Below, piece after piece: positions 1 to 64,000 of a DNA stretch of 64,000 nt. The notes below the pieces were generated by a model. It did not search any database. It was not told the origin of the DNA and was given only the letters and a program-made list of their open reading frames with translations. Source of the stretch: Hamiltosporidium tvaerminnensis FI-OER-3-3 (taxonomy: Eukaryota; Fungi; Microsporidia); NCBI GenBank assembly GCA_022605425.2, contig CM061246.1:1736001-1800000 (forward strand), in the 5' to 3' direction. Position numbers and translations under genes: made by a program. Positions within the stretch are counted from its first letter, which is position 1; every line of letters starts with the position of its first letter.

Positions 1-479
1 TAAATTTGACAGAGAGTATTTTGTTTGAGATTTCTTCATGAAATTTTGACTTAAATTGGTCTTGAAATGAAAATACGCGTAAAAAAATATTTCTTATAGG
101 ACAAACCTTTTTGAAAATATTAAATTTTTTATCGAATAAAAAAAGCCATTTCGAAAATTTAAGAAAAATTATTAGGAAGATCAAAGGTATTATTTATTAA
201 ATAGCTCGCTCTTTCCCTACAGATAGAACACAATCTAACGATGAATAATGGCTTCGCCAAGTTATAAGTGTTCCAAAGACAATTTTTTTAATTGGTTAGG
301 TTGTCAGTCTCACGCAAGATGTCAAAGTATACGTGATACAAAAATTTTGATATATTTATTATTCTTTAGTTCTGCTCGGGCTTGAAATAAATTATATGAT
401 GCCATCCAGTTAAACATATTCTCTGCCTTTTTTTTTCAAATGCAATTATATTTATACTTCAAACTACAAAATTTGATAA

Positions 480-1091
480 AAAAAATGAATTTTACTTAAT
501 TCGACGTATTGAATCAATAAAAAAGAAATCACTGGGTATAGTTCAGGAAGAGTTTCTTGCGTAGACGAACATACCAAAGAACTATACCACCGGGCTCAAA
601 ACAATATAAGTCTAAATTTTTAAAAGTTAAAATTAAAAATAGTTTGCTAAATCTAATTTAGAAATTTTAGTCGAAGATATTTTATGACAAAAAGAGATGA
701 AATACTTTTAGAAACGCGCGAAAAATACTTCGCAAAATATATGGCTCGGAAATTATAGACAATGTGCGAAGAATATGAACTAATAAAGAAATTTATGATT
801 TCAACGTGAATCAAGTTTGGTAATTGAAATAAAAAAAGGAAAATCAAGATGGCTAGAACATTTAATAAGAATGCCTCCAGAGCGAGAGGCAAACCAAATT
901 AATATTTGTAAATCCAGTGAGAAAAGAACAAAGATTGGACCACGGAAAACATTGATAGATGCTATAGAAAATGATCCGAGTTTGTATAATGTGAGACAGT
1001 TGAAAAAAAAGACGCAAATTAAGAAGAATGGAGAAAAATTGTTAAGAAGCCCGGGATCTTTAAGAGCCGTAGCACCATTTAGTTGTAGTAG
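480..1091 (+). mobile_element. RTE-clade LINE 3' remnant (decayed ORF C-terminus)
   Basis: The DNA at 719-745 reads RKILRKIYG, followed by a decayed R-I-x-x-N-x-E motif. ORF 817-1098 has IKKGKSRWLEHLIRM...KRTKIGPRKTLIDAIEND, matching the RTE pattern RW.GHV.RM...GRPR.RW.D. It ends in a TAG-like microsatellite (tagttgtagtag). The 5' boundary is approximate. Confidence 0.7.
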
Positions 1092-1506
1092 ATCATGAGT
1101 ATTGATAAAATAATATAGTACGTACCTAGGATCCAAGCTAAGGTTGTAAGAAAATGTACAAGTAGGCTTTAAATTCCAAAAACCAGAAAGAATACTTTTA
1201 GATGAAAAAGAACACAAAAACAGAATAGTTAATTAAGTCGCTAATATATATTAAATTAGTCTGGTTTCAAACATATATTTTAATTTTATTTTAAAAAAGA
1301 AGAAGAAATATTTTGAGCCAAACATTATAAAATAAAAAAAAATATTTTAACCCAAAATTTCTTAACTTTTTGTATAAATTTTTCAAAATTTCAATAAACT
1401 AGCATTTGAAGCTGATAAATTTGTACCAATTTACATATCAACTTTAAATTTGAAATAATTAATTCAAATTTATTTTTAAATACAAAACATTTTTTATCCC
1501 TTTGTT

Positions 1507-1848
1507 ATGGAATGGAATCGTTTTGAAGATATATTTCACAATGCATATCAAGCTTTAAGTGCAGAACAGATGTATCGATTGTTTAATTTGTATTTAAAGA
1601 ATTCTATAAATCATGACCATTCACTTTTTAAAAGATTTTTGTTTGTTTTAACATATTTAAAATACAATATTTATGACATAATCATGATAGATGTAGAACA
1701 ATTTGTTTTTTATATGTTTTGTTGCTTATTTTTTATTTACCTTGCTTATAGATTTGTTCAAAAACTTTTTAAGTCACTTAATTTGTACTTTTTCAAAGGA
1801 ATTATTGTATTGTTTATTTCTTTGATATTTTTTAGATATATTGTTTAA
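1507..1848 (+). CDS. small hypothetical membrane protein (113 aa)
   Basis: ATG is preceded by atccctttgtt (CCC-like signal). Two hydrophobic C-terminal segments; AATAAA follows the stop. No family recognised. Confidence 0.55.
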   Translation: MEWNRFEDIFHNAYQALSAEQMYRLFNLYLKNSINHDHSLFKRFLFVLTYLKYNIYDIIMIDVEQFVFYMFCCLFFIYLAYRFVQKLFKSLNLYFFKGIIVLFISLIFFRYIV

Positions 1849-1879
1849 AATAAAAATATGAATTTTCTAATTTTTTTTT

Positions 1880-2085
1880 GTTTTATCATTTGTTTTTTAG
1901 ATTTTTAGTTTTTTTATTTTTTTTTTTTTTTTTTTTATCAATAGTATTGGTTTTTAAGATTTTTGTTTTTTTATTCATAGTATTATTTTTTAGATTTTTA
2001 GTTTTTTTTCTATCAATAAATATTGGTTTTTAAGATTTTTAGTTTTTTTATTCATAATATTATTTTTTAGATTTTAAATATTTTT
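1880..2085. repeat. degenerate T-rich tandem repeat, ~36-bp units
   Basis: Recurring tatt(g/a)..ttttt(a)agattttt(a)gttttttt..tca unit, about 5-6 copies. Confidence 0.6.
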
Positions 2086-2240
2086 TGTTGTGAAAATAAA
2101 TTTAGAAAATGTTTGGAGAGGCATACACGTCGGTCTCTCATTGATTTATGCACAATTAAAATTTTATATGTGCTTTGATTTATTTCTGATTTTATTTTTA
2201 TCTTTTAAATTGGTGCTTTTATTTTAAGAGAATTTTTTTA

Positions 2241-2954
2241 ATTTAAAATATTACATTGTTTTAAAACAGTGGCAAGTGTTATATTTGTTTTCAAGGAGTA
2301 ACGCAGTCTAGGTTTACCATAAATAGTCTACCTCAACACACCATCGGTACCCCTACGATTCTACATTTCAAAACCTTTCAACTAAAAGGTGTGCAGAACC
2401 CAATTGATGGGCAAAGCAGTTACCTAGAGCTCTTTTATGTCTCTTTCATGGAATGTGATCGTAGGATGAAACCTACACTTGGCTCCCCCAAGATTATGCT
2501 GTATCCCTATTTACTCCACAACACCAAATCCGATAGACTTCTAGCTAGGTGCTTTTTAAGAGACTTACATGTGGTCCACCTAGACAGTGCAATGCCATAC
2601 CAACAGTTATAACCGTCTACTAAGCTCTCCTGGCTTTAAAAAGTTTTGTTTTTATATCATACAGGCACCAAGTTTTCTAACCCGAGTGAGCAAGGCTAGG
2701 TTTGCATTTTTTTACATTGTAATTATCTACACCATTAGCGCGGCCTCCGATCTGGTTACATAAAAAACTACAAAATAAATTTCTTGAAAAAGTTCCAATT
2801 TCTTAGACCCTCTCCTCCTCATACAAACTCCCATGGAACATCCGAAATTTAGTGGGGTTTTTTCCCACTAAAAATTCAAACATGGATCCTTAAATCAGTT
2901 TCACATATTTATTGCCAAGCAGATAGTTTTTTATGCGATTACCTTCTCTCAACC
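2241..2954 (-). mobile_element. family A non-coding dispersed repeat (SINE-like), diverged full-length copy
   Basis: Collinear with 11221-11907 and the reverse complement of 20071-20811 and 26491-27205. Shared blocks include ttaaaacagt.gcaagtgttatatttgttttca, ttctaacccgagtgagcaaggctaggttt and attgccaagcaga. Confidence 0.85.
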
Positions 2955-2971
2955 ATTAAATGAAAAATTTG

Positions 2972-3913
2972 CTTATTATATAATTCAGTAATTTCCCGAC
3001 GAAGACTCACCTCGAAATATTTAATTGGTTAAAAAAATATAAGAACCAATAAGAGTGCTCCAATTAAGATATGTCTCTTTCTATTTGTTCATAAATCTTA
3101 CACAACCAGTCATGGTGAGTAGAAGTGAACATAAAACCATTCAAAAGATTCTAATCGTTAAAAAAAATATTTGAAATAAAAGGTTTAAATTTTCTTCGAA
3201 ATTGTATTATTAATCAAGAAAAACATAATAAATTTCTCTTTTTACTCTTTCTAACGTTTTCATTCTTTAAAAAAAGTTTAAATTAATTTGTTATGATTTC
3301 TTATCTACGAATTTACAGATGCCTAAAAAATTTTATGATACAAATGCTGTTTTTTGCCGTTCTTCCGTGCAATTTATTTATATTCTCAATAATAATTGCA
3401 TAATACAAATATTGCTTGAATAGCTTCGAGGAACTTTATTCTCGATTGAATCAAAAGATTTTTAATAAAAATGACTTAGAATTTTTAGAATAAATAAATC
3501 AAATAATACAGCATATAGTTAAAGGAACAGTGTTTTCAGACAAAGAAAATCCAACGTCTGAATAAATTTTTTAGAAAAAAAAACAGAATTGAATAGAAAT
3601 AGGTGGAAAGTAAACATGCTAAACATAAAATGTCGAGCTGAAGCTCTGAAAAATTGAAAGTAAATAAAATAGAAGGAGGAAAATATGCTAATTAAAAAAT
3701 ACCCAAAATTTTTTTCGGAAATTGCTTGAGAGCGTGCAAAATCCAAAAATAAAAGACTAAAAAATATACGAAGAACCGACTAAGTGAGAGTCTAAAATTT
3801 TTATTGCAAATAATAAGAAACCATGGCTCAGATAGTGAAGTTTAGAATTATTTTCGGGATTTTTTTTCTTAGAAATGTAAAAGAAAGTTCGTTTCTACAA
3901 GCTTAACGTCTAG
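2972..3913 (+). mobile_element. family B non-autonomous Helitron-like element, copy 1
   Basis: Collinear with 25500-26442 and 34561-35496. Ends with an AGAAA-gttcg-TTTCT hairpin, 13 nt, then CTAG followed by T. The 5' TC is decayed in this copy. Confidence 0.75.
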
Positions 3914-6900
3914 TTATATATAAATTGTATAAAATTTTAAAACATCAAATAGTTTGAAATATAATGGTTTAAAATACAAAAATCATTTAAATAATTGAAG
4001 GCGATTTTTAATTAAATAGCAGTATGATAAATACAATTACTAAAATTTAAAATACATTGAGTTAAAAAGCTATGAAACGCTGAGATGAAATCGAAATTTA
4101 TATCTGCGCTTTCTGATCCAAAAATATATTTCTTTGATTCATCATTTTTAAAATGGTTGGTTTTAATATATTTATCTTGAGATATAAAGTAAGATTTGCA
4201 AGCGAATCATAAAATATCGATTACATAGATCTTAAATAAAGACATAAAAAAGAATATACTTGCTATTATTAAATATTATTTAATACAAAAAATATTTATA
4301 GTAGTTTTTACACAAAGAATTTCACTTAAAAAATACTTTAATCTAAAAGAGTCTTTATAATATTCGGTGAAGACGCAGAAAATTTATCTAGTTTACAGAT
4401 ATAACATTGCAGGCTGTGCTAAAAATATTTTTTTTACCAATTCAACTTCAAATAAAACATTTTCTATCAGCTATTTCAATTAGATATCTTAAAATATTTT
4501 TTAAACTTGGATATCATTCTAAAAAAGATTTGAAAACGGATAATTAAAAATAAATTTAAATATTCCAAATTATGAAAAAATTGTTTTAGATTCAGATAAA
4601 TTATTTATAATTTCGCAGTAAATACCATAAAATATGAATTTCCGCTCATAAAATAGAAATTTTAGTTCATAAGAATTTACTTCGAGACAAAAATGTAGCA
4701 ACATATATCTCTAAGCTAATATTCAACCCAAAAAATAGAGAAAAATATGATAGCAACTCTAGATTAAGAACTTATAAAAGTAATTTGGAAATAAAATACA
4801 AATGAAATTAAAATATAGCGTGAAATTATAAAAAATGTTTTTTTTTTAAATTCTGTTAATAATTGTATAAAATCTCGAAAAATATATCTTTCAAATAAAT
4901 TGTTGATTATTACTTATTTGGCAATAATTCACAGATATTTCTTGTAAAAAGCATGTATTTTCTATTTGCAATTAAAATTTTATTAAATGTTTTTTTAGTT
5001 GACCTTAATTTGCTTTCAATGGAAAATGTAAAAAATCTTAGAAAATTTTATGGAATAATAACATCTACAACCGTATTTTTATTGGTTTTACTCGTGCCAT
5101 TTTCTTTGGTATTCAATCTATATTATATAAATATAATGATTGTACTTAGATTTTCTGCTTTTTTGATCTATTCAATTATCTATGTATATTTGTTTTTAGC
5201 ATTTTATCAAGACGTTTTTGTACAATAAATATATTATAATTGAATATTTTTATTTGAATTTAATCTTTTTTTAATACAATATAAATTTAACTCCCGTTTT
5301 TATTCAAAGATTCTATTGAAAGACTCTTGCCATTTCTGTTATAATTGGTTAGTCTAGAATATCAAGTTAAAAGCTTTAATTAGTCTTGAATTTTTAATCA
5401 AATCAAAATCTAGGCCATAATACTTCTATTTTTAGCTTATTGGTATAGAATTATTATCTGTGCGTCATCATTTATGATTTATGGGTTTTTTAATGTTATC
5501 CTAAAAAATTTGAATAAATTTATTGTAGGAGTAACTTAGGGTTTCATATTTCATTGTTATAATATCTGAATTCGTTCCCCGAATATATGTTTACGTGAAA
5601 GAAATAAAAGAATTTTTATACTCAAAGCTTCTATTACAGGTCTACAGATTTTTTTTTGAAATATTTCAATATTTAATCCCGGGTTTAATGCTTCAAATCA
5701 CAAAAAGAATGGTTTTCAAATACTTTAGATTTAATCTGTTCTTTATTCTGATTATATCATGTAAACTACTGTCTATATAACTTCTCAAATCTTACAATAG
5801 ATTTTATTTCAAGTTGTTAAAATAACGAATATATAAAATAATTTCTATAACAGTCTTTCGATTATTCCGAACGAACGTTTCCTCAAAATTTTTGTTTTAT
5901 GTAATGAAAAAACAAATTTTTAATGGTATTTGTACCTGCACATGTATAGAATTAGGGAATTTTCATTCTAAAACGCAATATTTAATATACTAGAAGATTC
6001 AACTAAGTTTTTCCAAAAAAGCTATATTCTTATTTTTAAATATTAATAGCAAATATCACTTCTATAAAAGAACTTAAAATTTGATTTGATAATTTTTTTA
6101 AAAATAAATTTAATTTGTTTTAAAATCGAATCAAAAAATATTATGCCTAATAAAGTTACAGTTGATGTTTGGTTTGGTTCTATTAGACTATTTTTAGTCA
6201 TATTTAAATTTTTTTGTCTTAAAATGTTTCTTTCCGTAATAAAACAAAATTTTATAGATATTGCGGAAAATACAAGATTTTAGAATTAAATATTTAAAGT
6301 GTTCAAAACTTAAATATTTTTTTAGATTTTGAAAAGTTAGTTTAAATATTATATTCCAAGAAAGATTTTACAATATATTTTCGATCTAGATATTACTAAA
6401 AAACACGTTTGAAAAGTAAAAATCACTTTGATAATTCTAATCTTCGAAAATTCAATCTCATCGTAAACGTTTTTTCTAGTATTGAAGGATTATTAAAAAG
6501 GATTTGTCTTATAAAATTTTCTCGTAAGTATTCTTTTTGGGTTCAATCCAGCTATAGAAGTACATACTATAATTTTTATTTGAATATTTGCTCACTTATA
6601 TCGATAATTTTTGCAGTGAATTATCCGACCTTAAAATAAATTTGAAAATTTGACAAGATTTAGAAGAAAAATTATTATTATACAAAATTTTCGGTTAAAA
6701 CATAAAATAGACAATAACTTTGACCATTTTGATAAAAAAAAATCGAAACAAAGAAATTTATTTCTAATTTATTTCCAAAATAGTTATACATATGATTTTT
6801 ACTTGTTTCTTACCTTACATATTATTTTAATAACCTAGACGGGGAACTACTACACCGAATTCGTAAAAAATTTTTTTAATTTTTTACTTTATATTTTTAT

Positions 6901-9900
6901 CTTTAAGATTATCGCTGATTGAAAAAATTCACTTCGAATATTATTAATGATAAAGATGCCTCATTCCTAGGGCTAATTTATATACTAAGTAAGAGATCAT
7001 TTAAGGTTAAAATATGTTTCTTAATTAAAGCTATTTTAGCCTTCAGTCTCTAATTATCACCCTAATAATTTCAAATCTGGCTGATATGCATTTTTCATAA
7101 TTTTTTAGGAATATTTTTCACTTAAACCTGATACCATATAGGTTCAAATTCTCATTTCTGATACTTTGTCATGTGAAAAATTAAAGATAAACTAGAATTA
7201 CTTCTTTAAATTGGTGACTTAAAAAATTATGATTAGTAATAATAGATCTTATATAAATATACTACGTTTTGATTTCTATTCTATTTAATTTATTTGATTC
7301 AACATTAAATGCGTCTTTCGATTCTCACTTTTATCGAATCATTATTTTACGAACGATTGCACGCCTTACATTCTTACACAAATATCTAAAAAAAATGAAA
7401 TAGTACTAATATATAGTTTATATTTGGATTTCATTATAATCAAGACAATGTTGTGATATTTCTATAGTTATAGATAAATTCATAATAAAACTAAGTGATA
7501 CAAAATTTTTTCAAAGAAAAATCTTTTTCAGAATCGAAAAGTTATATGTGAAGAGTCTTAGTTTTTTAAAATATATTTTAAACTGTTAAAACACTCTTTT
7601 GAAAACATAAATACTGATAAAAAAACATAAAAGAAGTTTAAAAAATAGCCAAATATCTTGTAAGTGACATAAAAACTGTGAAATTTATTTATAGAATATT
7701 TTTTTTCTGTCTTTTTTTGAATAAAAAGTTCATATATGAAAATATTAATTATTTTACTAAACACCTTCAAGTATCAAATATAGCATCACCCACAAAACAG
7801 CGAGCATTTTGCTTTTATTTATTTTAGATTTTTTATAAAATAAAATTGAATAATCGGAAAGATTGAGTTTAATAATAATCTTGAGTTTAATATGTCTTTA
7901 GATTAAAGTTTTACACAATTATTTCTTCGTTTAACTTGAATAAATGTTTTTTTTCCAACTCCTAGAATAATCTAATAAAGAAACTTTGATTTTTTAATCG
8001 AATCAAAAATTTAAGTAATTTGGTACTTTCCTATAAATTATTAAGACGCTCTTGTAATACTTTACCTTTAAAAGTTTAAAAATGCAATATCACATTTAAG
8101 TTTAAAAAATTTTTTAAATAGATTCAACGGGTTTTGAGCATAGTCTGTTTTAAGTTTTTAATTCGTATATTTGTATTTAATTTTATTTTCGAACATCATT
8201 TAATCTTATAAAAATATTTATCTGATGGTTTTTTCTGGTTTGGAAATCATTTATATGAGTCGGTAAAATAGTATAACAGTGGTCAAAAACCACAAATCTT
8301 TAAGTTTATTTTGGTCTTATAAAATAATTTTGAGCTAATAAAAATACTTATGGATAGCAATTAGAATTATTTGTTAAAATACCGTATATTTTTATATTCT
8401 TGCATTCAGCGAACAATTAGTTTTATGAAAAAACTTTCTAAAAATATCCCACGCTTTCCATTAATGAAAAGTATCTCTTCTTTTAGATTTAGATACCTCT
8501 TCAATTTGTTTAGTGATAGTGTTATAAATATTCCAGATTGTGTGTGGGATATTATAAAAATTTTACTTTTTAACTTAAATTTGTTTTATACTTTATGGCG
8601 AAATCCTTTAATGCTATTATAATATTATACTATATATTCGCAATTACCTTCTATTGGTTCATTTTTATCGGTCATTTAGATGCATAAATTTCACTCTTAC
8701 CAAAAATAAATAAGTCGTGGTGTATAGCGAGGTGCATATCTGTTCGCACGAGAAAATTTGAATTCTGATTAAAATTTTTTATAATTATAAACAAATTTAC
8801 ACATAAGAGTCGAGTAAATGACTGTATACCATAATTTGTATCGAATCTAGCAAAATTCCATTCTTTCATATATTATGCCACTCTATATAATACTACCATT
8901 TCCTTGATTTTTTTAAATCAAAACAATTTCATGTTCCAAACTCGTTTCGTGAATACGGCGAATTTTCGCGGGTAGCCTTAAAATTTCTTTTACCTTAAAC
9001 GTCATTGCTTGATATGATGTTCAAAAATTTATTTTTTGCCACATTCTTCTAAATTTGTCTAATCTTAAATCCCATTCTTTTGCGTCTATGTGTAAGAAAT
9101 GCAAAAAAAAACGTGCTTGGGAAGCAAATAAAATTCTTAACTAAATAAATTCATCGTTCTAGTTGAAACATCTTTATCTAGATATTATGGATCACCTCTA
9201 AAAATCCAGTTTAAAGAATTTGATTATCTTCTTAGATTATTCTTTCTGTATCATCAATTTGAAGGATTTAAAGAACTTTTGCTCGAACATATCTTTTTAT
9301 GAGTAATAAATAATTTGTTTCAAATGAATTGTAGCCATCAAATTTTTTATGTTTCAGTTTTATAGTTTTATTATTTGAAATTTTCATATTTAAATGATAA
9401 TAGCTATAATGAAGGTTTTGCGCAATAAGCAACTTTTATCTCAACTGAAATAAATAAAATAAAATCAGCCGTGTATTTAACTAAAATGGGGCGTGTTTTG
9501 GCCAGTTTTTTTTGCTTGTTGAAATTTCAAGCAAAACCGACGTACATTTCAATTTAAATCTACGTTGGTAGTTACTAATTGCATACAATCGCAATCTCTT
9601 TCGATTCATCAAATTATTTATCAAAATATAAACAATATAAAGTTAAAAGTGGAATTGAATGCGTGTACTCTTTTATAACACGGATATAGAGATTTGCTAT
9701 AACCTACCTTTATTCATTCAATTTTAATTTTTACTAATACTTTACCAGTATATAAAGTACATTGAAACCAAGAATATAAAAACATATTGCAACGATTTTG
9801 AATCTTCCAATAAACCTGATTTCTCTCAGATTATTTCTTTACAAAAAAATGCTATCATCTATATATATTCAATTATTTAGTATCATTAGAAATATTTTAT

Positions 9901-10264
9901 GAAAATTTAATTTATAATTTGTTGGTAGCAATTGACTACCATTAATATACGAGAAATATCATTCTTGGTCGCTGTTAAAGTATTCGAATTACAGAATACA
10001 CAGTGGTTTGTGTTCAAAGTGTTATATTTATGGGTAGTTGTGATTTTTATCAATGTATTCAATCAATTTTTAAGTTTAACTCCATATGTCTTTAGATTTA
10101 AAATATTTCCTAAGAAAAAAATGCGCAGCGTTTGTATGTTTTCTATCCAAATGTATTTATTTGGTTATTTATATTTTTATAAGAAATTAATGTAAACCTA
10201 AAAATATTTATCTAAAATTTCATCAGTGTAATATGAGAAAAAATATGGATACCCCATTAACGGA

Positions 10265-10702
10265 ATGAACTCGGCTTTATATAATCATAGGTTCAATAAT
10301 AATCCTTCAGGTCGAATTAGAAATAGATCGAATTCATATTTTCAGAAACTACTTGCATTTATTCTAAGCACAAAAAGTATCCTAATCTTTATATTTATAA
10401 TTTTCAATGTTATTTTTATCGTTAAAATTATATGTTTTTCCTCATATTTTTCTGATAAGTTCAAATATACTACTTTATTGGTTTTCATTTTTTTAATTCT
10501 AATGTGCAGTTTTACAATTCTTATATCACCTATCATTGAAGATAAATACACGAAAGATATGATTTTTTTGATAATAATTATTTTTGAAGTTTTTTTCAGC
10601 TTATTCTTTGCGAGTTGTTTTTATATTCAAAAATTACAAGACGAAATTTACAAGCAAATGCCAAAAATATATATTGATAGAAATTTTACAATCAATCATT
10701 AA
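10265..10702 (+). CDS. hypothetical 3-TM membrane protein (145 aa)
   Basis: accccattaacgga precedes ATG. Polar N-terminus, three hydrophobic helices and a short C-terminal tail. No family recognised. Confidence 0.55.
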   Translation: MNSALYNHRFNNNPSGRIRNRSNSYFQKLLAFILSTKSILIFIFIIFNVIFIVKIICFSSYFSDKFKYTTLLVFIFLILMCSFTILISPIIEDKYTKDMIFLIIIIFEVFFSLFFASCFYIQKLQDEIYKQMPKIYIDRNFTINH

Positions 10703-11220
10703 AAAATTTTTTTATATTTAATTTGCCTCTTTTTGAATTTTAATTTTTTTAAATAAAAAAAAAATCTACCGATTCCCCATATTTTATTCAAAATGAGTAA
10801 ATATAATTACCTTACACTTGTTTTATGATTTATTTCTCGTACTAAACTTAAGTTTATCGTTGATAAAATACACATTAAAAAAACTGTTTTTTTACTAATA
10901 TTTTTTGATAATATAAACGCATTTACCAAATAAGAAATAATTAAAAAAGATTATGATTTCTATTAACTTATCTAAAATAGGAATAATATTTCCTAAAAAC
11001 GAATAAAAAAAATTTTTGAATTTAAAGAAAATAAGTTCAATATTTTTGGACTTTTAAAAGAATAAGTAATACATTTTATAATTTCATGAAAAGTTCTTTA
11101 AGAAGATTGTAAAAGTATTAACTGCATTATAAATTTTTGTTTTGTTAAAATATTAACAGCCAACAAGGTATATATAATGCAAAAATTTGAACCAAGAAAA
11201 AATAATTTACATAAAATAAA

Positions 11221-11907
11221 ATAAACTTTATTTAAAAGTATCACATCTTTTTTAAAACAGTTGCAAGTGTTATATTTGTTTTCATGACATTAACGCAGTT
11301 CTAGGTTTAACATAAATGACTGCTACCCCAACACTCCATCGGTAACCCCTGCGATACCTACGTCCCAAAGCCTTTCATTTACCAGGTGTGTATGTAACCC
11401 AATTAATAGGCGAGGTAGTTGCCCGGAGTTCGTTAATGTCCGTTGCATGGAGTGTGATCGAAGGCCGAAGCCCCCCCTGGGCTCCCCCAAGACTATGCAG
11501 CATTCCCACTTACTCTACACTTTCTGAACCCAATAAACTTCTAGCTAAGATATATTTCGAGATTTGCATGGGGTCCACCTAGCAGTGCAATGTCATACCA
11601 CGGTATAACCTGCTACTTAGCTCTCCCGGCTTTAAATGGTTTTTTGTTTTATATTCCCAGGCGCTAAGTCTTCTAACCCGTGGCAAGGCTAGGTTTCCTG
11701 TTTTTACATGGCATTACCTCATGTTCGCTGCGGTCTGCAATCTGGTTACATAAAAACTACAATAAATTTGTGGAAAGTTTCTCCATTTCTTGACCTCCCT
11801 CCTCATAACACTCCCTGACACCGGTGTGTGTGGTTTATTCCCACCAAAATCCAACAATGATCTCCCGTTCCCCTTGCCGCGGTTTTATGTGGTTATCCTC
11901 CCTCCAC
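11221..11907 (-). mobile_element. family A SINE-like element with target-site duplication
   Basis: Begins GTGGAGGGAGGATAACC on the - strand and ends AATAAA plus a short (TTTAT)n tail. Flanked by taatttacata-aaataaa (11203-11220) and taatttacata-ta-aaataaa (11908-11927). Confidence 0.85.
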
Positions 11908-12399
11908 TAATTTACATATAAAATAAAGTATTTGAAAATTAAATTTTTTAAAAAATAATAGAATGATGATCTGAGATATATTTTGATACAAATTATTTAC
12001 CGAAATATTCAATGTAGACAAACATTTAGTTTGTTCATTAAATACATAGATTTTAGTTTAATAGTAAAAAAAGTTAGCTTTGTGATTTAATTTGATATCG
12101 AATCAACATTTAATGTCTAAAACTCGAAGAAAATATTACGGATTTGAAATATATGAAAAATAACTGGTCAAATTTGCTAAAATTTTACTTGATTTTCTTT
12201 ACAATTGAAAATTCCACTTTTATAATTAAAGTTTTTTTGACAGAACCTACTTTAAAAAAGATCATCAGATTTTATAATAATCTAATTAGATAATATTAAA
12301 ATGGTTTTCGCGTTTATAAAAATAGAAATTATTGTTTTATTGTAAGTTGAAAATTTTAAATTTGGTTGTTTAGAATTGATAAAAATAAATAAATATGGC

Positions 12400-12490
12400 A
12401 AAAAATCATCTGCTTGGCAATAAGTGTGTGAAATTTGTGTCAAATATTCTTTTAGTTTTTTGAGATATAAACCACACTGGTTCTATGGAT
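12400..12490 (+). repeat. family A 5' fragment
   Basis: tctgcttggcaataagtgtgtgaaa matches tctgcttggcaatgagtgtgtgaaa near 20101 and 26520. Confidence 0.65.
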
Positions 12491-13504
12491 TGTTTTCTAA
12501 AATCCCGAATTAAAACAGATTAAACGAAACAAATGAAAAAATAAAAGACTGTCTCAGGATCAATAATCGGTATGGAATCGAAACATGTTTTATGGTGCGT
12601 TAAAAACCTTTTTTAACAGGTAAAATAGAAAGAACTTGAATTTTGAAATGGTTCGGCTTATAAAAATTGACTTTTCGCAAAGAAGAATAAACCCCGGGAA
12701 ATGTTACGATATTGACTCGGCGACTGAATATTTCAGAGTCCCATTTGTTATCATGGATACCAAAGATAAAGGGTACAGAGCGAACTAAATATGTTACTTA
12801 AATCTGAGTCTACAAATATTTCTCATATTCTTTTATACCAATAGTTTCTTTTTGAGTTCATTCCTAAGAAAAAATGAGCCAAAGATTATTAGTAGAAAAT
12901 TTGGCGTGACAAGCAAATTTTCTTGAATAAGTTCATTATTTAGCCAACAAAAAACCTTGTTTTTACTAAAATAAAGAACTTCACAATCAGAGATCTTCCT
13001 GGAAAATGATTCAGAGTTTGCTATCGCGTAAACCAGATTATCCGCAGTCAATTTTTTATAGAAAAAAGCAAACACTAGAAATCGTATTATTTTTATTCAA
13101 AATATTAAGAACATTCGAAATAGTCATTATTTAATTGTTTAAATCTCATATATTTAAACTAGAATATTTATTCTTAGTCTAATGAACGTTTCAAAAAATT
13201 AAAAATATCTGGTATATATTGTACAAAAAATGGCCGGTTTTTTAAGCAATGAATATTCAATTTTCATACAACGTATAAATTTATTAACCAAATGAATAAT
13301 TAGAAGAAAATGAATATGAGACTTTATCTAATCTTTAATTAAAATTATATCAAAGAGAATACATGATAAATATCGATATCGAACAAAAATTTAAAAATAT
13401 TTCTTAGAGGTAATTGTAAAAACAAATATTTGGTATAAAAAAATGAAATACCGCTTATTAAATAAGAAACTAAATTTTAGTATTTACTTCTTATGATTGC
13501 AAAT

Positions 13505-13930
13505 AAAAAAACACAGGAAACATAATCTATCAGCCAATGGTTGGCTTATTTAAACATGTAGTGTAGAGATAATTCCTTACCTGATAAGCAGGGGCATTAT
13601 TCTAACTAAATACCAAAAAATGTATCTTAAAAGACTCAATATACTTATAATAAACCTAGAGGCATATATTCAGCAGATAATACCTAAGAATACAACGAAG
13701 AAATTTTGTTAAGATACGAAGAGGACTCGAGTCAAAACAGACCTAAAGAGAGCGGAGAAAAGACGTCAATTTGTTTTAAATAGGAGTTGAAAGCATTTAG
13801 AATCAACATCTTTTTATACAAGCTAGTATCTAGAAAATTGGTGTTACACAACTAAATATTATAAAATAATTTACCCTTTAAAACCCATAGAGGACCCCAC
13901 TCTAGAGGATCGTCTTACATACTTACTTAT
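13505..13930 (+). mobile_element. old, diverged 3' fragment of the R4/Dong-type element
   Basis: gtagagataattccttac, atcttaaaagactc, tagaggcatatattcag and cgaagaggactcgagtca align in order with 39590-39830. Confidence 0.7.
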
Positions 13931-14282
13931 TCCATTCCTCTTTTACTTCTAGGTGTCGAGGATGAACAAATGAAAGTTTACCATTTCTTTCTTTTAATTT
14001 GTTGTAACACAGGATTATAGGAGATTGGTCTATAGATCAACTAAAGGATCGACATTAAACTAAATAAAACTCGGATATAAAAAAAGAGAATAAAATGATT
14101 TGAATGATGGAAGAAATTATTTGAAGAAAAAAAATTAACCATGAATTTTATTTATAGAATATAAAAATAAATATGAAATAGAAAAAACTAGGAATCGAAA
14201 GAAAAGAAAAATTTGATTTGAACATCGATTATAGTTGTAAAAATTAACATTGTATAGTTTACAAGTAAATATATTAAAAGAT

Positions 14283-14364
14283 TAGCCAGAGCGGGATTCG
14301 AACCCGCGCCCCCGAAGAGACTTGCACCTTAAACAAGCGCCTTAGACCACTCGGCCATCTGACT
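14283..14364 (-). tRNA. tRNA-Leu (anticodon AAG)
   Basis: Cloverleaf: acceptor AGTCAGA/TCTGGCT plus discriminator A; D-arm GCC-GAGTGGTCTAA-GGC; anticodon arm CTTGT-TTAAGGT-GCAAG; long variable arm; T-arm GCGGG-TTCGAAT-CCCGC. A T4 run lies just downstream. Confidence 0.96.
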
Positions 14365-14427
14365 TAATTATTTTATTAAATATTAGTTAACTATTTTTCA
14401 CTTTTTATTCTAACCCCTTGTTTTTTT

Positions 14428-14910
14428 ATGGAATTTTATGATTTGAATTTAATACTTGCAGAAGAAACAAAAGTAACAGTAAAATTTAACCATGACGTTG
14501 ATTTTTTTGGATTTTATTTTGCAGAAAACCTTTCCTACATTCCAAAAAACCATTCAGTAAAAGTACCATTTTTTATGGTCGATTTTTTACTAGAAAATGA
14601 ACATTGTATTCTCGTTGATGATTTTGTTGAAGAAACCACAAAAAATAATTTGATGGCAAAACCTTCATTGGTAAATTTATCTGAAAACTATTTTAATTTC
14701 TATTATTTCGGAATAATTATTTCTAAATATTTAAATATAAAAGATTTTTTATTTGAGGTTTTTTGTGAAAGAACTTCTGATTTTTGCAATGAGTTGTTCA
14801 CAGATAAATTGACTGATGACAATTACTTACTCATGGATATAAATGAAAAAAGAATTATGTTTTTCTCTGCTTTCATTTTAGAAAAATATAGAAGATTTTT
14901 ACGGCTTTAA
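14428..14910 (+). CDS. PSF3: GINS complex subunit Psf3
   Basis: The N-terminus FYDLNLILAEETKVTVKF...FGFY...IPKNHSVKVPFFMVDFL and the A.P..VNL....FY.FG motif match Psf3/GINS3. CCC motif upstream (taaccccttg). Confidence 0.85.
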   Translation: MEFYDLNLILAEETKVTVKFNHDVDFFGFYFAENLSYIPKNHSVKVPFFMVDFLLENEHCILVDDFVEETTKNNLMAKPSLVNLSENYFNFYYFGIIISKYLNIKDFLFEVFCERTSDFCNELFTDKLTDDNYLLMDINEKRIMFFSAFILEKYRRFLRL

Positions 14911-17900
14911 TATTAAATTCTTTTTGATATTTTTTCTTCGTATCTTATTGGTGAAAGATTAAAATTTTTGATAATAAACTTATTTTAAAAAATAAAAAAG
15001 TATTTTACAAAACATAAATTTAAAAGTGTGGATTTTTTGGTTAAAATTTTTTATTGGGCTCTTCTTTATAAAGATAATAGTTTTTTATTTTACAAATGAT
15101 TCTAAATAAAATTTATTAATAATAAAGATTTAAAAAAAATTATACTTTCAGATCAAAAGTGAAGGATATCGAGATATAAAAAATATTTATTTTTTTAAAG
15201 GTAATGACATATTGTATATGTTGCTTTATCATTTTTTAGTGGCTGTTAAAGCAAAAAACTATTTCTCAACTACAAAAAAATATTTTTTTCACACAAATCT
15301 ATAAATTTATTTTATATTTTTAGCCATTATGAGCATATTTCTAGTTTCATTTTTTCCTAAGACTTCATTTTGACTTTCATTTTTTTTCTCGCAAGGAATA
15401 CGAATAGTAGGAAAATACAGAAAAGAAATGAAAAAATATTAAAATTCTCTTTAATTTAAGTAATATAATTGCAAGAAAAACAGAATAAATCTATATTTCA
15501 AGATAAAAAAATAAAAAATTAAATTGGCTTTTGAACTTCTATAATTATTCAAATTGTGATATTAAACGTAGTAGAACATTCACATAACTCACCTTAACTT
15601 ATTATATGCATCATTAAAATTAAGTATTGAAGGAAAGCATATTTTACAGAATAAAATCTTGAAAAATTATTTGTCGAAATTAGTTTAAAGATAAATAAAA
15701 CAAAACATTACATTTAAAGTTATATGCGTCTAAAATATTTGTGCGTTATTTTTAGTAAAGCTTCTAATTAAATAAGAAAACGAACACATGGCATCAAACA
15801 ACTGACTTAAGTTTTTATTTTTTCAGTAGAAATGCACTTATGGGTACGGAAGAACCGATTTATTCCATTATTTTGATATATTAAAGAGACCGATGAGTAT
15901 TTTAGGATTTTGTGAAAAATTAAAGAAAATCGTGGTTGATGAACGCCAAATGAGATGATGTCTAAAATGAGACTCAACTATCAAATCAAATATAGTCTTT
16001 AGAAAAAATCAAGAGTTAAATGTCCAAGAAATATTTGTAAAAAATTAAGGAAAAAAACTGTATTAAAAATAAATTAAAATCTGAAATAAAAGAACAGTTG
16101 TATATATTTTAATACAAATATGCTCATTATAATCAATTTTTTTGAAAGACTTGCTTCGAATTATGTAGATAAATAAAGAAAGGCAATTGTACATTTTGTG
16201 TAAATTTTATATTTTGTAATGCCTGATATAGTATTTTTGAAAATATTAGAATATGAGATACCGCTTAAAAAATTAGAACGTTTCTAAGATTATAGTAATG
16301 TGTAGAGATGTATTATTTAATAAATCAGAGTCTAAATCATTCATTCTGATTTAATAAAGACTGGATAAAGACTAAACGTTGCAAAGAGTTAAGAATAGAA
16401 TACCAGAAAGCCATACAAAAACCAAGGTTCATAAAATACGTATTTCTATCAAATATTTGAGCGAAATAAAATAAGGCTTTAAGATAGTAATGCAGAAAAT
16501 ATTAATCACTTTATTTTGAATCATTTAACTGCAGAAATGATTTTATGTAAAAATAAAAGTCACACTGCTTATAGTATATAGTGATTAAGCTATAAAGAAG
16601 GTTATTGATTGAAAAGGTAGATAAAACAGTTAACCATGTATTTAAAAAAATGTTTTTATAAATCATTTGTGAAATATATATCATTTACGGTAATTTTGTA
16701 GGAAAGATTATCAAAATTAATAGTTTATTTATACTTAATTTATTCAAAAGAATATTTAATCCAAAAAAAATATAATCAATAATATCAGACAAAGATAGAG
16801 TGAATAAAAAAAATATTAAGATTGAATAATTTATCGGAAGAGAAAATTAAGTTATATCCATGCACTTAAAGGGCTTTTAATCAAAATTTACTAATCAAAA
16901 ACTTCTTATATTCGGTTTTACCTTTTCCTTTCTAAAAACGCGATACGTGCGTCTCGAAATCCAGAATCACTGTCCGTATTTCTCTAAATGTTTAAACGAA
17001 TCTGACACCTCAAAAAGAACAGTTTTTAAATTTATCCTCGAATTGGATGAAGCATTTATAAATACCTTTGATAATAGTTAAACGACTGCTGAATACATTT
17101 TTTTTTAACAAAAAAAAATAATTCTTCCAAATGTATTTGTTAGGATACTAAAAAAAATAAAAAATGGTGCATCTTTTTGGAAATTCGATTACTTTGTTTA
17201 AAAGATATTGCGGTGAGAAATAATTTTCCTGCAACATCTCACTATTTCTATATAAACCTTCTTATGTGCTTTTGAAACTTTAAATCGTCTTATTTCGAAG
17301 TTTAATAGAATAAGTTACTTTTCATTTGTATTACCGGGTATATTTTTCGGAAATCCAAACTATTTTTTATGAAATATATCAAAACGGGGATTTAAAACAA
17401 CAAAAAACAGAAAATAAATCGAAGAACTTTTAGAAATCCGTAAACCGTTAGATTATATAAAAGCTTTAGCTTTTAAAAATTTGATTAACTTCTTAATTAA
17501 TCCTTTTAAAAGAACCATTTTTTTATTTATAATATATTTTCGAATATTCCAACCCGATAGTCATCATTTAAAGGTTCAGAAATTTTATTCGAATTATACG
17601 AAAATATTTGCGAAATAAACAGAAGATATATTTGATTCTGAAAATATCAGAAAATATTATAAAGAGGAGTATGATTCAATTTATGCAATTGCACGATTGT
17701 TAAAGCGCATTTGGTTGTTAGGGCATATTTTGATACCTTCATTCTTTCTTTCAATGTTTCAACAACCTGTATAGATGAAAAAAAACATTTAATTCTTTTT
17801 TTGTAGATTCAGAAGATGAAGAGATAAACGATATCGATATTACATTGAGAGTTGTCTATGATGCAATTTTAAATTTGAAAAAAAAAGCATTGCAATAGAA

Positions 17901-20070
17901 CTAAAATCTAGCTATATTGCAATTCTTTTTTAAATGTATAAAAATTTTTAGGTTAGAATATGTAAATCTAAAAAGTGAACCCAAAGATACAAATAAACAT
18001 AAGAATTACGATGAAAAAATATCGGATCATATGACTATAGGTGTTAATGAGAATATTAATAAACATATTATTTTAACCAAGCTCAAAAATATAGTCGATT
18101 TTCAGACAATTACAAGCTTGAAAATAAAGAATTTTAATCTTCATCTTTCAGGCATAGAAATATTTGTAAAAAAAATTTGAGCAGATTATAAATAATCAGT
18201 AAATCTATATAATTGAGTCGTTTTATTATAGAATACGTCGGCAATATCAGTAGTCTTTTTTAGATATTATTTGAAAATGTTGAATTTATTAACTCGAGCT
18301 AGGATTTTTCTCAACCTATTTCTATGAAAACAGTCATCCTGAAAAAAAATTAATCTAATGCAACGTGAATATAACCTAAATTATTTTTTGATTCGTTAAG
18401 CATTATTCTAGAGACTTCAAGGTTATGTACCCAAACCAACTTTTTCGAAATGGAAGGATATTGATTCAAATATTCTATTTATAAATCGTCTTTGGTTTTT
18501 ATAAAAAAATTTACGACTCTAAGACTTGTTTCATTAGTCATATATTCACTACATTGTACACATATTAAAAGTATTATCTCTATTAAGGTTAAAAGAGCTT
18601 GATTTATCAAAAACTTAAAAAGGTGTTTGGAAGTAGATATTCTTGATTTTGCATCACTCTCGTTTCTTCGCAAATTTATTTTATCGGATCGTAATTTGAA
18701 ACTTGAATTTTCTTTCGGTTGTTCTGGAATTTCTGCAAATTGTTAAATCTTTAGATGTTTTGGATATTTCTAAAAATTTAAACTTAGATAATTCGATTTT
18801 TATGTTTTTTCGAAAAATAAAAAATAAAATTTAAGCGAAGTTGACTTTTCTATATAATAAGTTTTCTGCTGTAGATTTGAACACTTTTACATTTCAGAAA
18901 GTTCCTAAGTATGATTTTAGTTTTGAATTTTTTAGCAATTTATATGAACTGGAAGAATTTTTTATAAAGATTCTCATTTTTGCCTTTTAAACCAGCAAAT
19001 TCTTCTAAATTTTCTTTTGCGGAATTGATCTTGATCTATCTAAAAGCAAGCCTGCTATTTCGGAAAAATAAAATCTCTAAAAAAATACTAAAGATTTGAA
19101 TATTTGGTATTGTTTGTATTTTTCAATAAATATCTTGCCGATTTCTCATTAAGTTTCAATTTATAATATAGAAAAAATCTACATAAGTTCAGTAGGTTTA
19201 ATTTATGCTGAGGTTAGACTTATTAATATTATTAGTAAATTTGAAAACAAAGGAACCATATCCTTATATAATCTTAAAATTTCTTTTGAGTTCTTAGAAA
19301 AATAACTGTCTCTGATTTCAGTAGTGTGAAATTATTTTCCATCAGATATATTTGAACAAGTCGTGATCAAGAAGAAATTCAAAAAGGTTATTGTTATTTG
19401 CATCAAACATTTTTAAAACTTTTTTAATTCCATCTAAAGATGTGTGGGCGTTTATCAAAACGTATCAATTTAAAAACATCAAATTTATACACATTTTATT
19501 TCTAATTTTTTAATTCCCTATTAATAATACGTACTTTAATAAATTTATTTGTCTTTATTCGGTTTTTCTTGATTAAAATAATAGAATAAAAGGTGGTAAT
19601 TTATACTTTACTCTTGTAAGCCTTCGAGCATTTTATTGGATATCAATTTTTTTTAAATCAATATGCAGATTAAATTTACCTACCAAGCAACTTTCTTTAT
19701 TTTAATTTTAATTTTTAAATCATAGTTAGTTCACCTAAAAAAATCACATAATTAATAATTTTATAATTACTTAAATCATTTCTTCGCTCTTTTTATAAAG
19801 ATTCTATTATTTATTTCAGTTACTTCAAAATTAAATAACTCTAAATTCATACTGAAAATTTAATTAAACGTTTTAATGTTTAATAAAATTTGTAAAGGTC
19901 TTCTTTTTACAATAATGAGATTAAAAAATATTTATTAGTTGATTTTTTTTAAATTATTTTGTAGCAACTTAGTTTATAATCTAAATAAAAATAATTTAAG
20001 CTAATTTCGTTTTCAATTACTCAAAATCTCTTGAATTTTTTCTATTAAATTATGTTAATTTATAAGAATA

Positions 20071-20811
20071 GTGGAGGGAGGATAACCGCATAAAAAACTT
20101 TCTGCTTGGCAATGAGTGTGTGAAACTGGTGTGAGGTCATTGTTTGGATTATTGGTGGGAATAAAATCACACTACATCTTTGGTTGTTTCATGGGAGTTA
20201 TTATGAGGTGAGAAATGTTTCCAAAATAGCGAAACTTTTTCTGTAAAGGTATTTGTAGTTTTTTATGTAACTAGATTACAGACTGCAGCTGAACTTATAG
20301 GTAATTGCCATGTAAAAGACCGGGAACCTAACCTTGTTCACTCAGGTTAGAAGACATAGCCCCCGGGTGATATATAAAATAAATCCCTTAAAAAGACAAG
20401 GAATACTAAGCAGCAGGTTATACCTGTTGGTATGATATTGCACTGTCTAGGTAGACTTCATGTAAGTCTCTGAAATTTATCTTAGCTAAAAGTTTATTGG
20501 GTCAGAAAGTGTAGCGTAAGTGGGAATGCTGCATAGTGTCGGGGGAGCTCAGGGGGGCTTCGACCTTCGATCGGACTCATTGCAGCGAGCATTAACGAAC
20601 TCCGGGCAACTGCCTCGCCTAGTAATTAGGTTCTACACACCTGGTAAATGAAAGGCTTTGGGACGTAGGTATCGCAGGGGGTACTGATGGAGTGTTGGGG
20701 TAGCAGTCATTTATGTTAAACCCAAAACTGCGTTAATGTCATGAAACAAATATAACACTTGCAACTGTTTTAAAAAAGATGTGATACTTTTAAATAAAGA
20801 TTGTTTACTAC
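20071..20811 (+). mobile_element. family A SINE-like element with target-site duplication
   Basis: Starts GTGGAGGGAGGATAACC; AATAAA at 20793-20798. Flanked by ttaatttataagaata (20055-20070) and ttaatttatagaata (20812-20826). Confidence 0.88.
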
Positions 20812-22469
20812 TTAATTTATAGAATATTTGTATAACCTGACTTTTCTATTTAATACGTATTGGTTTTATTTTCAGGCCTTATAATAAATTAAGATGTAAA
20901 TCTACTTTTTAATAACTTTCTATCATTCATATATCTTCCTGGCTTTCTCAATATGAAATTAGAAAATTATTAAAGAGTAAAAACAACAATATGATATATG
21001 AAAAAATGCTATAATAAAGATATAACACGATAGAGAAAAAAATTTTCAACTGGCAAATACTAATTACCAGATTTTTAAATTCAAACTTTGTATTAAATTT
21101 GTTTAAAATGATCAAACACTTATTTTAGAAAATAATTCAACGAATTATTTGAATAAAAGTTTTACTTAAAGACTCTTATAATTCTTTAATAATTCAAATA
21201 TCTAAATTATGACTATGAATATTTTGTTTTAAGGTATTTTAGGATTTTAGACTGTTTTCATACTTAGCAAAATTGCAGATTAGAAATAGCAAGATAAAGA
21301 AATTTTGATTCTATTCTTAATATGATTCGATAAATTTTTGTTTCATGAAAATTCTTTATAATAAATCCATTATAAAATCTGATTCTAGAAAAATAAATTT
21401 AAATTATACTAGAAAATTTAATTTATACTTTAATAAAGTAATTTAGATATGTGATATTAAAAATTTATTATAAAGTAAATTCTAAATGAATTTAAAAGAA
21501 AAATTTGTTGGTTTTTATCTTTTGTCGAGAAGAAAACGATATAATAAATTTTATATAACTTTCATAATAGCCAATAATTTTAAATTTTCAATGCATTTAT
21601 ATGTCTTTCTTCCTGATTTTAAAACACTAACAACAAAAAATCGTTAAAACTTGATCCTGCATATAAATACGCTCTTAAAGAACTTTTATTTGAATACCGA
21701 GAGTTTATTTTGTTGTAATTCTATTTAATTACAAAATTGAGAGATATTTGATACTTTCAAGATTTATAAAATATTTTAGGCTAGAAATATGTTTTATGGA
21801 TCGTTAAAATATACTTAATAGATCATTTACTTTCTAACCGTAAATTTTTCTTTTTAATACAGAGTAGTTGATAATAATTATAAATTTAACTTTTTTTTTC
21901 CGAAAATTTTGCAGCTTGTACAAATTATATTTTTATAGTAAATTTAAAGTTTCCGAAACTCTTAAAAGAATTTTTGATTAATATTTGTAATATTTCTGCA
22001 AATATCGGATATTTGGTATATGAATTTTATATTTAATAATTTGGATTATGATGAAACTTAGAAATACAAATAATTTAAATAAAGATTATTTTACTATGTT
22101 TCGAATATAATGTAATGAAAATTTGATTTTTTTTAATAAGAATCATAGAGAATATTACTTTATTTTAATATGATACGATATATTATTACTGAAGTAATTA
22201 AAATAAATGGTAGAGATGCTAAGACGATTTTTCTGAAAGATATCAGAGAGGGGGAGGGTGATCAAGATGGCGTGTGATGTTTTCTTAGTATTTGAAAAGC
22301 CTTTTTAACTTCACAATAATATTTGTAAGTAAGATGGTGCAACGGAACTACTTTTTCCTTAATCATTACCCTAAACGTTATATATTTCTATATTTTGTAA
22401 TGAGAGTTGCAACTAGAACAAAGCACCTAATGAACCTTTTCGGGATTTCCGGGTAAAGTATAATGTTAA

Positions 22470-23468
22470 ACCTTTTTCAATTCAACACCAAACAGCAACA
22501 ATCTATCTCAAAAACCATATCTTCATTACAATATGATAGTTTTTTATTTGCAATTTTAATATTAATTTTGCCTTCTGAATATTTATTACCGTTTAAATCT
22601 TTAAAACAAAATACAAAATCGTATAAAGGATCAAATATCGGATGCAAAAGAGCGAGATATGCCTGAAAACGTGCGTATAAGTTCTTTTCAAAACAATGGT
22701 TAAAAAAATCTGTTTGTATTTCTGTAGGAAAATACCTGCGAAAAGAAAAGACTGAAAAAAGTTTTTTGAAAAGTTTCGCGGCTATATCAACATTGGATTT
22801 TGAGCTAGAAACACCATTTTTATATATCCGGGTGGTTTCTTATTATTTTGGCCTTTAATAGTACTATATGAACCAATCCTAGACTTCTCATGTGGTTTAA
22901 ACAGTGCACAACTCCCTATATTCTATGAATATTACTTGTAAATTGTCAGTGACCATCAAATTTTGATGTCTAAAGTCATAATCTATTGAGTGTTGAAATG
23001 AAATATGAGAAAGAACATCCAATATTTGTTTCATAATATACAGTGCGTCGTTTTCAGAATATGAATATATTTTTAAATAACTCGAACATGTATAAGAATA
23101 TTATTCAAATGCGCTGTATTCATAATCATCAATTTGTATATAGCCAAAAAATTTCGCAATTTTTCATGAACTAACTTTTCAAGGAGTTTTGGATCATTTG
23201 AAGACAATCTTTTTGGAAATTTTTTTATATTCCTTTTTTTGACAACAAATGTCTCTTTCAGAATATCATGAGCCAGATACATAGAAACCAGCTTTCCTTT
23301 AAAGATTTCCTTGACCAAAGTATATTTTTTACTCAAACCATTGTAGCTTATATTGACTTCCTTTATATTTTTGTTTCCTTCATAACATTTAACGACAGAT
23401 ATGTTAGTTCGTTCATACAATATTAAACAAAATATCATTTTTATGAAAATACCGATTTTTTGTAACAT
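22470..23468 (-). pseudogene. frameshifted secreted protein-kinase-like (pseudokinase) gene
   Basis: ccacccttaa precedes ATG and the N-terminus is hydrophobic. The N-lobe-like segment is YTLVKEIFKGKLVSMYLA...FVVKK. Other frames give YSENDALYIMKQILDVLSHI..DYDFRHQNLMV....VIFIEY and ARFQAYLALLHPIF (subdomain XI). The 3' end is approximate. Confidence 0.7.
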
Positions 23469-24589
23469 TTAAGGGTGGTATACAAAAATTATTTTGACAC
23501 GTAAAAATCAAATCCCCAATAATTAAGAAATCACATTATAAGATTTTTATATTGAATTATCAAAATTTATTTAAAAAAAAATACATTTTAGGTAAATAAT
23601 TTTATATTTATTACCATATATGTTAATTTTTCATTTTTTTTTAATTTAAATTTGCAAAATATTTGTAATAAAATATATTTTTTCATCCAAGAATCCATAC
23701 TCAGGAATATATAACGTTTCTATTTAAATAATTTTGATTCTTAAATATTCTAAAATTAAGAAGTCAACGTTAACACAATCTCTTTTTAGATTATTTTTTT
23801 TTAACATTTTATATGATTTTGTTTAGAATACTAATATTCTTTTACTCTTGCGTTTCAGTATTTAATCTAAAGATTTCTCTGGTTTTTGTTCTTTGTCTTG
23901 TCTGCGAAAATAAGTTGATAGTCAAAGCTATCTTTTGTAAATCTAATGCATATGGTTCTTTCCTTATTTGAGCTTCGTAATATATGTATTGCAATATTTT
24001 ATTCTGACTATCTATTGAAAAAAATCGGAAAGCTGTATGAAGATTTTACAAGCTTGGTGTTGGATTATTCATTTCGTATTAAAATTCAAAAGAATTTGTT
24101 TTCCTTTTCTATTGGGCTCACTTTTTCTCTAAATTGTTTTTTGATATTCTATTCTGTCTCTCTGTTTTTCTTATTATAAATCTTTGTTAAATCTCATGAT
24201 TTAGACTAAAAAAATATTATCAGAAAATATAATACTCTAAGAAATTGTTAATAAGCGTTGGTATAAACAATTTTAACAAAATAAAGTCTTATTTTTACTT
24301 TTTAACCTTTCAATATTTTTTGCTTGAAATATATAAAATTTCATTTTAAAAGAAAGATAAAATACGTGAGAGAATATAAATCAAGGAACTAAAATAAAAA
24401 TAAATTTTCAACGAACACTTTCTGAAACTTTTTTCAATTTTCCGTCATTTTTTCCATTAGTTTTTTAAAATTTTTAGTTGAAAAAGGGTGGTCTATTTGA
24501 ATCCTTAATTTCGCTTGAACAGTTGATTTCCACCAATATTTGCGTGATTCTTGCTTAAGAAGCAATAATGTAACTGTTTTTCAGACCCA

Positions 24590-24760
24590 ATATAATTTAG
24601 TGATCGGCTGGATTTGCTTTTTTCCAGGGGTGAAATTCAGCTGCGTAAGTTGTCTTTAAAATACGAGATTTATTGTGGTTTTCGGTGCGTTTGAAGGATC
24701 AAAAATTTTTGATCAGTTTTAAAAATATTATTAGTCGTCATATAGAACAAAACATAACGC
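24590..24760 (-). mobile_element. possible Ty3/gypsy RNase H remnant
   Basis: The minus strand gives KTDQKFL (TDH.PL-like) and then, across a frameshift, PGK..NPAD (PGK.N..AD.LSR-like). Heavily decayed. Confidence 0.3.
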
Positions 24761-25044
24761 CTATTTCGCAACTTTATTGACAAATAGGAATCAATGGCTT
24801 GCATGATTTCCAATATATGACTACTTGCAAAAATCTGATAAGAAATTTAATCTTTGTTTGACAAAGCTGCACAATTCCTAGATTAGCAACTTCGTTATTG
24901 AATCTTTGCTTAACTCTAAATTTCTTGGCATTCAGTATGGCTTATATATAATTATATGTATATTAATTATATATTGGTCTTGTTTATTCTATAAATATCG
25001 AATATATTTACAAAATTGGTATATAGTATAAATTTTTCTAATAT

Positions 25045-25499
25045 TAACGCTTTTCTAGGTTTAACATAGATAACCGACCCCCAAAACTACATCGGTATCC
25101 CTTATGATACCTACATCTCAAATTTTAATCTAAAGAAATGTATTAACCTTTTAGATAAGCGGTTTGGTTGAAAGTGATACTTAATATCTGTTGTTTGAAG
25201 TTTAATTGTAGGACAACCCTCCTTGCCCTTTCAGTCTTCTCCGGATTAGCAGTCTTCCACTTTCTCTATGGATTCTATGCAAAAATACATCTGGCTATGG
25301 TATACTTTGGCGATATATTTGGAAGTTCCCTAGAAGTGCAGTGACATATTGAAAATTTTAACCCACTTCTTTGCTTTTTGGCTTTTAAAGGTTTTTTTCA
25401 TATCTTCCAGGCGATTTGTTTTCAAACCAGCTTTAATAAGGCTATGTTCTCATGCTTTCAAGTGTAAAATGTCCACAAGTTCAATCGTGATTTCAAATA
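25045..25499 (-). repeat. family A, highly diverged partial copy abutting family B
   Basis: attaacgc..tctaggtttaacata, catcggta.ccct..gatacctacatc and aaggcta.gtt are collinear with 11290-11740. Confidence 0.7.
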
Positions 25500-26442
25500 T
25501 CATTTATATAATTCACTAATGTCCCGACGACGACTCACCTCGAAATCACTTCGAAATGTTCAATAGCTTGGGAGAATATAAGACACCAATAAGAGTGCTA
25601 CAATCAAAAAAAGAATCTTTCAATTTGTTCATAAAACAACACAACCTATAAAAGTGAGTAGAACTGAACAAAAACAATTGAAAATTTTCGTTTCGTTCAA
25701 AAAAAAAATTGAAATAAAAATTGTAAATTTTCTTCTAAATTGTATTATTTATCAAGAATAACATCTAAATTTGTTTTTTTAATTTTTCTAAAGTTTTTAT
25801 TGCCAAAAAAAATTTAAATCAATTTGTTCTGATTTCTCTTCTATGAATTTACAGATACCTAAAAAATTGTATGGAAATATTTATTGCTTTTCTACCATTC
25901 TTCTGCGTAATATATTTATATTCTCAATAATAATTCCACAAAAGATCTTTAGTTTAATAGCCTCGTGGAAATTTATACTTGATTAAATCAACTGATTTTT
26001 AATTGAAATGTGTATAAATTTATAGTTGATAAATTAACAAATACAGCATATAGTTAAAAGAACGGTGATTCCAGACAAAGAAAATTCTTCATTTGAATAA
26101 ATTTCTTAGAAAAAAAACAGAATTGAAAAAAAATAGATGGAAAGTGAACAGGCTAAACATAAAACGCCGAGCTGAACCTCTAAAAAATTGAAATCTAATG
26201 AAAAAAAGGAAGAAGAATATTTTAATAAAACATCCTTAAATTTACTGAGAAATGTCAGAAGACTACTAAAAATGTGATATGAAAGCCAAGAAAATATACA
26301 AGAAACAGACTAGGAGAGAGTATAAAATTTTTATTGAGATGATTAAGAAATTTTTACTCAAATAATGAAGCTTATGATTATTTTAGGCATTCTTTATTTA
26401 TGAATGTAAAAGAAAGTTCGTTTCCACAAGCTTAACGTCTAG
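25500..26442 (+). mobile_element. family B non-autonomous Helitron-like element, copy 2
   Basis: A^TCATTTATATAATTCACTAATG ... agaaagttcgtttcc ... gtCTAG^T. This gives a 5' TC, a 3' CTAG, an A/T target and no TSD. Confidence 0.8.
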
Positions 26443-26490
26443 TATATATATGAATAAACGCAATATTGAAATTTACTTTTTAAGTAAAAG

Positions 26491-27205
26491 GTGGAGGGAG
26501 GATAACCACATAAAAACTTTCTGCTTGGCAATGAGTGTGTGAAACTGGTGTGAGATCATTGTTTGGATTTTTGGTGGGAATAAAACAACACTACATCTTC
26601 GGTTGTTCCATGGGAGTTGTTATGAGGAGGAGAGGTCTAAGAAATGGAGAAACTTTTTCTACAAATTTATTTTTAGTTTTTTATGTAAACAGATTCCACA
26701 CCGCAGCTGAACATGTAGGTAATTTCCATGTAAAAGCATGGAAACCTAGCCTTGCTCACTCGGGTTAGAAGACTTAGCGCCTGGGAGATATAAAAATAAA
26801 AACCATTGAAAGCCGGGAGAGCTAAGTAAGCAGGTTATACCTGTTGCATGACATTGCACTGTCTAGGTGGACCCCATGTAAATCTCTGAAATATATCTTA
26901 GCTAGAAGTTTATTGGGTTCAGAAAGTGTAGAGTAAGTGGGAATGCTGCATAGTCTTGGGGGGGCTTCGGCCTTCGATCACACTGCATGCAACGGAAATT
27001 AAAAAACTCCGGGCAACTGCCTCGCCTATTAATTAGGTTCTAGACACCTGTTAGAAGAAAGGCTTTAGGATGTAGGTATCGCAGGAGGTACTGATGGAGT
27101 GTTGGGGTAGCAGTTATTTATGTTAAACCTAAAACTGCGTTAATGTCATGAAACAAATATAACACTTGCCACTATTTTAAAAAGATGTGATACTTTTAAA
27201 TAAAG
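26491..27205 (+). mobile_element. family A SINE-like element
   Basis: Starts GTGGAGGGAGGATAACC and ends gtgatacttttaaataaag. High identity to 20071-20811. Only a short possible TSD (aagtaaa). Confidence 0.88.
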
Positions 27206-28198
27206 TAAATATGGAATATTCTTCATTATTTATCGAAATCTTTGTATTGATTAAATTCAAATTTCTAGAAAGAAAAGGCGATTTAAAATTTTGTAGAGTA
27301 TTCTTGGTCTACCAGAAACTACGTTTAAACTAAAATTTCTAAATTAGAATCGCCAAAAACAAATACAATTTAAAGAAAGTTTACAACGGTTTATTTGTAT
27401 AATTTTGATTGTAAAAAATATATGGGCTTAAAAGAATTTTGCATTCTGTGATTTACGTTATTAATAAGAAACAAAATTTCTATTTATATTTTACAAAAAT
27501 GACAAACCATAACAAAACTATTAGTCTATTAAAAATTCAAGTTTGATCCATCATTAATAAAAAAAATTTCTGAGTAAATACTTGAAAAGATTTGAAATAC
27601 TAAAAATTTAAATTATTTTAATACCAAAGAAATAAAAAATATATCGGTATAAACTATAGAAAACAAATTAAAATCACAAATGCGATCAGATCGAAGCGAT
27701 TTTAAACCATCAGTAAATACTCGACTTAAAGAACTATAAAATAAATTAAAATATTTTATTGATACAATCTGTTAATTAATATTATTAGTTAAATAAAAAA
27801 ATAAAATGATAATTTTTTTACAATTTTTTTAAAAATATCCTGCTTTAGAATATTATTCATTTTAAATTTTCTCACTTATTTATACGTGATTAAATTCAAA
27901 AAAAGAAAAAAATCAATTGTAAATTATCAAAAATCAATATTGATTGTAAAAAATTGGTTTTTCTTATATTCTAAGCAAAAATTTTAAATTATTAAATAAA
28001 TATATTATAATTACTTTTAAAGAGATTATTATCATGAATTAAGTGTGAAATTTTTTTTTATAAACTTTAAGTTTTTATTAAAAACAATCATTTATAAACA
28101 TTTTTAATTTTAAAATTTAATTTTTAAAAAATGATAAACTAAAGTTTTTGGTTTTAAGTTTTGTAAAAACTATTTAAGAAAACAAATTTTTATAATTT

Positions 28199-29803
28199 AT
28201 GAAAAAAAATATTGTTCACGCCATTAAAGAGTACTTTATAGTATTTTTTTATTTACAAACGATTTTTAGCGGTACTCATAGTACAAACAATTTTTCTTGC
28301 AATTCAAATGATATAGCACAGAATACGAGTGTAAGTAACAAGAATAGTCAGATCCCTGGCCAGAAAAATGGAGAAATTCTTAATGCTAAAAGAAAAAATA
28401 CAGGCTCTGCCGCATGTTCTGAACCGGAAACACTTTTTAAGAGTTCTCAAAAAAAATTAAAATCAGATGGCATTAGTAAGCATACCTTTCGGGGAAATCA
28501 TTCAGCATACGAGCTTACTCCTTCTAATCAATCCAATCCAGGTTTGACCAAAAATAATATTTCTAATAATAAACAGAACAACGAAAATCGGGATGTTTCT
28601 AATAAAAAAAGAATAAATAAGGCGATGATCTGTACGAATACTTTTCTTTCACTAGAACCTTATAACAAACCATTAGATTTAACAGCTAAAGAACCATCAT
28701 CACAGTACAATATGTTCCATAATAAAGATTCCAAAACAAGGGAAATATCAGACACAAAATCCACTCTTCTGTCAAACATCCCCGTGAAAAACAGCACATT
28801 CATACCTCCAAATCCTGAAATTAACAACGTAGCAAACTTGAGTAACCAAAATGATGAGATATCGGGTTTTCTCGATTGTAAAAGGCTTGTATCAAATTTA
28901 GAAAATATTTCTAAAAATTTACAATTTGCAATCACTTACTTAAATGTGTTAAATAGTTCCGTCTCAGATGAAACGCGGAACACAAAGTTTGATTCTTTGA
29001 ACAAACAGGCTCAAGATTTATCCATCGACGTCAAATATAAAAATTTTTATATTTCAACACTAACATCCTGGAATTTAGTTATAAAAGATCCTAAATATCA
29101 GAAAAACCATCCATATTTAAATTCATTTTATTGTTTCTTGAAAGAAAGTAGAGATTCCTCAGAAAAGAGCAAGCGATTATTTACGTAAAATGTGCTATTG
29201 GAAACTTATAGATTCGTATTTAAAAAAGGAAATCAATTCTTTAAATGGAATAAAATTACTAGGAAACTATGATAATATGACCGATATAGATATTTTAACC
29301 ATTGAATTTTTAGGTGTCACGCAGATTTTATGTAGGAATAGATTTTTAGGATTCATTAAAAGTTACCGAGAAGATGAAGGTTTTAGAAAGGTAGTTGACT
29401 ATTGCAATGTTCAATTTGTTTTTTAAAATTAAAAAAATCATTCTGATGAAACCTAATAACGCGGGAAAATTACTATCACTGGATGCATTACTGCGTAGGA
29501 AAACATCTACAGAGATAGAAACGTTTGCTATTCTGCTCAAATATTCTGGAAATTTCTATTGTTATGACATTTATATGCTTAAAACTTGTCTATCAGAATA
29601 CGAACTCGCTATAAACTCATTATTAAACATTTAAACTTATAAACCTATATCTTAGAATTGCAAATGGATGGGGGTAACGATAATCCGGAAGATGGAAATA
29701 CACAGCTAAAGAAAAATTTACAAATTTTTCGCGACAAGTTTAACGAAATTTACCAGAAAACTTTGAATATAAGTAATATTTGGCCTTTAAACAATACAAT
29801 TTA
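28199..29803 (+). pseudogene. putative secreted protein, split by frameshifts (true pseudogene or indel errors)
   Basis: A 329-aa ORF starts with a signal-peptide-like segment (YFIVFFYLQTIFS) and has an N/S/K-rich region. ORFs 29190-29426 and 29395-29634 abut or overlap it in shifted frames. The 3' end is approximate. Confidence 0.6.
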
Positions 29804-30319
29804 ATAAATATTTCGGATAATATGTTTTAATTTTTTTTTAAGCTAGGTTTTTAAACAATCAATATTCATCTTATTCACTACTTCTTGTTTGAAGTTAGAA
29901 TTATAAGTTTATTTCAAATATTAAAAATACTTCTTTTATATAACAGAGTAAAAATAATCTAATTACCAGAATACAGACTTTAATACAGGGGTTGGCTTGT
30001 TTTGATTGACTCAAATTTGAAACACTTTTATCTTTCATATTGGTGTTGTCATGCAGCTAATACTTTAAATACAATAAAATCAATTTCGAAGTAAAGCCAC
30101 AAAAAAATAATAATATTAAGCTAAACATAATTACAGAGAGCTGGATATGAGTTTTGTAGTAAAGCACAACAATATTAATAAATTATAATTTAAGTAAAAT
30201 ATTTTGCTGCATCTTTAGGATCAAAATTCTTAAATGTAGCTTGATCTAAATAATATTATAGTTATTGGCTATCTGCTTACTTATTACACTAATATTAGTT
30301 TTAATTATCAGAAAAATAA

Positions 30320-33300
30320 ACTTATTTATTTAATAAAATTCTGGATTAGAATATTTTCTTCTACCTCTTTAACCACTTTTGTTTCTTTTTACAAATCCGA
30401 CTCTTCATTTATGTTTATGATCGGTTCCTCTAACGTGGTTCCTCCTTGTAGAAATAAGGGTTGCTTTATTTTTCGGTTTTAAATTTTTTGCACCATCTTC
30501 CTCTCTCTTCGCTTCTTTTAAAGAGGGTGTTGGTTCCCGATGCATCTCTGATCTCATAATAACACCCGTTCACGCTCTCTCCCACCTCTCTTCCGCATTT
30601 AGTCCTGACTCAAGTCCTCTTCGTCGATCAAAGGAAGTTGTTTCGACTGTCTTCTTAAGTACTATAGACTGAATGTATACCTCTACATTCATGGGTATTT
30701 CTAGTCTTTTAAGATTAGATTTATGGTATTTTCACAATACCGTCCCAGGTCATCAAATAAGGGATTATCTCAACACTACACTTATAAATAAGACTCAACT
30801 CCTTGGCTAGCAGGTCTTTCTTGCTAATTTTTTCAGTTTCAACTATTTGAAGTGAATCTTGGAAAGTGATTACTACTTCAATGCGTGTTATCTTATTCTT
30901 CTTCTTATCTAAAATATATATGTCGGGTATGTTATTCCGAATTTTTACATCGGTTTTTATTCTGGTGTCCACTCTTATCTCTGCTTACTGATTATCAAGA
31001 TTTTCTTAAACTGAGTGACTCCTAATTTGTTTTAAAGACTTGAATTAATATTTATTTAGTAGGAGTAAGTAATTGCATTGTGCAACTTCATTATGTGGTC
31101 TTACATAGTCACACCAGGCATTTTCTCACATCTTGTTGCTAAGTAGTCTACCGTTAGACATATTTGGTTGCTACGTGTGAAATACCTTCGGCACACCGGC
31201 AATCTACTTCTATCCTATATAGAACAGGACACAGCTTCATTGCTTGGCCTAATATTCCCTTTTTTAGCCATCTAGAAGAGTCATTAACACTCACAAGCTC
31301 ATTTTTTCTTGCCTTGATAACTTTGAATAGAGTTTTTGTTTTTCTATTTCGTTATATAGCTTTGCAAGTTGAGCTTCTTCTAAACTTTTCTTAGTGACTT
31401 CTTCTACCAACCTGTACTTTACTTTTAAGAAGCCTTTTATTAGTGCAAGACGGGTTTAATTATTATTCTTCACCTTGAGGATTGCTGCTCGTCTAGTTGA
31501 TATTTCTTTACTTTTTTCCAGAAAATCCAAGAGTTGCAGAAGCATATGTTCGCTTCGCAACTCAACAACATTGTTGGCCTCTTCCAAGTTCTGTTCTAGG
31601 AAGATACAAACGCTCTTTACATTCTGGGAAATGATGAATCTTATTCTTCACCAACACCACACGCACTGCATCATCTAACTTAGAAAAGTCAGCCGTTTAA
31701 AGTCGAAGTACTCCTATGTGATAGTTGATTAACGATATCGCATGTTGATTGATTGCAGAATATAAATTTTTTGCATTTAATCTAGTGTGACAAAATCTTT
31801 CCACTCTTGATATAAGTTTGCTTTGTACTTCTTCATATGAGCTACGTGTTGGAATTCCACCGCTATCTTCTATTATTCCTTAATATTTGTAAACACTAAC
31901 ACCTTCTAGAAGAGTAGCAGTATCTTCACAACACGTATCATTTGTGGCTGACTTCTCTTTGTTAATCTCTAAGCCAATCACCTCTAAAAATTCCTTTGCC
32001 TCGCCTGTCATAGCACTCAATGTGGAGCTGTCTTTTGCAAGGAGCTTTAGATCATCAATAAACAAGAGATTATCAGTAGAATGTGATTCTGCATCTGTTT
32101 GTACTGTCACTTTTGTGTATTTTTCATTAAGCTTTAAGCTTAAAGGATCCATACACAACACAAACAACAATGGGGACAAACTATCTCCTTGAAGAATATC
32201 TCTTTTAATCTTCTTGCTCATGATTTTTTCAGCCCCTACTGATATATAAATTTTCCATTTTGATATAATTACCTCAATAAATTTCAGGATCCAATCCGGT
32301 AAATTAAGGTTTTCGATGCATTGAGTTAAATAAGCATGATCTATTGAATCATAAGCTTTTTTAACATCAATCCATGTTGCCTTAAGATTGTTTCCGTACC
32401 CATTTTTTAAAGGCAATATTGAGTAGGGTCTGTTCTTTCGCTCCTTGCACACCAACTAACTGCTCCCAACTGGTTCTCCGCAAGCAACCCTCGCCTTTAC
32501 ACTTCAAGTTAAACGACTTTCGTTACACACTCTGTAGTTAAAGTGTAGAGGTAAAACATACAAGTGATTGGCCTGTAGTCAGTGCCTCTTCGTGGAGTTC
32601 CTTTTGGTATCAAATATCTAAGCCCGCAGTAAAATCAATCAGCTTGAGTTGTTCCTTCTAAACATATAACTTTCACAATATCATAAATATATTTGTGAAG
32701 AGTTGTAAGTTTCTGAATGAAAAAATTGTAAATACCATCAATTCCAGCAGCTTTCCAATTAGGGAGCCAATTAATGATATTTACATATTTATCAAGTTAA
32801 GGAAACGTGGTCATATGATTATCTGATACAAATGGAATCAAATAATCATCATACAAAACTACTTTATCATTTTTGTTCCACATTGTAGACCAAAAACTCA
32901 CAATTTCATCACGGCTAACCACATGCTCGGATTTCACACGCTTAGATAACCCACGATAAAATCGACCTCGGAAAAGCTCAAACATACGATTTTCTTTTCG
33001 GAATTGCTTCCTACTTTCATGCATCGTAATTTTTTTCTCGTAAACATTCAAAGACTCATTCTTCTTAACTAAAGCCTCAGAAAGATCAGTTGCGCTGCTC
33101 AAGTTTAAATTCACTCTCGCATGATTTTCTTAAAGCTCTTTGTTTCCGACGTAGAGAGCTTTTCCTGCTTACGAGCCTTCTCGAGAAGATCTTTGGAAAG
33201 TACTAACTTAGAAATTTTACTTTCTATGTTTTCCTTCCAAGCGGATTTAGGCTTCTCTTTACGTGTTGCCTCGTCATAGCATATCTGGGCTGCCTGGATT

Positions 33301-34095
33301 ATCCGTGCCACTGCAGTTATCGTCATCGGCACACAAGAATCAGCATACTCACCGATAATTCGATTAATAAGGTCCAAAACTTTACTATCAACAGATTTAT
33401 TTGGATGTTTTCGAGTTCAGACCACCACTTTTCCAATTTCCTTCTCCGAAATTTGTTTGATTTTACTCAAAAATTTAACTATCAGGTTTATGTACTCCGT
33501 GGTGTCAGTCAGGGTGCATGTATCAGCGAGAAAACTGGCGATTCTACGTCGCTCTCTATTCTCTTGTGATTTTACTTCCTTTCCCATCTCACTTTGTGCC
33601 AATTTTTTTAATATTTCGAGAGTTTTAGCGCAGCCGAATTTCTCATTATAGTACCTCAGAGTAGCGGGCTAGCCATTTCTGGGTATTCTCTCAAACCTCT
33701 TTTGCACTGCTAGAATAGCAGATCTAAGCTATTCCTGCTCTACGACTGTGACAGAGTCAAGTATTGAGTGCAATACGATCAGTCGATTTCCTTCTAGAAT
33801 GGCATCTGTATTGAGGTTCTTCATGCCGTTGGCTGGTCCAAACGCAGTGGCATCGGCCAGAAGACGAGGGTATGGTGTCAACCAAGCAGACTGGACTAGT
33901 CTGTCATTTACTGCTTGGTGCTTGGTGGGTGGTGTTATGGAAGGTCGGTCGAGGTGGAAGTCTCTCGGATAACATTGCTACATCTACATCACACATCAAA
34001 ATCTCTCCTGCACTGTTCTCCAAGTTGTTTACAGCCTTTATTTTTTCATTTCTTATATTTTCACTGTCTACTTTTTTCCTTCTACTCATAAAAGT
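30320..34095 (-). mobile_element. near full-length decayed non-LTR retrotransposon, R4/Dong-like (RT, CCHC finger, restriction-like endonuclease)
   Basis: Ordered fragments: MSRRKKVDSE start (34089); FELFRGRFYRGL; FWSTMW; RT motifs WIDVKKAYDSIDH, ILQGDSLSPLLF, LFIDDLKL, GLEINKEKS and YKY; RLE motif NIPDIYILDKKKNKITRIEV....EK. Many stops and frameshifts; ends ttattaaataaa. Confidence 0.9.
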
Positions 34096-34560
34096 TATCA
34101 AATAATACATTAAAAAATCTTTAATAAAATTTTAAAGCTATAATTTTGATAAAAAGGGAAAGAAAAATATGTAATAAAAACGGATTCTAAACACACTAGA
34201 AATCTACATTTATATTCTTTTCGTAAAGATATTTATATCGATTTTTATAATTAATATCTTGGTAATCAATTTCAGTCGAAAATTGTTTTATTGGTAATAA
34301 AACCATGACAATTCTTTCCGCGACAAAATTAAAATTCGAAGAAGAAAATGACGGATTTGTTAATTTTTTAAAGTTTCTTAAATAATAAACATCTTCTAAA
34401 TTTATTTTAACAAATAAAAGTTAAGATCTTTCATAGAATTAAAAAAGCCACAATCGTCACCCAGTTTACTAAAATTTCATTCTACAAATTTACATTTGGA
34501 AAGATTTAAAATTTTAAGAACTTGAAAGTTTTTAATTTTATTTAAATCGTGTAAATCTAT

Positions 34561-35496
34561 TCATTTATATAATTCAGTAATGTCTCGACGACGAAGACTC
34601 ACCTCGAAATGTTTAATTGGTTAAAATACTATAAGACACCAATAAGAGTGCACCAATTAAGATATGTTTCTTTCTATTTTTCACAAATCTTACACACCCA
34701 ATAATGATGAGTAGAACTGAACATAAAACAATTGAAAACTTTCTATTGGTTCAAAAAAAAAACTGAAATAAAAATACGACAATTTTCTTCTAAATTATAT
34801 TATTTATCAAGAATAACACAATCATTTTTTTTTAAATTGTTCTAACGATTCATCTCAAGAAAAAATTACATCACTTGCTTGAGATTTCTATTCTAAGAAT
34901 TTACAGTTAAGAAAAAATTGTATGATACAATTAATGATTTTTTGCCGTTCTTATGTGCAATTTATTTATATTCTAAATAATGATTGCATGAAACAATTTT
35001 GCTTGAATAGCTTCATAGAACTTTATACTTGATCAAATTAAAAGATTTTTAATAAAAATAGCTGGGAATTTATACAATAAATAAATTAAATGATACAGCA
35101 TATAGTTAAAGGAACAGTGTTTTCAGACAAAAAGAATTCTTCATTTATATAAATTTCTTCGAGAAAGAAGACAGAATTGAATAAATATAGCTGAAACGGA
35201 ACAGGCTAAACATAAAACGCTGAGCTGAAGCTCTGAAAAATTGAAAGTAAATGTATAAGAAGAAGGGAAATAGGCAGGTTAATAAATCTTAAGTTTTTGT
35301 TCGGTAAATTGCTCAAAGCAGGTAATAATTTGCAAATGAAAGACTAAAAAATTTTACGAGAAGCAGACTAGGTGAGTGCTAAAATTTTTTTGAGGTGTTA
35401 AAAAACCATAATTCAAATAATGAAGTTTATGATTATTTTCGGGTTTTTTTTTTATGAATGTAAAAGAAAGTTCGTTTCTACGAGCTTAATGTCTAG
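34561..35496 (+). mobile_element. family B non-autonomous Helitron-like element, copy 3
   Basis: TCATTTATATAATTCAGTAATG ... AGAAAgttcgTTTCT ... gtCTAG^T, collinear with copies 1 and 2. Confidence 0.8.
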
Positions 35497-35939
35497 TAGT
35501 TATATAAAATTCTACAAAAATAAATTTTGAAAAAACTTGACCTTTTTTAGACCTTCATTTACTAACATACTCAATGGGCTTACTGAAAAATAAGAAACCT
35601 AGCCTCGTTTACTATCAAAATCCACCTATAATGATCAAGCATTTTCCTTTTCTAATCATCTATACCAAGGTTACTGAGATATTTTTTAATATAATCTAGA
35701 TATTTGGTTTTGGGGCCAGATTGAAGTCTTCAACCTTAGGATTTAAACATTTAAACTTTTTTTTCTCGGCTTTTGGAAATTCGTTCAAGATGACCTAACC
35801 ATTGAATCGGATTCTTTTAACGTTGTCTATCAAACCTGGACATAAATATTAGAGCTCGGTGTATTATGAATTTGTCACTCTTCTTACCGATTTTTTGTTG
35901 GTTAGTATACTCTCTCTAGGATCTTTCGTTTCAATATGC

Positions 35940-36075
35940 CTAAAGACCTTCATCTTCTCATAAAAATTCCATGGAACATCCAAAAATCCAAAGTGTGGTT
36001 TTTTCGTGTCATTAAAACACTAAAAAATATTTTTTCACAATAATTTGCCGTATAACTGACATGTTTTTAGTTTTT
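35940..36075 (-). repeat. family A diverged 5'-part fragment
   Basis: agacc..ctcata.aaa.tccatggaacatcc.aaa matches 2805-2850. Confidence 0.5.
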
Positions 36076-36376
36076 AATATCTTATCATTCCTCTAAATTT
36101 TTTAAATCATATTCCTATGTTTTAGAAAACTCAGATAAATAAAATATACTTTCTTCGTTCTAACAACTCATCTTTCTTAAAAAAATATATTTAAAATACT
36201 CAAAGATATATTAAATACGACAATAAATGTATTTAAAATATTAAAATAATACTTTTTGCAATATAATAGACATATTAGAATCCCAAGTTGAATCTTCTTT
36301 TATAAATAATTTTTCTATTTTCATTTTAATCTGAAGAGATTCTGTAATGATTTTTTGACCCATAATTGTATTTTAG

Positions 36377-37510
36377 ATGAGTTCAGAAGAAGGTGAAATA
36401 ACAACTAAACGTAATAATAGGTTTGTAGAAAAAGAATTTGGTTATAATTTAGGCGATGTAATAGGAGAAGGCACTTTTGGAAAAGTTTACTTGGGATATT
36501 TGAATGGTAAATCGTTTGCTTTGAAGAAAATTTTATATGAGAAAAGAGATACTAATGGGTTTCCCTTAACAACACTACGAGAAATTAAAATTTTAAAAAG
36601 TTTGAAACATAAAAATATCATAGAAATAATTGAAGTAACCGTTGAAAAAAAAGACAAAGAAAAAATATCAAAAAGTACTACCGATGTCTATGTTGTATTT
36701 CCTTTTATGAAACAAGATCTTTCTGTTTTAATAAAAAGTAAAAAGATTCCAATTATTGATATTAAATTTATTACCAAACAAATAATTGATGGTCTTTTTT
36801 ATTTACATTCTCATAAAATTATGCATAGGGATTTGAAAGCTGCAAATATTTTACTTGATGACCAGCTAGCAGTAAAAATTGCAGATTTTGGATTGGCAAT
36901 TGAATTTTCTGAAAATGGTAAATATACACCAGGTGTAGTTACTTTATGGTACAGATCACCAGAACTTTTACTGGGTAGTACTTTCTATGATTATTCTGTT
37001 GATATGTGGGGATTAGGTTGTATTATCAGTGAAATGTTGACAGGTAGACCTATATTTCCTGGAAAAAATGAAATTAATCAGTTAAATTTAATTATTTCAA
37101 TCTGTGGTTCAATAAACAAACGAACAGTTCCCGATATAGAAAATTTTAGAGATTTTTTTAAATTCAAATTGCCACAAGGCATAAGAAATATTTCGAAATA
37201 CCACGAAGGATACGATGAAACTGCCATAAATCTTATTGACTTACTTTTAAATGTAAATCATGATACACGTTTGACATCAGAAAAAGCCATGAACCATCCA
37301 TTTGTCCATAGAGAACAAACTAGTCTCCTCAAATTTATAGATAGCAGTTCATCTAATAAAAGACAAAAAAAGAACGAAGACGAAGATTATCTTAGTCTTA
37401 ATAACTTTATGAACCAAACCACAGAGTTTTCTTTTTATAACAAATATGAAGAAAAAACAGATAAAAGTTCTTCTGATGAATTAACTTTCATTCCCGATTC
37501 ACCAATTTAA
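36377..37510 (+). CDS. cyclin-dependent kinase, transcriptional CDK9/Bur1(Sgv1)-like
   Basis: GEGTFGKV, ALKK, GFPLTTLREIKIL (PITALRE-type helix), HRDLKAANILL, DFG and YTPGVVTLWYRSPELLLG. gaccc upstream. Confidence 0.92.
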   Translation: MSSEEGEITTKRNNRFVEKEFGYNLGDVIGEGTFGKVYLGYLNGKSFALKKILYEKRDTNGFPLTTLREIKILKSLKHKNIIEIIEVTVEKKDKEKISKSTTDVYVVFPFMKQDLSVLIKSKKIPIIDIKFITKQIIDGLFYLHSHKIMHRDLKAANILLDDQLAVKIADFGLAIEFSENGKYTPGVVTLWYRSPELLLGSTFYDYSVDMWGLGCIISEMLTGRPIFPGKNEINQLNLIISICGSINKRTVPDIENFRDFFKFKLPQGIRNISKYHEGYDETAINLIDLLLNVNHDTRLTSEKAMNHPFVHREQTSLLKFIDSSSSNKRQKKNEDEDYLSLNNFMNQTTEFSFYNKYEEKTDKSSSDELTFIPDSPI

Positions 37511-38076
37511 ATAAATTTAAAATTTTTTCAAAAAATAAAATTTTCTATCTTTTATAAAAAAAAATAAGAATTTTTAAAGAAAAAACCAATTTTTTATTTT
37601 TTCTAATGTCAGTGTAATTAAATTTGTGAAAGAGTGAATACAAGTTTGTTACGTAAAAATTTTAAACAATTAAATTAATGATGTTACAATTGTATCTTGA
37701 ATTTGTCAAAATTATTTTACCTTTTTTGTAACTCAACTCCACCATAAAGGCTTAAAAACATGTCCTTATAAATCCAAAGGAAAATAAAAGAATAAATCAG
37801 CGAATTTTTGTTATAGAATAAAATATATTTAAATTCTGAAGAAGTGATAATTGTCTTTTTTTAAAGAAAAGAAATTGATTTTTTGAAATTGATAATCCGA
37901 TATTAAAAATTGGGTTTGTCTCTCTCCAAAATAAATTTGAAACTACAATTTCCTGTTTTTAAAGTCTCTTTTTGTTTTAGAAGCAGTTTGAAAAAAAATT
38001 GTAACAAAATTGAAATACTTTATCATAAAAAATATTTAAAAAAACATTTCTAAAATTTTTGTATCCCATTTTTAGA

Positions 38077-39066
38077 ATGAAGAAAAAATCTGAAAAGGTT
38101 GTGAAAAAAAATTATGATAATTTTATGACAGAGAAAGAAAAAAAATATGTTGAAATGGTTCTTTCTAGAAATATATCGAAAATGGAGCGTCGTATGGATT
38201 ATTCTGCTTTTTTTAATTTTGAAGACAAAGGACCAATTGAAGTTAAAAAAAATGAAAAGAAAAATATTGAAAAACGCGAGAAGACTGAAGGAGAAGCAAA
38301 CATACCTATAAAAGAATTTTTTAGAGAAACTTTGGTACGAACACATAAGAAATCTGTCAAGGAACCAAGATTTGTAGCCGACATGAAAGCACCTGAAGAC
38401 TTTTCTGAACTAGCCATTAAAATAAAAATAGAAGAAATTATAGATGTTCTAATCAAAAGAAAGTATTTTGTTAATGAAGAACCAAATTACTTAGAAGTAA
38501 ACTGTAAAGAATTTTTAAAAAATATAAATTCTGAAGAATTTAAAAATTATATAAAAATTGAAAAGTTTTTTTCATTTCTTAATAGATTCTTTGACATATT
38601 TACTGATATAGAAAGAAAAGAAGTGGTAGTTTTACTTTGTACCAACTCAAATTCTTTAATGATTACCGAGTCCTTCAAATTGTTTATAAATAGCAATTTT
38701 ATGTATTTTCCTTCCCTACAACACCATGAGATCATTCAATTCTTAAATAATTTTTATCTGAATACACCCGGTATAATTATTGGTTTCATCATGTTACATT
38801 CTAATAATCTTTTAGAGAAGGTAATGTATGATAGACTAATTGAAGATGATGGTGTGAACAAACTTTTTCTAAATTGCGAAGAAGGTTATGTATGGCAATT
38901 TCTAGCACTTCTTATAGGTTGTCTTGATGAAAATAATCGTAGAAATATGGTTTTTTTGTTGAAAGAAAAGATTGCAGAAGTTGTTATGTCAGATAATATT
39001 GAGAGAATAAGATATCTCGATGTTTTTTTAGATTCAATAGGTGTATCGAAATCAGACTTAGTGTAA
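38077..39066 (+). CDS. PAT1: mRNA decapping activator Pat1 (compact form)
   Basis: The middle-domain motif Y..FMTEKEKKYV.......Q/N......DY and the C-terminal GYVWQFLA...RNMVFLLKEKI...LDVFLDSIGV resemble fungal Pat1 (AYIWQFLASL...NL.L..MGL). The CCC signal favours ATG 38077 over TTG 38059. Confidence 0.75.
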   Translation: MKKKSEKVVKKNYDNFMTEKEKKYVEMVLSRNISKMERRMDYSAFFNFEDKGPIEVKKNEKKNIEKREKTEGEANIPIKEFFRETLVRTHKKSVKEPRFVADMKAPEDFSELAIKIKIEEIIDVLIKRKYFVNEEPNYLEVNCKEFLKNINSEEFKNYIKIEKFFSFLNRFFDIFTDIERKEVVVLLCTNSNSLMITESFKLFINSNFMYFPSLQHHEIIQFLNNFYLNTPGIIIGFIMLHSNNLLEKVMYDRLIEDDGVNKLFLNCEEGYVWQFLALLIGCLDENNRRNMVFLLKEKIAEVVMSDNIERIRYLDVFLDSIGVSKSDLV

Positions 39067-55271: not shown

Positions 55272-55447
55272 TTATTAAAATAAATTTAATAATTTATCAG
55301 AATATATAAGACATAGAAATATTATAAGTTGTAGTTTATTCATTTATTAATAAATTTAATAATTTATCAGAATATATAAGACATAGAAATATTATAAGTT
55401 ATTAAAATAAATTTAATAATTTATCAGAATATATAAGACATAGAAAT
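55272..55447. repeat. three copies of a ~47-bp unit
   Basis: taaatttaataatttatcagaatatataagacatagaaat occurs three times with variable spacers. Confidence 0.85.
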
Positions 55448-55681
55448 CACATTAACTCTTGTTAATGTACAATTATAATATTTATTTATATAAACTTTTA
55501 AATTAAATGATGATTTATTTAAGAAAAAGAAATTTAATTTAATTAATAAAATAAAAAATAAATAAAAAAATTTATTTCTTACTGACTTATTACAATAATC
55601 GTTATTTGTTTGATTTATTTGATATTGTTTTTAAATTACATTTGATTATAATTTGTAGTTATTATAGATATTTTAGCTTTT

Positions 55682-58600
55682 TTAGAGTTTCTGATCAAAT
55701 AAAAATAATTCTTCTTCATCATATAATTCTAATTGAGAAAGAATAATGTCACTTGAATGTTCAAAATATCCATCGTTGTGTGAAATTATTAGTTTTGGTT
55801 TTTTTGTAGGTTGAATGTTTAATTCTTTGATTTTAGTTTTATCAGAATTTGGATGTAAATTTGAATTAATTTTTTTTGATTCAGATATCGGATTTAAATT
55901 ATCTTCCGTAATACTTTTTTCAGATTTAAATGTTTTTTCTGGTTTTTGATTGAGGAAAGGTTCGTTTCTAATAGGTATATGAAGTTCTATTGGTATATGA
56001 GGTTCTATAGATATATGTGTTTCTATTGGTATATGAGGTTCTATAGATATATGTGTTTCTATTGGTATATGAGGTTCTATAGATATATGTGTTTCTATTG
56101 GTATATGAGGTTCTATAGATATATGTGTTTCTATAGAATCAAAATTAGAAGCATTTTTAAATGATTCAATTCCTTCAAATGAATTACTTGAATTACACTG
56201 CCGAATAGATTTTGATGGAATATTTTCTTGAAACGCTGAAGAAGAATAATTGTCGTTCAATTCAGTCTGAATTAGGGACTTGGTTGTTAAAAAAACTGTT
56301 TGTTGTTCTTCTAAAAAAATATTTTTTGTGTATGGAAGACACAGAATAGTTTTTGGTGCTACAATAGTCTCAGTTTTATTTTTGTGATTTTCTAATTCAA
56401 TAATATTTTTCTTATAAAATTGAAATAATTGTAGTTCTCGTATAAAATAAAATTTTTCTTCTTTTAAACCATCAGATTCCCGTTTGAAAGAACAAATTTC
56501 CATTGAATTTTTGTCCTGATTTTGTAATTTAAAAGACCCAGAATAATCAGATTCTCGTTTGAAAGAACAAAATTCCATTGCATTTTTGTCCTGATTTTGT
56601 AAATTAAAAGACCCAGAATAATCAGATTCTCGTTTGAAAGAACAAATTTCCATTGAATTTTTGTCCTGATTTTGTAAATTAAAAGACCCAGAATAATCAG
56701 ATTCTCGTTTGAAAGAACAAAATTCCATTGCATTTTTGTCCTGAGTTTGTAAATTAAAAGACCCAGAATAATCAGATTCTCGTTTGAAAGAACAAATTTC
56801 CATTGAAATTTTTTCCTGATTTTGTAAATTGTTAAAAGATTCAGTATATTTAATTCCTTCCTCCGAGGTTATAATACTTGAATCCATCCTAGTTTCATTA
56901 ATTTCAATACCTTCTTCAACATTGGATTTTCTACTTTCAAAATATTTCCGAACAAAAAATTCCATTTGAAATAAAAAATTAAAAAAATCTAAAACTTCAC
57001 TTTCGTAATTATACGCCCATCCATTTAAATTTGGATAACTAAAAGTCTTAAAAATTTTTGATTTCAAAATTTTAATATCTGAAAGTTTATAAAATTCAAT
57101 ATAAATTGGTTTATGAATTTCATATTTAAAATTTTGTTGAAAAATATATTTTTCTAAAATTCTATGATTTGGATTGTGAAGTATTACTGATTTACCAGTA
57201 TTTGTACAAATATAAACCTTACAATTTATCTCATCAAAATTATCAGACCAACGGACTTTTTCATGTCTCTTGGCATCGTAATAATCCTCATCACAATTAA
57301 TCCTTGTTTTTCTTTGATTAAATTTTGATTTTGAAGACCGAAGAGATATACTTTCATGTGTTTTATTATAATTATTTCTAGAATAAAAACCAAAATTATC
57401 ATTTCTTTGTTTTTCCTCCGAGCAATAATATAATCGCGGAAAAATTTCAATGGTTTTTTCCGAACACCAATTCGTACAACGAATAATTTCATTATAATTT
57501 TTATTGCGAGATGTATTCCTTTTTCTATACTCACCTGTAAATCCTCTCTCAAGAATATTTTTATGTAAATTTTCTAAATTATTTTTTTCATATTTATCTT
57601 CTGATCTTATGCTTTTAATGTTATAATCATCTTCTTTTGAATCGAAATTAAACGGTTTTTTTCTTTTTAATTTTTTTAGACACAAATTAAAATCTTCGGA
57701 TTTTTTTTCAAACATAGAAATTTTTAAATCAGTTCGATGTTCTTTACGGATATTTTCATTTATTCCGAATTCTGTCTCTAAATTCCTTGGATTTATCTCT
57801 TTATTTGAATTTATTTTGAAATCTCTACAAATGGAATCTAAAGCAAGATCCTTTGTCTCTAGATTCCTTGGATTTCTCTCTTCATTCAAATTTCTTTTGA
57901 AATCTCTACAATTGGAATCTAGAGCAACATCCTTTGTCTCTAGATTCCTTGGATTTCTCTCTTTATTTGAATTTCTTTTGAAATCTCTACAATTGGAATC
58001 TAAAGCAAGATCCACTGTGTTTTCTAATCCTAAATTTTTACTTTCCTCTATTTTTTCCGAAACTGACTCAACTTTTCTTTCAATATTTTTGAAATGTAGA
58101 CATTTGATTTTTATTTTAATATTTCTTTTCAACCTCCATTTCTGTTTGAATATAGAATTCTTTGTATTAAGTTTTATTTGAAATTTATTTTCTTTTCTTT
58201 TCATAGAACTCATAAAAATATTTTTTTCAGTTGCTTGTCTAATAAAATATTTTTCAGAAGAAGATGTATTTATTGAACTTTGACTGTTTACAATCGTAAC
58301 AGAATTATTTTTATTATTCTTAGATTTTGTTTTATTTTTTTCTTCGAATCGATAAAAATTCGAATTTTTATCTTCTTCATCAATAAAAGTTGTTTCTAAT
58401 CCATCAACAATATCATTTTCAAATAAATTTTCTTCATATTTAATTAAATATTCTTCGAATTCTGGAATATTTTTTGTGTCTTTTTTATCTTCGATATTAC
58501 AAATACGATTAAAATATTTGCTTTTATAGTTTTCTATATTATCTGTAGATTTATTAAAATGTTTAATACATGTTTGCAATGGATAAGAATTTTGATGAAA

Positions 58601-59350
58601 AAGTAACCAAGAATTCGTTTGTTCATTTTCTGTAAATAAGTTTTCTGATTGCACTGAATCAACAATCAAATCGGTTGGACACGAAGAAGAAAAGGAATCG
58701 TGTACAGAATCAGAAGTATTGACTTCTTTTATTTCATTTAATCTGGAACTTATATTCTCTGTTAAAATATTTGTATTTTTTTCTTTTTCTGTTCCATCAT
58801 TATATAAAAAACAACCGATATTTTCATTTTCATTCAGGAAATTACAGTCAGAATAAAATTCAGAAAATACTTCTTTTAAATATTGCTGATTATGAGGAGT
58901 TATTTGTTTTTTTATTTCTTCCTTTGGAATGCATATATCTGAAATACTGAAAGGTTGAAATATTTTAAATTCTTTGGCAAATTTATAATCAAAATCATAA
59001 ATTAAATCCAATGGTTCACCAATTATAGGAGATTCAGATCCGCAATATCTAAATTCTTTAAGAAAAATATAAGGCTGAGACATATTAGAATCATAACAAT
59101 ATAAATAATCCTCTAAAGTTATAAAACATCCTTTTATTTCCGAATACGGCGTGGCAACTGTCTCTCGAAACCGTTCTAGAGATTCTTTCGATAATACCGC
59201 CAAAACAATATTTGTAGAATCTGAAAGTAATACCTTTAATGTATTGTTTTCGTTGTTTCCAAGTATTTGGATAATTTGCGCGCGCGCTGGATAATGTAAA
59301 GAAAATTGAAATCCATTTTTAATCCAAGGATTTCGTAGAAAATTGGACAT
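55682..59350 (-). CDS. 1222-aa protein with N-terminal TPP1/Est3/Tpz1-type OB fold and repeat-rich C-terminal region
   Basis: NPWI...AQIIQIL...VLLSDSTNIVLAVLSKESLERF...IKGCFITLEDY...IFLKEFRYCGSE...IGEP follows the TPP1/Est3 OB pattern (PWI...LSDG.H.I.A.FT.EA...F...G..I.L..Y...L.V..F...G...G.P). atccctc precedes ATG. Confidence 0.72.
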   Translation of the reverse strand: MSNFLRNPWIKNGFQFSLHYPARAQIIQILGNNENNTLKVLLSDSTNIVLAVLSKESLERFRETVATPYSEIKGCFITLEDYLYCYDSNMSQPYIFLKEFRYCGSESPIIGEPLDLIYDFDYKFAKEFKIFQPFSISDICIPKEEIKKQITPHNQQYLKEVFSEFYSDCNFLNENENIGCFLYNDGTEKEKNTNILTENISSRLNEIKEVNTSDSVHDSFSSSCPTDLIVDSVQSENLFTENEQTNSWLLFHQNSYPLQTCIKHFNKSTDNIENYKSKYFNRICNIEDKKDTKNIPEFEEYLIKYEENLFENDIVDGLETTFIDEEDKNSNFYRFEEKNKTKSKNNKNNSVTIVNSQSSINTSSSEKYFIRQATEKNIFMSSMKRKENKFQIKLNTKNSIFKQKWRLKRNIKIKIKCLHFKNIERKVESVSEKIEESKNLGLENTVDLALDSNCRDFKRNSNKERNPRNLETKDVALDSNCRDFKRNLNEERNPRNLETKDLALDSICRDFKINSNKEINPRNLETEFGINENIRKEHRTDLKISMFEKKSEDFNLCLKKLKRKKPFNFDSKEDDYNIKSIRSEDKYEKNNLENLHKNILERGFTGEYRKRNTSRNKNYNEIIRCTNWCSEKTIEIFPRLYYCSEEKQRNDNFGFYSRNNYNKTHESISLRSSKSKFNQRKTRINCDEDYYDAKRHEKVRWSDNFDEINCKVYICTNTGKSVILHNPNHRILEKYIFQQNFKYEIHKPIYIEFYKLSDIKILKSKIFKTFSYPNLNGWAYNYESEVLDFFNFLFQMEFFVRKYFESRKSNVEEGIEINETRMDSSIITSEEGIKYTESFNNLQNQEKISMEICSFKRESDYSGSFNLQTQDKNAMEFCSFKRESDYSGSFNLQNQDKNSMEICSFKRESDYSGSFNLQNQDKNAMEFCSFKRESDYSGSFKLQNQDKNSMEICSFKRESDGLKEEKFYFIRELQLFQFYKKNIIELENHKNKTETIVAPKTILCLPYTKNIFLEEQQTVFLTTKSLIQTELNDNYSSSAFQENIPSKSIRQCNSSNSFEGIESFKNASNFDSIETHISIEPHIPIETHISIEPHIPIETHISIEPHIPIETHISIEPHIPIELHIPIRNEPFLNQKPEKTFKSEKSITEDNLNPISESKKINSNLHPNSDKTKIKELNIQPTKKPKLIISHNDGYFEHSSDIILSQLELYDEEELFLFDQKL
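55968..56135 (-). repeat. coding 36-bp (12-aa IETHISIEPHIP) tandem repeat, ~4.5 copies
   Basis: Near-perfect copies are visible in DNA and protein. Confidence 0.95.
56471..56830 (-). repeat. coding 75-bp (25-aa) tandem repeat, ~4.8 copies
   Basis: FKRESDYSGSFNLQNQDKN(A/S)ME(F/I)CS; attctcgtttgaaag recurs at 56551, 56626, 56701 and 56776. Confidence 0.95.
57772..58012 (-). repeat. coding 81-bp (27-aa) tandem repeat, 3 copies
   Basis: DLALDSNCRDFKRNSNKERNPRNLETK three times. Confidence 0.95.
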
Positions 59351-60624
59351 GAGGGATATCTAAAAATTATTTTTTTTGTTACTTTTTCATTAAAATTTCA
59401 GTCTTTTAATTCTTGTAAATTTTTAAGAAATTGTAAATATAAAGTTTTTTTAAATACTTTTATTGTTGTTATTATTAATGAATACTGCTTGATTTTATAA
59501 AACCGTTGTTTCTCTTTATTTATAAGAAATATTTTTTTATCTGTCTTAAATTTGTTTATAATCCAATAAATTGTAAAAGAAATATTTATATTTCTTTGCT
59601 TTTTTACATTTCACATTCATTGCTTTTCTTCCTGTAATATCAAAAAAAAATAGAAAATATTATTTTTTTTTAACTCTTCTTTGATCTTTTACTGAACAGT
59701 AACAATTTACAAATCAAAATAAAGTGCTTCGTTTTAATTCTATCTGATAATAATTCATTACATTCTATTCCATATCGTAATATAATCATAAAAAGTAAAT
59801 GTTAAGATATTTCGAAGTTAAAACAGTTTTTATCTAAATAGAACCAAATCATAAATTAAAATCTCACAATTTAATGAAATAACGTTTATAAATAATTAGA
59901 TAAAGAATTATTACCAAAATAGATCTAAAAAAAAGTTAATTCATATCCCTTTCTTTTAATTCTATCTTAATATAATAAAACTATAAAACCAAATTTAAGT
60001 CTAAAAAATACGTTTTTGAATTTATTTTTTTGACTATAATTGTTTTTTGATAAAGATGGAATTTAAATTGATATCTCACAAATATATTTATAACCTTTAT
60101 ATCTAATTGATCTGATTTAATTAAATATTAAATCTCAATCTTTATTGTTAAATTTTATGTTTTTTAAAAAACCCATAATTAAGTACAACTTTATAGATGT
60201 CTTTAATTCACCTACGTAGTGTTTTAATAAGAACCTAAACTCAATTTTATGAGCATTATCACTTCTAAGCATTCAAATTTATTAAAATATTATGGTATTT
60301 TAAAAGACTATTTCTACAAGTAATTTCATTCTCAATAACATATCTAATCATATATGTTTTTTAATTATTTTAATATAAATGATCTATGTTTTTTAAAAGT
60401 ATTTTAAATTAAATAAGTGCCTATCTAAGTTTAAATTTTAGAGGAATACTTTTAACCGGTATAATTTGATTTTATATTCTATATTTAGTTTAATTTCTGA
60501 TATTCCATTTATAGATTATATTTTCTTTATCTATTATTTAACTGAGTAAAAATAAAATTCGTTATTTTAAAATCCATAGACTTAATTAGGCTCAAAAATA
60601 ATTAGATATACAACTCTCACTCAT

Positions 60625-60720
60625 GGTTGAAGGGTGGAAAACTACATAAAAAACAATATGCTTGGTAACTGGGATGTATAATCTGTGTGAAACTAATGAC
60701 CTTTGTTTTGGAGGGATGCA
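60625..60720 (+). repeat. family A diverged 5' fragment
   Basis: gaagggtggaaaactacataaaaaacaatatgcttggtaa resembles ggagggaggataaccacataaaaactttctgcttggcaa. Confidence 0.5.
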
Positions 60721-62369
60721 AACTATACCGTATTCATAGGCCAATCCTCTATGATTACGAGTTACAACCGATCTAAAAAACGAGGGAATTTTAGATGTAT
60801 ATCCTCGACACCGAGAGGTAGAAAAGTAACGGAATAAATAAGTAAGTAATTTATAAAAGGAAGAAATAAGTGATTTTGAACAGATTATTTAGACTTAGAG
60901 ATATGTTTGCTTCTTCATCTTACGCTCTTATAAATACCATGTCTCTGAATTCGATTCTATTCGATCATCTTAAAACACAGAAATCTATAAAATATTGGTT
61001 ATTAGTGTGTTGGAAGCATTTAATCTTACAAGAAGCTTTGGGGATACTTTTGGATTCATATTAAAGATTTCCTTAAAATATACATTTACAGGTACTACAA
61101 ATAAAAACCGCATTTATATTTTGTCATCCTAGTTTTAAATTTATTTTGAAAAATTGAGTTTTGGCATCTCTACTATTGAAGGTAAAAAAATATCTTGTTT
61201 GTAATTCTCAAAAAAATTAGTATTATTTTTTATTTATGAATGAACTCAGGCTTTTCATAAAGAAGTAATATCTTTGAAAAATATTTGAAGCAGGTAAAAT
61301 ATTTTTAGCTACCGTAATCGTTTTATCTTTGTATAAAATTTATAGTCTATTCTGATATTCTTTAAAATTCAATTGCATTTTTGTCATTAATTTCGAGGAA
61401 AACATTTTGATTATAAAATATAATCTCTAATATCTACAAAGGAATTAAACTTAGCGTCTCATATTAAATTTGTATGAATAACGATCAAGATTACTGAACA
61501 GATACAAAAAACGATTCAAATTAACTAAAGCTTTTTTTATTGATTAATTTTCTTTTCTGCACATCACAGGCTTTCAAATATATTCATAATTCTCTAGAAA
61601 TTTGAATCAAAATTTCTATTTTTTGAAAATATAAAACAGTCATAATTGAAGTAATTCATCTTGTAGCGTATCTGGATTCCAGAAAAAAATCAAAAATATT
61701 CTTCTTATGTATATTAGTTCATTTAGTGTATATCTTATATCGCAATAGAACATTTTTGAATGATAGATGACTCTTAATATTCATTATTTTTAACTTCTGA
61801 TCTAAAAACTCTTGATGAAATAATTCAAGAGAAATAGATAGGAAGGCCATCAATTGTTACATATAAATATATATTTAGTTATTCCAGTCTTTAATTAAAC
61901 TCTCTTCAGTTTTAAACCAATAATTGTTCTCCATTAAGGCTAAATCCCAATAGATTTTACCTAATTTAGATAAATATAGCATTTTTTTTGCTAATCTTAC
62001 ACTAATGATTTTTTTGTTAGTCCCAATTTAGAATAAAAAAACGAATTATAAAAAAATTAAATAGAAATTTGATTTTATTTCCCGAAAAGGTATAAAATAT
62101 TTTATACTTTTTTTTCTGTTTGAATAAATATTTAAAACAAGATAAAAAGTTTCAAATATTGTATGAGAATCTAAATTATTATAAAACATCCAGAATTTTT
62201 CGAAGTAAATACAAAATATTTTTTTAGTAAATATGAATTATTAAAGAAATATTAATCGGGACTTCTAGATGTTCTTTAAAAGCCAATTTCCCACCTTTTA
62301 GTAGCTTACCAATATTTTTTTAGCCGCAAAATATCTATTTTTGATTTTTTTTACAAAATATTTTTCAAT

Positions 62370-62612
62370 TTATATCAGAATATATTCTATATCTTTTATA
62401 TCATCACCAGTTATTGAAAGCATTCCTATGTATTTTAAACGTGATTTACACATCAAACATTGTTCATTTTTACATTTTTCTATTAAATCAGTAGAAAATA
62501 ATTCATAACCATTTTCTAAACAAATATTCATAAACTTATCGATTGCAACCAAATCTCCTGTAAAAATCCTATCATTTTTTAGATAAATTTTTATTGTATT
62601 TCCTAATACCAT
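62370..62612 (-). CDS. Sm/LSm-fold protein (SmB- or Naa38/Mak31-like), 80 aa
   Basis: Sm1 motif IKIYLKNDRIFTGDLVAIDKFMNICL...E and Sm2-like IGMLSITGDDIKDI. gcccta-ATG places the start at 62612. Confidence 0.8.
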   Translation of the reverse strand: MVLGNTIKIYLKNDRIFTGDLVAIDKFMNICLENGYELFSTDLIEKCKNEQCLMCKSRLKYIGMLSITGDDIKDIEYILI

Positions 62613-62876
62613 TAGGGCATTCAATTTTATAATTTAATATCATAAAAAATGATAGGATTTTTTTGAAAAATATCTAGATTATCGAATATAAAAATATTCT
62701 TTAAACCAAAAGAATACGTAAATATTGTTTTTATTCTATTATACCTTTTAATTAAATATATTTAATGGCTTCATATTTATCGATTATACATTTGTAGATT
62801 AAGAATATTTAAAACAAGATAATACTACAAAAAAATTGTATTAAAAAAGACTAAATTATATTGATAAAATATTTAG

Positions 62877-63263
62877 TCAACATCGTTTCGTAATTATATC
62901 TTTTAATATATCATCGAATAAATCAATGTCAGACTCTTCATCAGGGACAATACCATCCATCATTTTTAATTCAATTTCAAATTCTTCTAATTTTTTGTAG
63001 ATTTCATCATATTTTTTCAATCTTATATTGGTAATAAGATTATTAAGATTTTTTTTCAATTTGGTTTTTTCGATTTGAGAGACAAATATTTTTAACCTGG
63101 TTATTAATTCTTTATATTTTATAGATTCAGAGGTATAATAATCAACAAGTTCTCTTTGTAGGATTGCTTTTGTATTATTCTTGATTTTTCTTGCGTTTTT
63201 GTTTAATTGTTTTTCCATTTCATTAATTTCTACTTTTAAATCTACTAAATTCATATTTACCAT
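62877..63263 (-). CDS. small coiled-coil protein, possible ESCRT-III (Did2/CHMP1-like) subunit
   Basis: atccctc-ATG at 63263. Basic helical N-terminal half and acidic C-terminal half, with a K.L..RL....SQIE segment. The gene is likely; the family call is tentative. Confidence 0.5.
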   Translation of the reverse strand: MVNMNLVDLKVEINEMEKQLNKNARKIKNNTKAILQRELVDYYTSESIKYKELITRLKIFVSQIEKTKLKKNLNNLITNIRLKKYDEIYKKLEEFEIELKMMDGIVPDEESDIDLFDDILKDIITKRC

Positions 63264-64000
63264 GAGGGATGATGGATTTAAAAATATATTTCTTAAAGAT
63301 AAGTAGTTTTCATATAAATTTATTACAATATATGTAATGAAATTTCCCAATGACTTTTTTTAATACTAGATTTTATTCAGCCATTGAGATAATCGTAAAG
63401 TTGTTAAAAAAACATTTTTATCTTTTTAAAAAGTACATAATAATAAAATAAATATTTTTGATAATTTAGTTATAATTGGATAATTTTTATCTTTCGATTC
63501 TTCCCTACGTTCTTCGATCTCTTCCGATGATTTATTTGACTCTTTTTATATTCTTCGTAAATGCTTTGATTTGGTTCTTCCCTAACATTGAGTTTCGATA
63601 GGTTTTTGAGAAGTTTTTGGCTTATTTTCCCGCGTTAGCATGTACTGAAGGAATTAATATGTGATATTCCATTATTTTTTATATATTACAGCTAAATGTC
63701 ATTTTCCGGCTATACTTAACATTTTATATTGAAATAATATTATTCATCGATTAAAAGAAATAGTTTCAACGGTTTTTTTTAAATATACCTAACTGAAAAA
63801 ATACCTCTTCACATTGGTATTCAGGCTTCTTACATAAATTTAATAATATGTGATTACAATAACAGTCCATTAGAAATATAGATTATCTCTAAACCCAAAA
63901 TATAAGTATAATCCCGTTAATTGGCTATTATGCCTTAATTTTTTGGTTTTGTGTTCAAAATTTGAAACAAATCTTGTGGAGTAATTCTGATCTTAATAAA

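What the first reader, a model, noticed from the sequence alone, without database searches (positions are those of the whole stretch)
59000..59350. Candidate microsporidian TPP1/Est3/Tpz1 telomerase-recruitment factor
Seen: the first ~116 aa carry PWI, LLSDS...LAVLSKESLERF, KGCFITLEDY and F.Y.G.E...IGEP. Known: this motif series characterises the TPP1/Est3 OB fold that recruits telomerase; TPP1 and Tpz1 also bridge Pot1 to shelterin. Inference: this is a highly diverged shelterin-like subunit in a reduced parasite whose telomere proteins are, to my knowledge, poorly described. It is over twice the length of human TPP1, with an unknown ~1100-aa extension.
Basis: partly seen in the sequence, partly recalled or inferred. 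Interest (0 to 1): 0.8.

Follow-up and report, generated by a model that had tools for sequence, protein, structure and literature searches.

The report
Hamiltosporidium TPP1/Tpz1 telomere protein, repeat-swollen
This gene of the Daphnia parasite Hamiltosporidium encodes the microsporidian version of the telomere protein TPP1/Tpz1, a kind already reported in Encephalitozoon; here it is unannotated and about four times longer because of in-frame repeats.

Summary
Window 55682-59350 (-) is one 1222-aa ORF, and its first ~116 residues carry the quoted motifs.

- The N-terminus passes Pfam's curated TPP1/ACD threshold (34.1 bits, cut-off 26.5).
- A confident AlphaFold model (pLDDT 82.5) is an OB fold. 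Its seven best Foldseek matches are human TPP1.
- A second aligner ties TPP1 (Z 14.1) with RPA70N (Z 14.6). Sequence settles this: all 15 family members hit TPP1 and none hits Rep-A_N.
- The genome has its own RPA70, a TERT and a POT1.

The implied novelty is not supported. The genome is Hamiltosporidium tvaerminnensis. The protein is the single-copy counterpart of an Encephalitozoon family that very probably is the protein a 2023 paper lists as Tpz1 beside Pot1 (PMC10158259). UniRef already labels some relatives "TPP1/Est3 domain-containing".

New here:
- The Hamiltosporidium annotation; the near-identical H. magnivora protein is filed as "hypothetical".
- A ~1,060-aa single-copy, fast-evolving, repeat-rich insert.
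- A short conserved C-terminal motif (KLIISHNDGYFE here) plus an acidic tail, shared across the family. It is a candidate partner-binding peptide.

Telomerase recruitment and Pot1 binding are inferred, not shown. The scan's own notes hold no earlier TPP1/Tpz1 finding.

The parts
55682..59350 (-). Complete ORF of 1222 aa plus stop: the Hamiltosporidium TPP1/Tpz1-family protein.
   Evidence: It is 96% identical over 865 aa to the partial H. magnivora protein CWI36_0108p0040. It is the only place in the genome hit by the E. cuniculi relative P0017.
58976..59350 (-). N-terminal OB-fold domain, aa 1-125: an N-terminal helix carrying PWI, then strand-strand-strand-helix-strand-strand.
   Evidence: Pfam PF10341 TPP1, 34.1 bits against a cut-off of 26.5, aa 17-113. 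AlphaFold2 with a 15-sequence alignment gives pLDDT 82.5. The Foldseek top matches are human TPP1 OB, E 1e-7.
59353..59355 (-). CCC just upstream of the start codon (gatatCCCtcATG).
   Evidence: Read directly. That CCC marks microsporidian starts rests on general knowledge and on scan note s1-618692. The start is independently confirmed by the invariant M1 and the shared MSxFLxxPWI N-terminus.
57773..58013 (-). Tandem array of 81 bp x 3.0 (27-aa unit, aa ~446-526).
   Evidence: Tandem Repeats Finder, 91% matches. The unit differs between H. tvaerminnensis and H. magnivora.
56471..56830 (-). Tandem array of 75 bp x 4.8 (25-aa unit, aa ~841-960).
   Evidence: Tandem Repeats Finder, 95% matches. 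An in-frame 3-bp deletion at its edge (56828) appears in two of four public runs.
55966..56136 (-). Tandem array of 18/36 bp x 9.4/4.7 (HIPIE/HISIE units, aa ~1072-1128).
   Evidence: Tandem Repeats Finder, 96% matches at period 36.
55760..55795 (-). C-terminal short motif KLIISHNDGYFE (aa 1186-1197), a candidate partner-binding peptide.
   Evidence: It resembles RIYISEDMYIE, KIYIFDGVYVE, RIFIDDDLYIE and KIFIDDDLYVM, which sit in the same relative position in Encephalitozoon, Astathelohania and other relatives. The match needs a one-residue insertion and the pattern was written after seeing it, so it is a lead, not a test.
55685..55759 (-). Hydrophobic-then-acidic C-terminal tail (…IILSQLELYDEEELFLFDQKL).
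   Evidence: Comparable to the LDLCSDSEEE-type end of the Encephalitozoon and Ordospora relatives. This is a resemblance only.

Best explanation
The gene encodes the Hamiltosporidium tvaerminnensis member of the TPP1/Tpz1 (ACD) family. This is the OB-fold subunit that, in animals and fission yeast, pairs with the single-strand telomere binder POT1 and uses the surface of its OB domain to bring telomerase to the chromosome end.

Shown here:
- The first ~125 residues belong to the Pfam TPP1 family and fold as a TPP1-like OB domain.
- The gene is single-copy.
- It is the counterpart of a family present in Encephalitozoon, Ordospora, Astathelohania and unnamed microsporidian assemblies.
- The same genome encodes TERT, POT1 and a separate RPA70.

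Inferred:
- The OB domain contacts TERT, whose N-terminus keeps a TEN-like stretch.
- The conserved C-terminal peptide (KLIISHNDGYFE plus an acidic tail) holds a partner, most likely Pot1.
- The system is a minimal Pot1-Tpz1 pair without a TIN2/Poz1-type bridge.

The ~1,060 residues between the OB domain and the C-terminal peptide carry three in-frame tandem arrays, have no detectable domain and evolve quickly. I read them as a tolerated or spacer-like linker grown by repeat expansion, not as an added catalytic or binding module.
For: - Pfam TPP1 at 34.1 bits, over the 26.5 cut-off. All 15 family members hit PF10341, best E 1.8e-19; two also touch TEBP_beta; none hits Rep-A_N.
- The family profile finds only Est3 among Protein Data Bank sequences, E 0.09.
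- The AlphaFold2 model has pLDDT 82.5 and OB topology.
- Foldseek ranks human TPP1 chains 1-7 (E 1e-7 to 7e-7, 18-21% identity), then RPA70N, Est3, TEBP-beta and Tetrahymena p50.
- The E. cuniculi relative P0017 hits only this locus in the genome, E 3.9e-15.
- Named relatives include Eint_111300, EROM_111300 and E. cuniculi and Ordospora proteins, several called 'Shelterin complex subunit TPP1/Est3 domain-containing protein' by UniRef.
- Tpz1 and Pot1 are reported for Encephalitozoon in PMC10158259.
- TERT has RBD and RT domains. A co-linear weak match places its aa 97-144 on human TERT 119-167.
- POT1 OB1 and POT1PC lie on contig 15.
- The frame is kept in four public runs: 39 substitutions with no stop, and the only indel inside the ORF is 3 bp.
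Against: - VIA-align puts yeast Rfa1 N-OB (Z 14.6) level with TPP1 (Z 14.1 and 13.2), so fold alone does not separate the two OB classes.
- No direct sequence match to a solved TPP1 chain was obtained. phmmer found nothing and the profile found only Est3 weakly.
- No experiment, co-fold or RNA evidence was available. No listed run that holds the stretch is on record as RNA.
- TEL-patch residues could not be mapped, because no residue-level structural alignment was on hand.
- POT1 in this assembly is split into two ORFs by an apparent one-base shift.
- The C-terminal motif match was defined after the fact.
- The substitution ratio of 29 non-synonymous to 10 synonymous shows weak constraint on most of the protein.
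Confidence: 0.8

Rival explanations
1. It works like budding-yeast Est3: an OB-fold subunit of the telomerase holoenzyme that activates the enzyme and does not pair with Pot1.
For: The only Protein Data Bank sequences matched by the family profile are Est3, E 0.09. Est3 structures match the model at Z 11.8 and 11.0. Microsporidia are fungal relatives.
Against: - Est3 proteins are stand-alone OB domains of about 180 aa. Every microsporidian relative has a tail of 90-1,100 aa with conserved motifs.
- A POT1 gene is present.
- Human TPP1 matches better than Est3 in both structure searches.
- No Cdc13-type system was looked for.
Confidence: 0.12
2. It is an RPA70N-type protein-interaction OB domain on a scaffold unrelated to telomeres, for example a checkpoint or repair adaptor.
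For: Rfa1 N-OB is nominally the top VIA-align match, Z 14.6. RPA70N chains follow TPP1 closely in Foldseek, E about 1e-6. The genome's true RPA70N itself touches the TPP1 model weakly, 18.1 bits, which shows the two families are neighbours.
Against: - No Rep-A_N hit at E up to 1 in any of 15 members.
- hhalign against this genome's RPA70N gives 0.65% probability.
- Identity to TPP1 chains is 18-22%, against 11-18% for RPA70N.
- The genome has a complete RPA70 of its own, with Rep-A_N and all DNA-binding domains.
Confidence: 0.05
3. The 1222-aa ORF is not one functional protein. Only a short OB protein is made, and the rest is a degenerating or mis-joined tail.
For: The extension has no domain hit, no relatives and a near-neutral substitution pattern. 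No RNA evidence was obtained.
Against: - A 3.7-kb open frame in 25% G+C DNA needs selection to stay open.
- It is open for at least 865 aa in H. magnivora as well.
- There are no stops or frame-breaking indels in four runs.
- The family's C-terminal motif and acidic tail sit at the very end of the long ORF.
Confidence: 0.03

Closest known systems
Encephalitozoon 'Pot1 and Tin2-interacting protein (Tpz1)' of Mascarenhas dos Santos et al. 2023 (PMC10158259); relatives Eint_111300, EROM_111300 and the E. cuniculi GB-M1 protein P0017
   Same: - Same Pfam family PF10341.
- About 26-32% identity over the OB domain.
- Same invariant residues: W9, I10, S43, D44, G74, F100, Y102, G104, E106, G111, P113.
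- Same type of C-terminal motif and acidic end.
- P0017 hits only this locus in the genome; I did not run the reverse search.
   Different: - The Encephalitozoon proteins are 242-315 aa; this one is 1222 aa, with ~1,060 aa and three tandem arrays inserted between the OB domain and the C-terminal motif.
- The motif here carries an extra residue.
- That the paper's locus tags are these same proteins is my inference, from chromosome 11 in E. intestinalis and from these proteins being the TPP1-family hits. I did not check it in the paper's supplement.
Human TPP1 (ACD) OB domain, PDB 2I46, 5I2X, 7QXA/7QXB, 7TRE
   Same: Best Foldseek matches (E 1e-7, TM by target 0.65-0.73, about 20% identity). VIA-align Z 14.1 and 13.2 over 119-130 residues. 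Pfam family membership.
   Different: No detectable similarity after the OB domain. No TIN2 in the genome by Pfam. TEL-patch residues were not mapped. The length is more than double.
S. pombe Tpz1
   Same: A fungal-lineage TPP1 homologue: an N-terminal OB domain followed by short partner-binding peptides in a poorly ordered tail. The architecture is compared from general knowledge.
   Different: Homologues of its partners Poz1 and Ccq1 were not searched for.
S. cerevisiae / H. polymorpha Est3 (PDB 2M9V, 9SWN, 6Q44)
   Same: The only PDB sequences reached by the family profile; the SDS.H...F stretch aligns. Z 11.8 and 11.0.
   Different: Est3 is a stand-alone OB domain without a tail. It works without Pot1.
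RPA70 N-terminal OB (Rep-A_N)
   Same: Same OB sub-class by structure, Z 14.6 and 12.5.
   Different: No sequence-family match. It is not followed by DNA-binding domains A-C. The genome has a separate true RPA70.

Membership tests
TPP1/ACD (Pfam PF10341) | Sequence score above the family's curated gathering threshold | tested here: met
   34.1 bits against 26.5 for aa 1-150. All 15 aligned relatives match at E <= 1, best 1.8e-19. Scanned at full length, 8 of 10 relatives passed the cut-off, and E. cuniculi P0017 scored 29.5 bits. The full-length 1222-aa query gives no hit, so the domain must be searched alone.
TPP1/ACD (Pfam PF10341) | OB fold with an N-terminal helix, closest to solved TPP1 OB domains | tested here: inconclusive
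   The fold is met: pLDDT 82.5 with strand-strand-strand-helix-strand-strand topology. Foldseek ranks TPP1 first. VIA-align ties TPP1 (Z 14.1) with Rfa1 N-OB (Z 14.6).
TPP1/ACD (Pfam PF10341) | A POT1 partner encoded in the same genome | tested here: met
   PF02765 at 38.3 bits and PF16686 at 29.7 bits on adjacent same-strand ORFs of contig 15. The two ORFs are separated by an apparent one-base frame shift.
TPP1/ACD (Pfam PF10341) | A POT1-binding segment downstream of the OB domain | not testable with these tools
   A conserved C-terminal peptide exists, but there was no multimer prediction or binding assay. Its partner is unknown.
TPP1/ACD (Pfam PF10341) | A telomerase-recruiting surface (TEL patch) contacting TERT TEN/IFD | not testable with these tools
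   TERT is present with RBD and RT domains and a weak TEN-like stretch. Surface residues could not be mapped without a residue-level structural alignment.
TPP1/ACD (Pfam PF10341) | A C-terminal link to a TIN2/Poz1-type bridge to duplex-binding shelterin | tested here: inconclusive
   No TINF2_N, TRF or Rap1_C match in the genome. The tool warns that this does not show absence, and Poz1 was not searched.
Est3 | A stand-alone OB protein of about 180 aa that is a telomerase subunit | tested here: not met
   The protein is 1222 aa and its relatives 242-1131 aa, apart from one 167-aa outlier, with conserved tail motifs. The sequence match to Est3 is only E 0.09.
RPA70 N-terminal domain (Pfam PF04057 Rep-A_N) | A Rep-A_N sequence match, followed by DNA-binding OB domains A, B and C | tested here: not met
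   No Rep-A_N hit in any of 15 members. hhalign gives 0.65% against the genome's own RPA70N. No further OB domains were found in the extension.

The most novel reading that the evidence does not exclude
Microsporidia run a stripped-down two-protein end cap (Pot1 plus this Tpz1-like protein). The short conserved peptide [KR]-I-[YF]-I-x-[DE]-[DG]-x-Y-[IV]-E with its acidic tail is the whole of the Pot1-binding (or other partner-binding) interface. Hamiltosporidium shows that this interface still works when it is moved more than 1,000 residues from the OB domain by repeat expansion. The family profile built here would then also find the 'missing' shelterin subunit in lineages reported to lack it, such as Microsporidia sp. 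MB.
Probability: 0.3. Interest if true: 0.45.

Novelty: new member of a known kind. Interest (0 to 1): 0.3.

Why it matters
It gives a name to a Hamiltosporidium gene whose near-identical H. magnivora counterpart is filed as "hypothetical". With TERT and POT1, it completes a core telomere toolkit for a large-genome microsporidian with canonical TTAGGG ends.

The 15-sequence family alignment shows that the TPP1-type subunit is widespread in the phylum. It offers a more sensitive probe for lineages where homology searches reported no shelterin, such as Microsporidia sp. MB (PMC13174016).

The contrast between relatives of about 250 aa in Encephalitozoon and 1222 aa here is a clean natural experiment on how much disordered, repeat-derived sequence a telomere adaptor tolerates between its two functional ends. 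None of this overturns current understanding.

Tried and rejected
- Pfam on the full 1222-aa protein found nothing; the domain only scores when cut out.
- phmmer of the domain against Protein Data Bank sequences found nothing.
- A single-sequence AlphaFold2 run gave pLDDT 39 and was unusable. It was replaced by the alignment-based model.
- The word-index search restricted to proteins of similar length found only the H. magnivora orthologue. I therefore used the exhaustive search, because the question of relatives was open.
- The extension gave nothing: no Pfam hit on three pieces apart from a meaningless FH1 hit at E 0.22; no usable hit for aa 600-840 in the ESM Atlas; no BLASTP similarity to the tails of relatives; no second copy in the genome.
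- No run on record as RNA holds the stretch, so expression was not tested.
- Pfam TRF, TINF2_N, Rap1_C and Stn1 found nothing in the genome. This is not evidence of absence; the Encephalitozoon paper lists no sequence E-value for Stn1 or Ten1, only a structure score.
- A second weak PF10341 match at contig 15:777693-777809 (15.9 bits, 85-aa frame) is below the cut-off and was dismissed without follow-up.
- The second POT1-model match, on contig 12, is RPA70.

Full report
**What is there.** The window has about 25% G+C. On the minus strand, 55682-59350 is one uninterrupted ORF of 1222 codons. The ATG at 59350 is preceded by gatatCCCtc, and only three in-frame codons lie between it and the next upstream stop (open frame 1225 aa).

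**Which organism.** The N-terminus is 99% identical to a partial "hypothetical protein" of Hamiltosporidium magnivora, and 96% identical over 865 aa. The assembly has 21,638,905 bases in 17 contigs. This matches the published H. tvaerminnensis FI-OER-3-3 genome: 21.64 Mb, 17 contigs, (TTAGGG)n telomeres (PMC10542269; accession named in PMC13174016).

**Family membership by sequence.**
- Residues 1-150 hit Pfam PF10341 (TPP1/ACD) at 34.1 bits, over the curated 26.5-bit cut-off, and hit nothing else at E up to 10. The full-length protein gives no hit at all, which probably explains why the gene stayed unnamed.
- The word-index search saw only the sister species. I therefore ran the exhaustive HMMER search. 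It returned 14 relatives, E 9e-16 to 1e-4, lengths 167-1131 aa, always matching from their residue 1 to about 150.
- Named relatives are Astathelohania contejeani TCON_1922, which UniRef titles [quoted passage not shown], and Ordospora pajunii HK407_12g18040.
- A profile of the short relatives then retrieved proteins of Encephalitozoon intestinalis (Eint_111300), E. cuniculi GB-M1, E. hellem, E. romaleae (EROM_111300) and Ordospora colligata.
- All 15 members hit PF10341 (best E 1.8e-19). Two also touch TEBP_beta. None touches Rep-A_N.
- The A1 profile finds only Est3 among Protein Data Bank sequences, weakly at E 0.09, through the SDS.H...F stretch.
- The E. cuniculi protein hits this locus and no other in the genome (E 3.9e-15). 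The gene is therefore single-copy and the counterpart of the Encephalitozoon family.

**Fold.** Folded alone, the domain gave pLDDT 39. With A1 the model reaches pLDDT 82.5 and pTM 0.71. It has an N-terminal helix, then strand-strand-strand-helix-strand-strand: an OB fold.
- Foldseek against the Protein Data Bank ranks human TPP1 OB chains 1-7 (E 1.1e-7 to 7.2e-7, 18-21% identity). RPA70N follows (about 1e-6, 11-18% identity), then Est3, Oxytricha TEBP-beta and Tetrahymena p50.
- The Foldseek-independent VIA-align search puts yeast Rfa1 N-OB at Z 14.6, TPP1 at 14.1 and 13.2, RPA70N at 12.5, Est3 at 11.8 and 11.0, and TEBP-beta at 10.1.

Sequence decides it:
- No Rep-A_N signal appears in any member.
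- hhalign of A1 against this genome's own RPA70N gives 0.65% probability.
- The genome carries a complete RPA70 with Rep-A_N (44.3 bits) and all DNA-binding domains. Its N-OB touches the TPP1 model only at 18.1 bits, below the cut-off.

**Partners in the genome.**
- TERT: an 843-aa ORF on contig 4 with Telomerase_RBD (66.6 bits) and RVT_1 (65.6 bits). It matches human TERT at E 1e-32. A weak co-linear extra stretch places aa 97-144 on human residues 119-167. To my knowledge those residues lie in the TEN domain. This is a hint that the surface TPP1 binds in humans is retained.
- POT1: two adjacent same-strand ORFs on contig 15 carry POT1 OB1 (38.3 bits) and POT1PC (29.7 bits). The reading frame switches by one base in an A-rich run between them. 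This looks like a long-read indel but could be real.
- Pfam models for TRF, TINF2_N, Rap1_C and Stn1 found nothing. The tool warns that this does not show absence.

**The rest of the protein.** Beyond residue about 125 there is no Pfam hit, no usable Atlas neighbour for aa 600-840, no BLASTP similarity to the tails of relatives and no other copy in the genome.
- Three tandem arrays lie in frame: 81 bp x 3 (aa 446-526), 75 bp x 4.8 (aa 841-960) and 18/36 bp x 9.4/4.7 (aa 1072-1128).
- The composition is rich in E, N, K and S.
- In four public runs of one study, laid as contigs on 3,901 letters, the ORF shows 39 substitutions: 10 synonymous, 29 non-synonymous, no stop. The only indel inside the ORF is 3 bp. 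A 1-bp deletion lies downstream of the stop codon.
- Only one of the 39 substitutions falls in the core OB domain (aa 90).
- The frame is therefore maintained, but most of the extension is only weakly constrained.

**A conserved C-terminal peptide.** Near the C-terminus of many relatives there is a short motif: RIYISEDMYIE, RVYISEDMYIE, KIYLSDGVYVE, RIYIFDGMYVE (E. cuniculi), KIYIFDGVYVE, RIFIDDDLYIE (Astathelohania), KIFIDDDLYVM and KILIGDNLFYL. In the Encephalitozoon/Ordospora clade an ending like LDLCSDSEEE follows it.
- The Hamiltosporidium protein has KLIISHNDGYFE at aa 1186-1197, followed by IILSQLELYDEEELFLFDQKL.
- A loose pattern covering it occurs in 11 of 20,000 shuffles of the protein, and in none within the last 60 residues. 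I wrote that pattern after seeing the match, so I treat it as a lead.
- If it holds, the architecture is OB domain, variable linker (about 80 to about 1,060 aa), partner peptide, acidic tail. That resembles TPP1/Tpz1, not stand-alone Est3.

**What is already known.** Mascarenhas dos Santos et al. 2023 list TERT, Stn1, Ten1, Pot1 and "Pot1 and Tin2-interacting protein (Tpz1)" for E. intestinalis, E. hellem and E. cuniculi, with a TM score of 0.71 and E 5.9e-07 for Tpz1 (PMC10158259). The E. intestinalis tag is on chromosome 11, as is Eint_111300. I infer that these are the same family but did not verify the tags. A 2026 paper reports that Microsporidia sp. MB lacks shelterin and CST components by homology search (PMC13174016). 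The profile built here could re-test that. My paper searches for TPP1, Est3 or shelterin together with microsporidia or Encephalitozoon turned up no other description of a microsporidian TPP1. The scan's own notes hold no earlier TPP1/Tpz1 finding.

**Verdict.** The gene is a new, unannotated and unusually long member of a family already recognised in the phylum. The mechanism is inferred from family membership and genomic context, not shown: the OB surface recruits or activates telomerase, and the tail peptide holds Pot1. My confidence is about 0.9 for family membership and lower for the mechanism, which gives 0.8 overall.

Noticed in passing
L003:1342-1500 (G000 contig 15, about 969,100-969,300): The POT1 gene is split into a 160-aa ORF (POT1 OB1) and a 280-aa ORF (POT1PC). 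The reading frame shifts by one base inside an A-rich run (…aaaataaaaatattaaatt…). This is either a long-read indel error or a real frameshift in the telomere end-binding protein.
   Followed up: partly
window 52001-56000: Directly downstream of the gene lies a stretch with extreme composition: G+C 14.5%, then 6.5%, with strong AT and GC skew. Another note of the scan reads it as homopolymer junk that hides a retrotransposon.
   Followed up: no
L004:892-2814 (G000 contig 12): The genuine RPA70 has a ~120-aa low-complexity insert rich in N, S, P and T between its N-OB and DNA-binding domain A. Its N-OB scores 18.1 bits on the TPP1 Pfam model, which shows how close the two OB families are.
   Followed up: partly
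G000 contig 15:777693-777809 (L002): A weak second match to the TPP1 model (15.9 bits, E 0.11) in an 85-aa open frame. It is below the cut-off and probably spurious.
   Followed up: no
P0003, P0005, P0006, P0012, P0013 (relatives from unnamed assemblies): One clade of the family shares a second C-terminal motif, G-[VI]-I-x-[FLV]-x(4-8)-NFD[LM]SIF-[ST]-[KR]-K-[KR], which looks like a nuclear-localisation-type basic end. It is absent from the Hamiltosporidium and Encephalitozoon proteins.
   Followed up: no
window 56773-56850 and 57889-58016: Public-run contigs break or diverge at the edges of the 75-bp and 81-bp arrays. There are clustered substitutions, one 3-bp deletion at 56828 and a 37-base back-step at 58016/57980. 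This suggests repeat-unit or copy-number differences between isolates.
   Followed up: partly
window 14283-14364 (-): The only Rfam match in the window at gathering score is a tRNA gene (53.8 bits).
   Followed up: no
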